Below, one piece after another: positions 1 to 48,297 of a stretch of 48,297 nucleotides of DNA. Numbering within the stretch: position 1 is the first letter of the stretch; each line of letters starts with the position of its first letter. The notes under the pieces are model-generated. The model was not told the DNA's origin. It saw only the letters and a list, made by a program, of their open reading frames with translations, and searched no databases. Origin of the DNA: Promethearchaeia archaeon (GTDB lineage: Archaea > Asgardarchaeota > Lokiarchaeia > Sigyniarchaeales > SOKP01); the NCBI GenBank assembly GCA_029856125.1, contig JAHQWJ010000032.1, positions 1 through 48,297 on the forward strand, given 5' to 3'. The translations under genes were made by a program, and so were the position numbers.

Positions 1-2966
1 GAGATAGATTCACTCGGTAATATGCTATAATAGGATTCTCCATCTGTAGTATTTATGACCGTGGTTCTTTTATTTAATGTAAGCCATAAACTTAATGTTT
101 GAACTTTATAATTATTAGCATGTGCATAAACCGTTAACAAATCTGTTCCATCTTCTAAAACAGATGTATCTAATATCAAAGTGTATTGGTTCATTGCCAA
201 ACTTTCAGTAATATTATAAGTATCTTCACCGATCAATTGAACAGTACCTCCACTTACATGAGCCCACGTTTGATTATCAGAATATTTTACCGTTATATTT
301 AAACTACTTCCTATTGGAAGTTCATACACGGAATCGTTCGTTTTATCTATTGAGTTTAAATATAATGAAATATTAGTAGCTCTTTCCGATACTTCGACAT
401 AAAATTGAAATGATTGGGGTTGGTAGTTTTCTAAATATGCTATAATCGGGAGTATTGTTATTCCTTGATCTAATGAATTAGTGTTTAAAGAGTAAATATA
501 TTGATTACTTTGTTCACTAAAATTTCCACCTAGGACTGAAACTACTGCACCTGGTAGATGTGTTTTAGAAAGATCATCTTTATAAAAGACAGTTATATTT
601 AATACTTCATTCACATTTGTTTTTATCGTTTCAGCTTCCGTTCTTTTTTCTTCGTCAACATAAACTTCCATTTCTGTTGCGCTTAAATTTACTTCGAAAT
701 ATATTTGGATCCTCTGAGATTGGAAAGTACTAAATTGTGCTTCAATGGTAACAACTGTGATACCTTGATCCAAATCGGTCGTTGTGTTTAAATTATAATA
801 ATACTGAGAGTCGATCTTAGTAAAATTATCCCATCCCAAAGATACTGTCGCTCCAGAGATATGCTCCTCAGTTTCATTAATTTTGTAGAACACGGTAATA
901 TTAACAAGTTGATTAACTTCGACTATAATCTTCGTAGGTGGACTTGTTGGTGTTGAGGCTCCATCTACTTCAAGTTCTAATTTCGTAGGAATATCGTATA
1001 CTTCAATATAAACTTGAATATTTTGAGCTGAATAATTTTCTAATTGAACAAATATAGTCAATACATTAAAACCTAAACTAAGATCAGTTGAGTTTAAGGT
1101 ATAATTATATTGCGATCCTATTTTACTGAAATTACCAATGTCGAGAAGAATAGCCTCTGCTCCAATAAGATAGGCTTTAGTTTCATCGTCTCGATAAAAG
1201 ACAGTTAAATTTACTATTGTATTGACTTCAATTTGAACATAAGGATCCGCTGTTTTGTTCTGTGAATCGACAAATAATTCAATTTCGGTCGCTCTTTCGA
1301 TAACTTTAACATAGAGTTGAATTACTTGTGTTTCGTAATTAAGCATTTCAGCAGTTACGGTTAATAACCAGATGCCTATGCCAAGATTTGTACTGTCAAT
1401 AATTTTTGAATATTGCTGACCGTTTGGGCTTAATTCACCCGAAACTTTACCGCTAAGTTGAACATTAGCACCTGAAATGTGGTTTGTCTGATTGTCTTGA
1501 TATTTTATAGTAATGTTTACTGTATTTCCTAATGGAATTTGGATAAAAGGATCTGTAGTTTTATTGAGCGTTTCTAAAAATAGTCGATAGTCTGTTTCAT
1601 GATCTTGAAATGTTTCTACATATGTAATGTTTAGGTAAACATCATCTATTGAGATTGTAATATTGTTATCTATACTGAATGTATTTGCTATAAATACCTG
1701 TAAGGAGACAGAGATGTTTACATCCTTTCTAATTAAATTGGTAACATCAAAACCTCCTACTTTTGCATCTTCCAATGATGCATTAGCAGAACTCAATCGA
1801 ACTGTTTCTGGATGCTGGTTATTGTTAATTATTATTCTAATTTCTGAGAAAGGGGATAAAGAGGTGGGCCAATCTTGATCTATCATATACTTAAATCTCA
1901 AATTAGCTTCGGAAACATGAGTATTGTCCCCAGAAATAGTATTTCCTATCTGATTCCAAGAAACAGAAGAAAATTGATCAACCTTTCTTTCGTATGCAAG
2001 AGTTAAATTACATGATTTAATTATAAGAGCATCCCATTTATCATGATCTCCACTATTCGAATTATCTTCACAATAAATATCAATTCCTACAGTTATCGTA
2101 AAATCTGTATGACTTGTATCTTTTTCTAAGGCCAAATTCAATGCGGTAATTAAATCTTCTTCACTTACAGAGGCTAGAAGACTGTCAGTAATATTTAATA
2201 TTGAAGGGTAAGCTGCTGACGAATTCCACTGTCCTAAGTACTTAGTCTTGTTTTCTGCAACTCGGAAAGAATAAGTTCGTTCTAAATCTGAGATTTCAAT
2301 GTAAAATGTTGCAGAATCACCTATTCCAAATCCAGGGACGGGAAAAGTGATTTCTGCTGAATTATTCACATCTAATGGAGTATCAACGCTATAATCTACT
2401 GATGCATTATAAATAACTTCAAGAGAAGCAGAAATAATCTCGTAATCAGACATATCATCTGGTAATGATACATTTTTTCGGAAGTGTGCACTGGGAAAGT
2501 TGTGTACTTGACCAGCGCCTCCGTCTTCATTTTCATTTAAGTAGTGATATACATAACATCCCGTAGAATTAATTTCAGCGACATCAGGTAAAAGAAAATC
2601 ACCATTACTATAGATACCCCATCCATACCAACTTGATGAATTTGCTTCACCAGTAGTTAATGAGAAGCTCGAATCTTCTCCAACAACGATATAATTAGCA
2701 GTACCACCACTTATGTTCGCATCTGTTGTGGAATTATCTCCTTGAGCTCCCTGATTATAAACCCACTCACCTTGAGTAGAAAAATTATTATAATCAAGCC
2801 ATTCCTGATTATATAAAGTTTCCGCTGAACTATGAATAAATTCCGATTGCTTAGCAGGGTGTTCATAGCTATAATTTAAGAAATTTAAGGATAATGGCAC
2901 TAGAAAGAACGATATTACGATAACAAAAATCACACTTAGCGTTCTTATCTTTCTATTTCGTTTCAT
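1..2966 (-). CDS. Large surface glycoprotein with Ig-like repeats, paralog of 2984-6433; truncated at the window edge and absent from the ORF track
   Basis: Manual translation from ATG 2966 (SD AGGTGT 2971-2976): MKRNRKIRTLSVIFVIVISFFLVPLS (signal/TM). Shares motifs with its neighbour (NKTKYLGQ, GIDIY.EDN, IIK.CNLT, AKVGGFDVT, ISIDDVYLNI.Y.ETF), then ~100-aa beta repeats. Many NxS/T sequons; reads open to the window edge. Confidence 0.85.
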   Translation of the reverse strand, partial: MKRNRKIRTLSVIFVIVISFFLVPLSLNFLNYSYEHPAKQSEFIHSSAETLYNQEWLDYNNFSTQGEWVYNQGAQGDNSTTDANISGGTANYIVVGEDSSFSLTTGEANSSSWYGWGIYSNGDFLLPDVAEINSTGCYVYHYLNENEDGGAGQVHNFPSAHFRKNVSLPDDMSDYEIISASLEVIYNASVDYSVDTPLDVNNSAEITFPVPGFGIGDSATFYIEISDLERTYSFRVAENKTKYLGQWNSSAAYPSILNITDSLLASVSEEDLITALNLALEKDTSHTDFTITVGIDIYCEDNSNSGDHDKWDALIIKSCNLTLAYERKVDQFSSVSWNQIGNTISGDNTHVSEANLRFKYMIDQDWPTSLSPFSEIRIIINNNQHPETVRLSSANASLEDAKVGGFDVTNLIRKDVNISVSLQVFIANTFSIDNNITISIDDVYLNITYVETFQDHETDYRLFLETLNKTTDPFIQIPLGNTVNITIKYQDNQTNHISGANVQLSGKVSGELSPNGQQYSKIIDSTNLGIGIWLLTVTAEMLNYETQVIQLYVKVIERATEIELFVDSQNKTADPYVQIEVNTIVNLTVFYRDDETKAYLIGAEAILLDIGNFSKIGSQYNYTLNSTDLSLGFNVLTIFVQLENYSAQNIQVYIEVYDIPTKLELEVDGASTPTSPPTKIIVEVNQLVNITVFYKINETEEHISGATVSLGWDNFTKIDSQYYYNLNTTTDLDQGITVVTIEAQFSTFQSQRIQIYFEVNLSATEMEVYVDEEKRTEAETIKTNVNEVLNITVFYKDDLSKTHLPGAVVSVLGGNFSEQSNQYIYSLNTNSLDQGITILPIIAYLENYQPQSFQFYVEVSERATNISLYLNSIDKTNDSVYELPIGSSLNITVKYSDNQTWAHVSGGTVQLIGEDTYNITESLAMNQYTLILDTSVLEDGTDLLTVYAHANNYKVQTLSLWLTLNKRTTVINTTDGESYYSILPSESI

Positions 2967-2983
2967 TTTTACACCTGCTAGCT

Positions 2984-5900
2984 TCATTCGATGGTTTCTC
3001 CTCCTGATTTTTTATTAATTTTATCTACAATCTCTTTTTCTACCTTTAATACTTCTCTATTACGCTCTATTTCACCGGTTATAATATTATCACGAGTACT
3101 GACTGTCAGCGGTTTTAATTTCTTCCCTTTGCCAATTTTTTTCCTGATCTTTCGCAACATTCTTACTTTTTGTGGATATTTAAAGTGTTTTTGATATAGA
3201 ACGAAAGCTGTTGTTAACCCAACAACCCCCGCTGCTAATGATATTAGTATTATAGTAATATCAGGACCGGGTGGTGCAACTACATTTAGAAATATTTCAA
3301 AATCATCGCTAAAATCATAATTTTCTCCAGCATACGCATTAATCCTTATATGATATGTTCCTGCTGGGATGTTATTTAATGAGGTTTCGTATATCCCATC
3401 GTCGTTCGAATCAGTTAAAGTTCCCTGTCCTTTTACCCAACTATAAGTCACAGTTGCGTTCTTGATACTGCCTCCAAAATTAATATTGGTTAGGTTTATT
3501 TGAATAAGAAAATCTTCACCAGGATTGATTAAATTAGTATCAGACACAGTATCTATTGAAGTACTAATGGGATTAACGGTAATTATTATTTTAATAGTAG
3601 TATTTATTTGATATGTTGGTGCTTGAGCGATAATTGTATATTTATTATCTCCAAACAACAGATTAGTACTATCTAATATGATATAATATTGATTCCCAAT
3701 TTCAGTAAGATTTTCGGATAAGGATTCTCCCCTTAATTGCAACCAGGCATTCGGTATTTCTAATCCTGTTCTGTAATCGAAAAATTTAAGAGTAATATTG
3801 ATCATGCTCCCAATCGCTACTTCTAAGACTGGATCATCTGTTTTATCATCTCCATTTAGAGATAGCTGCATTATTGTAGCTCTATCCGTAACCTTTATGA
3901 CAAATTGGGTTGATTCTGGTTGATAATTTGTTAATTGAGCAAATACCGTTAAAATATTGAGACCAGGATCTAATTCATTTGTATTAATTGTTATATTAAA
4001 TTGTACGCCAGTTCTATTCAAATTATTGAAACCTAATAACTCAACGCTCGCTCCAATTAGATGAGTTTGAGTACGATTATCTTTATAGAATGCAGTGATA
4101 TTGACCAATTCGTTTGCCTCAAACTCAAGGGGGTCTGTTTGATTTATTGGATCTATTAGAGTCCCGTTTACGAGAAGAATTAAATCTGTAGCTCTATTGG
4201 CAACATTAATAAATAATTGGACAGTTTGAGGTTGATATCCGTCTAATTGAGCAAAAATAGTTAATATGTTAAGATCCTTCTCAAGATCATTTGTTTTAAG
4301 TGTATAATTAAATTGATTACCATTTTCATCAAATGTTCCTAATACTCCTAATAGTTCAACACTTGCTCCCATAAGATGGGTATCAGTCTCATTATCTCTG
4401 TATAGGACTGTAACATTTAATGCTTCATCAAATTGAGTATTATATATCTCCCCATCATATTTTTCTTCCTCTATACGGACTTCTATATAAGTTGCTCTAA
4501 TTTGAATATTAATAAAAAATTGAATCGTTTGTGATTGATAATTACTTTTTTGGGCAAAAATTGTTATAACATTTACACCCAGAGTCAAGTTGTTGGTGTT
4601 TAAGGTAAAGTTATATTGATTTACATCCTCGTCCATGCTTCCAATTCCTAATAAGTCGACTGAAGCTCCATCTATATGTGCTAAGGTAAGATTATCATTG
4701 TAATTGATCGTTATATCTAAGAATTTATCAAATTGAGAAAAAATTGTAACACTATCATTTTTTGGGCTACCACCTATATTTAGCATTAATTGCGTTTCTC
4801 TCTCGATAACTTCGACAAAAATTTGAATAGACTGAGTCTTATAATTGACCTTTTGAACCGTTATTGTTAACACACTAATTCCTAAACCTAGAACTGATGA
4901 GTTTACGGTGAAAGAATATTGTTCTAAAGGAATACTCTCATTAAAATCCCCAGAAACTTTTCCTTCTAATATAGCACTATCAGCACTAATGTGATTTGCA
5001 CTTACATTATCTTTGTAAGTAACAATAACATTTAACATATGATCAATAGGTATTTGAATTACTGGATCAAGGGTTTTGTCCTCTCCATCCAAAAATAATT
5101 CTAGATCTGTGCCATAATCTGGAAAAGTCTCGATATAAGATATGTTAAGATAAACGTCATCAATCGAAATTGAATATACTTGTCCTAACTCAAAAGTATC
5201 CTTGAGAAATACCTCTATAGAGACCGTGATATTCCCAACCGTGGATATTAAACTTGTCACATCAAACCCTCCTACTTTTGCCTCCTTCCAAGATTCATTA
5301 GCGGATGAAAGTCTTATAATTCCTTCATTATAAGCTTTGTCGTTGATATAGAAAATGATTTCTGAAAGAGGTGCAGATATGGGCCAAGTGTTATTTACCT
5401 TATATTTAAAGAAAAATTTCGCATCTGTAACTTGGATATTAGCACTATCAAGCCTATTTCCTTCTTGATTCCAAGAAAGGGATGTGGATTGATCAATCTT
5501 TTTCTTAACTGTGAATGTTAAGTTACAGGTTTTAATAATTAAATCACTAAATGTATCAGTATCTGTACCTGGAAGGTTATCCTCACTGTATATATCTATT
5601 CCTAACGTAAGGGTAAAATTTGAGTGAGAAGGATCTTTATCAAAAGCAGAGTTTAAAGCTGTTATTAGATCGATTTCGGCAACCGTTTCTAATGGGCTAT
5701 CATCTAATGTAAGAATTGTAGATTGAGAACTGTTTTGTTGACCTAAATATTTAGTTTTATTTGATGCTACGGTATATACAGGAGGGTTATAGTCTAAATC
5801 TGATATTTGAGAATAATAAGTGACCGAGTCACCAATTGCAAAATTTGTCCAACTACCATCGTCATTAGGCGTATCAACATTTGAACTTACAGAGGCATTC

Positions 5901-6433
5901 ACAATTACTTCTAATGTAGCAGAAGTGATAACATAATCAGACATATCAATAGGCACACTGATATTTGTTTTCCAATGGACACTAGGAGCTTGATTGTTAT
6001 CATCTGCCCATATATGGCTAACATAAGCCCCATAGGATCGAATTTCAGCGGTATCGGGATATTGAAAATCACCATTTTGAAATTGTATCCAGTTTGGTGA
6101 TGTAGGCGAATCAATTATACCATATACGACGGTAAATGTTCTTGTTTCACCTAAAACTTCATAATTTGCTTGACCAGAGCTTATGATAGCATTCATATCG
6201 GAATTATCGCCATCGGTACCGTTTTCCCATTCCCAATCGTCTTGAGTTAAGAACTCGTTATTGGTAAGCCATTCCGTCGTTACCGATCTTTGAGCGGAAG
6301 TCTTGACAAAATCAACATCTCTATTTTCTTCATAGGAGATATCAAAATTATTTTGAATAAAAGGAAAAATTAAAGAAATACTAAACAAAACTAAAAATCC
6401 GATTGTTTTAAATTGTCGTTTTCTTTCTGTCAA
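2984..6433 (-). CDS. Large membrane-anchored surface glycoprotein with Ig-like repeats (1149 aa)
   Basis: N-terminal hydrophobic segment; ~100-aa repeats (ITV.Y.D....HL.GASVELLG...Q.N.T..TN.L..G.N.LTIFAQ..NYQ.Q); many N-glycosylation sequons; C-terminal TM followed by a basic cytoplasmic tail. Confidence 0.85.
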   Translation of the reverse strand: MTERKRQFKTIGFLVLFSISLIFPFIQNNFDISYEENRDVDFVKTSAQRSVTTEWLTNNEFLTQDDWEWENGTDGDNSDMNAIISSGQANYEVLGETRTFTVVYGIIDSPTSPNWIQFQNGDFQYPDTAEIRSYGAYVSHIWADDNNQAPSVHWKTNISVPIDMSDYVITSATLEVIVNASVSSNVDTPNDDGSWTNFAIGDSVTYYSQISDLDYNPPVYTVASNKTKYLGQQNSSQSTILTLDDSPLETVAEIDLITALNSAFDKDPSHSNFTLTLGIDIYSEDNLPGTDTDTFSDLIIKTCNLTFTVKKKIDQSTSLSWNQEGNRLDSANIQVTDAKFFFKYKVNNTWPISAPLSEIIFYINDKAYNEGIIRLSSANESWKEAKVGGFDVTSLISTVGNITVSIEVFLKDTFELGQVYSISIDDVYLNISYIETFPDYGTDLELFLDGEDKTLDPVIQIPIDHMLNVIVTYKDNVSANHISADSAILEGKVSGDFNESIPLEQYSFTVNSSVLGLGISVLTITVQKVNYKTQSIQIFVEVIERETQLMLNIGGSPKNDSVTIFSQFDKFLDITINYNDNLTLAHIDGASVDLLGIGSMDEDVNQYNFTLNTNNLTLGVNVITIFAQKSNYQSQTIQFFINIQIRATYIEVRIEEEKYDGEIYNTQFDEALNVTVLYRDNETDTHLMGASVELLGVLGTFDENGNQFNYTLKTNDLEKDLNILTIFAQLDGYQPQTVQLFINVANRATDLILLVNGTLIDPINQTDPLEFEANELVNITAFYKDNRTQTHLIGASVELLGFNNLNRTGVQFNITINTNELDPGLNILTVFAQLTNYQPESTQFVIKVTDRATIMQLSLNGDDKTDDPVLEVAIGSMINITLKFFDYRTGLEIPNAWLQLRGESLSENLTEIGNQYYIILDSTNLLFGDNKYTIIAQAPTYQINTTIKIIITVNPISTSIDTVSDTNLINPGEDFLIQINLTNINFGGSIKNATVTYSWVKGQGTLTDSNDDGIYETSLNNIPAGTYHIRINAYAGENYDFSDDFEIFLNVVAPPGPDITIILISLAAGVVGLTTAFVLYQKHFKYPQKVRMLRKIRKKIGKGKKLKPLTVSTRDNIITGEIERNREVLKVEKEIVDKINKKSGGETIE

Positions 6434-6719
6434 ACTCGCTCACTTATCTATACGATTTTTATTATCAATTCCTATACAACAAAGTGAAAGTAATGAAGAT
6501 TTTTCACTTAAACTTTTGATTTATTATTTAATAATTTCTTTATTAAAACTATACTAATTATAGATTCTAGTAGCTCTATTCTTAGGTTTGCGCAAGTTAT
6601 TTGATAAATCTAAAATAGTAGTAACACTACCTTATTTTAAATCTTTATCTCATGAATTAAAAGAGAATTAATATTTAAACTACGAAGATACTGAAGTGAT
6701 ATTTTTCTCGATACTTTTT

Positions 6720-7523
6720 TTAAAGAGAACTCTTTACGAACCCGCCATCTACTTGGACTACAGTCCCAGTAATATAGTTGGCTTTATCAGAAGCTAAAAA
6801 AACTACGAGATTTGCTAACTCTTGAGGGCGACCAAGTCTCCCTAAAGGAATGTTATCTATCCAAATCTTCATTATTTCTTGTCTTGATTTACCTAAATCA
6901 TTCATTTGAGTTTTTATTAGTTCTTCCATTCGATTGGTTAATGTTGGTCCAGGACAGACAACATTAACTAGGATATTATCTTTTGCGTATTCGTTCGATA
7001 ATGTTTTTGCGAAACCTACAACACCAAGACGGGTTGTATTGGACAAGATCAAATTATTTAGCGGTTGTTTAACAGATACTGAAGTTATTGCGATAATCCT
7101 ACCAAACTTTTGCTTTTGCATTATTGGTAATACTAGTTTAGAAATGTGAATGAAGGAAACCAAGTTTAATTTTATAGATTTTTCCCAATCATCTCTGCTA
7201 ATTTCACTAAATGGCGCTGATGGTGGACCACCTGCGTTATGCACTAATATGTCTATGTGCCTAAACTCATTTAATGTAGTTTCAACTAGTGTTCGAATCT
7301 GGTTTTCATCATTTAAATCATTGACAACTCCAAGAATTCTATTACTACTGTTAGAGGTTTTCAACTTGCTAATTTCCTCTTTCGCCTGATTTATGTTGTC
7401 TTCAGAACGACTACATATAATTACATGTGCTCCTTCGCTATATAACGCTTTAGCACATGCTAATCCCAATCCTTTACTAGAAGCTAGAACTAACGCTACC
7501 TTGTTATTCAATCCTAAATTCAT
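6720..7523 (-). CDS. SDR family oxidoreductase (3-oxoacyl-ACP reductase-like)
   Basis: ASSKGLG Rossmann motif, NAGGPP, NVVCPG, IPLGRLGRPQE, ITGTVVQVDGG. Confidence 0.9.
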   Translation of the reverse strand: MNLGLNNKVALVLASSKGLGLACAKALYSEGAHVIICSRSEDNINQAKEEISKLKTSNSSNRILGVVNDLNDENQIRTLVETTLNEFRHIDILVHNAGGPPSAPFSEISRDDWEKSIKLNLVSFIHISKLVLPIMQKQKFGRIIAITSVSVKQPLNNLILSNTTRLGVVGFAKTLSNEYAKDNILVNVVCPGPTLTNRMEELIKTQMNDLGKSRQEIMKIWIDNIPLGRLGRPQELANLVVFLASDKANYITGTVVQVDGGFVKSSL

Positions 7524-7577
7524 TTCAGCACACTTAATTGAAAATTTATAATAAATTTTTAAGAAGCTTAAGTATCA

Positions 7578-7736
7578 TTAAGAATCATTTACATAAATAC
7601 TACATTTTCCAAAAAAATTATTGCATCTATCGCAGTTTTCAGCATCTTGACAATTATTAGATTGCGGGCATTTAGCATTTTTGTGATCAAAAGCTATTTT
7701 GACACGGTGTAACCTTTTTTCTATATTTTCTCTCAT
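7578..7736 (-). CDS. Small Cys-rich protein (52 aa), putative metal-binding
   Basis: Manual translation: MRENIEKRLHRVKIAFDHKNAKCPQSNNCQDAENCDRCNNFFGKCSIYVNDS*. Five Cys in 23 residues; co-oriented between the roadblock and SDR genes. Confidence 0.6.
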   Translation of the reverse strand: MRENIEKRLHRVKIAFDHKNAKCPQSNNCQDAENCDRCNNFFGKCSIYVNDS

Positions 7737-7858
7737 AAGATTTCAAAACTAGTTTAAGAAGAAAAAATTCTGCCAATTAGAACGTACTACAAAAATAATT
7801 TAATTTTGAGGATAAAGAATATAATAAAATAATTAAAAATAGATAATAATAAATTCAC

Positions 7859-8314
7859 TTAATCAGGAGTTAACTCGTCTAAATCGCTTAAGTCAAGTCC
7901 AGAATCTAAAGTTTCAGGGATATCTGATAAGAATTCGTCTAAAATTTCTTTTAACTCGTCTCCTGAGCGCTTCAAAATCAACCTAATTAAACCTATATTT
8001 ATATCTGGATCAGAGATAAGTGTAAGTACCCCTTTAGGACCACAACTCGACGCAAAAATCTTTCCTCCTGTAAATTCGCTCGTTACTATTTCTAAATCTC
8101 CTAATTCTAGATTTTTTCCTTGCTCTTCTGATGCACAGAATACCGCGCTTGCTATTGCGCCGATACCATCGACATCTGCAGGAAAATAGGAAAATTTAGA
8201 GACGCTCGCAATAGTTAGTCCTGTTCTGTCAACTAATATTACTTTTTTAATACCGCTCTCGGATTTTATAATCTTTGAAAGAATATTATCAAAACTTCTA
8301 GTGTCAATTGACAA
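7859..8314 (-). CDS. Roadblock/LC7 (MglB/LAMTOR-like) domain protein with acidic tail
   Basis: VILVDRTGLTIAS...IGAIASAVF...GKNLELGDLE...NIGLIRL roadblock pattern; SD GAGTGGTG upstream of the TTG. Confidence 0.9.
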   Translation of the reverse strand: MSIDTRSFDNILSKIIKSESGIKKVILVDRTGLTIASVSKFSYFPADVDGIGAIASAVFCASEEQGKNLELGDLEIVTSEFTGGKIFASSCGPKGVLTLISDPDINIGLIRLILKRSGDELKEILDEFLSDIPETLDSGLDLSDLDELTPD

Positions 8315-8498
8315 TTCTTACACCACTCTTAAAATTTCAACCTTTAGTATTATATTAGATTTATAGATTTAAAATTGTTATTATTAATAAAAAAGTATAT
8401 GTATATAAAAATATGTTTTTCCTAGTCATTTTCAAGTAAGGCTAGGTAAAATTAGGAAAATGAACAACTTTAATCAAAAAAAATAAATCAACAACTAT

Positions 8499-9725
8499 TT
8501 AGAGGAGATTCTTCTCTTTTACGATTTCCCTGTAGTGATCTCTCTCTCTTCTCAAAATTTTGACTTCTTTTTTGAGATCTAAAATTTGATCCTTGAATGT
8601 TTCTTTTTCATTTTCTTTGGTTTTGCTCTCACTTTTAAGATTTTTCACATCCAATTTTAAAGTTGTTATGGAATCGATGTGAAGCGAATTTTGGTTTTTT
8701 AATTTATCAATTTCATTTAAAAATCTTTTTTGCGCATTTTCAGATTTTTCAAGCTCAGAGCTCAAACCTACGTTGATATTTTTCATATCCTCTTTTTCTT
8801 GAAGAACCTTCTCAGCTTCTCCTTCTAGTTCTTCTGCTCCCGTTAGTTTATTTGAAAGCACTTCAATGCGTTTTTCCTTTTCTTTTATAAATTCATCTCT
8901 TTCAAATATTTTTTGGTTTAAAATCTTTAAATCCTCAATCAATTTCGCATTATTTTGATTCAGATCTGCCATTTGTTGACTCCATTTCTCCAATTTTATG
9001 TATTGCTCACTTATTTCATCTTTAAGCGATTGGATCTCCTCTTCATGTTCTGCATTTCCAGATACAACTTCAGTGTATTTTCTTGTTAATTCTCTAATTT
9101 TGCTTTTCTTCTCCTCTAGAAGGTCTTGAAGTTCGCGATTTTTATTTTTAATTTCATCGTATTCATTAACCGTTAGTAGATTTTCTTTACCAACTTCTTG
9201 ATTTTTTTTTTTACTATTATCTGCCGCCCCATTCACACTTTTAGCTTGTTTTTCTCCTTCTGTTTTACTTACTTCTACTACACTTGTTTCGCCCTCAATA
9301 ATCTCTTCCCAGTAAGTTGATAATTCATCTTTTTTAAGCATATCATAGTATTGTCCTAAAATATCATCAAAATTGAGAGCCTCTCTTTTAGGTAATAATT
9401 CGTGAGCTATCCTTCTCAACCTTCCTTCTAATTCTGTGTCACTAACATCTTCTTGAGACAGGAAAATGCAAATCGCAAAGTTCGGTTTTCCCACATAGTG
9501 TCTAAATGAAAATCCGGAATAAAAACTCGCAACACTAACATCATTGTCAAGTAAAATTTCAGCAATGTGAGGTTCCATCTTCTTATCCATGTGAATTTCG
9601 GCTAATCCTTTTAAAATATCTGACGTAATTCCTAAAAACTCACAAATATTACTTGGAAATTGTGTTTCAATGTGGGTTTCGGCTTTATCGTTAAATCCTA
9701 AAACAGTTATACCTTTCAATCTCAC
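8499..9725 (-). CDS. Longin/uDENN-like N-terminal domain plus long coiled coil
   Basis: N-terminus (GITVLGFND...IETQFP...VASFYSG...FAICIFL...LRRIAHELL) resembles longin/uDENN topology; residues ~185-405 are heptad-rich. Confidence 0.6.
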   Translation of the reverse strand: MRLKGITVLGFNDKAETHIETQFPSNICEFLGITSDILKGLAEIHMDKKMEPHIAEILLDNDVSVASFYSGFSFRHYVGKPNFAICIFLSQEDVSDTELEGRLRRIAHELLPKREALNFDDILGQYYDMLKKDELSTYWEEIIEGETSVVEVSKTEGEKQAKSVNGAADNSKKKNQEVGKENLLTVNEYDEIKNKNRELQDLLEEKKSKIRELTRKYTEVVSGNAEHEEEIQSLKDEISEQYIKLEKWSQQMADLNQNNAKLIEDLKILNQKIFERDEFIKEKEKRIEVLSNKLTGAEELEGEAEKVLQEKEDMKNINVGLSSELEKSENAQKRFLNEIDKLKNQNSLHIDSITTLKLDVKNLKSESKTKENEKETFKDQILDLKKEVKILRRERDHYREIVKEKNLL

Positions 9726-10060
9726 TCAACGGAATTGATTAAATTTTACGGTCTTATCACTAATAAGTTAACAACACTTATGTATATTTCAATCAATACA
9801 AACCAATACCGGCTTTCGACATCTATCTCAAAATACTAGTGTATGATTTTGCATTGGTAGGATATTCTTAAATAGGTTAAAAATTTGATTTCCAAAATTA
9901 ATTTAGTCACATTTATATAATAAATTAGATAATTACAAATTAAGTTTAGTTAAAATTTATTCGAAAAAGTAAATATTTACACTTTATTATCTTAAATTAT
10001 TCAATATTATATTAATTATTATGTAAAAATTATTTTTTTTTGATAATTAAAAGGTGAAAC

Positions 10061-10804
10061 ATTGTTTCTAAAAATGAAAAAGAAAAAAAGGATTATTATT
10101 CGGGTAAGAAAAGAATATCTGTCTATATTTCAGACGAAGTAGAAAAAGAATGGCAGGATTTTATAAAAAAAAATAAGATATCATCAATTTCTAAATTAAT
10201 TAGAGAAGGTATAAATTATTATATCGAAGAAAAATCGAACTTGATTAGCCGAGATTTATCTGTTTTTACTCATTCCTTAAAAGAAAGATTTACGATAATT
10301 AAAGGAAATCTGCAGTTAATTATAGAAAAATATCAAAAGGAGCTCAATAATGATGTCCTAGTAATTATAAATCATTTGCTAGACGAAATTAAGCATTTCG
10401 AAGAGAGATTTATTTTCAGATTAGAAAAACATGATGAGGCAACTGCTGATTATGATATTTTATTGATTGAAGATGATTTGTCTACTATTGAATTAATAAC
10501 CAATATTTTTGAAGCAAAAGGGTATACCAGCAAAGGTGTCATAACAGGTGCCAAAGGATTGGAAGAGTTGAACTTCAACCCTCCCAAATTAATTTTACTG
10601 GATATAATTTTACCTGATGTTAGCGGGTTTACGATCTGTAAAAAAATAAAAACAAATGAAAAATTCCGAGATATACCTGTCATCTATTTAACCGCTGTTC
10701 CAAAGAATCAAGTAAATGAGAAAATGAAAGAAACTAAAGCTGATGGATACATATTAAAACCCTTTGATCTTGCTGACTTTGAATTCGTGTTTCAATATCT
10801 ATAA
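10061..10804 (+). CDS. Response regulator: RHH DNA-binding domain, HisKA-like helix and receiver domain (ORF track starts it at TTG 10241)
   Basis: Receiver motifs ILLIEDD, LILLDIILPDVSG and KPF. The frame is open upstream to TGA 10055-10057 and encodes KRISVYISDEVEKEWQDFIKKNKISSISKLIREGINYYIE (RHH-like). SD AGGTGA 10052-10057. Start codon uncertain. Confidence 0.75.
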   Translation: MVSKNEKEKKDYYSGKKRISVYISDEVEKEWQDFIKKNKISSISKLIREGINYYIEEKSNLISRDLSVFTHSLKERFTIIKGNLQLIIEKYQKELNNDVLVIINHLLDEIKHFEERFIFRLEKHDEATADYDILLIEDDLSTIELITNIFEAKGYTSKGVITGAKGLEELNFNPPKLILLDIILPDVSGFTICKKIKTNEKFRDIPVIYLTAVPKNQVNEKMKETKADGYILKPFDLADFEFVFQYL

Positions 10805-10901
10805 AATTTCCTTAACTGTGTTATTTCATTTTGTTATCGGCAAACTAAACTAGAACGTCGAACCTTTGATTCTCCCCTCTGATTTTAAATCTTTCGCCAT
10901 T

Positions 10902-12440
10902 TTAGAATATTTGATTTAAGCAACTAATAACTTGTTTTTCTTCTAAAGCTAAGTAATTTTGTTTCATTACAGAGACATAGAATTTGCGATCCTTAGGGTT
11001 AAAATACCTATATCCAAACTTATTCCAAGTTGCCCCTCTATTTAATGGTGCTATTAATGTTAATTGGTTTTTTAGAATTGTAGTCAAGAAAATTGGAATT
11101 TCTTCGTTACTCGTGCGTTTTAAGACGTTCAATAATACATCTTCACTAATTTCACTCCAAGAATCTTTGAATTGTAAGCAGAAACGTTTAATATCGATCT
11201 TATTAGTAACAAGTAATTCAGCTATTGCTTTAATCGCTACATCATTAGGATTTAGTTCTTGATTTAAAGCATTAGATAGAAGTACGCTTGGCAAAGGAGA
11301 AGGAAAATCTTTTTTTTGTGGTAAGGAATATTCAGGTAAAAGCTTGAGCTGATTTAAGCCCATAATATTTCTAACATCACTAATAGTTCCCCCAGTATCA
11401 AAAAATCGTTTATTAATAATATATTTTATAAGCTTTTGAGCGTGAATATCTCCAAAATAGGGGTAATCTGAAGCATAAAGGAGGTATTCCGACCAATCTC
11501 GGTTATCCACTCTTTTCTTATCTTGTGACTTGAACCATTTTCGGAAATCCTCAAAGAAATTCCCAGCTCCCTCACCATGAAGCATAGATAAGTCTGCATA
11601 GGTATTGGGTTGAACTAAAGCGTTATATACTTCATAATCACCAATATTCCCTTGAGCAAAATGAGCGATAATTACTTTAAAATGAGGTAATAAGGCTGGA
11701 TTTTGTTGACTTATAACTGAACGCGTTGATTTAATTAATTCTGCGATGTCTAGAATGGAACCTCTCCCCCGAGTATCAAAAATCACGGGTAAAGAATGCT
11801 TAGCAGCCTCAACTAAAACGTTTAAAGGTTTTCCTGATTTGATATCATCAATCCATCTTTCAGAACGAGGGTGGAGCTTTAATCCTCGGAGTCCTAATTC
11901 TTGTCGAGCGTAACCTACTTCGTTTACTGCTTTTTCTCCTTCCATTGGATCGCAACGCGCGTACCCAATCAATTTCATGGAAAAAGGAAAGCGAGTAGTA
12001 AATCGAGAAACATTGATATTACTGGCTCGATATCGAGCTTCTGGATGTTTATCCCTAAAGACATCCTGAAAAGGAAAAACAACACCTTGGTCGATAAAAG
12101 AATAAAATTTCGATTTTACTTTTAAGTCAGAATGTCTTTTCCCTAACGATTCTAAAGCAATATAAAGATTATCTGTAAAGGGGTATTGATTGAACTCCCA
12201 TCTAATCTTTGCGTGTTTCCCATCTAATTTTGTTGAAAACGATTGTTCTCCCGTAGTATCCCAATCGGTCTTTATTCGACCCTGAACATTGCCCCAAAAA
12301 TCGAATGTTCCCGTGCCCGGCGCTAAAGGATTCATCATGGTTGCTCCGTCGACATCTTCTCCTAAGTGTGAATGAGAATCGATTACAAATATATTTTCCG
12401 CTCGAGTTTTTCCATCTTGCTCAATTATCGCAGTTAGCAT
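10902..12440 (-). CDS. Amidohydrolase family (amidohydro_2) metallohydrolase with C-terminal extension
   Basis: IDSHSHLG, LRGLKLHP, IIAHF and YASDYP motifs. Confidence 0.85.
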   Translation of the reverse strand: MLTAIIEQDGKTRAENIFVIDSHSHLGEDVDGATMMNPLAPGTGTFDFWGNVQGRIKTDWDTTGEQSFSTKLDGKHAKIRWEFNQYPFTDNLYIALESLGKRHSDLKVKSKFYSFIDQGVVFPFQDVFRDKHPEARYRASNINVSRFTTRFPFSMKLIGYARCDPMEGEKAVNEVGYARQELGLRGLKLHPRSERWIDDIKSGKPLNVLVEAAKHSLPVIFDTRGRGSILDIAELIKSTRSVISQQNPALLPHFKVIIAHFAQGNIGDYEVYNALVQPNTYADLSMLHGEGAGNFFEDFRKWFKSQDKKRVDNRDWSEYLLYASDYPYFGDIHAQKLIKYIINKRFFDTGGTISDVRNIMGLNQLKLLPEYSLPQKKDFPSPLPSVLLSNALNQELNPNDVAIKAIAELLVTNKIDIKRFCLQFKDSWSEISEDVLLNVLKRTSNEEIPIFLTTILKNQLTLIAPLNRGATWNKFGYRYFNPKDRKFYVSVMKQNYLALEEKQVISCLNQIF

Positions 12441-12482
12441 AGTATTTCATATCAACTTTTTTTTTTATTTTTTTGGTAAAAG

Positions 12483-14171
12483 TTATTCTCTCATTTCTTT
12501 TGGAAGCGATAAAACTCCTGTTAATGGGTTATTTAATGGGTCTTGACAATATTCAATCGTGAAGTAAATTAAATCGTTTAAAATATTAGGATTTTCGTTA
12601 TTATCTAACTTATACTGATAGAGGCTTAACTGATATTCTGCTTCAGTTATTGGAGGTTCAGCATAGCTTACATTTCCAAAAACTGACTGAAGGATAGGTT
12701 TCAGAAACGGAGAATAGAGAAAACCAAGTTCTTTTAGGACATCCTTCAAATAGAAAAACATTCTTTGGCAAGCTTGCATCATGTATCTAACTGGTTGGTT
12801 TTCAGGACCCAGATATTGCTCAGCAAATTCAGGATCATACTGTGCGAGGTGCTCTCGCGTAAGGTTCTGGGGGCGAAATAGGGAAATTAATCCTCGTTCA
12901 ATTGCTGTTTTTCTGTTATAAGCTATTGTCTCACTTCCCGCATCTGGTATCCAAACTTCTTGTTCTAACAACTTTCGAGCCTTATAGCACATAGCTTGCA
13001 AAATAAGAGCTATCCCAATTCTTCGGCATATTGATATTTGCGCGTCTGATATACGAATCTCTATCGTGTTCCAATCTGTGTAGGGAAAAACATCTTGGAA
13101 TCGTCCATCTTCCAGGCTTGCTTTTTGGATAACTTGAAGGAAATAATTCATTGTATCTTCGTCGTATGATGTGATATAAGGAATATAGTGCTTAGGGTCG
13201 TTGTTACTCAACATTGTGGTATTATTTTTTAACCTTAAAGAGCGAACGCAGTTAGGAGCGGTAATTCTATTGTTAACTATTTTAACAACATCTGTTGGTT
13301 GGTTATTTAGAATAGGTGAATTACAAGTAAGGGCAATAATGTGTGGAATAAAATTCCTTATCATACAATAAGCTTGGACTTTTTCTAAATCTGTTTTGAA
13401 CGATCCAATGTGGCTGTGATCCGCCTGAGTCAGTCCCCGCATATATTCTTTAGCAGCGGGATTTATGGCAGAGGCAATTATATGTAAATCGTTAGGCAAG
13501 GTTGTTTTGGCCAATAAAAATAATGTGCTTGCCCAGTAAGCTAGTTCTTCAGCATATTCGCATGGGGGTGTTACCAGCTCTAGTATATAAGTCACAGCAG
13601 TTACATTCCCGTCTCGAGCAAATGTATCTATATCTACTTCAGCTCCATTGGGTAATTGATATTTAATATCCATAGCAAATCCTTTTTCTATGTCGTCTCT
13701 ACCCCAAGGGCGAGCCAGTACTTTTTGCCTTATATAGTCAGGAACAGGTAAGAAATCCTCTCGGCCTTCATATAAAATTTGATCCATGATCCTAATTGCG
13801 TCTTTCACGATTTCTTTCATTCGGAAAACCATCTCATCTCCAGGTGGATATTCACCCGCGTCATTTGCTATAATGAGTTCCATTTCTATACCATGAGTAA
13901 ATGGAAGAGGAGTCCAATGTTCTATATCTGCTAAAATCTCTCCCCATGACCTTTCTGGAATCAACACTTCTCTATAATCAGTTCCAAGAAATAATTGATC
14001 AGTAGATCTATCTATAGAGTTGCCTAGACTCACTCCAAAAGGAAGTTCACCAACAGAAGTCGCTTTAGATTTATGCTTTTTTCCAGAATCTTGACCCATC
14101 ATTTGAGAGAAATTATTATTATTTCCATCGCTAGATCCTTTCTTCTTCTTCTTTTTCTTATCTTTTGCCAT
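12483..14171 (-). CDS. Glutamate-cysteine ligase family 2 (GCS2/YbdK-like carboxylate-amine ligase)
   Basis: HGIEMEL, LELVTPP, HSHIG, NSP and TIEIRISD motifs. Confidence 0.8.
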   Translation of the reverse strand: MAKDKKKKKKKGSSDGNNNNFSQMMGQDSGKKHKSKATSVGELPFGVSLGNSIDRSTDQLFLGTDYREVLIPERSWGEILADIEHWTPLPFTHGIEMELIIANDAGEYPPGDEMVFRMKEIVKDAIRIMDQILYEGREDFLPVPDYIRQKVLARPWGRDDIEKGFAMDIKYQLPNGAEVDIDTFARDGNVTAVTYILELVTPPCEYAEELAYWASTLFLLAKTTLPNDLHIIASAINPAAKEYMRGLTQADHSHIGSFKTDLEKVQAYCMIRNFIPHIIALTCNSPILNNQPTDVVKIVNNRITAPNCVRSLRLKNNTTMLSNNDPKHYIPYITSYDEDTMNYFLQVIQKASLEDGRFQDVFPYTDWNTIEIRISDAQISICRRIGIALILQAMCYKARKLLEQEVWIPDAGSETIAYNRKTAIERGLISLFRPQNLTREHLAQYDPEFAEQYLGPENQPVRYMMQACQRMFFYLKDVLKELGFLYSPFLKPILQSVFGNVSYAEPPITEAEYQLSLYQYKLDNNENPNILNDLIYFTIEYCQDPLNNPLTGVLSLPKEMRE

Positions 14172-14199
14172 AAATTAGGTCACATTTTCTATAATTAAA

Positions 14200-16086
14200 T
14201 TAAGTTAATGATTGAATTAAATTTTTAAATATATTATAATCGTTGATAAATTCATAGGAAAGCACCAAATTAACTATTTTAAAGTGGTTTCCGTAAAAAA
14301 TACTTGTTAAGGTATCAACCGTTTTTCCACCCTTAAAGAGATCATCGTCTATTATCACATTAACGCTATCTTTAAGATTACTTATTATCTTCGATTTAAT
14401 ACCATTCAAATCTTCTGAAATGGACGATAATATAACAGTGGGTTTTCCTAAATACGGTATGAAGTCTAAATTAAAAATTCTTACTTGATTTGTTATTCTT
14501 TCAGGTTGAACAAATCTTTTTAATGTATGTTGAATGATCCTTACTTCCTCTTCGTCGTGATCGCTTATAGAAGGATAGATATAATAAGCAATGGATTTAT
14601 CGGAATTGTACGCTAACTCCGAGTAAACTCTATCGATTAAAGGGAAAATACTAAAATCATAACTGAATAAAGAAATGAGGGCGATATTAAAATTAAAATT
14701 GCCTGCAAGGGCGTTATTACTTACATTTCCTCCAACGAGAGAAAAAGTTTCTATCTCATTTGATATTTTAGATGTATATGTATTCATTACATAGAATTGA
14801 GAAAATTGTCCAATAGGTTCTACTTTAGATTTTTTTTCTTCAACAATCTCATAGAGTTCATTGAAAAGATCCTTTGTGATGTTTTCTCTAAGCTCTTCTG
14901 AGCTTATGTCTCCGATTAGGCTATCCGCTGTTTCCGGACAATCTAATTCAGCCAATAAACAAATGGTTTCTTTAAAATATCCGTAAGCAGGATTGTTATA
15001 TTTGCGTTCTGATAATATTATCTTATTTGAGTTTAGAATAATCTGAATGATTTGTTTTAATATGGCGAGAATCAAGTCGTCCTTCTTTTCTTCATGGATC
15101 TTTTTTATAATATTGAATAAAACTTTGATTTTAAGAATCTCATCTTCAATTTGCTCTACAAGCTTAAGAGCGATAGATGTTTCTTTTTTAAGAGAAGAAT
15201 AAAGCATATCGAGTACTATTTTTTCCCTTACCGTTGGCTCTTCAATTAGGGAGAGAATATTGGGAATTTTATCTGGATTAACATTAATATGATCAAAGGC
15301 TATGTTTTTTATTATCTGATTTTTTTTTTTAAAATCTTTTAAATTTTCAATTATCTCTAAGCTCTCATCCAAATTTCTAGAAGCGTTAGCCCTAATTAGG
15401 GCATCGTGTAGTTCTATCCTTTCTTTCTCCACAGAAATCTTTAGTGCAGTTTCAAGAGCTTTTACAAATTCACCATTAGAAATATAAGATTTTGCAAGCA
15501 TTTTAAGCTTGTCATCAATTTTCCCGCGAACTAATTGAGCATTGGGTCTTAGCAGGCCACTACTGGAGGATGAATCGTTGGGTTGTTGTTCAACAGCTAT
15601 TTTAAATAACTCTTTAAGTTGGTTCTCAACATTCTTAGTGTTATTTTTAATAGATGGAGAAATATAATCGTTGATATTAAATATATCACTTTCAATGGGT
15701 TGAAGAAATTGTTTATTCTTCAAAATTGAGTTGATTTTGCTCGTAGAGATAGTTTTTCTTATATGTTGAGCCTTCTCGACATACTCTACTAGTTTCATCC
15801 AATATGCATTGATTGTCAGTTTCCCAAAACCGTCTCTTACAGGCGTTAACATTAAATTTATCGTTTTAGCTTCGCTCGGAGCAAATTTAACCTCGTCTTT
15901 AAATTCGCTTGGTTTGACATCGATCTCGAGATTTTCGCCCTCAAAAACGAACTTAAAGTGTTCGTCTTTGTTAGATTGATTAACGATTTCAAGGGAAATA
16001 GGATTTTCAACATCAGGTAGTAATAGATTTTGAGGGAATTTTTTCACGCTTATCGAAATAATGTGATCGGGTTCCTGAGTAGACAT
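14200..16086 (-). CDS. Hypothetical protein: N-terminal Ig-like beta domain, helical-repeat middle, alpha/beta C-terminus
   Basis: 628-aa ORF co-oriented with, and 28 nt from, the GCS2 gene; domain calls are from sequence pattern only. Confidence 0.6.
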   Translation of the reverse strand: MSTQEPDHIISISVKKFPQNLLLPDVENPISLEIVNQSNKDEHFKFVFEGENLEIDVKPSEFKDEVKFAPSEAKTINLMLTPVRDGFGKLTINAYWMKLVEYVEKAQHIRKTISTSKINSILKNKQFLQPIESDIFNINDYISPSIKNNTKNVENQLKELFKIAVEQQPNDSSSSSGLLRPNAQLVRGKIDDKLKMLAKSYISNGEFVKALETALKISVEKERIELHDALIRANASRNLDESLEIIENLKDFKKKNQIIKNIAFDHINVNPDKIPNILSLIEEPTVREKIVLDMLYSSLKKETSIALKLVEQIEDEILKIKVLFNIIKKIHEEKKDDLILAILKQIIQIILNSNKIILSERKYNNPAYGYFKETICLLAELDCPETADSLIGDISSEELRENITKDLFNELYEIVEEKKSKVEPIGQFSQFYVMNTYTSKISNEIETFSLVGGNVSNNALAGNFNFNIALISLFSYDFSIFPLIDRVYSELAYNSDKSIAYYIYPSISDHDEEEVRIIQHTLKRFVQPERITNQVRIFNLDFIPYLGKPTVILSSISEDLNGIKSKIISNLKDSVNVIIDDDLFKGGKTVDTLTSIFYGNHFKIVNLVLSYEFINDYNIFKNLIQSLT

Positions 16087-16245
16087 AATTGAAAGGATAT
16101 GTTGTATTAATGTTATAATAAATTTCGCAAAACTGATATTTTTTACGGTTTAATTGGAATGTCAATGAAGTGATGAACTGCTTCATTATCTTAATACCAT
16201 CAATATAAAACTTATTGATTTTAAATATTTACTAAAGAAAAAAGA

Positions 16246-17001
16246 TTACTTCCCCTTTCTTCTAACTCTATTACAAAAATCTTTTATATCTTCTATAACC
16301 ATCTCCTTCGTATAATCAGGCCATAAATCTGCTCTAAACTTGAATTCTGCATAAGATGCGTCCCATAATAAAAATCCCGAAATTCTTGCACCATCGTCCA
16401 TTCCCGTTCGTATGATATAATCTACTTCAGGAAAATTTCTAGTATAAAGGTGGTTTTTAATCATTTCTTTATTAATATCTTCTTCCTTTACGCCATTCTT
16501 AATAATATTTTTTACTGCGTCTACGATCTCTTCTTGTCCATCGTACATTATGCATAAATTAATGAAATTTTTATCGTTATCTTTTGTAAAATCAATCAAC
16601 TCTTTAATTTTATTTCTAACTTCGTCTGGTAATAAATGAATACGCCCGATTACGTTAAAGTTGACTTTTTCTTCTTTAACAGTCGCCTCTTTTACGACCG
16701 CATCAACAGCATCCAAAATAATTCCAAAAATATACTTAATCTCCACTTCGCTTCTTTTTCTTAAGTTCTCAAGTGACAAAGCGTAGATGCTTAAATAATG
16801 TATACCTGCTTCAAAAAAATCAAAAAGCCTCTCTTTTAAATTTTGGTACCCAATAAGATGACCAACATTAGTCCCAAGCAGGTTTTTTACTGCCCAACGG
16901 CGGTTTCCGTTTAAAAGTAGAAAATACTTCTAATTTCCGTCCAAAATTAAACCAACATGTTTGGGCAATTTTTTTTCTGCTATTCCTTTTAATTCTTCCA
17001 A
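16246..17001 (-). CDS. uppS: cis-prenyltransferase (UppS family), interrupted by a 30-nt insert at 16905-16934
   Basis: From TTG 17001: ...LPKHVGLILDGN*KYFLLLNGNRRWA...GHLIG...SIYALSLENL...DYIIRTG...RISGFLLW...YAEF...LWPD. Removing 30 nt gives HVGLILDGNRRWA and a 241-aa protein. Confidence 0.9.
16905..16934 (-). other. Candidate bulge-helix-bulge intron (or hairpin insertion with 7-bp duplication) in uppS
   Basis: Minus strand: UGG ACGG AA^A UUAGAAGUA UUUUC UACUUUUAA ACGG AA^A CCG. 9-bp hairpin, in-frame UAG at 16930-16932, direct repeat ACGGAAA at 16934-16940 and 16904-16910. Confidence 0.6.
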
Positions 17002-17402
17002 AATGTCATAACTCTTAAAGAGATTTTTACGATGAAGACTGATTATATATTTATAATTATTGTGAATCCCATATTATAATTTTGATTTCTATGTAGAATT
17101 GTCAGTATATTAGGTATCTTTCTTATAATCTGTTTTTACGAATAATAATTAGAAATTTTAAGAGGAGAAATACTATAAAAATCTATTCTAAAAGCTGAAC
17201 CATATTAATCCGAGTATGAACTGTTGAAAGTAGTAAACAAAGAGGAATTTTTAAATAAACACCTACTTTTCATCAATAATATTTAACTAGAAAAATGTTT
17301 AACTAAATAGTTGAAAAAAAAAATTATAAATACCAACGGTTAAACTTTAATTGGTTAACAGTTTACACCAATAGAATATTTTTTGATTAGGAGAGCGTTT
17401 GT

Positions 17403-19031
17403 ATGATTAACAACGAGTATTTATTTAGCAATATAGGTATTGATAGCGTAGGTTTTCACACACCGAGAGCCTATATTAAATTAGATGACTTAGCACATAA
17501 GCGGAAAATAGATCCAAATAAATTTAAGAAGGGTTTAATGGCTCACGAGATGAGAGTTCCAGAAGTTAACGAAGATATCATCTCTTTAGGTCTGAAAGCA
17601 GGATATCAAGCTTTAACAAAAGGTGGTATCGATCCTAAAAGTATAGACGCATTGTTCGTAGGAACAGAAACGATTACTTACGCTGTAAAGAGTGTTTCTA
17701 ATATTTTTGCTGAATTGTTAGAGATATCTCCGAACTCCATTACGCAAGATACCTACAACGCTTGTGCGGGTGGTACACTAGCCCTCCTCAATGCTGTTGC
17801 ATTAGTCGAAAAAGACATAATAAAAAAAGCGCTTGTCATAAGCGCGGACATATCATCCTATCACCTGGGCTCTCCAAGCGAGGCAACTCAAGGTTCAGGA
17901 GCGGTTGCTTTAGTAATTTCAAAGAACCCTAGGGTTGCGTCTTTCAGTGAGAAGTTCGGTAAAGTATCGGGAAATGTTGATGATTTTTATCGCGCAGCTA
18001 ACGAAACAGAAGCTAAGGTTTTTGGTCACTATTCAGTAAAAACATATCTAGATTTCCAATTAAAGGCTTACGACGATTTGATAAGTAATATTGGCGACTT
18101 CCACGCAGATTATTATACTTTTCACGCCCCTTTCTCAAAGTTACCTATTAAAATCATGCAAGAGATAATACAAAAGCGATGGATAAGACACATCACTGAC
18201 CTTCCCAAATTAGAGAAAAACCAAATAAAATCCTCAATTCTTAAAAAACTCGATGCTTTTATGCACGACATTACTGTATTACCCGAGTGGTTATATTTGA
18301 AACTAAAAGAAAGAGGGTATTCTTCAGAAACATTAGAAAGCCTCTCGCATAAACTTATAGGTAATTTCACATCGAAAGTTCTTCCCCAATTAAGAGTCCC
18401 TTCCCATTTTGGAAATATGTATAATGCTTCAATTTGGGCTCAGATTATTTTTATATTAGAAAATTACGCTCGAATTAACGACACGATATATTTCGGTTCT
18501 TATGGTTCTGGTGCTACATGTATTTCTGGTTTGTTAAAAGTTAACAACAGATTTAAAACTATTGTGAATAAAGGCCCTCAAATAAGCGATTTTATCAAGA
18601 TTAAAGAGTTAAAAACCATCCAGGAGTATGAGAAGATAAAATCAGGTGAATTCTCACCGAAAACAGTTCTAGGCAAAATAGTCGAGCACGAAAAAAATAA
18701 CAACCGAGGTTTTACGCTTCATTTCTGCGACGAAGGATGCATACTTCCTAATATTGAAGGCTTAAACCATTGTCCAAAAGGTCATTCGGGCTTCCACGAA
18801 AAGTTTTTTCCATTGTATGCGGTGCTAAAGTCAGAACCTATAGCAAATCCTAACGAGAACAACCTAAACTACCTTTATAACGGATTTGTGAGGATTGCGG
18901 GAGATGTAAAACCAGGTTCTTGCTTAGAATACGAGATCAGGCGGCTTGTGAATAAAGATGAAACCAACTTCAACGCGATTGGGTTGTTAAATTGGAGCCC
19001 AATGTACTACGAAACCCAGAACATTTTTTAA
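17403..19031 (+). CDS. mvaS: HMG-CoA synthase with C-terminal DUF35-like (Zn-ribbon/OB) extension
   Basis: VGTET, NACAGGT (catalytic Cys), EATQGSGAVA, FHAPF, GNMYNAS, SYGSG; extra C-terminal domain with CDEGC...CPKGH. Confidence 0.9.
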   Translation: MINNEYLFSNIGIDSVGFHTPRAYIKLDDLAHKRKIDPNKFKKGLMAHEMRVPEVNEDIISLGLKAGYQALTKGGIDPKSIDALFVGTETITYAVKSVSNIFAELLEISPNSITQDTYNACAGGTLALLNAVALVEKDIIKKALVISADISSYHLGSPSEATQGSGAVALVISKNPRVASFSEKFGKVSGNVDDFYRAANETEAKVFGHYSVKTYLDFQLKAYDDLISNIGDFHADYYTFHAPFSKLPIKIMQEIIQKRWIRHITDLPKLEKNQIKSSILKKLDAFMHDITVLPEWLYLKLKERGYSSETLESLSHKLIGNFTSKVLPQLRVPSHFGNMYNASIWAQIIFILENYARINDTIYFGSYGSGATCISGLLKVNNRFKTIVNKGPQISDFIKIKELKTIQEYEKIKSGEFSPKTVLGKIVEHEKNNNRGFTLHFCDEGCILPNIEGLNHCPKGHSGFHEKFFPLYAVLKSEPIANPNENNLNYLYNGFVRIAGDVKPGSCLEYEIRRLVNKDETNFNAIGLLNWSPMYYETQNIF

Positions 19032-19050
19032 TATTGGAGGGAACAAAAAA

Positions 19051-20418
19051 ATGACTGATTTTAGCTCTGAGATTTCGGAATTCTATAAATTATCCTTAGA
19101 CGAACAACAACAACTATTAGTTAAGCTACTAAGTTTAAATCGAGATTTTAGCTCAGAAATTTCGGGTTTCTATAAATTATCCTTAGAGGAACGGCAACAA
19201 CAATTAGTTAAGCTGCTAAATTTAAATCGAGAAGAAATTGATTTGATAAAGACTTTAGGATATTTTTCATCATCTCAAATTGATCGCCTAATAGAAAATG
19301 TGGTAGGAAGTTATCAACTACCATTGGGTCTCGCTTTTAATTTTACAGTAAACGATAAAGATTATATTATTCCTATGGTTATTGAAGAACCCTCAGTTGT
19401 AGCCGCTGCTTCAAAAATTGCCAAGATAGCAAGAGAAAAAGGCGGTTTTAGGTCAGATGAGGTTAAATCCATTATGATCTCTCAAATTCAACTAACTAAT
19501 CTAAAAGACATCGATAGCGCTAAAGAAAATATAAAAAAAAATAAAGAAAAGATTTTGAGTTTAGCAAACGAGCAAGATCCCTTACTTAATCAGTTAGGTG
19601 GGGGTGCGAAGGATATTGAAGTTAGAGAAATACAAACTAGAAAAGGGAAAATGTTAATTCTTCATCTTCTTGTCGATGTGCTAGATGCTATGGGTGCTAA
19701 CATAGTAAATACCATGGCTGAAGCCGTCAGTCCCTATATTGAGAATCTTTGTAATGGAAAAATCTATTTACGAATTGTATCCAACCTAACTACTCATCGA
19801 ATTGCAAGATGTAGAGCTGTGTTTGATAAAAACCTCTTAGGTGGAGAGGAAGTTGTAGAAGGTATCTTAAATGCTTACGAATTTGCATATGCTGATCCCT
19901 ATAGAGCAACAACGCATAATAAAGGGATAATGAATGGAATTATTGCTTTAGCCTTAGCCACGGGAAATGATACAAGAGCTATCGAAGCGGGAGCTCACGC
20001 GTATGCGTCTTTAAGCGGTCAATATAAGCCTTTAACAAAATTTGATTTGGATTCTGAGGGAAATTTAATCGGACAAATCGAAATTCCTCTTGCTTTTGGG
20101 GTAATTGGAGGGATTACACGAACTCATCCTATGGCGCGTCTAGCATTGAAAATCTTAAGAGTTGAAAGTGCAGGAGAGCTTGCTCAAGTAGCTGCCGCTG
20201 TTGGACTAGCTCAGAATGTAGGAGCATTAAGAGCTTTGGTATCGGAAGGCATCCAAAAAGGTCATATGGCTTTACATTCTAGAAATATAGCGAAATCAGC
20301 TGGTGCGCCTGAGGAAATTATTGAAGAAGTAGCAAAAAAGATGGTAAAAGACAAAAAAATAAGAGTAGATTATGCGAAAGAAATTATTGAAATAATTTCT
20401 AAAAGTAAAAACCTCTAG
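19051..20418 (+). CDS. mvaA: HMG-CoA reductase, class II (degradative/bacterial-type)
   Basis: IENVVG, EEPSVVAA, DAMGANIVN, YRATTHNKGIMNG, GNDTRAIEA, GIQKGHM. Confidence 0.95.
   Translation: MTDFSSEISEFYKLSLDEQQQLLVKLLSLNRDFSSEISGFYKLSLEERQQQLVKLLNLNREEIDLIKTLGYFSSSQIDRLIENVVGSYQLPLGLAFNFTVNDKDYIIPMVIEEPSVVAAASKIAKIAREKGGFRSDEVKSIMISQIQLTNLKDIDSAKENIKKNKEKILSLANEQDPLLNQLGGGAKDIEVREIQTRKGKMLILHLLVDVLDAMGANIVNTMAEAVSPYIENLCNGKIYLRIVSNLTTHRIARCRAVFDKNLLGGEEVVEGILNAYEFAYADPYRATTHNKGIMNGIIALALATGNDTRAIEAGAHAYASLSGQYKPLTKFDLDSEGNLIGQIEIPLAFGVIGGITRTHPMARLALKILRVESAGELAQVAAAVGLAQNVGALRALVSEGIQKGHMALHSRNIAKSAGAPEEIIEEVAKKMVKDKKIRVDYAKEIIEIISKSKNL
19057..19230 (+). repeat. 87-nt imperfect in-frame tandem duplication at the start of HMG-CoA reductase
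   Basis: DFSSEISEFYKLSLDEQQQLLVKLLSLNR versus DFSSEISGFYKLSLEERQQQLVKLLNLNR; units 19057-19143 and 19144-19230. Confidence 0.9.
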
Positions 20419-20493
20419 TTTTATAAAACGTGTATCCCATATAGTTCTAATAAAAATTAATTAGTAAACTTTAACGCTAAATAATGACATGAG

Positions 20494-21810
20494 ATGAGAA
20501 ATATGGGTTTTAGAGATTATTTGGATGGTTTAGATGAGAAAGGGCTATTAAAGAAGGTAGATGTTGAAGTTTCGAAAAAACTAGAGATTTCTGGCATATT
20601 GAAAGAAATGGAACCTACACCCGTAATGTTTAATAATGTTAAAGAATCAGAGTTTCGGGTCGTTGGCAATGTTTTCTGTACAAAAGATGTTATTGCTTCC
20701 TATTTCAATGTAACTCCATCGGACTTAATTCCGATGCTCTCAAGAGCAATTTTAGAGTGTTCAGAGCCAGATGTTGTAAAAAATGCTCCTTGTCAAGAAG
20801 TAATAGAACCCAATGTCGATTTAGATAACATTCCAATATTGTATCATTGCGATCGCGACGGTGGAAATTACATTAGTTCAGCTGTTGTTGTTACAAAAGA
20901 TCCCGATTACGGCCAGAACTTGGATTTTCATCGAGCTATGCAGTTCTCGAAAGATAAATTTGCTACTCGAATAGTCCGAGGTCGGAATTTTCACACATTC
21001 TTAGAAAAGAATGGGGAAATAGAAGTGGCCTTTTGCATAGGTAACACTCCAAATGTTCTGATTGCTGGCGCAACTTCAGTAGAAATAGGTTTTGACGAAT
21101 TGAAAATAGCAAATGCTCTCGAACCATTAAATCTTGTAAAAGCATATTCTGTAGATCTTTTAATTCCTGCTGAAGCTGAATTTATTTTAGAAGGAAAGGT
21201 CATACTTAAAGAAAAGCATGCTGAAGGTCCATTTGTAGACTTAACAGAAACTTATGATGTAATAAGAGAAGAACCCGTTTTTGAAGTGAGGAAGATAACA
21301 CACAGGAAAAACGCTATCTGGCAAGCTCTATTACCTGGTGCTCTCGAGCATAAAATTTTAATGGGTATGCCTCGTGAACCAACCATTTTTAATAAAGTAA
21401 ACGAGACAGGAGTTAAGTGCTTGGACGTAAATATTAGTCCTGGAGGGTCTTCTTGGCTCCATGCCATCGTACAAATCGATAAAAAATTTGATGACGATGG
21501 GAGAAAAGCAATAGAAGGAACTTTTGCAGGGCATACAAGCTGTAAACACGCTTTTATTGTTGATAAAGATATTAATATTTACAACCCTTTAGCTATAGAG
21601 TGGGCAATGGCAACTCGGTTTCAAGGTGATGTTAGAATGATTATAAAAGATAAGGAACCGGGAAGTAGTTTAGACCCGAGCGCAGAACCTGGAACAAAGT
21701 TAACGACTAAAATAGGTTTTGATTTAACTAAACCTCTTGTGGTTAAAGGAAAAAGTTTCGAGATAGCTGATTTTCCTAAGGTTAATCTTGACAAGTATTT
21801 TACCAAGTAG
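20494..21810 (+). CDS. ubiD: UbiD family decarboxylase, probable anhydromevalonate phosphate decarboxylase
   Basis: AEFILEG, EGPF.D...Y, VDKDIN, EWAMATRFQ, SSLDPS, KIGFDLT; lies in the mevalonate operon. Confidence 0.9.
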   Translation: MRNMGFRDYLDGLDEKGLLKKVDVEVSKKLEISGILKEMEPTPVMFNNVKESEFRVVGNVFCTKDVIASYFNVTPSDLIPMLSRAILECSEPDVVKNAPCQEVIEPNVDLDNIPILYHCDRDGGNYISSAVVVTKDPDYGQNLDFHRAMQFSKDKFATRIVRGRNFHTFLEKNGEIEVAFCIGNTPNVLIAGATSVEIGFDELKIANALEPLNLVKAYSVDLLIPAEAEFILEGKVILKEKHAEGPFVDLTETYDVIREEPVFEVRKITHRKNAIWQALLPGALEHKILMGMPREPTIFNKVNETGVKCLDVNISPGGSSWLHAIVQIDKKFDDDGRKAIEGTFAGHTSCKHAFIVDKDINIYNPLAIEWAMATRFQGDVRMIIKDKEPGSSLDPSAEPGTKLTTKIGFDLTKPLVVKGKSFEIADFPKVNLDKYFTK

Positions 21811-21822
21811 GAGTTCGAAAGT

Positions 21823-23016
21823 ATGAGGCTAAATCAAGAAGAAAAAGATATGCTTGAAGGGAAATTTGGCAAGGCGACGCAAAAATCAATGGAGATTCTA
21901 ACTACTCTCGGTGAGATTTTTGAAGCGGAAAATATGATTGAAGTTCTTGGTGTCCAAATAGCAGGCGTTTCGTACGCTAACTTAGGAGAAGCGGGTTTAG
22001 AATTTCTTACCGAAATGGCTGAAGATGGTAAAGTAAAAGTTTTAACGACTTTAAATCCAGCAGGAATGGATCGCGAGAACTGGCAGGTATTAGGAATAGA
22101 CGAAGAGTTTGCAATCAATCAAAATCGAGCCATCGATGCTTTCGCTAAAATGGGAATTATCACTACGTGCTCTTGTACTCCATATCTTATAGGGAACGCC
22201 CCCCATTACGGACAGCATATCGCTTGGGCTGAAAGTAGTGCAGTTTGTTATTCTAATTCAGTTATAGGTGCTCGAACCAATCGTGAAGGCGGACCAAGTG
22301 CATTAGCTGCTGCTTTAACGGGAAAGACACCTAATTACGGTTATCATTTAGAAAAAAATCGTCATGGCCAAGTTTTGGTCTCGGTAAAAGCTCCTGTCAA
22401 AGGTACGGATGAATTTGGAGTGTTGGGAAAATTAATTGGTGATAAATTAGTTGAATTAGGGAAAAAAATACCTTATATAACAGGAATCCCCTCAGCTACA
22501 GTTGAAGAACTCAAATCATTTTGTGCTTCTGTTGCGACTTATGGAGGTACAGCATTATTTCACATGGAAGGAATTACTCCTGAGTATAATAAATACCCAA
22601 CACCAGATGATGTTAAATTTGAAATAAATCAAAAAGATTTAGAATCTACTCGCGCTGAACTTATAGACGATGGATTAGAAATAGACTTTGTGAGTATTGG
22701 ATGTCCACACGCTTCGATTCACGAAATTGCTACCCTCGCTAAGCTCTTAGAGGGAAAAAATGTTAAAAAAGAATTTTGGGTTACCACAGCTCGACCAACT
22801 AAAAAGATAGCAGATGAAACAGGCTATACAAAAATTATTGAAGATGCTGGAGCTAAATTTGCTGCTGATACATGTTGCGTAGTTGCACCTATAAAGGGAC
22901 GCTTCAAAGGAATTATGGTGGATTCAGCAAAAGCCTGTTATTACGGGCGTGCAAAAAATAAATTCAAAGTAAAAATTGGTTCAATTGAACAATGCGTCGA
23001 GGAGGCGATAAAATGA
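21823..23016 (+). CDS. Aconitase X catalytic subunit, probable phosphomevalonate dehydratase large subunit
   Basis: TTLNPAG, TCSCTPY, AWAESSAV, RTNREGG, IGCPHAS, DTCCVV, DSAKAC. Confidence 0.9.
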   Translation: MRLNQEEKDMLEGKFGKATQKSMEILTTLGEIFEAENMIEVLGVQIAGVSYANLGEAGLEFLTEMAEDGKVKVLTTLNPAGMDRENWQVLGIDEEFAINQNRAIDAFAKMGIITTCSCTPYLIGNAPHYGQHIAWAESSAVCYSNSVIGARTNREGGPSALAAALTGKTPNYGYHLEKNRHGQVLVSVKAPVKGTDEFGVLGKLIGDKLVELGKKIPYITGIPSATVEELKSFCASVATYGGTALFHMEGITPEYNKYPTPDDVKFEINQKDLESTRAELIDDGLEIDFVSIGCPHASIHEIATLAKLLEGKNVKKEFWVTTARPTKKIADETGYTKIIEDAGAKFAADTCCVVAPIKGRFKGIMVDSAKACYYGRAKNKFKVKIGSIEQCVEEAIK

Positions 23017-23402
23017 AGTTAAAAGGAAGAAAAGTTTATAAAGGAATAGCCGAAGCAGAAGCAATAGTAACAAAAGATGGAATTTCGTTTTATGGTGGAG
23101 TAGATCCCGATACTGGAAAAGTTGTGGAAGTTGGTCACGAACTTGAGGGTCAATCTATCACTGGAAAAGTTTTAGTTTTCCCTACTGGTAAAGGATCGAC
23201 AGTAGGCTCTTATACGATGTATCGAATGAAGAAAAATAATACGGCTCCAGTAGCAATTGTAAATAAAGAAATCGACACAATCATAGCGGTCGGTTGTATA
23301 ATCAGTGAAATTCCATGCGTGGATAAGATTAATATTGACGATATTAAAACTGGACAACATTTAATTGTAAACGGTAACGAAGGTATCGTGGAGCTGAAAT
23401 AA
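23013..23402 (+). CDS. Aconitase X swiveling subunit (DUF126), probable phosphomevalonate dehydratase small subunit
   Basis: ISFYGGVDPDTG, HELEGQSITGKVLVFPTGKGSTVGSY. ATG 23013 overlaps the upstream stop (ATGA), with GGAGG upstream. Confidence 0.9.
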   Translation: MKLKGRKVYKGIAEAEAIVTKDGISFYGGVDPDTGKVVEVGHELEGQSITGKVLVFPTGKGSTVGSYTMYRMKKNNTAPVAIVNKEIDTIIAVGCIISEIPCVDKINIDDIKTGQHLIVNGNEGIVELK

Positions 23403-24338
23403 ATGGGATACGGAAAGGGATATGGCAAAACGATATTATTCGGTGAACATTTTGTTGTTTATGGACTCCCTGCAATTGCGTCTGCGTTAAGCTCCTCTAC
23501 AACTGCTGAAGTTCAAGTAGTAGATGGAAAAGGTTGGGAAGTCATCGATCAACGCCCTGCCACTCCCGGTTATAAAGAGAAAAAATACGATGAGGCAATG
23601 CAATCAATCAAAAATGTTATTAAACACATGAACATAGATGTTGGATGTCAGAAACTCGAAATAACTTTTTCTGGAGATTTATTTGCCGCTAGTGGTGTTG
23701 GAGCTTCTGCTGCACAAGCTACTTCTCTTGTCCGAGCAATAAATGAAAGCTTTACATTGATGTTGGATGACGAAAAGATTAACGAAGCTGCCTACGAAGG
23801 TGAGAAAGCATACCACGGAACTCCATCAGGGATTGACAACACGGCTTCTACTTATGGTGGCTTAATATGGTTTGTTAAAAACCTTAATGGTGGAAAGAAC
23901 ACTATGGAAATTCTCGATTCGGGAAAGAGGATGCCATTAGTCATTGCAAACACGGGAATTACAGCCTCCACAGTAGAAGTAGTTGGTGATGTTCGGAAAC
24001 TTAAAGAAGCCAATCCAGTAATATTTGAGAAGTTTTTTAACGAATATTATAATCTGGCAATAAACGCTAAAGTAGCATTACTTGAGGGTGATCCCATTAA
24101 TATCGGTAAATTAATGAACCAAAATCATAAATTACTCCAAGAAATTACGGTCTCGGGAGAAATTAACGATAAATTAGTAGAAATTGCATTAGATAATGGA
24201 GCATTAGGAGCAAAAATGACAGGAACTGGACGGGGGGGATTAGTTATTGCGTTAGCCGAAAACGACGAGGTCCAAAAAAATATTACTAATGCCATAGAAA
24301 TGAAAGGCTACGACGCCTGGAAAACAATGATAGGATGA
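23403..24338 (+). CDS. mvk: Mevalonate kinase
   Basis: GKTILFGEHFVVYG, SGVGASAA, HGTPSGIDN, GAKMTGTGRGG (GHMP kinase). Confidence 0.95.
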   Translation: MGYGKGYGKTILFGEHFVVYGLPAIASALSSSTTAEVQVVDGKGWEVIDQRPATPGYKEKKYDEAMQSIKNVIKHMNIDVGCQKLEITFSGDLFAASGVGASAAQATSLVRAINESFTLMLDDEKINEAAYEGEKAYHGTPSGIDNTASTYGGLIWFVKNLNGGKNTMEILDSGKRMPLVIANTGITASTVEVVGDVRKLKEANPVIFEKFFNEYYNLAINAKVALLEGDPINIGKLMNQNHKLLQEITVSGEINDKLVEIALDNGALGAKMTGTGRGGLVIALAENDEVQKNITNAIEMKGYDAWKTMIG

Positions 24339-24342
24339 GTGT

Positions 24343-25167
24343 TTGTCAAAATTGAATGCTGAAAGTAGTGTTATTCTATTAAAGTTAGGAGGGGGACTAC
24401 TCACTGATAAAAATGAACCCTTTTCTAAAAGAATAGATGTTATTAAAAGTGTTGTTAAACAAATTATTGATGCCAATGAAAAAATCATCTTGATTCACGG
24501 TGGTGGGTCGTTTGGTCATCCATTAGCAAAGAAATATAATATTTTCAATGGAATTGATAAATCCATACCAAATCAAATTTTTGGAGTGGTTGAAACCCAT
24601 CATTCAATGATTAGATTTAACTCGTATTTAATTGAACAATTCTTAGAAACAAATTACCCTGTTTTATCGATTCAGACTTCTAGCATCTTCATAAAGAAAT
24701 CAAATAAAATTTCATTGGAATCCTTAGATATTCTTGAAACTGCTCTGAACCTTAAAATCACGCCTGTTTTGTATGGTGATGTCTTGTTTGATAAAAAAGG
24801 ATCATTTTCTATACTTTCAGGAGATGATATTATCCTAAAATTATGTGAGAGTCTTAAAAGTTATAACATTTCGAAAGTAGTATTCGCAATGGAATCCGAT
24901 GGATTATATAAATCTGATGATTTAAGAGGTAATAATTGTAATTTACTTACTGAATGTTATTCAAGTGAGCTTGATGACTTAATTTTAGCAGATCTTGGTC
25001 AAAAAATAGATGTAACAGGAGGTATAAAGAATAAACTTACTAATATTAAAAAAATATGTAAGTTAAACATTCCTGTTCAATTGATTAATGGATTAACTGA
25101 AGGAAATATCTTTAAATCATTGAGGAATCAAAAAATAGATTGTACAAATATATTAATTAATGAATAA
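24343..25167 (+). CDS. Isopentenyl phosphate kinase
   Basis: LKLGGGLLTDK, IHGGGSFGH, PVLYGD, SGDD, DVTGG. Confidence 0.92.
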   Translation: MSKLNAESSVILLKLGGGLLTDKNEPFSKRIDVIKSVVKQIIDANEKIILIHGGGSFGHPLAKKYNIFNGIDKSIPNQIFGVVETHHSMIRFNSYLIEQFLETNYPVLSIQTSSIFIKKSNKISLESLDILETALNLKITPVLYGDVLFDKKGSFSILSGDDIILKLCESLKSYNISKVVFAMESDGLYKSDDLRGNNCNLLTECYSSELDDLILADLGQKIDVTGGIKNKLTNIKKICKLNIPVQLINGLTEGNIFKSLRNQKIDCTNILINE

Positions 25168-25176
25168 TTTTACATT

Positions 25177-26301
25177 ATGACTAGTAGCAAATTTGAAAAA
25201 GAGAATATGCCTGAACCAGAAAAAACTAAAGAAATTTTCAATAGAAAGGAAGAACATCTAAAAATTCCTATAGAGTACGACGTACAACATTCTATTAACT
25301 ATTTTGACGATATCAAACTAATCCATCACGCAATTCCAGAAGTCGATCTCGAGGAGATTGACCTTACAGTAAATTTCTTTAATAAACAAATTTCCGCGCC
25401 TATTTGCATTTCGGCGATAACTGGAGGACATCCCGTTTCAAAAGAGCTCAATAAGATCCTAGCCAAAGCTGCAGAAGAAGAAAATATCATTATGAGCGTT
25501 GGAAGTCAGCGGATTGGACTTGAAGATCCATCAACTATGGACTCTTTTAAAATCGTCCGTGAGTTTGCTCCTACTATTCCTGTTATCGGAAATCTTGGTT
25601 TAGGTCAAGTAAGCTCAACTTATTTTAGGCAAGAAGATTTGATCTCTTGTATCGATATGGTAAATGCTGATGTAATGGCTATTCACCTAAACGCTTTACA
25701 CGAACTTGTTCAATATAAGGGGAATATCTCGTATAGAAATTTTAGACAAAATTTCAAGAAAATTAGAGAAAGTACTAAGATTCCTCTCCTCGCTAAAGAA
25801 GTGGGTACTGGATTCAACCAAGAACTTGCACTACTGCTTGATGAGCTAGGTTTTGATGGGTTTGATGTTGGAGGAACTGGTGGGACGAGCTTTGCTGCGA
25901 TTGAATCAAAGCGTAATAATTTCGATAACGATAAATATTCCCGAAACCCTGCAGATGTATTTAGGGAATGGGGAATTCCTACACCCGTAAGTATTGTCAA
26001 TGTGCGAAAAGTATCTCAAAAATTAACGATTGCTACTGGTGGATTAAAAACAGGAATCGATATTGCTAAATCGATTGTACTCGGTGCTGATGTTGGTGGA
26101 TTTGCTTACAAATTCTTAAAATCCTCGTTGCAAGATAGAAAAAACGACACGATATCAAATACTGTGAGAGAAATAAGGACGCTAAAAAATGAATTATGTT
26201 CGAGTTTGTGGTTAATGAATTTGAGTAAATTGAACGAATTGAAAAACAAACGGGAAAAATGTGTTATTCTCGGTAATTTATACTTATGGTTAAATCAATA
26301 A
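25177..26301 (+). CDS. fni: Type 2 (FMN-dependent) isopentenyl-diphosphate isomerase
   Basis: RKEEH, AITGG, VGSQR, IHLNALHE, KEVGTG, GGTSFAAIE, WGIPT, ATGG. Confidence 0.95.
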   Translation: MTSSKFEKENMPEPEKTKEIFNRKEEHLKIPIEYDVQHSINYFDDIKLIHHAIPEVDLEEIDLTVNFFNKQISAPICISAITGGHPVSKELNKILAKAAEEENIIMSVGSQRIGLEDPSTMDSFKIVREFAPTIPVIGNLGLGQVSSTYFRQEDLISCIDMVNADVMAIHLNALHELVQYKGNISYRNFRQNFKKIRESTKIPLLAKEVGTGFNQELALLLDELGFDGFDVGGTGGTSFAAIESKRNNFDNDKYSRNPADVFREWGIPTPVSIVNVRKVSQKLTIATGGLKTGIDIAKSIVLGADVGGFAYKFLKSSLQDRKNDTISNTVREIRTLKNELCSSLWLMNLSKLNELKNKREKCVILGNLYLWLNQ

Positions 26302-26320
26302 AAAGCTCATTTTATACTAT

Positions 26321-26872
26321 CTACTTATCTCCCCATCTCTTGATATTGCTATCAACACCGATGTGATCAAGAATTCTCCCTACGAAATATTCGTTAATTT
26401 CTTTGATACTTTTAGGTTTCATGTAATAAGATGGAATTGGTGGCGCAATAACAACTCCCAATCTTGATAGCTTTAACATATTTTCTAAGTGAATTGCGCT
26501 GAAAGGACTTTCTCTTACAACTAAGATAAGTTTTCTTCGTTCTTTTATTATCACATCTGCTGCTCTGGTAATCAAGTTATCCGCATAACCGTTAGCAATT
26601 GCTGCTAGAGTTTTCATAGAGCATGGAATTATGATCATGATGTTATTTTTATAAGAACCACTCGCAGGACCTGCTGTTAAATCGTCAACATCATAATATT
26701 TATCAGAAAATTCAATTATTTCATTTACCTTATAATCTGTTTCAATGGTAATGATTTTTTCGGCTACTTTTGTTATAACCAGTTCTGTCTCTAATCCATT
26801 TTTCTTCAATTGCTGGAGCAAAGTTACGGCTAAATCAACACCACTCGCACCAGTAATTGCAACAAGTACCAA
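26321..26872 (-). CDS. ubiX: Flavin prenyltransferase UbiX
   Basis: VAITGASG, ASGS, PCSMKTLAAIANG, LITRAADV, RESP, HLENM; SD AGGTGA 6 nt before the TTG. Confidence 0.95.
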   Translation of the reverse strand: MVLVAITGASGVDLAVTLLQQLKKNGLETELVITKVAEKIITIETDYKVNEIIEFSDKYYDVDDLTAGPASGSYKNNIMIIIPCSMKTLAAIANGYADNLITRAADVIIKERRKLILVVRESPFSAIHLENMLKLSRLGVVIAPPIPSYYMKPKSIKEINEYFVGRILDHIGVDSNIKRWGDK

Positions 26873-26894
26873 TTATTTTCACCTAAAATGCTGT

Positions 26895-27962
26895 TTAAAA
26901 TTTTCTTTCTAATACAAAATTTAGTAAATTTTCAAAAAATTCTATCTCAGATTCGTTTACAACTGGTTTCAATTTACCAAGTGCATCTGAAGCTTCTTCG
27001 TAATACTTAGAAGCAAGTTTTTTACATGAATTGATTGCATCTGCTTCCATAAATAAATCTCTTACTTCTTTGACTTCTTCGTCACTCATTTCTGAGTTCG
27101 AAATTAAGTTGACTAAATACTCCTTCTTTTTTCTATCTAAATTGTTCATCGCTTCAATTAACAAACAAGTATGTTTACCTTCACGAATATCTCCGTCTGT
27201 AGGTTTTCCAGTAACCTTTTCGTCCCCAAATGTGCCTAAGATATCATCAATTATTTGAAAAATAATCCCTAAGTTTACACCATATGTTGACAAATGAGGA
27301 ATATATTCTTTCTCGAATTTTGCATAACTCGCTCCAATTAAGAGTGATTTTTCAATAAGGGCTCCAGTTTTAAGCGAAATCATACTGATATACTCATCCA
27401 TTGAGAGTTTTTTCTGATTTACCATATCGATTTCAATTAAGACACCATGGATTACCTCAGTAAAAGCCTGCCTGTAATAACGAATTGAATTAAGATTTAA
27501 ATCCATAGAAAATTTTTTGTTGAAGTAAGCCGTTGACCCCACAATGAAAGCGGTATCTCCCCCAATGATGCCTATACTGGTTCCAAAATCTGCAGCATTC
27601 ATTTTTTTTAACTGGTATTTCGAGTGATATTGCGCAAATTTATAGTGGAACGCAGGGTTCCCGCGTCGAAAATCATCCTTGTCGATGATATCGTCATGAA
27701 TTAATGTCGCATTATGTAAAAATTCTATTCCTACGCTTGGAACAATGATTTCATCTTCCGTTGTATTTGTAATCCCATTATATGCGGCGATAGTAAGCAA
27801 CGGTCTGATTCTCTTGCCACCTGCTAAGAAATAATCTTTCATTTCAGAATAATAATCTATTAGAAACTTGTTTTTCTTTTGGGCTATTATTCTATCAAAT
27901 ATGGAACCAATAGCGGCATTAATTTTGGGTTTATACAAAGTTGAATATGGAATAAATTTGAT
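26895..27962 (-). CDS. Polyprenyl diphosphate synthase (GGPP synthase-like); start ATC 27962 or TTG 27938
   Basis: GGKRIRP, LIHDDIIDKDDFRRG, KTG, FQIIDDILG, GDIREGK. SD AGGTGA (27969-27974) lies 6 nt before an in-frame ATC. Confidence 0.9.
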   Translation of the reverse strand: MKFIPYSTLYKPKINAAIGSIFDRIIAQKKNKFLIDYYSEMKDYFLAGGKRIRPLLTIAAYNGITNTTEDEIIVPSVGIEFLHNATLIHDDIIDKDDFRRGNPAFHYKFAQYHSKYQLKKMNAADFGTSIGIIGGDTAFIVGSTAYFNKKFSMDLNLNSIRYYRQAFTEVIHGVLIEIDMVNQKKLSMDEYISMISLKTGALIEKSLLIGASYAKFEKEYIPHLSTYGVNLGIIFQIIDDILGTFGDEKVTGKPTDGDIREGKHTCLLIEAMNNLDRKKKEYLVNLISNSEMSDEEVKEVRDLFMEADAINSCKKLASKYYEEASDALGKLKPVVNESEIEFFENLLNFVLERKF

Positions 27963-27972
27963 ATTTTATCAC

Positions 27973-29082
27973 CTAATCTAATAAATTTTTCATAACTATT
28001 TCGGAAGCACGGTGCGTTTCCCACAATCTTAAAAATTTCTTTAAACTCTCATCATCTTTGAAAATTTTATCTCGAGCTATTCTTTTTGCTTTCAGGATCT
28101 TTAGGAATCTCCGATCTAAAGATTTTTCGTATGTGGATCCTAATTTATCAAGTCGGTCTTTTTTCTCGCAAGCCTTTATCGTTTCGACAGCGATTTGGCC
28201 TGACATCATCGCATAAGGTATTCCCTTTCCACTTATAGGATCAACCATTCCCCCAGCATCACCCACAGCAAATACATTATCTTCATAAAGTTTTGGTCTA
28301 ACTCCTACAGGAATTAAATGAGGCTTAAAGATTTCCATTGTGGAATTTTTCAAAGCTTCCTTTACAAATGGAAGCGACCAAAACTTTTCAAACTCTTTTC
28401 TTGAATTCTTTACTAAATCAATTTGGTTACCCCAACCAACAGTGATTTTATGATTTTTTGGAAACAACCAAGCATAACCTACAGGCATTAACTCCTTGAT
28501 TCCAAAAAATAAGTGAACGGTATCTTTTCCAAGAATCTTATCAATATAAGATTTTGATGTGTTCATTTCTTTAGTAATCGTTAAAATTACATCTTGACTC
28601 TTGAAAAAAGGCCATCCCAAGAGTTTTAAGGTTGGAGAGGAAACACTATCAGCGGCAATTAAATATTTGGCTTTGTATTCATCTTTACGTGTCGAGATGT
28701 GATAACCGGATTTTTCTTTTTTAATATTGATCATTTGCTCGTTATCTTTTAATATAGCTCCGCTTTCGGTCGCTAAGTCAGTTAAAAATTTATCAAATAC
28801 ATCTCTCCACACAACTGCACCTTTACCTTTCTTTGAAAAATCCTCACCATCAACATGATGAAGTTCCAGGGATTCGATAATGCGCCCAATTTTATCTTCA
28901 GGATAATCAATTTCTTCGATAAGCTCCCATGCCATTGCTCCACCACACGCTTTATATCGCCCGCCATTATCGAGTTTCTCTTTTTCTATAAAACAAGTTG
29001 AATATCCATTATCAGCTGCAACTTTTGCTGCTATTGAACCACCAGGACCAGCCCCTATAACAACGATGTCAAATTCTTTCAT
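27973..29082 (-). CDS. Geranylgeranyl reductase family FAD oxidoreductase
   Basis: VIGAGPGG, KACGG, RDVFD, GYAWLFPK, GDAGGMVDPISGKGI. Confidence 0.9.
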   Translation of the reverse strand: MKEFDIVVIGAGPGGSIAAKVAADNGYSTCFIEKEKLDNGGRYKACGGAMAWELIEEIDYPEDKIGRIIESLELHHVDGEDFSKKGKGAVVWRDVFDKFLTDLATESGAILKDNEQMINIKKEKSGYHISTRKDEYKAKYLIAADSVSSPTLKLLGWPFFKSQDVILTITKEMNTSKSYIDKILGKDTVHLFFGIKELMPVGYAWLFPKNHKITVGWGNQIDLVKNSRKEFEKFWSLPFVKEALKNSTMEIFKPHLIPVGVRPKLYEDNVFAVGDAGGMVDPISGKGIPYAMMSGQIAVETIKACEKKDRLDKLGSTYEKSLDRRFLKILKAKRIARDKIFKDDESLKKFLRLWETHRASEIVMKNLLD

Positions 29083-29232
29083 ACTAAATAAACTATCTCT
29101 TTAAGTGTTTTTTATGATTAAAGTGCCTTAGAATAAAAATCGTTTCACATAATCAATAGTATTAATTATATAATTGGAAAAATCAGTTAACGAAAACAAA
29201 TTTTTTCTAAACAAAAATAATATGGCTATAAA

Positions 29233-29823
29233 TTATATCAATTCGAAATTATTTGTCTGTTGAGCTAAATTATCTAAGAAGATCTTCATTTCTTGTGTTC
29301 TTTCGATACCTATTTCTTTAGCTATAGGGGTGTATAATTGTAATGGTAATTCATCATGGAACTTTTGGATAAGAAAAATTGCGCTTTTTAAGTCAGGAGT
29401 CCAATCTTCTATCCCTACAATCGCAAGTATTCTTGAAATGCCTATAGTACCCATGAAATCAAGCGTGTCCGCATCGTGAAAAATTATAGACTCTTTGACA
29501 TCAGAAGGTTTAACATGAAACATATGACTCTTAATAATGTCTTTAACGAGATCAATTTTAACTTCTGGAAAATCCATAGATAGAAGTATTTCTGAGCAAT
29601 TCTCAATTGCTACATCTGAGTGATCTTTTCCTTTTTGTCGATATGGTTCGAATGCTCCAATATCATGTAGATATGCTGCAGCGAACAGTAAATCTCTATC
29701 AACATCCAAATTTTGCTTTTCAACTAATTTAATCGCTAATTCGTAAACTCTTTTAAAATGAGTTATTCCCCATGCTGGATGTGTAAATGGTTTAACAAAC
29801 TCTAATAGTTTTGATTTCCACAT
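29233..29823 (-). CDS. HD domain phosphohydrolase
   Basis: HFKRV, AAYLHDIG, HS, SH, DADTLD. Confidence 0.85.
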   Translation of the reverse strand: MWKSKLLEFVKPFTHPAWGITHFKRVYELAIKLVEKQNLDVDRDLLFAAAYLHDIGAFEPYRQKGKDHSDVAIENCSEILLSMDFPEVKIDLVKDIIKSHMFHVKPSDVKESIIFHDADTLDFMGTIGISRILAIVGIEDWTPDLKSAIFLIQKFHDELPLQLYTPIAKEIGIERTQEMKIFLDNLAQQTNNFELI

Positions 29824-29929
29824 TTATTAGTTATCTCCTTATTCTTAACTATTAATAATTATCTATAAATATATTAAAATTATTCCTTATTCTATTCATT
29901 AAACATTTACTTAGGAAAATCGAGAAAAT

Positions 29930-32794
29930 ATGAATTCCCATCAATTTATTAATAAAATTGGTCATTATTCTGGAAATAAAAGGTTAGATTGCCAGAACCT
30001 TGAAGAACCCGACGCAGATACTGAAAAAATTAGGGAAAGGTGGTTAAGACCAGACAGAGAAGTATCGCTTAAGCGAAAATTAAGGTTATGGAAAAATACT
30101 TGTCCAGAGTTAGAAAATTTAACCATTCATCAAGTTGGAGAGTCCCATATCGATTGTGCTTGGATGTGGAGGTATGAACAAACGCGAAAAAAAGCGCAAG
30201 TTACTTTTAAAAAAGCGATCCTTCATGCTAAAATGTTCCCAAAAACGTTTTGTTTTGCTTTAAGCGAACCTATCCTTTTAGATTGGATTAAACAAGATGA
30301 TCCTGAGCTTTTTAAGCAAATTCAAGACACTGTAAAGGCAGGAAATATTGAACTCGTAGGTGGTTCTTATGTTGAACCCGATTGCATGATGCCCTCTGGA
30401 GAATCGTTTGTAAGGCAAAGGTTATACGGGATGCGATTTTTTAGAGACAACTTTAATATCCTCCCCAAAGTGGAATGGTTTTTAGATTCTTTCGGTTATA
30501 ATCGTGGTTTACCTCAAATATTAGCCAAATCAGGGGCAAAATACTTTTGGACTACTAAAATTACCTGGAATCTTCAAACAACCTTTCCCTTTGTGAATTT
30601 TTGGTGGCAAGGACCCGATGGCTCTAAAATACTGACGGGACATTTTCATATGGGAGGAGAAGGTGTTATAGGTGCTTGGAAAAAGTTCGGGATAGGTCAT
30701 TATTTATTAAAAGACAACGGCCAAAAAAGTTGGAACTATAAGGATAATTATGACGATCTTATAAATCATGTAGGAGAAGAACTTTGCCCTCATGTAGGAT
30801 ATTTTTTTGGGTTGGGTGATGGGGGTCACGGACCTACTCATAAGGAAGTCGCAATAGCAAATGCACTAGCTAAGCATCCTATGTTTAAATGGAGCCGTGT
30901 GGAAACCTTCTTCGAGGAGTTAAATAAGTATTCAGAAAGATTTCCAATATGGGATGACGAATTATATCTTGAATATCATCGGGGATGCTTTTCGAATCAT
31001 TCAGATGTTAAAAGAAATAATCGCAAGTTTGAAAACGCTTTAATCTCGCTTGAAATATTAGCTGTTTTAACCTCGTTAATTACATCAAATTATACTTATC
31101 CTAGTGAGCAATTTGAGCAGCTTTGGAAAATAACATTAAAAAATCAATTCCATGACGTTTTACCCGGCAGTTCCTCACCTGAAGTATATGATGATTGTTG
31201 GGATGATTGGAAACTACAAGACAGTTCTATTTCCAATATGATAAAAGTAATAGGATCGAATTTTTCTTCCCAAAATAATGAACGGAATTCACAGTCTGGT
31301 AAAGAATTCTTTCTTTTCAACTCCCTCCCTTGGGAAAGGACATCAAGGCTTTTCATACCTGCTGCAATTATAGATTTAGCTACTTCAGAAGAAATAGATT
31401 GGAAACCTAATCCTGCGAAATTGACCTGTTTAAATTCTGAGAATTTAGAATTCTATTGTCAGCCAGTTTCAAAAGAAAATGAGACCTGGAAAGATTCCAA
31501 ACCCGCAGGCTGGTGGACAATAGTTACATTAAAACCATTATCCTTAACTCCTGTCAAATTGGTTCTGATAGATAAGATACCGATTCAATCAGAAAATAAC
31601 GCATCAATAAATATTATATCAAATGGAATTACACACTTAGAACTAAATCAAACAACAGGGGCATTTGTGGATTTACGCACTGAAAAACTTAACAACGGAT
31701 CAAGTCTATTAAGAGGCACATCATCTAATCTCACCAATGGTTTTCTCGATGACGACAAATCATTTCCGGCATGGAATCTTACTCCTGAATACTGGAATTT
31801 TCCCCTGGAATTACCAAATGATAAAGGAGTGAAAATTGAAGTGATCGACAACGGTCCACTTTTTGCGTCTCTACAAATCAACCGGTTATTAGGAAAAGAC
31901 ATCGTTATCCAAAAAGTCACGCTATTTAAAGCTTTACCTGAAATTTATCTTGAGTATATTACTGATTGGAATCAACCAAATACGATGCTTAAAATTCTAT
32001 ACCGTACTGCAACAAACTCAGAGATTGCCACTACTGATGGGGCATACGCAATAGTTAATTTCAAAACCAATCCAGAAACTCCTTGCGATAAGGCACGGTA
32101 TGAGAAAATTTGCCATAAATTTGTTGATCTGAGCTCTCCTGATAAAAGGTGGGGTATTGCGTTGATTAACGAAGGAAAATACGCATTTGATGTTAAGGGT
32201 GGTGATGTTCAATTAACCCTTTTGCGATCTCCTAGATACACTCCTCCATCTCCTGAAGCGTGGTTGAATTTAGAAAGAAACCTCAATAAAGATCTCTATA
32301 ATCATGAACCCCCAGAATTCAGTGAAATTGGGCCGTTTAGATGCAATTATGTATTATATCCTCATAATGGAAGCTCTCTATCCAACCCTGATGGCACAGC
32401 GAATGCAAAGATAAGAAGAAAAGCAGAAGAATTTAATAATCCAATCATAATTATACCACTAAATGGAAATACTGAAGTAGAAAATCGATCATTATTAAAC
32501 GGAGAATCTCTGTTGGAAATTTCACCCTCAAACATCGCTTTAGGAGCAATAAAATATGAAGAATGGAAGAAAGACAATTCAATTATTGTCCGATTTTTTG
32601 AGGGTTGTGGACTCTCCGTATCAGCTGAAGTAAATATTCATCCAAAAATAGCAAAAATGATCATCAAAATAGAAGAAACCGATTTGTTGGAAAGAACTCT
32701 AAATCAAGATACCATATGGAATAAAAAAGAATGTAGGTTAAGCTTCAAAATTGATAAATTTGAAATTCGCAGTTTTAAATTAATATTCAAATGA
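29930..32794 (+). CDS. Glycoside hydrolase family 38 alpha-mannosidase
   Basis: SHIDCAWMW, EPDCMMPSGESFVRQ, DSFGY, GDGGHGP, ELYLEYHRG, QFHDVLPGS, LTLLRSP. Confidence 0.93.
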   Translation: MNSHQFINKIGHYSGNKRLDCQNLEEPDADTEKIRERWLRPDREVSLKRKLRLWKNTCPELENLTIHQVGESHIDCAWMWRYEQTRKKAQVTFKKAILHAKMFPKTFCFALSEPILLDWIKQDDPELFKQIQDTVKAGNIELVGGSYVEPDCMMPSGESFVRQRLYGMRFFRDNFNILPKVEWFLDSFGYNRGLPQILAKSGAKYFWTTKITWNLQTTFPFVNFWWQGPDGSKILTGHFHMGGEGVIGAWKKFGIGHYLLKDNGQKSWNYKDNYDDLINHVGEELCPHVGYFFGLGDGGHGPTHKEVAIANALAKHPMFKWSRVETFFEELNKYSERFPIWDDELYLEYHRGCFSNHSDVKRNNRKFENALISLEILAVLTSLITSNYTYPSEQFEQLWKITLKNQFHDVLPGSSSPEVYDDCWDDWKLQDSSISNMIKVIGSNFSSQNNERNSQSGKEFFLFNSLPWERTSRLFIPAAIIDLATSEEIDWKPNPAKLTCLNSENLEFYCQPVSKENETWKDSKPAGWWTIVTLKPLSLTPVKLVLIDKIPIQSENNASINIISNGITHLELNQTTGAFVDLRTEKLNNGSSLLRGTSSNLTNGFLDDDKSFPAWNLTPEYWNFPLELPNDKGVKIEVIDNGPLFASLQINRLLGKDIVIQKVTLFKALPEIYLEYITDWNQPNTMLKILYRTATNSEIATTDGAYAIVNFKTNPETPCDKARYEKICHKFVDLSSPDKRWGIALINEGKYAFDVKGGDVQLTLLRSPRYTPPSPEAWLNLERNLNKDLYNHEPPEFSEIGPFRCNYVLYPHNGSSLSNPDGTANAKIRRKAEEFNNPIIIIPLNGNTEVENRSLLNGESLLEISPSNIALGAIKYEEWKKDNSIIVRFFEGCGLSVSAEVNIHPKIAKMIIKIEETDLLERTLNQDTIWNKKECRLSFKIDKFEIRSFKLIFK

Positions 32795-32844
32795 AATTTC
32801 TATCAATTATTTTTCATTTTTAAAATTATCAATATAAGTTTTAA

Positions 32845-34368
32845 TTAAGAATAATCAAAAACTGACTTTCCAACAACACTATAGTGGGGTTTTTCTCCTA
32901 ACAGATTTAGAAGTGTTGGAACCATATCAGTAGTCTTACAATATGATAGTTCTAATTTAGGGATATTAGGAGAGCCCCCTATTATGAAGGGAACTGTCAT
33001 AGACTTTTTGATTCCGATATCATGAGAATACGGAAGAGAAGCCACAGTTTTTCCATGTTCATATCCAAACCCGTACTCTCCAAGCGTGGATGTTATTATG
33101 TCGCAAGATCGGGGATTTTTAAAATAGCGAGGTACTTGGTCAACTACTATAGGAAAATCAATCAGATTAGTAACTTTTAGCCATTCATCAATACTATGAG
33201 CTTTTCCATCTAAGAGTCGCGCAGATTCCTCAGTTTTACTATATTTATAGAAATCGTTATCATCGGGAATATACTTAGTTTTTTGGTTTATTCCATGCCC
33301 TTCGTATTCAATAATATCCGTGAACTTTTTTTCCGTTTCCACTTCTTTATGTTCAAGGTAAATTATACCTTTATCTGGGGTGTTATTGTTATCTCTGTAA
33401 TACATTGCCTTTACGCCGGGAATTTTCCATAAAGTATCAAACACATTTAATTCTTTGCTTCCAACACCCTTGGGAACAAATTTTTTCAATTGTTCGATAG
33501 TTGGATGATGGTACCAATTATCTCCAGGGAAATTAAAGAACCCAAGACCACCCATGTTACAGTCGAAATCGCCAGTTCCGTTCTTGGGTAAGTATTGGGT
33601 AAATCCACATTCTTTAAAAAAAGGCTCGATGTCATACATCTTCTCTGATTTGTAATTTCCATGATCGGATATAATTCCAATAGCGGTTGAATCATAATAC
33701 CCTGTGTTTTTAAGAGTTTTAATTAATGAGCCAATGTATCTATCACAATCGATTACTTCTTTGATGTACTCTGGATGATCAAAGCCCTTATGATGCATCA
33801 AATCATCTGGTTTTGGTATATATACAACAGTTACTTTTGGAACCTCATTGTTTGAAAAGTGTTTTTTAGGATTTTTATATATTTCTTCGACCTCTTTAAG
33901 AAAAGAGGAGGATGTGTATTCTACTACAGGGATTACAACTGAACCTCTATTTATAAAATTTAAGGAACTCAAAAAATTACCCTCTCCCGCTTGTTCAAAA
34001 ATGGTTTGACAATTTGGCCCTATATCTTTATTTAATTTTAAAAGATGATTTCCTTTTCCATAATTTCTAATAACTGGAAATTTTTTTTCTTCCATTAAAG
34101 GATACGATCTTCCAATCCAATGATACATAGGTGCCCCACTTCCTTCTTTGGGAAAGTATCCCGAATAGGAACCTATGACAATATTGCTATAACAAGGAAA
34201 AGTTATACTTGGAAAGGATGTAATACAATTACTACTTGAAATACCATTTTCTGCAAGTTGAGCTATATTAGGAGCTTTTCCTTTATTCATTAGATCAAAT
34301 AAATGAGTTGCTCTAACATCGTCTATCAATATTAATATAACTTGATTTACTAAATTATTCCGGGTCAT
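32845..34368 (-). CDS. Alkaline phosphatase superfamily protein (nucleotide pyrophosphatase/phosphodiesterase-like)
   Basis: ILIDDVR, FPSITFP, DDLMH, ISDHG, D.VPTLL.LLG. Confidence 0.85.
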   Translation of the reverse strand: MTRNNLVNQVILILIDDVRATHLFDLMNKGKAPNIAQLAENGISSSNCITSFPSITFPCYSNIVIGSYSGYFPKEGSGAPMYHWIGRSYPLMEEKKFPVIRNYGKGNHLLKLNKDIGPNCQTIFEQAGEGNFLSSLNFINRGSVVIPVVEYTSSSFLKEVEEIYKNPKKHFSNNEVPKVTVVYIPKPDDLMHHKGFDHPEYIKEVIDCDRYIGSLIKTLKNTGYYDSTAIGIISDHGNYKSEKMYDIEPFFKECGFTQYLPKNGTGDFDCNMGGLGFFNFPGDNWYHHPTIEQLKKFVPKGVGSKELNVFDTLWKIPGVKAMYYRDNNNTPDKGIIYLEHKEVETEKKFTDIIEYEGHGINQKTKYIPDDNDFYKYSKTEESARLLDGKAHSIDEWLKVTNLIDFPIVVDQVPRYFKNPRSCDIITSTLGEYGFGYEHGKTVASLPYSHDIGIKKSMTVPFIIGGSPNIPKLELSYCKTTDMVPTLLNLLGEKPHYSVVGKSVFDYS

Positions 34369-34501
34369 AATTATTATATTATCCTTTTTATTAGTTAGTT
34401 AATTTGTTCTTAGTTAATAATTTTATTTTTACTCGAAGGTGGATCTCCAATGAAGTAGAATTTCAAAAAGTTTTTGACGATCTCTACATTTAATTAAACG
34501 T

Positions 34502-35602
34502 ATGAATGAAATAGCTGAAAAAAATTTTGTAGTGGGAATTCTCGGGGATAATTTTGATATAAACAATTTAATAGGTCAATCTTTGGGTTCCCCAGGGACT
34601 AAATCTGATATTCTCTTTTACAATCGGTTAGATCAAACTTTAAATCAAGTATTTTGCGGTTTAACTCCTATAGATTATCCCGAAAAGATAAAACCGCTTT
34701 TACAAACTTTAGCCATATCTAATATTCATATTCTTGCTATAGATTTAACTATTGGATTAAATGCCTCAGTTGGAGAAATACTAGTTGGAATAGACATATT
34801 TTCAAAATTATATCGGACTAAAGTTTTGGTGGTAATCGCTGGAATAAATTCAAATACGGAGTGGAAATTACCTGAGACAAAAAAGAAAGTTCGGGCGATT
34901 TTGGATGATACTAGTTTGAAAAACGCACAAATTTTCGAACTTAGAGCCAAACAAGATTATGAAAATCTAAAAAGAATAATTGTGGAGCTTGGGAATGAGT
35001 TTCTACAACAAACTAGCGTTAACGAAGGAAACACGGAGGTGTTAGTTGACCACGTATTTCCTGTTAAAGGAATAGGGACCGTCATTCTTGGAATTGTAAA
35101 ACAAGGCGAGGTCCACAGTGGTCAAATGTTAGAAATAACGGGCTATGAATCCGCCGTAAAGAAAGTTATAATCAGGAGTATTCAAAAACACGATAGGAAC
35201 TTTAAAGTCGCTTACGAAGGTGATAGAGTAGGTCTCGCCTTAAAAGGTAATATTTCCCCTAGAGATCTAAGCCGCGACAACATTATTGTTACTCCTGGCA
35301 TCTTTGAGCAGGAAAAAGAAATAGATGCGGAAATTTTTGTAAGTCAATTCTATAAACCCAAAAATGGGACGATTACATCTAATGATGGAATCCAGTATTA
35401 CGGGCTAATTAAGTTAAAACTATCTCCTTTTAAATTTATTGAAGGTCAGAAAATTGCCCCTGGAAAAAGTGGTACTATGAAAATTCGTTTTGATAAATCG
35501 GTAGTCCATAACGGAAAAGGATTAAACGGAATTATCACTGAATTAAATCGTTTCGAGAATAAATTGCGAATAGTTGGATATTTTCAACAAACTAAAAAAT
35601 GA
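34502..35602 (+). CDS. SelB-like/EF-Tu domain II protein with degenerate G domain
   Basis: VDHVFPVKGIGTVILG, IRSIQKH, GDRVGLALKG (EF-Tu/SelB domain II); no GxxxxGK[ST] or NKxD motif. Confidence 0.8.
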   Translation: MNEIAEKNFVVGILGDNFDINNLIGQSLGSPGTKSDILFYNRLDQTLNQVFCGLTPIDYPEKIKPLLQTLAISNIHILAIDLTIGLNASVGEILVGIDIFSKLYRTKVLVVIAGINSNTEWKLPETKKKVRAILDDTSLKNAQIFELRAKQDYENLKRIIVELGNEFLQQTSVNEGNTEVLVDHVFPVKGIGTVILGIVKQGEVHSGQMLEITGYESAVKKVIIRSIQKHDRNFKVAYEGDRVGLALKGNISPRDLSRDNIIVTPGIFEQEKEIDAEIFVSQFYKPKNGTITSNDGIQYYGLIKLKLSPFKFIEGQKIAPGKSGTMKIRFDKSVVHNGKGLNGIITELNRFENKLRIVGYFQQTKK

Positions 35603-35693
35603 CCTTCATTAATAATATTAGATGAATTCCATTAATTAAGCAGTGAAAACTTTTATATATTAAGTTAGAGAAAAAAAAAAGCGTGCTTTTTAG

Positions 35694-36932
35694 TTGAACT
35701 CAGGAAACTTGTTTAAAACTCAAGAGCCTAAAGTCTATTATAAATCTTCAGAAGCTATGGAGGAAGTATTAGATGACTCAATTCAATTAATAGTTACGTC
35801 ACCTCCATACGGTAAAATTAAAGATTATGGTAATCAGAATCAAATAGGTTTTTTTGGGACTTTTGATGACTATTTTGAAAGGTTAAAACAGGTTTGGTCT
35901 GAATGTTACCGTGTCCTCGAGCCTCAATGTAGGATGGTTATAAATATAGGAGACCAATATCTAAGAACTTCTGAATTTGGAAGATATCGAGTTTTATCAA
36001 TTGCGAGTAAAATTATAACCGATTGTTTGGATTTAGGTTTCGATTTTCTTGGAGATATAATATGGCAAAAAATTAGTACTACTAACACTACGGGAGGCTG
36101 TACTTTAATGGGATCCATCTATTACCCCCGAAATGGATTACTTACCTACGATTATGAACACATTCTCATTTTTAAAAAATATCAAGGTAAAAACAAGAGG
36201 AAAGTTGATCCGATTATAAAAGAGATGTCAAAAATTCCTTTGAGTGAGTGGAAAAAATGGTACACTGGGCACTGGAAATTCCCGGGAGTGGTACAAAAAG
36301 AACATATCGCAATGTTTCCAGAAGAACTTCCATATAGAATAATAAGAATGTTCTCCTATATTGGTGATACTGTCTTGGATCCATTCTTAGGTTCTGGTAC
36401 AACATTAAAAGTGGCAAAGAGTCTCTTTAGAAATGGGATTGGTTACGAGTTGAATAAAGATTATAAGAAAATTGTCGATAACAAAGTTAAAAATTGTAAA
36501 CCAGGTCTTTTTAGAGATTATCAGTTTATAATGTATAATTTATACGAAAAAGCTCGAAACGAAAAAATTGAGATTCAAATTGAAAAACAGAAACAGAAGG
36601 GGGTAGTTTTCCTTAAAAACGCAGAAAAAGTAGAAGTTATATTAGATTATCTCTTAATCGAAGAGGAAATCTTTAATCAAGTTAAAATTAAAACAGAGAT
36701 AGAAACAAAACTAAAAGAAAATACTGTACTTAGATATCTAGAAGGGATTTTAATCGATAAAAAGATAAAAAGTTACGTAATTTTAATTAATTCTAAATTT
36801 GATAAAGAAATAAAGTTGAAACAATTTTTAAAAGCGTACCTGAGCAAAGCAAATCTAATTGATAAAATTAAGATTATTACAATGGATGATTTTCTCTCAG
36901 ATGATCTCAATTCATCGCTATTTTTCCTATAA
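35694..36932 (+). CDS. N4-cytosine/N6-adenine DNA methyltransferase (beta class) with C-terminal extension
   Basis: VTSPPY precedes HIAMFPEELP and VLDPFLGSGTT. Confidence 0.9.
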   Translation: MNSGNLFKTQEPKVYYKSSEAMEEVLDDSIQLIVTSPPYGKIKDYGNQNQIGFFGTFDDYFERLKQVWSECYRVLEPQCRMVINIGDQYLRTSEFGRYRVLSIASKIITDCLDLGFDFLGDIIWQKISTTNTTGGCTLMGSIYYPRNGLLTYDYEHILIFKKYQGKNKRKVDPIIKEMSKIPLSEWKKWYTGHWKFPGVVQKEHIAMFPEELPYRIIRMFSYIGDTVLDPFLGSGTTLKVAKSLFRNGIGYELNKDYKKIVDNKVKNCKPGLFRDYQFIMYNLYEKARNEKIEIQIEKQKQKGVVFLKNAEKVEVILDYLLIEEEIFNQVKIKTEIETKLKENTVLRYLEGILIDKKIKSYVILINSKFDKEIKLKQFLKAYLSKANLIDKIKIITMDDFLSDDLNSSLFFL

Positions 36933-36969
36933 AATGTAAACAAGAGTTATGATAAACCCACCTCTCGCA

Positions 36970-37025
36970 GAGTATTCATCAAATAACTTTCCATTGCGGA
37001 TTTTTTTATTTGAATCATTATATTT
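36970..37025 (-). promoter_or_regulatory. Putative eukaryote-like SECIS element in the 3' UTR of the 37029 gene
   Basis: Minus strand: AUGA U UCAAAUAA AAAAA UCC GCAAU GGA AAG UUAUUUGA UGA A. AUGA/GA core, perfect 8-bp helix, unpaired A-run and apical mini-stem; the AUGA starts 10 nt after the stop. Confidence 0.65.
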
Positions 37026-37028
37026 GGT

Positions 37029-37955
37029 TTAATCATTGCAATCAACGGATTCCTTGAGATTAAGTTTAATGAAGGCTTCTTCTTGTTCATTTCTCTGGCT
37101 CGATTTAATCGATCTGTTTACTTGAGACAAAAACTTCATTGCTTTGATTTTACCTTCATTGATGCTTTTTATAAGTTCCTCCTTACTTAATGCTCCAGAA
37201 ATTGTTAGAGCTGTCTGAAACGACTGATCCGGTTTTAATGTTTTAAATTCAATTTGTAAAGCAGATAGAATCTCTCCTGGTTGGCCGTATAGCGTATTAG
37301 ATAGATTTAGTTTATCACTGCTAATATTAAAATTTTTAGTTAAACAAGTTTCATAAAATGTTGATCTAGATATTGGAGAAAATCCTCCAAATAAACCAGT
37401 GTCATCATATTGATAAATAACATCGTTCTCTTCGTCATATCCTGATAAATCGTTATCAAAACCGTCTAACCCATTGATATCAAAATCAAAGACGAAATAT
37501 AGAGAGAAGTCTAATAAATCATAATCTGATATGTTTTTTATCGTAAAGAATGCGTTAACATAGGGAACATTGGGGCGATTAAATACATCAATGTACAACC
37601 GAATCAGAGAATTCTGTTCACTAAGAACAATCGGTTTGATCTTTTTCTGTGCGATTAATTTTTTTAAGTATTCCTTTATATCAAAATCAAGTGTAATACG
37701 ATTAATCGTGGTTCCAATACGACTATTAACCATTTTATAGATCGGAGTTGATTCGACATTTTTTAGGAGTACACCAATAGGCTCTAAACTCTTGTTTTTA
37801 AGTTTAAAGCTAAACCACGGACCAGCATACACTTGTTCTGTCAGTGCTATAAGATATTTCCCTTTAAACATTAATTCTTTAATGGAAAACCCCATTAAAT
37901 AGCCAGATTGGTTTCAAGCAGCTAAAATCTCGTTGAATATAACTTTTAATACTAT
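37029..37955 (-). CDS. Hypothetical protein, candidate selenoprotein (in-frame UGA at 37914-37916); ORF track covers only 37029-37895
   Basis: SD GGAGGT 37965-37970, then ATA GTA TTA AAA GTT ATA TTC AAC GAG ATT TTA GCT GCT TGA AAC CAA TCT GGC TAT TTA ATG, in frame with the 288-aa ORF; SECIS-like hairpin downstream. Confidence 0.6.
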
Positions 37956-38063
37956 TTTTTAATAACCTCCTTGAATTGAATTTAAGATAATTACATTATA
38001 ATTTGAAATAATCTCAATAAATTAAGAATAAGTAAGTAATTTAAAACATTCGTATATTTGACA

Positions 38064-39050
38064 TTAAGCTTTTTCAATAAATCGATAAGCAATATAAAGG
38101 AACGCTTCGTTGACATTTTCCCCAGTGAGTGCTGATGTTAGAATGTAGTGAAAACCAAGTTCTTTAGCAACAATTTTTATTTCTTCTTCGGTAATTACTA
38201 ATTTATCCTGTAAATCTGATTTATTACCAACTATCACAACTGGTATATCACGTAAAACGGATTTTTTAATATCATCATACCATGTTTTTACACTTTCTAG
38301 ATTATTTGGACGGGTTCTGTCTATTACAATAAACGCCGCACTCGACCCTTCGTAAAACCTGTGTCTATATGGTGCCATTGAGCTGATTTGTCCTCCGATA
38401 TCCCACAAAACAAAATTTATTTTCGTGTCTTCGTCCATTACTACGGTTTTTTTTGAAATTTCAACTCCTATTGTTGAGATATAACTTTCTGAAAACAAAT
38501 TTTCAACAAATCTTTTAATTAAGGATGTTTTTCCTACTCTAAAATCGCCCGTTAAAATCAATTTTGATGTGAATTGACCTTTCGGTAATTTTCCTTCCCT
38601 TCTTTTCGATAAAACGCGAATTATTTCCGGTATCTCTGTAGAAACGTTATCAATTCCCTCAAGAACAAGTTCTACTTTCCCCGCTATATATTCAGAATAT
38701 ATTCGCAGTTCTAAATCAGATGTTGTAGGATCTGCTATAGTTGTCAATATTGAGCGTGAACCCATCGAGCAATACGCAAATTTCTTATCCTGCATCGATG
38801 TTATATTGAAAAAGTTACTCTGCGTTTGGAATTCGTTTTTTATACGATCGATATAAATGTCAAGGAATGCAGAAATAGCGCCCATTACAGAATCCGACTC
38901 TGTTCCGGCTTTTTCTTTGCTATCCGAAGCGATAATAAAACCATCTCTATCGCAAATTGCCACTGCAATAGCACCGTCGATATCGAACATGTAGTTTTCT
39001 AATAACGATTCAAGCAAATCAATATTGGGTAAACCTTCCATAGATCTCAA
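38064..39050 (-). CDS. Roadblock domain fused to Rab-like small GTPase
   Basis: N-terminal AVAICDRDGFIIAS roadblock pattern; G1 GDFRVGKT, G2 STIG, G3 WDIGGQ, G4 NKSD, G5 TSA. Confidence 0.92.
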   Translation of the reverse strand: MRSMEGLPNIDLLESLLENYMFDIDGAIAVAICDRDGFIIASDSKEKAGTESDSVMGAISAFLDIYIDRIKNEFQTQSNFFNITSMQDKKFAYCSMGSRSILTTIADPTTSDLELRIYSEYIAGKVELVLEGIDNVSTEIPEIIRVLSKRREGKLPKGQFTSKLILTGDFRVGKTSLIKRFVENLFSESYISTIGVEISKKTVVMDEDTKINFVLWDIGGQISSMAPYRHRFYEGSSAAFIVIDRTRPNNLESVKTWYDDIKKSVLRDIPVVIVGNKSDLQDKLVITEEEIKIVAKELGFHYILTSALTGENVNEAFLYIAYRFIEKA

Positions 39051-39260
39051 CTTCGTTAGTCTTCTTCTACAAATATTGTTGTTTTAAAAGAATATAAATA
39101 TAGCTATAAAAGAAACAGAAATAACTGTCTCTTCTGGTTAATCATACAATCTTTTTTTTTGAAGTAGAAAGCGGGTCCTCAAAGAAATTAAAATCAAATT
39201 TTTTGTTGTATCATAACCATATTATTCCTCTTTTTATTCAAATAATATCTTCATTATTTT

Positions 39261-39446
39261 ATGTTAGATAATTCATCTTTAAGAGAAACTACGGCTGAAG
39301 AGAATCAAATAGAAGATATCTTGTTTAGAGCTGTAAACCTTTTTGAAAAAACGGGTTTAAAAGATTTGGCAGAAAAATGGGATACGATCTTAAAAATGTA
39401 TGCTGGTAAAAAAGAATTGAGCAATCCTTCGTTCTTAGAGACATAA
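39261..39446 (+). CDS. Small hypothetical protein (61 aa)
   Basis: ATG-started ORF filling an intergenic gap; helical composition. Confidence 0.45.
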   Translation: MLDNSSLRETTAEENQIEDILFRAVNLFEKTGLKDLAEKWDTILKMYAGKKELSNPSFLET

Positions 39447-39462
39447 TTTTAATAACGTCTAA

Positions 39463-41394
39463 TTATTGATTTTTACTAATTAATTCCGTTGTTGATTTCA
39501 TTATATATTGAAAATCAGCTTGAGGAATTTTATATAGTTTTTGAACAATAATTTCAACTTGATTCGCTAAGTTTTTTGCTTCTAAACTATTCTTTTGAAT
39601 AATTTGAAGAATTTTGAGAACTTTTTCATGGATATCTTTTGCTAATTCTTTTTCAACAATACTTTGTGGAACTTTAATTGGTAAATTTTTAAGTTTTTCA
39701 ATTAGAATTCTTGGAAAAAAGATTTTATAAGATCCAAACGATTTAAGAAAGTAGTATGAGAGTAAATGGGAGTTTATAAGGCCAAGAAGGTAATAGTGAC
39801 TAAATTCCAAAACTGGAGTTCTTATTATTTCAAGATTATAAATTGATTGAGATGTCCAAGCATTTTCATTATAAGTAGCACATATAAGATTTTCCTGACT
39901 TAATTGCCTAATTACGATTCGTTTTTTAAAAGTATCTTCGCCTTTGTAATTTATTCCTTCCATCCCAAGCCTAATATATTTAAATTCTTTTGCGGAATAC
40001 CTATTTGTTGAATATAAAAAATGTTGAAATTCCTCTTCTAATCCTTCTGGAATGCTTTCTAATATAATTTTATCTATAAAATTTTTATTTAAAGGAGATC
40101 CACAGGTTTTACAAACTAAATGTTTATTTGGAAGAGGTTGGTATATTTGACATGTCTCACAGTAAATAACATAACCTTTCTTGCCTATTTCTACGCCTCG
40201 TTTCAGCGATATACTGAATCGAGTGTCATTCATTAAATCTGATAGTTTTGGAAAATTCGAATTCAACTGATCTAAGATTTCTATGTCTCTTTGATTCAAA
40301 TTTATTAAAAACTCATAGTCCCAATGTTCAATGAGATTTTGAAGAATCTTATTATCCGGTTGAGATTGGTCTAATGGCAATTTTATTATAATTTGATTTT
40401 TTTTCCTTTTTATTTCATCTGATTCTTTTTCTAATGTTAGAATGATATTTGAAACAACAGGTGTATCGAATTGAGGTCCGCTATAATAAATTTCCATTAT
40501 CTTAGTTGAGTCATAAATATATTTTCTTAGAATTCTACGATTTGATAACGCGAGTAAAGAATCCGGGATAATATACCCAAGCAACCCGTTGTTTTTTAAT
40601 AATTTGATTCCTATTTCTGTAAAGATCTGATAATAATCATATTGGCCCTTGTTTGTCTCCAAGGGGAGTTTTTCAATGAAATTTCTACGTTCTTGCGGAA
40701 TGGCTCGAATGAATAAATATGGAGGGTTTCCGACTACATAGTCATATTTAGTATTATAATTAAGTTGGATCGCATCTTTGTTGAAAATATTAAATTTTGG
40801 CACTTCGTAATCCTTATTATTTTTTATAATAATTTTAATGAGTTTAAAGAGAGTAAAGTAAATGTTGATTTGGCACAAAACACAGGCAGTGGGATTTATG
40901 TCAATACCGTATATCTTATCTTTAACTTTATTTATAATTTGTTTCACCTGTTTGGGAAATAACTCTGAAGTTTCTTTTGAATTGGCAAGTTTTATTAATT
41001 TCTTTGCTAAAATATTAACTGCTCGAATTATAAAACTCCCTGAACCACAACTCAAATCTATTAATTTCTTATCTTGTATATCGTGCTGGTCTGTATATCC
41101 TACGCTTTTTAATATGTAATCTACTATTTGAATGGGAGTAAAAAATTCGCCCTTTATTTTTCTTTGGCTGTGAGGGACAGTTTTTTCGTAGTACTTTGCT
41201 ATAAAATCCAGATCATATTTTTGATCGTCCCTTTCTTTATTATGATAAATTTCTTTTGAATCAATCTTAGCTAAATGTTCGACCGTATTATGGATAAAAT
41301 CGTTTATTTTATTATCTTTTAAATTTAATCCATAATGAGTTATTAAGTTTGAAAGTATTCCCTTATCTTTTAGGAATTTTTGAAAATCGCTCAT
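39463..41394 (-). CDS. N6-adenine DNA methyltransferase (gamma class, Eco57I/TaqI-like) with TaqI-C-like region
   Basis: GEFFTP, DLSCGSGSF, YGIDI, VVGNPPY, IVIRQ, YLLGLINS, LKNLPIK. Confidence 0.9.
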   Translation of the reverse strand: MSDFQKFLKDKGILSNLITHYGLNLKDNKINDFIHNTVEHLAKIDSKEIYHNKERDDQKYDLDFIAKYYEKTVPHSQRKIKGEFFTPIQIVDYILKSVGYTDQHDIQDKKLIDLSCGSGSFIIRAVNILAKKLIKLANSKETSELFPKQVKQIINKVKDKIYGIDINPTACVLCQINIYFTLFKLIKIIIKNNKDYEVPKFNIFNKDAIQLNYNTKYDYVVGNPPYLFIRAIPQERRNFIEKLPLETNKGQYDYYQIFTEIGIKLLKNNGLLGYIIPDSLLALSNRRILRKYIYDSTKIMEIYYSGPQFDTPVVSNIILTLEKESDEIKRKKNQIIIKLPLDQSQPDNKILQNLIEHWDYEFLINLNQRDIEILDQLNSNFPKLSDLMNDTRFSISLKRGVEIGKKGYVIYCETCQIYQPLPNKHLVCKTCGSPLNKNFIDKIILESIPEGLEEEFQHFLYSTNRYSAKEFKYIRLGMEGINYKGEDTFKKRIVIRQLSQENLICATYNENAWTSQSIYNLEIIRTPVLEFSHYYLLGLINSHLLSYYFLKSFGSYKIFFPRILIEKLKNLPIKVPQSIVEKELAKDIHEKVLKILQIIQKNSLEAKNLANQVEIIVQKLYKIPQADFQYIMKSTTELISKNQ

Positions 41395-41661
41395 AAAGTT
41401 CGGTATTAGATATTATAAATCAAATTATTTTTTATCAAATTATATTTCTAATTAACCAGAATAAAGTTTTATATTTAATTACAAGTTCTTCAAGAATATG
41501 GAAATCAACAGAGAAGAATTAATTGATCCTTTTTATATTGCTTATCATGTAAAACTTCTTATAACTTGCTAGACCAATATATTCTTATATAATACTTTAG
41601 TCAATCTATTTTCACAAAAAAAGTAAACGAAATTCTTTACTAAAGATTTCTAATAGAATAG

Positions 41662-42762
41662 ATGATTGCGACCATATTTATTAGTACTTTTGTTATAATC
41701 TTCGTATTTGTTACATTTTATGTATTATTAAATAGAGGGAAATATGAAACTGAAGCAAGATTTCTTGTTATACTTATTATATACTTCATAAACGAAATCA
41801 CCTACTTTATTTCGTTTAATTTATCAGCAGAAAATTTTTTCAATATCCCCTTAGCATTGGTAATTTGGTATATTTCAATTATTACAAGAAATTTTTCAGT
41901 AGGCATGTTTGCTTCAATTCATAACCTCGAGTTAAATAAAGATAGTAAAGTAAGATTTTTACCCGCTCTGATTTATATTTTTATAGGAGGAATTTTTTTG
42001 AGTTTACTCTTCGTTCCCGATTCTTTTACAGTTATTCAGAAAGATTTTGAATATTTTTACTTCTTTAATAACATTGGATTACTAACCTCAATCATCCTAT
42101 TCCATTTTTGTATTATATTGTTTTCTTGGATTATACAAATAAAAGGATATCATAATTTTGCTGACAAAAAATTAGGTAAATTTTATTCTCTCTTTATGCT
42201 TCTTTTTAGCTTAAACATTTTTCTTTACAGTTTATATCTTATTACCCTATATATCTACTTTAAATTACTTCATTCGATAGTGTATCTTATTACTATTGGA
42301 TATTTTGTCTTTGTTATCATTAAAAAACCTAATCTATTTGCGGTTTTTACAAATAAGATATATGATTTAATTATTTTCCATCAATCAGGGATTTTACTTT
42401 ATTCTTTTAACTTTCAAACAAGAGAAGAAGTTGATGAGAGTCTATTAAAAGGAAGTATTCTTATTGGAATAAGTCATATTTTGGCTAACCTCTCTAATGT
42501 AGAAGCTCAAGTAACTCATATAAAAATGAAAGATCGCGCTGTAGTTTTTAATTTTAATAGACAATTAGGATACGCTGCCTTATTAATCGCAAAACATAGA
42601 AATAAAATTCTGGAATCTGCTGTAGAGAAATTTATGCAAGACTTTTCCAAAACTAATGAAGAAAACTTACAAAACTTAAACCGTTTAATTGATGTTTCTA
42701 AGTTTAAAAATGCTCATAAACTTGTCATTAAAAACTTTAGCCACTATTTAACAGAGGCTTAA
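41662..42762 (+). CDS. Multi-pass (~7 TM) membrane protein with C-terminal longin-like domain
   Basis: About 7 hydrophobic segments, then IYDLIIFHQSGILLYSFNF...ILIGISHIL...GYAALLI...F..DF. Confidence 0.7.
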   Translation: MIATIFISTFVIIFVFVTFYVLLNRGKYETEARFLVILIIYFINEITYFISFNLSAENFFNIPLALVIWYISIITRNFSVGMFASIHNLELNKDSKVRFLPALIYIFIGGIFLSLLFVPDSFTVIQKDFEYFYFFNNIGLLTSIILFHFCIILFSWIIQIKGYHNFADKKLGKFYSLFMLLFSLNIFLYSLYLITLYIYFKLLHSIVYLITIGYFVFVIIKKPNLFAVFTNKIYDLIIFHQSGILLYSFNFQTREEVDESLLKGSILIGISHILANLSNVEAQVTHIKMKDRAVVFNFNRQLGYAALLIAKHRNKILESAVEKFMQDFSKTNEENLQNLNRLIDVSKFKNAHKLVIKNFSHYLTEA

Positions 42763-43021
42763 ATATTCTAACTAAGATATAGCAGAGTAGAATAAATATA
42801 TCGGAATAGTACTTTGAACGTGTAAAAAGACTGTTTTATCATTGAAATATTTACTATTCTTTTTTTCTTTTCTTTGAATGGTTCTTGAGTAATTCTTAAA
42901 AATGAATGTTTCTTCTTTATTTAAATAGGTATATTATTATTCTATGCCTCTTCAAAATCTCACAGATTTTCGCATTTCAATAAGTTAATAGGATAGGAAT
43001 ATATTTTTTACACTTTATAAT

Positions 43022-44167
43022 ATGAATTACACAATCTCAACTTCTTTAATAATTGGTTATATCCTCATCTTAATCTTAAGTACTTATACTATAATTCATA
43101 TTTTTCGACATCGTAAAAAATATGGCACAGAGTTAATCGCATTCTTAAATGTCGCAAATATAATTATAGCAGGAATTTTATACTCAACACTTTTTATGTT
43201 TTCAGTAGTGATTTTTATATCTTACGACATCAATATCTTACTGTGGAAATTATCATTAGTTTTTGTTTTTGTTATCAGATTAGTTATTTCCATAATTTTC
43301 TCTTTTTTCAATGAATACAAAAAAATTAAAATTTTTCCCTTCCTTTATTTTACGCTTCTTTTTGGGCTATTAGTTGGCGCTTTGGGGACTCCTGATTCAA
43401 TAACATTATCATTAACTGGTCCACCACCCGTGTTTTCACTAATGAATCCTTCGAACGTAAATTTCAAATTTAATTTAGTCACCAGTATTGTAGCGATTCT
43501 ATTCGAATTGTTTCTTACGATTTATTTTCTCTATAGCGCGGCCATAATTCACAACAAAACAAAACATAAAGAGGAAAGCTCACCGCTTTTGTTAAATACA
43601 CTGGTTTTTTCTATTTCCATGATGATGCTGGTGCTTTACATAACGCTTCAAGAAACTCTTTATAGAGAATTGTATATTATAATATCGTGGATATCATCAT
43701 TTGCTCTTGATATTATGCTTATTAGGAAACCAGAGATGTTTTTCATTTTACCAAACAGAATTTATTCAGTAAATATATATCATAAATCTGGGATCGTGCT
43801 TTATTCATATAGTTTCGATAATACAACTGATAACAAAATCGAATCAGCAAGATGGGGCACCATTCTTATAGGCTTAAACCATATACTTAGTGAGTTCATA
43901 GATAAGACTGATAAAATCGATGTGATCCAAACAAAGAAAACAGATATTGTTGTTAGGTATGAAAACGATTACGGGTATGCTTTAGTGGTTATTACTAATC
44001 AAAAAAATGATATTGTTGAAGATCTTATGTTAGGTTTCTCAAACGACTTCAATAGTAAATACAAAAATAAACTATTAGATATCCAAGATTTAAACCGTTT
44101 AATCAATATTTCTGAATTTATCGATATAAAAGAATTAATCGAAAAACATTTTCGACTGTATACTTAA
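43022..44167 (+). CDS. Multi-pass (~7 TM) membrane protein with C-terminal longin-like domain; paralog of 41662-42762
   Basis: About 7 hydrophobic segments, then IYSVNIYHKSGIVLYSYSF...ILIGLNHIL...GYALVVI...LNRLINISEF. Confidence 0.7.
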   Translation: MNYTISTSLIIGYILILILSTYTIIHIFRHRKKYGTELIAFLNVANIIIAGILYSTLFMFSVVIFISYDINILLWKLSLVFVFVIRLVISIIFSFFNEYKKIKIFPFLYFTLLFGLLVGALGTPDSITLSLTGPPPVFSLMNPSNVNFKFNLVTSIVAILFELFLTIYFLYSAAIIHNKTKHKEESSPLLLNTLVFSISMMMLVLYITLQETLYRELYIIISWISSFALDIMLIRKPEMFFILPNRIYSVNIYHKSGIVLYSYSFDNTTDNKIESARWGTILIGLNHILSEFIDKTDKIDVIQTKKTDIVVRYENDYGYALVVITNQKNDIVEDLMLGFSNDFNSKYKNKLLDIQDLNRLINISEFIDIKELIEKHFRLYT

Positions 44168-44282
44168 TCAATATTACTATTTAAATTACTAAATCCGAGA
44201 TATCTAAACATTTTTATATCTAAGTTCTTATTGAATTGATAAAGAAACCATAATAATAATAAAAAATTTATTAGCTCCTAAA

Positions 44283-44495
44283 ATGAATCAATTAGAACTA
44301 CAAGATAAGGATTGGGAAAGAGATTGGAAAACTATCGTAAATATTTTTGATACTATTGAACACCTAGAACATTTATTTGAGGATTTAGATGTGCCGTATT
44401 TAAGAGAGATTCAACAAAAAGTGTTACTCTTAAATCTTGAAAAATATACGTGGTCTTTACAAAACTACATCGTAGAGAAATATTCTCGAGCGTAA
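44283..44495 (+). CDS. Small hypothetical helical protein (70 aa)
   Basis: ATG-started intergenic ORF with protein-like composition. Confidence 0.6.
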   Translation: MNQLELQDKDWERDWKTIVNIFDTIEHLEHLFEDLDVPYLREIQQKVLLLNLEKYTWSLQNYIVEKYSRA

Positions 44496-44620
44496 TTCTT
44501 TAACCATTTTGAGTTTTACCGATCAAGAAATAACTCTTTTTAGTCAGTAATATAATCAATTTAAAATAGTACTGAAAATTAGATTCACTATTAATTTTAT
44601 TTTAAAAAAAGTTGTTTCAT

Positions 44621-45997
44621 ATGAGTACAGAATTTGGTACAGGTCAAAAATGGAGTTTTGGAATGGGTTCTTTTGCCCAGTGGTTCATAAACAGCGCATT
44701 CAATATCTGGGTTTTTACATACTATTTCACCGTGATTGGTTTAGATGTTAGGTGGTATATGCTTGCGGCAGTATTATGGACGATTTGGAATGCTTTTAAT
44801 GATCCATTAATTGGATATCTTTCAGATCGAGCAAATACTAGATGGGGTCGTAGAAAACCATTTATAATGTTAGGTACAATTCCGATTCTTATACTATATA
44901 TAATAATTTGGTTACCCCCACTACCAGCTGGAGGTAATGAGATTTTCACTTTTCTATATCTCCTCTTAATGCTAATACTATACGATACATTTTATACTAT
45001 GGTTGCTCTCCCGTACGATAGTTTGTTCCCAGAATTATATACGAGTGTCAAGGAAAGATCTCAAGTTAATACTATTAGACAAGTTCTATCAGTTGTAGGA
45101 TTACTTGCCGCAGCATTGGTACCTGGAATAGTTGTGGCAGGTGAATTAGCTCCATTAGAGGAACAAATGTCTTCTTATTTATTAAATGGTATTATAACAG
45201 CAGTAATAATCGGGATTTCATTGCTAATATCACTGAAATGGGGTGTAAAAGAACGTAAGGAATTTAAGCTAGACTATCAGCAACAACCTAAGTTCTTTGA
45301 AAGCCTTAAATACTCAATGAAAAATAAGGGATTTGTGCTTTATACCATCATGTTTTTCCTTTATGAATATGTGCTACTGCTACTTGCAACAATAGTTCAA
45401 ATTTTTGGTAGAGAACTCTTAGATGCTTCCCCGTTCGAAACCTCTATAATAATGGGGATTATGTATATAGTCGGTTTAGCTTCTGTTGCATTATGGAGAT
45501 GGTTAGATGTTAAAATTGGGAGCAAGAAAGGATATGCAATTGCAATAGTCGCATATTTCTTTGCCTCCTTACCTCTCATGTTTGTAGATGTTTATCTGAT
45601 TGCAGTAGTAATAGCAGTATTTATGGGAATTGGATTTGGAGGAATGCTTTATTTTATCTACCTAATTATTGCTGATGTAATTGACGAAGATGAATTAAAA
45701 ACAGGTGTTAGACGAGAAGGTGCTTTCTTTGGAATAACCAATTTTTTCATGCGCCTTTCAATGATTCTCTCTATAGTCACAATTGGTATCGTCTTTGTTC
45801 AAACTGGATGGGAAATATACGATCCCCTTGTTGATGTAACTTTTGGCCTTAGATTATTATTTATAGTTATACCTGGAATTGCTTTAGGAATCTCTCTAAT
45901 ATGTTTGTATTTCTTTCCATATTCAAAATCGTATGTGCAAGAAATGAAAGAAAAACTTACAGAATTACACGAAAGTAAAATGGGTAAAGTAGAATAA
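44621..45997 (+). CDS. MFS transporter, glycoside-pentoside-hexuronide (MFS_2) family
   Basis: WNAFNDPLIGYLSD...TRWGRRKPF, IADVIDEDELKTGVRREGAFFG; ~12 TM. ATG 44621 preferred over TTG 44612. Confidence 0.9.
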   Translation: MSTEFGTGQKWSFGMGSFAQWFINSAFNIWVFTYYFTVIGLDVRWYMLAAVLWTIWNAFNDPLIGYLSDRANTRWGRRKPFIMLGTIPILILYIIIWLPPLPAGGNEIFTFLYLLLMLILYDTFYTMVALPYDSLFPELYTSVKERSQVNTIRQVLSVVGLLAAALVPGIVVAGELAPLEEQMSSYLLNGIITAVIIGISLLISLKWGVKERKEFKLDYQQQPKFFESLKYSMKNKGFVLYTIMFFLYEYVLLLLATIVQIFGRELLDASPFETSIIMGIMYIVGLASVALWRWLDVKIGSKKGYAIAIVAYFFASLPLMFVDVYLIAVVIAVFMGIGFGGMLYFIYLIIADVIDEDELKTGVRREGAFFGITNFFMRLSMILSIVTIGIVFVQTGWEIYDPLVDVTFGLRLLFIVIPGIALGISLICLYFFPYSKSYVQEMKEKLTELHESKMGKVE

Positions 45998-46023
45998 AAT
46001 ATTTTTAAAAAATTTCTTTTTTT

Positions 46024-47307
46024 TTATATTTGTTGTAACGCTCGTTCTAAATCTTTAATGATGTCATCTGGGTGTTCTAAACCTATTGAAAATCTGAAAT
46101 GTGTATCTGACATATTCATTCTACGCTTTTCCCAAGAAGCAAGATCAATTCCCGTCATTACTGATGTGTATTCGATTAATGAGGTAGTATCTCCCAGAGA
46201 AACCCCAACCTTAATTAGTTTCAGAAGATCTATGAATTTATAGCATTCCTCGATTGTTCCTAATTCAAAACCAATCATACCTCCGAATCCTTTCATCTGC
46301 TTTTTAGCTAATGAATGATTTGGATGCGATTCTAAGCCGGGATAAATTACTTTTGCTACTTTTGGGTGTGACTCTAAAAATTGTGCAACTTTCATTGCGT
46401 TTGAACAGTGGCGATCCATCCTTAAACTAAGCGTTCTACAACCCCTCAAAATAAGCCAGGCACTAAAGGGATTCATCACGGCTCCTTGCGTTTCTAACCA
46501 AAAATATCTAATGTTTTGCAATTCTATTTTTGGACCAATAATTACACCTCCTAAAGTATCGCCATGTCCATTGACATATTTCGTTAAACTTTCTACTACT
46601 AAATCAGCTCCTAAATTCAGTGGCTTCGTTAGCGCTGGAGATGCAAATGTATTATCAACGATACATTTTCCATTTACTTCGTGAATTAAATCCGCGCATC
46701 CTTGAATGTCTAATACGTCTAAATTTGGATTAGATGGTGTTTCTACAAAAACCAATTTTGTGTTTTCATCAATTGCGTTTTTTAAATCTGACAGATTTCT
46801 TAGATCAACGATTTTAGTCATTACTCCGATTTGAGAATAGATTTTTGTTAACAATCGATACACCCCTGTGTATTGATTATTGTGTATAATAACGTTTGGA
46901 ATATAATCGGGATTGGTTTGAGGTAGTAACGCTTTTAATTTTTTTGGTCTTGCTCTATCTACGCGTTGCTGTAATACACTCGAGCACGCGAGGTGTACTG
47001 CAGCCATGCCAGAAGCTACAGAAACAGCTGATTCACCACCGTGAAGCGTGGCAAGCTTCTGATCTAAAGCATATAATGTTGGATTTTCTGTTCTCGAGTA
47101 AAAATAGTGGTTTTTTAATAATTCTGCTAAAGAAGAATAAGCATATGATTTTGTTGCGTATATAGGGATTCTCAAGCTTTCAGATGTTGTAGGGTAAGGG
47201 TCTTCACCAGCTCTTCCTTGTTGCGAATCAAAATGTAATTTATCCCATTTTTCTCGTAGTTCTTTATTTTTTTCATCCATTGTTTTCTGATCGTTTTTGT
47301 CTGTCAT
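46024..47307 (-). CDS. Cys/Met metabolism PLP-dependent enzyme (methionine gamma-lyase/cystathionine gamma-synthase family)
   Basis: YSRTENPT, ASGMAA, ETPSNP, VDNTFASP, ESLTKYVNGHGD, VSLG, RFSIGLE. Confidence 0.92.
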   Translation of the reverse strand: MTDKNDQKTMDEKNKELREKWDKLHFDSQQGRAGEDPYPTTSESLRIPIYATKSYAYSSLAELLKNHYFYSRTENPTLYALDQKLATLHGGESAVSVASGMAAVHLACSSVLQQRVDRARPKKLKALLPQTNPDYIPNVIIHNNQYTGVYRLLTKIYSQIGVMTKIVDLRNLSDLKNAIDENTKLVFVETPSNPNLDVLDIQGCADLIHEVNGKCIVDNTFASPALTKPLNLGADLVVESLTKYVNGHGDTLGGVIIGPKIELQNIRYFWLETQGAVMNPFSAWLILRGCRTLSLRMDRHCSNAMKVAQFLESHPKVAKVIYPGLESHPNHSLAKKQMKGFGGMIGFELGTIEECYKFIDLLKLIKVGVSLGDTTSLIEYTSVMTGIDLASWEKRRMNMSDTHFRFSIGLEHPDDIIKDLERALQQI

Positions 47308-47414
47308 TATTCATTCCTCAAATATATTTATTGTTTTTGAAGCATTTATGAAAAACTTTTTTTCTAAATGATTATAATATAATACAAAAATATAATTTAC
47401 CTGTTGCAAAGAAA

Positions 47415-48065
47415 GTGTCAATTAAAGATAAAATAAAACAACTCGTTGTTGAATGGGAAACAGAGGAATTAAAAGAATATTGTCAATCAATCCTAAAAAA
47501 CAACGAAGCAACGGCTTCTAGTTTGTTGAAAATCATAGGAGATATTATGAAATTTGTAGGAGATCAATTTGAACAAGAAGAAATTTTTCTTCCAGAACTC
47601 ATTGGCTCTGCTGAAACTGTAAAAGTAACAATAAATGACGTTTTAGATCCTGCGATTAGGGCTGCTGGAGAGGAAAAGGAGACGATGGGAAAGGTTGTTA
47701 TAGGAACGGTAGAAAGTGATGTACATAGCATTGGAAAGGATTTAGTAGGTTCATTTTTATTTTCGAATGGATTTGAAGTGTTTAACATAGGTGTCGAGGT
47801 AACAGCTGATCAGTTTATATCGAAAGCAGAAGAAGTAGGTGCAGATATTATCGGGTTATCATCTCTTTTAACAATGTCGATGGACTTTCAGAAACAGGTT
47901 ATAGATGAGCTTAAGGAGAGAGGATTAAGAGATAAATATAAAGTAATCGTTGGTGGATCTCCTACGTCAGAAGATTGGGCTGCTCAAATTGACGCTGATG
48001 GGTGGGCTGATGATGCGATTGAAACGATTACTTTAGTAAAGAAATTGTTAAATATTTCAGAATAA
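47415..48065 (+). CDS. Corrinoid (B12-binding) methyltransferase protein
   Basis: FLPEL cap domain, GTVESDVHSIGK (DxHxxG), LSSLLT, VGG. Confidence 0.92.
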   Translation: MSIKDKIKQLVVEWETEELKEYCQSILKNNEATASSLLKIIGDIMKFVGDQFEQEEIFLPELIGSAETVKVTINDVLDPAIRAAGEEKETMGKVVIGTVESDVHSIGKDLVGSFLFSNGFEVFNIGVEVTADQFISKAEEVGADIIGLSSLLTMSMDFQKQVIDELKERGLRDKYKVIVGGSPTSEDWAAQIDADGWADDAIETITLVKKLLNISE

Positions 48066-48095
48066 TCTGAGAATAATCTGAGAGAAGAGAATACT

Positions 48096-48297
48096 ATGAA
48101 GTTAAAAAAGTTGGAAGTTCTTTCTAAAGAAGAAATTGAGATAATTACTAGTTCAGCTCTAAGAATCCTTGAAACAATCGGTATTAAAATAGATGATGAA
48201 AAAACTCGTAAGATATGTGAAGAAAAAGGAGCCAATCTTGATGGGAAATCATCTTTTGTAAAGTTTCCCGAGAATATTACCAAAGACTTGCTAAAAT
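48096..48297 (+). CDS. Trimethylamine methyltransferase (MttB) family protein, N-terminal fragment
   Basis: MKLKKLEVLSKEEIEIITSSALRILETIGIKI...GA...VKFP matches the typical MttB-family N-terminus; follows the corrinoid gene and runs off the window. Confidence 0.75.
   Translation, partial: MKLKKLEVLSKEEIEIITSSALRILETIGIKIDDEKTRKICEEKGANLDGKSSFVKFPENITKDLLK

What the first reader, a model, noticed from the sequence alone, without database searches (positions are those of the whole stretch)
16900..16945. Candidate bulge-helix-bulge mRNA intron splitting the catalytic motif of uppS
Seen: the conserved HVGLILDGNRRWA motif reads DGN-TAG-KYFLLL-NGNRRWA. The minus-strand RNA is UGG ACGG AAA UUAGAAGUA UUUUC UACUUUUAA ACGG AAA CCG. 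This fits BHB geometry: outer helix UGG/CCG, central 4-nt ACGG/ACGG (two C-G pairs flanked by A.G mismatches), two 3-nt AAA bulges and a 9-bp inner hairpin. Cutting after the second nucleotide of each bulge removes exactly 30 nt (16905-16934) and regenerates GAC GGA AAC CGC (DGNR). The rest of the gene shows no decay. Established: archaeal EndA cuts BHB motifs at those positions, and protein-gene introns of this type are known mainly from crenarchaeal cbf5. Inference: an EndA-spliced mRNA intron in a probable Asgard lipid-carrier gene, possibly a regulatory gate. Alternative: a hairpin insertion with 7-bp target duplication that inactivates the gene.
Basis: partly seen in the sequence, partly recalled or inferred. 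Interest (0 to 1): 0.92.

Follow-up and report, generated by a model that had tools for sequence, protein, structure and literature searches.

The report
tRNA-type mini-intron in Asgard uppS
The only gene for the lipid-carrier enzyme UppS in this Loki-type Asgard archaeon is broken inside its catalytic motif by a 30-base insert shaped like a tRNA intron; the insert is conserved in 50 related copies, so the messenger RNA is very probably cut and rejoined by the tRNA-splicing enzymes, something the papers I found report inside a coding sequence only for cbf5.

Summary
Observation confirmed. A 30-nt insert (16905-16934, minus strand, in-frame TAG) splits the DGNRR motif of the genome's only uppS. 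Two assembled public DNA runs carry it unchanged. The same site holds an insert of exactly 30 nt in 50 related loci (34 distinct junctions, two genera), all Promethearchaeota where named. Seven of 16 bulge-helix-bulge (BHB) pairs change on both sides, including one exon-intron and one exon-exon pair. Across variants only three cut positions restore DGNR, and the BHB cut is one of them. Interrupted genes stay under purifying selection (dN/dS about 0.09). The 7-bp repeat is not conserved, so target-site duplication with inactivation fails, and matched-codon bypass is impossible in 13 of 34 variants. The genome encodes a two-subunit EndA with a crenarchaeal-type specificity loop, plus RtcB. Three of its histone genes carry canonical BHB inserts. 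Weak points: this genome's central helix has only 2 of 4 standard pairs, the BHB fold is about 7 kcal/mol above the predicted ensemble, and no RNA covers the junction. Best reading: an EndA/RtcB-spliced mRNA intron (0.85). A regulatory role is untested. The scan noted this insert earlier on other genomes.

The parts
16935..17001 (-). uppS exon 1 (67 nt, from a probable TTG start; ends in the codons for D-G and the first base of N)
   Evidence: TTG at this position in all g1 insert carriers listed (start inferred from conservation)
16905..16934 (-). 30-nt insert, predicted BHB intron, with in-frame TAG
16246..16904 (-). uppS exon 2 (659 nt including the stop)
   Evidence: TIGR00055 uppS 155.6 bits, over the cut-off; dN/dS about 0.09
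16941..16943 (-). outer exon helix h, 5' strand (pairs with 16901-16903)
   Evidence: 100% paired, middle pair G-C in 26 and U-A in 10
16937..16940 (-). central helix H, exon strand ACGG
   Evidence: second pair C-G in 26 and U-A in 10; third pair G-C invariant
16934..16936 (-). 5' three-base bulge; predicted cut between 16935 and 16934
   Evidence: third base is freely variable (A12 T12 C8 G2) and falls inside the intron
16911..16933 (-). inner intron hairpin, 9-bp stem with 5-nt loop
   Evidence: 94% of cells paired, 5 of 9 pairs with a change on both sides
16907..16910 (-). central helix H, intron strand (ACGG here; ACGT, ACAT, CCAA, CCGT and others in relatives)
16904..16906 (-). 3' three-base bulge; predicted cut between 16905 and 16904
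   Evidence: W-A-A in all 34 variants
16901..16903 (-). outer exon helix h, 3' strand
17403..19031 (+). divergent HMG-CoA synthase, first gene of the adjoining mevalonate cluster (context, not part of the intron)

Best explanation
The uppS pre-mRNA folds around the 30-nt insert into a relaxed bulge-helix-bulge. The cell's two-subunit (alpha-beta)2 tRNA-splicing endonuclease cuts after the second base of each bulge, RtcB joins the exons, and the restored D-G-N-R-R frame gives the cell's only cis-prenyltransferase. Unspliced RNA ends in a 23-residue peptide. Shown: the insert, its conservation, the covarying structure, selection on the gene, and the presence of the enzymes. Inferred: folding into the BHB in vivo, cleavage, ligation and translation of the spliced RNA. 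The intron is most likely a tolerated passenger that comes and goes; any control of lipid-carrier synthesis by splicing is speculation.
For: (1) 50 of 183 parsed uppS loci carry an insert at this site, always exactly 30 nt, and the rest have none. (2) 36 distinct rows: 88% of cells paired, 7 of 16 pairs change on both sides, 0/500 shuffles reach this and every slid register is at 56% or less. This includes the exon-intron central pair (C-G 26, U-A 10) and the exon-exon pair (G-C 26, U-A 10); G127, nested among U-A carriers, has the C-G/G-C form on both sides. (3) G011 has a fully canonical 4/4 central helix; the two middle pairs are Watson-Crick in all 34 variants, and end mismatches are always purine-purine. 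(4) Only cuts after base 5, 6 or 7 restore DGNR in all variants; the BHB cut is 7, and by inspection 5 and 6 give no central helix in this genome. (5) Median dN/dS is 0.087 (g1 with insert) and 0.105 (g28 with insert) against 0.122 and 0.094 without. (6) Single copy, also in G110, a genome in one contig. (7) EndA alpha subunit keeps Y141, H149, R173, K180, W197 and K58/R60, which align to K44/R46 of the crenarchaeal specificity loop (PMC3241643); a beta-like subunit and RtcB are present. (8) Three histone genes of this genome carry 29-30-nt inserts with 4/4 central helices; removal at BHB cuts restores the histone motif, in one case matching an intact neighbour paralog, and one insert is a frameshift.
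Against: No spliced RNA was seen. In this genome the central helix has 2 of 4 standard pairs, below even the 'relaxed' class (3 of 4) of bioRxiv 10.64898/2026.10.13.758758; 14 of 34 variants are like this and only 1 is 4/4. ViennaRNA puts the BHB about 7 kcal/mol above the ensemble; a rival fold pairs the exon ACGG with exon 2. Most variants are 2-8 kcal/mol above. The covarying sequences are related, so the exon-intron switch is about two independent events, one of which could be recombination. No tRNA intron with the same mismatch pattern was found among the few that ARAGORN could parse.
Confidence: 0.85

Rival explanations
1. Ribosomal bypass (T4 gene 60 type): the ribosome takes off at the Gly or Asn codon before the stop and lands on the matching codon 30 nt on, helped by the hairpin.
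For: In this genome GGA...GGA and AAT...AAC are 30 nt apart with a stop and a hairpin between them; the gene 60 anatomy is from my own knowledge.
Against: 13 of 34 variants have no synonymous take-off and landing pair at all. Bypass does not explain exon-intron and exon-exon covariation, and G105 has no stop.
Confidence: 0.04
2. The insert is removed precisely but not by EndA/RtcB (another nuclease, or deletion in the DNA between short repeats in part of the population).
For: The BHB is weak here (2/4 pairs). This genome has a 7-bp direct repeat, and precise intronless sisters are common.
Against: The repeat is missing in most relatives while the BHB geometry is kept. No 30-nt deletion appears in DNA contigs of X3 or X5 (contigs drop rare variants).
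Confidence: 0.05
3. A hairpin insertion with target-site duplication that inactivates uppS (pseudogene).
For: In-frame stop and 7-bp direct repeat in this genome.
Against: No other copy. Every full-length carrier locus gives the normal open frame once the insert is removed. dN/dS is about 0.09 with dS above 1 between carriers. No second copy of the insert within 7 mismatches in the genome.
Confidence: 0.02
4. Stop readthrough with a 10-residue loop, or translation of exon 2 alone as a non-catalytic subunit.
For: The insert keeps the frame; G105 has no stop.
Against: Stops differ (TAG, TAA, TGA) and some variants have two. The encoded residues vary freely at the would-be Asp and Gly positions. 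No conserved start codon lies in the insert, exon 1 is conserved, and there is no catalytic partner in the genome.
Confidence: 0.03

Closest known systems
cbf5 pre-mRNA intron of Desulfurococcales and Sulfolobales (PMC2738675)
   Same: Short insert in a coding sequence at the catalytic-Asp motif; mostly unconventional BHB; cut between the second and third bulge base; hetero-oligomeric EndA; homologous introns with losses in some lineages.
   Different: Other gene (lipid-carrier synthase), Asgard host, fixed 30-nt length with a conserved stem, often only 2 of 4 central pairs, patchy even between sister species, and several other genes interrupted in the same genome. cbf5 splicing was shown by cDNA and cleavage; here it is not.
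BHB intron in the 5' UTR of Haloferax HVO_1309 (PMC7714728)
   Same: mRNA substrate of EndA.
   Different: Untranslated region; it does not break a reading frame.
Asgard tRNA introns (bioRxiv 10.64898/2026.10.13.758758)
   Same: Asgard archaea, BHB geometry, repeated gains, two EndA paralogues.
   Different: tRNA only; the paper has no occurrence of 'mRNA' or 'cbf5'.
T4 gene 60 translational bypass (own knowledge)
   Same: Matched codons, stop and hairpin in this one genome.
   Different: Matched codons are absent in 13 of 34 variants.

Membership tests
EndA-spliced BHB intron | two 3-nt bulges on opposite strands, 4 nt apart, whose cuts restore the product | tested here: met
   cut after base 7 restores DGNR in all 34 variants
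EndA-spliced BHB intron | canonical 4-bp central helix | tested here: not met
   2/4 in this genome; 4/4 in 1, 3/4 in 19, 2/4 in 14 of 34 variants. So not a canonical BHB here; only the degenerate form is claimed.
EndA-spliced BHB intron | flanking helices h and h' | tested here: met
   h 100% and h' 94% paired, with covariation
EndA-spliced BHB intron | EndA able to take relaxed substrates, and a ligase, in the genome | tested here: met
   two subunits, catalytic residues, loop Lys and Arg aligned to K44/R46; RtcB. Sequence only; substrate range not measured.
EndA-spliced BHB intron | cleavage by EndA and a spliced transcript in vivo | not testable with these tools
   no RNA contig covers the junction
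cbf5 intron family | host gene is cbf5 | tested here: not met
   host is uppS; works like the cbf5 intron but is not a member of that family
Transposon or MITE footprint | conserved target-site duplication and further copies | tested here: not met
   repeat not conserved; no other copy within 7 mismatches
Translational bypass element | matched take-off and landing codons | tested here: not met
   absent in 13 of 34 variants
Rfam families | match to a curated model | tested here: not met
   0 matches at E up to 1
cis-prenyltransferase (UppS) | TIGR00055 over cut-off and D-G-N-x-R motif | tested here: met
   motif aligns with solved UppS structures for an intronless relative; motif present here only after excision

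The most novel reading that the evidence does not exclude
Loki-type Asgard archaea run a real mRNA-splicing system on their tRNA machinery: a set of 29-33-nt introns in core genes (uppS, several histones, others) that spread or are lost precisely between species. The weak purine-purine-flanked central helix of uppS may be tuned so that EndA activity limits lipid-carrier synthesis.
Probability: 0.3. Interest if true: 0.92.

Novelty: new variant of a known kind. Interest (0 to 1): 0.76.

Why it matters
In the papers searched, cbf5 is the only archaeal coding sequence with an EndA-spliced intron, and none reports mRNA introns in Asgard archaea. If confirmed, the closest relatives of eukaryotes splice a single-copy lipid gene and histone mRNAs without a spliceosome, comparable in chemistry to HAC1/XBP1-type splicing (own knowledge). 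It would also mean that such genes are annotated as truncated or missing in these genomes. The natural series of junctions, from 4/4 to 2/4 central pairs, makes EndA substrate tolerance directly testable.

Tried and rejected
RNA evidence: no RNA holder listed. The two runs labelled metatranscriptomic (probably DNA) cover 16358-16634 and 17297-17400 but not the junction; no inference either way. Motif-only genome scan: 390 candidates for 3/4/3 geometry against 390-420 for six decoy geometries, so no enrichment and no census. ARAGORN found only 17 tRNAs, too few introns to survey helix mismatches. Rfam: nothing. Promoter and terminator scan: at chance level, and a bacterial model. A shifted BHB register would excise 32 nt and break the frame; rejected by inspection. 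Stop codon as a selected feature: rejected as unproven, since it is part of the stem and G105 lacks it. One pattern hit in a Rhodospirillales contig is an unrelated protein, chance. A literature search for UppS active-site mutants gave nothing useful; the catalytic role of the D-G-N-x-R motif rests on my own knowledge and on its invariance. G091 and the second G098 match could not be parsed at the motif; G031 and G033 end at contig edges.

Full report
Observation. The minus strand reads H-V-G-L-I-L-D-G-N, stop, six residues, N-G-N-R-R-W-A. Deleting 16905-16934 gives a 241-codon frame from a probable TTG at 17001. Exon 2 scores over the TIGR00055 uppS cut-off. The gene lies head to head with the mevalonate cluster. 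It is the only cis-prenyltransferase in a 99% complete genome. Contigs from two DNA runs of different studies span the insert without a difference, though either may be the source sample.

Distribution. PF01255 searches of the genus, the family and a draw of relatives showed a group of genomes whose open frame starts just inside the motif. I fetched them with intact relatives and 66 metagenome loci. Of 183 loci parsed, 50 have an insert at this site, every one 30 nt, and 133 have none. The 50 are 13 loci in 12 genomes of this genus, 10 genomes of a second genus of the family, one probably misbinned copy (G070) and 26 metagenome contigs, some of which may be the same organisms. A sequence-blind pattern for any 30-nt insert ending in A at this site over all GTDB species gave 24 hits: 23 with contig lengths equal to loci already held, most titled Promethearchaeota and a few under other submitter labels, and one chance hit. 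None of the 24 genomes from other families has a shortened frame. G110 is a single chromosome whose only uppS is interrupted.

Structure. On 36 distinct rows the proposed structure is 88% paired, 7 of 16 pairs change on both sides, no shuffle reaches this and slid registers fall to 56% or less. These sequences are related, so the shuffle figure is not a probability. The informative changes are the central exon-intron pair (C-G in 26, U-A in 10) and the outer exon-exon pair (G-C in 26, U-A in 10), which switch together; G127 sits among U-A carriers with the other form on both sides. The third base of the 5' bulge is free and the first base of the 3' bulge is A or T, both inside the intron under the BHB cut. 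The cuts that restore D-G-N-R in all 34 variants are after base 5, 6 or 7, and the BHB rule gives 7. Exon codons at the junction are nearly fixed in carriers (AAC 16 of 16) but not in intronless relatives (AAT 39 of 42), as expected if they pair, though kinship inflates this.

The weak point is the central helix. Here it has two Watson-Crick pairs between two A-G mismatches. Across variants it is 4/4 in 1, 3/4 in 19 and 2/4 in 14; mismatches are always purine-purine and the middle two pairs never break. ViennaRNA puts the BHB about 7 kcal/mol above the ensemble in this genome, where a rival fold pairs the exon ACGG with exon 2, and 2-8 kcal/mol above in most relatives. The model does not credit A-G pairs or enzyme binding, but inefficient splicing is possible. 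The 7-bp direct repeat that suggested a target duplication is a feature of this subgroup only.

Selection. With junction codons left out, median dN/dS is 0.087 and 0.105 for carriers in the two genera against 0.122 and 0.094 for intronless genes (Nei-Gojobori, pairs not independent). dS between this genome and the far carriers exceeds 1, and all full-length carrier loci are open after excision. A dead gene would not look like this, so the insert must be removed or skipped.

Machinery. The genome encodes two EndA-family proteins and RtcB. The C135 protein keeps the residues that align to Y125, H133, R157, K164 and W183 of the best structure match, and K58/R60 align to K44/R46. PMC3241643 gives these numbers for Aeropyrum pernix EndA and shows that K44 in the crenarchaeal loop confers broad specificity. 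The C56 protein lacks the catalytic His and weakly matches a beta-subunit model. A tRNA-Ser(CGA) gene has a canonical-site intron with only two central pairs, of another pattern. Following a lead from earlier notes I checked the histones myself: three of six carry 29-30-nt inserts near the same C-terminal site, each with a 4/4 central helix, and removal restores the histone motif; the 29-nt one shifts the frame and has an intact neighbour paralog.

Rivals. Ribosomal bypass fits this genome alone, but 13 of 34 variants offer no synonymous take-off and landing codon. Readthrough would need three different stops, sometimes two in a row, and the insert is not conserved as protein. DNA-level deletion needs the repeat, which is not conserved.

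History. On a tree of uppS without the junction codons, carriers of this genus form one clade (UFBoot 96-100). In the second genus they are scattered, with fully supported carrier and non-carrier sisters (G127/G150, G131/G123). One clade for all carriers is rejected (AU p = 8e-5); the pattern needs 7 gains with no loss, or 1 gain and 14 losses. The inserts are clearly homologous, so separate gains would mean transfer by recombination. Several intronless members of the second genus have the AAC-AGA codons of their carrier relatives, which hints at precise loss. This is a single-gene tree and I cannot choose between the two. Either way the intron is dispensable, which speaks against an essential regulatory role.

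Comparison and verdict. It works like the crenarchaeal cbf5 intron (PMC2738675) but is not a member of that family, and it is not a canonical BHB in this genome. PMC7714728 names cbf5 as the only earlier mRNA case and adds one in a 5' UTR; the 2026 preprint on Asgard tRNA introns does not mention mRNA. The library is limited to open-access papers. The scan had noted this insert on other genomes; those notes are not independent support. Verdict: real, conserved, very probably an EndA/RtcB-spliced mRNA intron (0.85), awaiting RNA proof. Interest 0.76.

Noticed in passing
L194 (G000 C8, about 64406-64435), L197 (C82, about 17966-17995), L198 (C138, about 48942-48970): Three of six histone genes carry 30, 30 and 29-nt inserts with 4/4 BHB central helices near the same C-terminal site; L193 is an intact paralog of L198. 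The C8 case was not among the earlier notes I was shown.
   Followed up: partly
L137 (G105): The uppS insert has no in-frame stop (TGG for TAG); unspliced RNA would give a full-length protein with a broken motif.
   Followed up: partly
L136 (G127) and L186 (G150): G127 has junction flanks of the first-genus type inside the second genus, and its sister lacks the insert; compensation or local recombination.
   Followed up: partly
L134 (G070 C1 end): A first-genus-type interrupted uppS at a contig end in a genome that also has its own intact copy; probably bin contamination.
   Followed up: partly
G000 C28:7582-7685: tRNA-Ser(CGA) with a 21-nt canonical-site intron whose central helix has only its two outer pairs.
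   Followed up: partly
G000 C126, minus strand near 286188: 29-nt candidate with 4/4 central helix, 3-bp outer helix and 9-bp stem in the motif scan; not tested by homology.
   Followed up: no
L144 (G076): uppS frame 8 residues longer than usual after the motif, with no insert at the DGN site.
   Followed up: no
L046 (G019): PF01255 match in two pieces within a 303-residue open frame, implying an in-frame insertion of about 60 residues.
   Followed up: no
   Followed up: partly
whole genome: ARAGORN finds only 17 tRNA genes in a 99% complete genome, consistent with heavily interrupted tRNAs.
   Followed up: no
window 14200-16086: 628-aa gene downstream of uppS with no NCBIfam match.
   Followed up: no

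Follow-up and report, generated by a model that had tools for sequence, protein, structure and literature searches.

Gene model, reading frame and start codon

The gene considered here lies on the minus strand of the window, the whole stretch of 48,297 nucleotides that was analyzed. Its full coding sequence (37029..37955) consists of 308 codons and a stop codon, but it is annotated from the ATG at 37895 only, which gives a protein of 288 amino acids; databases name it hypothetical and assign it to Loki-type Asgard archaea, to which the source organism belongs. Read along the minus strand, the locus starts with a Shine-Dalgarno (SD) motif, GGAGGT (37965..37970), seen directly in the sequence 9 nt before a non-canonical AUA start codon (37953..37955). 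An in-frame UGA at codon 14 (37914..37916), the putative selenocysteine (Sec) codon, is followed by the annotated ATG (37893..37895), which encodes an internal methionine, Met21, rather than the start and has no SD motif before it. Near the other end are the codon of a C-terminal cysteine, Cys306 (37038..37040), a candidate partner of Sec14, and the TAA stop codon of the gene (37031-37029). A second TAA (37961-37959) closes the extended frame upstream. A selenocysteine insertion sequence (SECIS) of the Lokiarchaeal, eukaryote-like kind (36954..37030, minus strand) starts within the stop codon, and a gene for a Roadblock/LC7-like and Ras-family GTPase (38064..39050, minus strand) is located directly upstream on the same strand.

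A 20-codon extension behind an SD motif, interrupted by a single UGA at codon 14, had been proposed in the first-pass annotation of this DNA, and all of its features were found in place on the minus strand. The frame KIVLKVIFNEILAA-TGA-NQSGYL-ATG is open, and its sole stop is the TGA at 37916-37914. For comparison we used 80 homologous loci from independent assemblies, with protein identities of 66-95%. All 80 have the UGA, in 76 of them at codon −7 and in the other 4 with an insert right after it; in the 76 loci the distance from UGA to AUG is always 18 nt. Across these loci the extension evolves with a dN/dS of 0.164 before the UGA and 0.171 after it, compared with 0.745 and 2.61 in the other frames, and the three-base periodicity continues across the UGA and through the annotated ATG. 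The entropies at the three codon positions are 0.82/0.31/1.39 in the extension, 0.51/0.32/1.27 in the annotated open reading frame (ORF) and 1.39/1.31/1.26 upstream of the SD motif, and among the six codons that follow the UGA, those for G and Y show synonymous changes only. The homologues do not start at the methionine of the MGF motif, and the peptide upstream of it is conserved as protein; at the column of the UGA the close homologues all carry UGA and the distant ones Cys, so that both comparative checks put forward with the original proposal came out in its favor.

As the gene comes from a metagenome-assembled genome and is interrupted only once, close to its 5′ end, one might take the UGA for a sequencing error or for a nonsense mutation of recent origin. 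However, the same UGA recurs in all 80 independent assemblies, with purifying selection on both sides of it; a pseudogene or assembly error is already refuted by these comparative data and is next to impossible in our judgment. Genome-wide reassignment of UGA was also rejected, as UGA is an ordinary stop elsewhere in the genome, where it ends 256 of 1963 long ORFs; the same gene is itself terminated by UGA in 10 of 81 loci.

The start column was compared in 75 distinct upstream sequences. It holds ATA in 67, ATC in 3, ATT in 2 and TTG in 1, with ATT one codon later in the remaining 2, and neither ATG nor GTG occurs at this column in any of the 75. The GGAGGT motif is conserved across the homologous loci, and in most of them the 5-mer core of the SD motif ends at a distance of 10 nt from the start (range 6-14). 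In this genome, long ORFs have an 8-fold excess of SD-like 5-mers at positions −16..−4 (173 vs 22 of 2122). Many homologous loci have in-frame stops 1-3 codons upstream of the start, and a tblastn alignment with the Cys-form homologue P0130 begins exactly at the AUA codon. Since the start column is conserved and in-frame stops lie upstream of it, we infer from the sequences that AUA is the exact first codon. The ATA start that had been proposed earlier is therefore retained, but no longer as a caveat, since it is a conserved feature of the loci.

To our knowledge, AUA initiation has not been demonstrated in archaea. A bacterial parallel is infC, with its AUU start. In both genes a near-cognate start codon follows a good SD motif and has been kept in many species; the gene described here differs in being archaeal and in using AUA rather than AUU.

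The element downstream of the stop codon

The 3′ element (36954..37030) has an apical mini-stem, as in type II SECIS, and an additional side hairpin. The AUGA on the 5′ side of the core (37015..37018, minus strand, as are all parts of the element) lies 10 nt after the stop codon. In an alignment of 79 loci made for the 3′ element under a four-helix model, the A, G and A of this motif are invariant and the U is at least 90% conserved. The core is followed by the 5′ strand of the main stem, with 9 positions (37006..37014) that pair with 36978-36986, and by an unpaired AAAAA (37001..37005) that opens the apical region and is a lokiSECIS hallmark, at least 90% conserved in the alignment. The apical mini-stem UCC-GCAAU-GGA (36990..37000) is variable in sequence and paired in 89% of the cells of the alignment. 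The apical region ends on a conserved A-A-G (36989-36987), whose A-G immediately precedes the 3′ strand of the main stem; this strand, a U and the GA on the 3′ side of the core together occupy 36976..36986, and the G and A (36977-36976) are invariant. The side hairpin CUC-UGCGA-GAG (36962..36972) is located between the core and the outer helix.

The four-helix model is well reflected in the covariation of the alignment: 95.4% of all cells are paired, 14 of the 18 pairs have changed on both sides, and none of 500 shuffles reached as high a value. The main stem contains 8 Watson-Crick pairs, 99.8% paired and with compensatory changes in 5, while at its ninth position (alignment columns 18/57) this locus has U.U and others show A-U, C-G or U.G. 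Both pairs of the mini-stem, which is 2-3 bp long, co-vary. The apical region measures ~19-22 nt and not the 11 nt of type I, and the mini-stem is that of type II. The side hairpin is paired in 95.3% of cells, with CUC/GAG changing to CCC/GGG and CCU/AGG, and it recurs in the PrxL and SelD elements of the same genome. The AUGA/GA hairpin with adenines and a mini-stem described in the first-pass annotation was thus located, and its features are conserved and show compensatory changes; the small third hairpin at its side had been missed, and helix 1, which had been called weak, co-varies in all 5 of its pairs.

When the single sequence is folded, the 3′ hairpin does not stand out from shuffled sequences (MFE z = −0.89, with folds as good in 34 of 200 shuffles), so that it is the comparative evidence, not the single sequence, by which the hairpin exceeds chance. 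An Rfam scan gave no match to the SECIS families at gathering or relaxed thresholds, and only chance-level matches to sRNA and C/D-box families; the Rfam SECIS models likewise miss accepted Loki SECIS (Mariotti 2016, PMC4989117). The features by which lokiSECIS are defined in that work, namely AUGA/GA, a 9-bp stem, an adenine run, A-G, and either an 11-nt loop (type I) or a mini-stem (type II) (PMC4989117), are all present in the 3′ element. Located in the 3′ UTR directly behind the stop codon, it is like the lokiSECIS or Asgard eSECIS-like elements, especially those of type II in SPS/selD (PMC4989117; PMC11227280). It shares with type II lokiSECIS the AUGA, the 9-position stem, the five adenines, the A-G before the 3′ strand, the GA and the mini-stem, and is unlike the published descriptions in having the side hairpin and a co-varying outer helix. 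A covariance model, R1, built from the 3′ elements of the new family only, gave a match of 36 bits in the same genome three codons after a PrxL ORF with the motif WUHYU, and one of 24.3 bits (E = 0.0013) after one Sec-SelD gene. Covariance-model scoring, which had been suggested as a check, in this way also finds the PrxL and SelD elements of the genome.

Annotation pipelines call the gene in a manner that corresponds to two cistrons, a conserved 13-codon upstream ORF ending at the UGA and a main ORF coupled to it or re-initiated from the AUG 18 nt later, in which case the hairpin would have another role, such as that of a terminator or of a K-turn protein site. In favor of this view, the Sec form always has AUG at codon 21, and the inserts right after the UGA in 4 loci, which are 28-32 nt long and never a multiple of three, are as expected between cistrons. 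However, these inserts have the geometry of a bulge-helix-bulge, and the frame is exactly restored when they are cut out at the canonical positions; because of this geometry and the retained SECIS, we read them as tRNA-type introns and not as gaps between cistrons. Moreover, the six codons from UGA to AUG show protein-level constraint in the main frame (dN/dS 0.171), the Cys-form homologues are continuous over this region with Phe instead of Met, and no SD motif precedes the AUG. The SECIS, for its part, is kept in all loci, including the 4 with inserts, and matches those found behind accepted selenoprotein genes. Two separate cistrons are for these reasons very unlikely, and a single coding sequence that runs through the UGA is the reading we follow below.

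Selenocysteine machinery and decoding of the UGA

A search for the Sec machinery, also proposed in the first-pass annotation, was successful for SelD, SepSecS, PSTK and tRNA-Sec (4 of 5), and failed for EFSec in the assembly, its syntenic site being a contig gap. The genome contains two SelD genes with one in-frame TGA each, SepSecS (451 bits) and PSTK (169 bits). The gene for tRNA-Sec (C101:1260-1406) carries two inserts and is called as tRNA-SeC(tca) once these are spliced in silico. It was located through synteny with a relative only. The whole-genome searches for tRNA-Sec missed it because of the two inserts: RF01852 gave sub-threshold tRNA-like matches only, ARAGORN reported 17 tRNAs and no SeC, and two structural pattern scans did not find it.

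EFSec was not found in the assembly; by synteny it would be located where contigs C101 and C42 are separated by a gap. As it is present in 5 of 8 genomes of the same genus, we infer its presence in the source organism from collinearity. The bacterial selB model, whose matches in the genome are aEF1-alpha, aIF2-gamma and a SelB-like pseudo-GTPase, cannot identify EFSec here. A 366-aa SelB-like protein encoded in the window was considered as EFSec and rejected, having lost the G1, G3 and G4 motifs; the EFSec proteins of relatives are 480-503 aa long.

The missing EFSec might suggest that the UGA is read through as Cys, Trp or another residue by near-cognate or suppressor decoding, and readthrough of any kind would by itself explain the coding signal across the UGA. 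Such decoding would leave aside the co-varying SECIS after the gene, which matches the PrxL and SelD elements, as well as the Sec pathway genes and tRNA-Sec in the genome, and it is at odds with UGA being a normal stop elsewhere. It also does not account for the UGA being present in 80 of 80 loci and never replaced by a codon for Cys or Trp, a pattern consistent with a need for Sec itself. We consider insertion of a residue other than Sec extremely improbable.

Taken together, the sequence comparisons make us highly confident that the gene truncated by annotation is a selenoprotein gene with a near-cognate start, a UGA at codon 14 read as Sec and a product of 308 residues. Its mRNA would be read from the conserved near-cognate start (AUA here), ~9 nt past the strong SD motif, through the UGA to the TAA at 37031-37029. 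The UGA would be decoded by Sec-tRNA(Sec), brought by EFSec and directed by the SECIS ~900 nt downstream of the UGA, a route that we assume because the Sec pathway is established in Lokiarchaeia.

Cysteine-form relatives, fold and family

A close comparison for the protein is a Cys-form sister family of Lokiarchaeia, of equal length and alignable over the whole fold at 24-27% identity. Among its members are DSAG12_02345 of Promethearchaeum syntrophicum and NEF87_004727 of Ca. Lokiarchaeum ossiferum, and all are named "hypothetical". In tblastn, P0130 matches C32:37955-37032 over its full extent (E = 2e-25). P0130, P0131 and P0135 align without gaps over the N-terminal strand, where the Sec column corresponds to Cys14 of a CxxC motif, G18 is shared, Met21 is replaced by Phe, and Y19 is shared with the Sec form in two of the three; P0134 and P0140 likewise have Cys14 of CxxC. 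The Cys form thus carries a CxxC in which Cys11 is at least 90% conserved, whereas the Sec form reads [LFI]-A-[AT]-U. With Phe at the Met21 column, the Cys forms are annotated at full length and therefore evidently have ordinary starts. Cys14 and the C-terminal Cys, the latter as W-C, are invariant in 29 Cys-form proteins, and none of 18 Sec-form sequences deviates at Cys306. The Sec form likewise keeps Met21 without exception, as it does many neighboring residues.

Sec14 would accordingly replace the second Cys of the CxxC found in the Cys-form relatives. The C-terminal Cys had been named earlier as a candidate redox partner, a suggestion that gains support from its conservation in both forms. 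Judging from this pattern, there is about an even chance that Sec14 and the invariant Cys306 work together, most likely by forming a selenenylsulfide redox couple or by sharing a ligand site.

The AlphaFold2 model of the 308-aa form (pLDDT 90.7, pTM 0.89) is a stand-alone β-supersandwich with a short helical tail, in agreement with the β-rich fold expected in the first-pass annotation. Residues 3-12 form a β-strand of the fold, and the predicted protein ends with four short helices (residues 258-298) and has no catalytic barrel. Structure matches begin at model residue 1, led by 8rf9_A (Z 20.2), 1ulv_A (Z 19.9) and 1lf6_A (Z 19.4); they have Z 18-20 and rmsd values of 2.6-3.3 Å over 215-237 residues and extend over model residues 1-280, with a best Foldseek E of 1.6e-8. 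A Pfam scan of the protein found no family at E <= 0.1 and no GH match. The fold is like the N-terminal β-supersandwich of GH15 glucoamylase and glucodextranase, GH94 cellobiose phosphorylase and cyclic glucan synthase, GH65 and GH116 (galactose-mutarotase-like fold). Unlike these enzymes, the protein lacks an (α/α)6 catalytic domain, and the identity is 10-14%. We know of no GH15, GH94 or GH116 supersandwich domain with Sec or a terminal Cys pair.

It is also conceivable that two products are made, a full-length protein that contains Sec when selenium is available and a Sec-less form of 288 residues re-initiated at the AUG, with the weak AUA tuning their ratio. The invariance of Met21 in the Sec form and its replacement by Phe in the Cys form, the conservation of a near-cognate start at which AUG is never used, and the fixed 18 nt from UGA to AUG in 76 loci are consistent with this. 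However, many neighbors of Met21 are equally invariant, so that it needs no special explanation; the truncated form would lose a strand of the predicted sandwich, and neither an SD motif nor another initiation signal precedes the AUG. We consider a second product unlikely and favor the full-length selenoprotein as the product of the gene.

Seven Asgard selenoprotein families have been published, namely SelD, FrhA/VhuU, HdrA, FrhD/VhuD, Prx-like, AhpF-N-like and DsbA-like. None of them fits the present protein, which had already been judged unlike SelD, HdrA, Vhu, Fdh and peroxiredoxin; it is a β-supersandwich without a Pfam family, and not a thioredoxin, AIR-synthase or hydrogenase fold. It also differs from published Lokiarchaeal selenoprotein genes in the position of Sec, 14 residues from the N-terminus, and in the AUA start. 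The family is not among the archaeal selenoproteins in the published surveys of 2016, 2024 and 2026, and by these comparisons it is very probably a new selenoprotein family, absent from the published archaeal lists that were searched.

The GTPase gene directly upstream (Pfam Ras 4e-37, with a weak N-terminal match to the Roadblock-type MAPKK1_Int) adjoins in 77 of 80 loci with a median gap of 115 nt, and we speculate that the protein may act with this Roadblock-Ras GTPase. In a more elaborate scheme, which we regard as distinctly unlikely, the locus would be a selenium-gated switch: the weak AUA and Sec14 would give either a full-length form, in which Sec14 and Cys306 close the termini of a ligand-binding supersandwich, or a Sec-less form re-initiated at Met21, and the module, as a sensor of redox state or selenium, would regulate the GTPase.

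The published surveys list five to seven Asgard families, all found by homology to known families; almost all of them are redox enzymes or resemble thioredoxin. The family described here, found in at least 80 species-level genomes, would place Sec on a fold with which selenoproteins have not been associated. It was missed because it is new, because its Sec codon is only 14 codons from a non-AUG start, and because gene prediction programs start it at the following AUG. In public databases the protein is present in truncated form only, lacking the residue that is probably its active site. The gene would offer a clear example of an AUA initiation codon that is conserved in an archaeon, and its 3′ elements, a large set of type II Loki SECIS that co-vary and include an outer helix and a side hairpin, may aid in finding the archaeal replacement of SBP2. 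If the switch exists, it would tie selenium or redox state to the eukaryote-like small-GTPase system in Asgard archaea.

Reading frame and start of the extended gene

The gene under study is annotated on the minus strand as a 288-aa hypothetical ORF, from an ATG at 37895 to a TAA at 37031-37029. Upstream of this ATG the same frame reads K-IVLKVIFNEILAA-U-NQSGYL-MGFS, where a single TGA (37916-37914) is the sole interruption among the eighteen sense codons that follow an ATA (37955-37953, context AAA-ATA), the first codon of the extension. A Shine-Dalgarno (SD) sequence, GGAGGT, lies upstream at 37970-37965, and an in-frame TAA (37961-37959) is found between the SD and the ATA. The first-pass annotation had proposed a selenoprotein here, and all of its coordinates and sequence features are correct on rereading of the window DNA. 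Based on computational evidence throughout, this is very probably a real selenoprotein gene, truncated by annotation, that relies on the Sec system already described for Lokiarchaeia.

Approximately 400 close relatives of the 288-aa protein exist. All are named "hypothetical", come from Loki-type (Promethearchaeota) MAGs and have an annotated start at an invariant M-G-F-S. For 80 homologous loci of species-representative genomes (66-95% identity), the DNA upstream of this start was read. TGA occupies codon -7 in 76 of them and is followed by an insert of 28-32 nt in the remaining 4, so that the extension, conserved as (I)VLKVxFN[ED][IV][LF]A[AT]-U-[ND]xxGY[LVI]-MGFS, contains the UGA in 80/80 loci. 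The entropies at codon positions 1, 2 and 3 are 0.82, 0.31 and 1.39 in the extension, 0.51, 0.32 and 1.27 in the first 19 annotated codons, and 1.39, 1.31 and 1.26 upstream of the SD. Pairwise dN/dS is 0.164 over the 12 codons that precede the UGA and 0.171 over the 6 that follow it, compared with 0.745 and 2.61 in the other two frames, so the frame is under purifying selection either side of the UGA. Together, the conserved UGA, the codon periodicity and the dN/dS values uphold the earlier proposal that the extension is protein.

UGA is not reassigned in the source genome, where it terminates 256 of 1963 long ORFs; it is also the terminal stop of the gene itself in 10 of 81 loci. In these 10, the terminal UGA stops translation and the codon-14 UGA is read through, that is, the same codon meets opposite fates within one mRNA. 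The terminal UGA of these 10 loci (L044, L046, L054, L060 and L075 among them) lies only 3-20 nt before the locus's own SECIS.

ATG, GTG and TTG are all absent from the extension of the window gene. Among 75 distinct sequences, the start column holds ATA in 67, ATC in 3, ATT in 2 and TTG in 1, with ATT one codon downstream in a further 2, and ATG or GTG in none. Many loci have an in-frame stop 1-3 codons 5' of this column, making an earlier start impossible there. The distance from the end of the GGAGG-type SD core to the start codon is mostly 10 nt, and long ORFs of the source genome have an eight-fold excess of SD-like 5-mers upstream (173 vs 22, n = 2122). We infer from these sequence comparisons that translation would initiate at a conserved near-cognate codon, AUA in the window gene. 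To our knowledge, no archaeal AUA start has been demonstrated.

A close examination of the four inserts (L048:2951-2982, 32 nt; L051:2952-2982, 31 nt; L053:2954-2982, 29 nt; L074:2955-2982, 28 nt) identified a common layout directly after the UGA: CUUG, a 3-nt bulge, a stem of nominally 8-10 bp, CAAG and 3 further nt. The stem sequences differ among the loci, and the stem is perfect in L051 and L074 and interrupted in L048 and L053. If each 3-nt segment is cut behind its second nucleotide, the position used by the tRNA splicing endonuclease, the intron-less sequence and its frame are restored exactly. The four inserts show no clear sign of the outer helix that completes a bulge-helix-bulge motif; by their layout they appear to be tRNA-type (bulge-helix-type) introns. 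The four loci, all of which keep the SECIS, do not form a clade, and the nearest relatives of L053 and L074 (91-94% identity) are intron-less; this patchy distribution probably reflects more than one gain or loss.

The SECIS element and the Sec machinery

In the 3' element an AUGA core (37018-37015) lies ten nt 3' of the stop; a stem comes next, and AAAAA, a mini-stem and UGA complete the series. From the window sequence alone the hairpin is nothing special (MFE z = -0.89), and Rfam gives no SECIS match to it. The element can be recognised in 79 of the 80 loci, and its alignment is described by four helices: an outer helix (37030-37026 with 36958-36954), a main stem (37013-37006 with 36986-36979), an apical mini-stem (within 37000-36990) and a side hairpin (36972-36962). 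Pairing across aligned loci is 95.4%, with both-sided changes in 14 of 18 pairs; 0 of 500 shuffles reach any of five measures, and slid registers reduce pairing to 26-50%. The element also has every published feature of lokiSECIS, namely AUGA 5' of a 9-position stem, five adenines, a conserved A-G ending the apical region, GA 3' of the stem and a stop-adjacent position. The mini-stem makes it type II, the form reported for SPS/selD (PMC4989117). The eukaryote-like 3' UTR SECIS proposed earlier is thus borne out by covariation and by the published criteria.

A covariance model built from this family alone finds three further elements in the source genome. Its match at C112:46820-46893 lies 3 codons past the ORF of a Prx-like protein with WUHYU, one of the known Loki selenoproteins. 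With unfiltered scoring, the model also matches just 3' of one Sec-containing SelD gene (C24:1763-1846; 24.3 bits, E = 0.0013), where the outer helix and the side hairpin recur. The side hairpin, with its UGC-containing loop between the SECIS core and the co-varying outer helix, gives the element a three-way layout. Conservation of this hairpin extends over the 79 loci and to the Prx-like and SelD elements, and the published lokiSECIS descriptions examined do not include it. The best extra match (C148:27094-27168, minus strand, 43.6 bits) follows a zinc-ribbon-like ORF (CxxC...CxxC) of ~37 codons ending in FK-TGA-TAA, whose terminal UGA could be either a C-terminal Sec or a plain stop. Another (C8:48071-48145, minus strand, 35 bits) is located one codon past an ORF of ~60 residues that has a single in-frame UGA (DILAUGNRV) and apparently encodes a two-helix membrane protein, a candidate micro-selenoprotein.

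The Sec machinery expected of the source genome was found apart from EFSec: two SelD genes with one in-frame TGA each, SepSecS (451 bits, above the family cut-off), a full-length PSTK homologue (169 bits) and tRNA-Sec. Scans with Rfam, ARAGORN and a structural pattern did not find tRNA-Sec. In a same-genus genome (G006), SepSecS, tRNA-Sec (RF01852, 57.7 bits) and EFSec lie in that order within ~6 kb, and at the syntenic spot adjoining SepSecS the source genome has a 147-nt gene (C101:1260-1406, minus strand) with two inserts, one of 27 nt behind the anticodon loop and one of 30 nt in the T-loop, the latter being the insert position reported for Loki tRNA-Sec. In silico removal of both leaves a canonical 90-nt product that ARAGORN calls tRNA-SeC(tca); the G006 copy is uninterrupted. 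EFSec is absent from the source assembly, a 99%-complete MAG. Contig C101 is collinear with the G006:C19 region until just short of EFSec and C42 picks up beyond it, which would place EFSec exactly in the contig gap.

Cys-form homologues, fold and neighbours

A library-wide HMMER search identified distant relatives (24-30% identity) that extend 20-27 residues beyond the annotated protein at the N-terminus. Three of them (P0130, P0131, P0135) align to the extension without gaps, and the aligned Cys sought at the UGA column is present in each: position 14 is the second Cys of a CxxC, G-Y at positions 18-19 is G-Y (P0130, P0135) or G-F (P0131), the annotated "start" Met at position 21 is Phe, and the C-terminal D-C is W-C. 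In tblastn against the source genome, residues 1-316 of P0130 match C32:37955-37032 on the window contig (E = 2e-25), a span that opens with the ATA and closes with the last codon; there is no second copy. Forty-one proteins make up the Cys-form family, P. syntrophicum DSAG12_02345 and L. ossiferum NEF87_004727 among them. Throughout this family Cys14 and the C-terminal Cys are invariant, which makes this pair of positions common to both subfamilies, and Cys11 is at least 90% conserved.

AlphaFold2 (37 sequences; pLDDT 90.7, pTM 0.89) predicts a beta-rich body, as anticipated in the first-pass annotation, with four C-terminal helices and residues 3-12 as a strand leading into the next sandwich strand. 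The best structural matches are N-terminal beta-supersandwiches, namely those of GH15 glucodextranase and glucoamylase, of GH116, of GH94 phosphorylases and of the GH94 module in cyclic glucan synthase (Z 18-20, rmsd 2.6-3.3 Å over 215-237 residues, beginning at model residue 1; Foldseek E down to 1.6e-8). The GH15, GH94 and GH116 enzymes share this fold with the selenoprotein, whereas the catalytic barrel is theirs alone; without a barrel in the model or a Pfam match for the protein, the resemblance is one of fold only, not of GH family membership. From the conservation of the two positions, the preferred reading is that Sec14 and Cys306 may form a redox couple seated on a ligand-binding sandwich.

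Directly upstream on the minus strand (38064-39050), a Roadblock/LC7-like N-terminal domain is fused to a Ras-family GTPase; in 77 of 80 loci this fusion gene adjoins the selenoprotein gene in the same orientation (median gap 115 nt). An EF-Tu-like pseudo-GTPase of 366 aa (34502-35602, plus strand; best family match SelB, 73 bits), which has lost motifs G1, G3 and G4, lies 1.4 kb away; among ~65 loci whose flanks reach far enough, at least 29 have it downstream in convergent orientation. Like it, an Eco57I-type methylase, a DNA methylase in convergent orientation and a phosphodiesterase-family gene lie farther out than the fusion gene. For all four of these outer neighbours, general collinearity of related genomes may suffice.

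A probable new family of Lokiarchaeal selenoproteins

Five Loki selenoprotein families were described by Mariotti 2016 (PMC4989117), and seven by Huang 2024 (PMC11227280) from >400 Asgard genomes by homology to known families; a May 2026 review gives the same seven-family list, and two further Asgard genome papers report known families only. Within this part of the literature, the family of the window protein is missing from the published Asgard selenoprotein lists. The novelty is that of a new family and not of a new mechanism, to which the conserved AUA start and the unusual fold are added.
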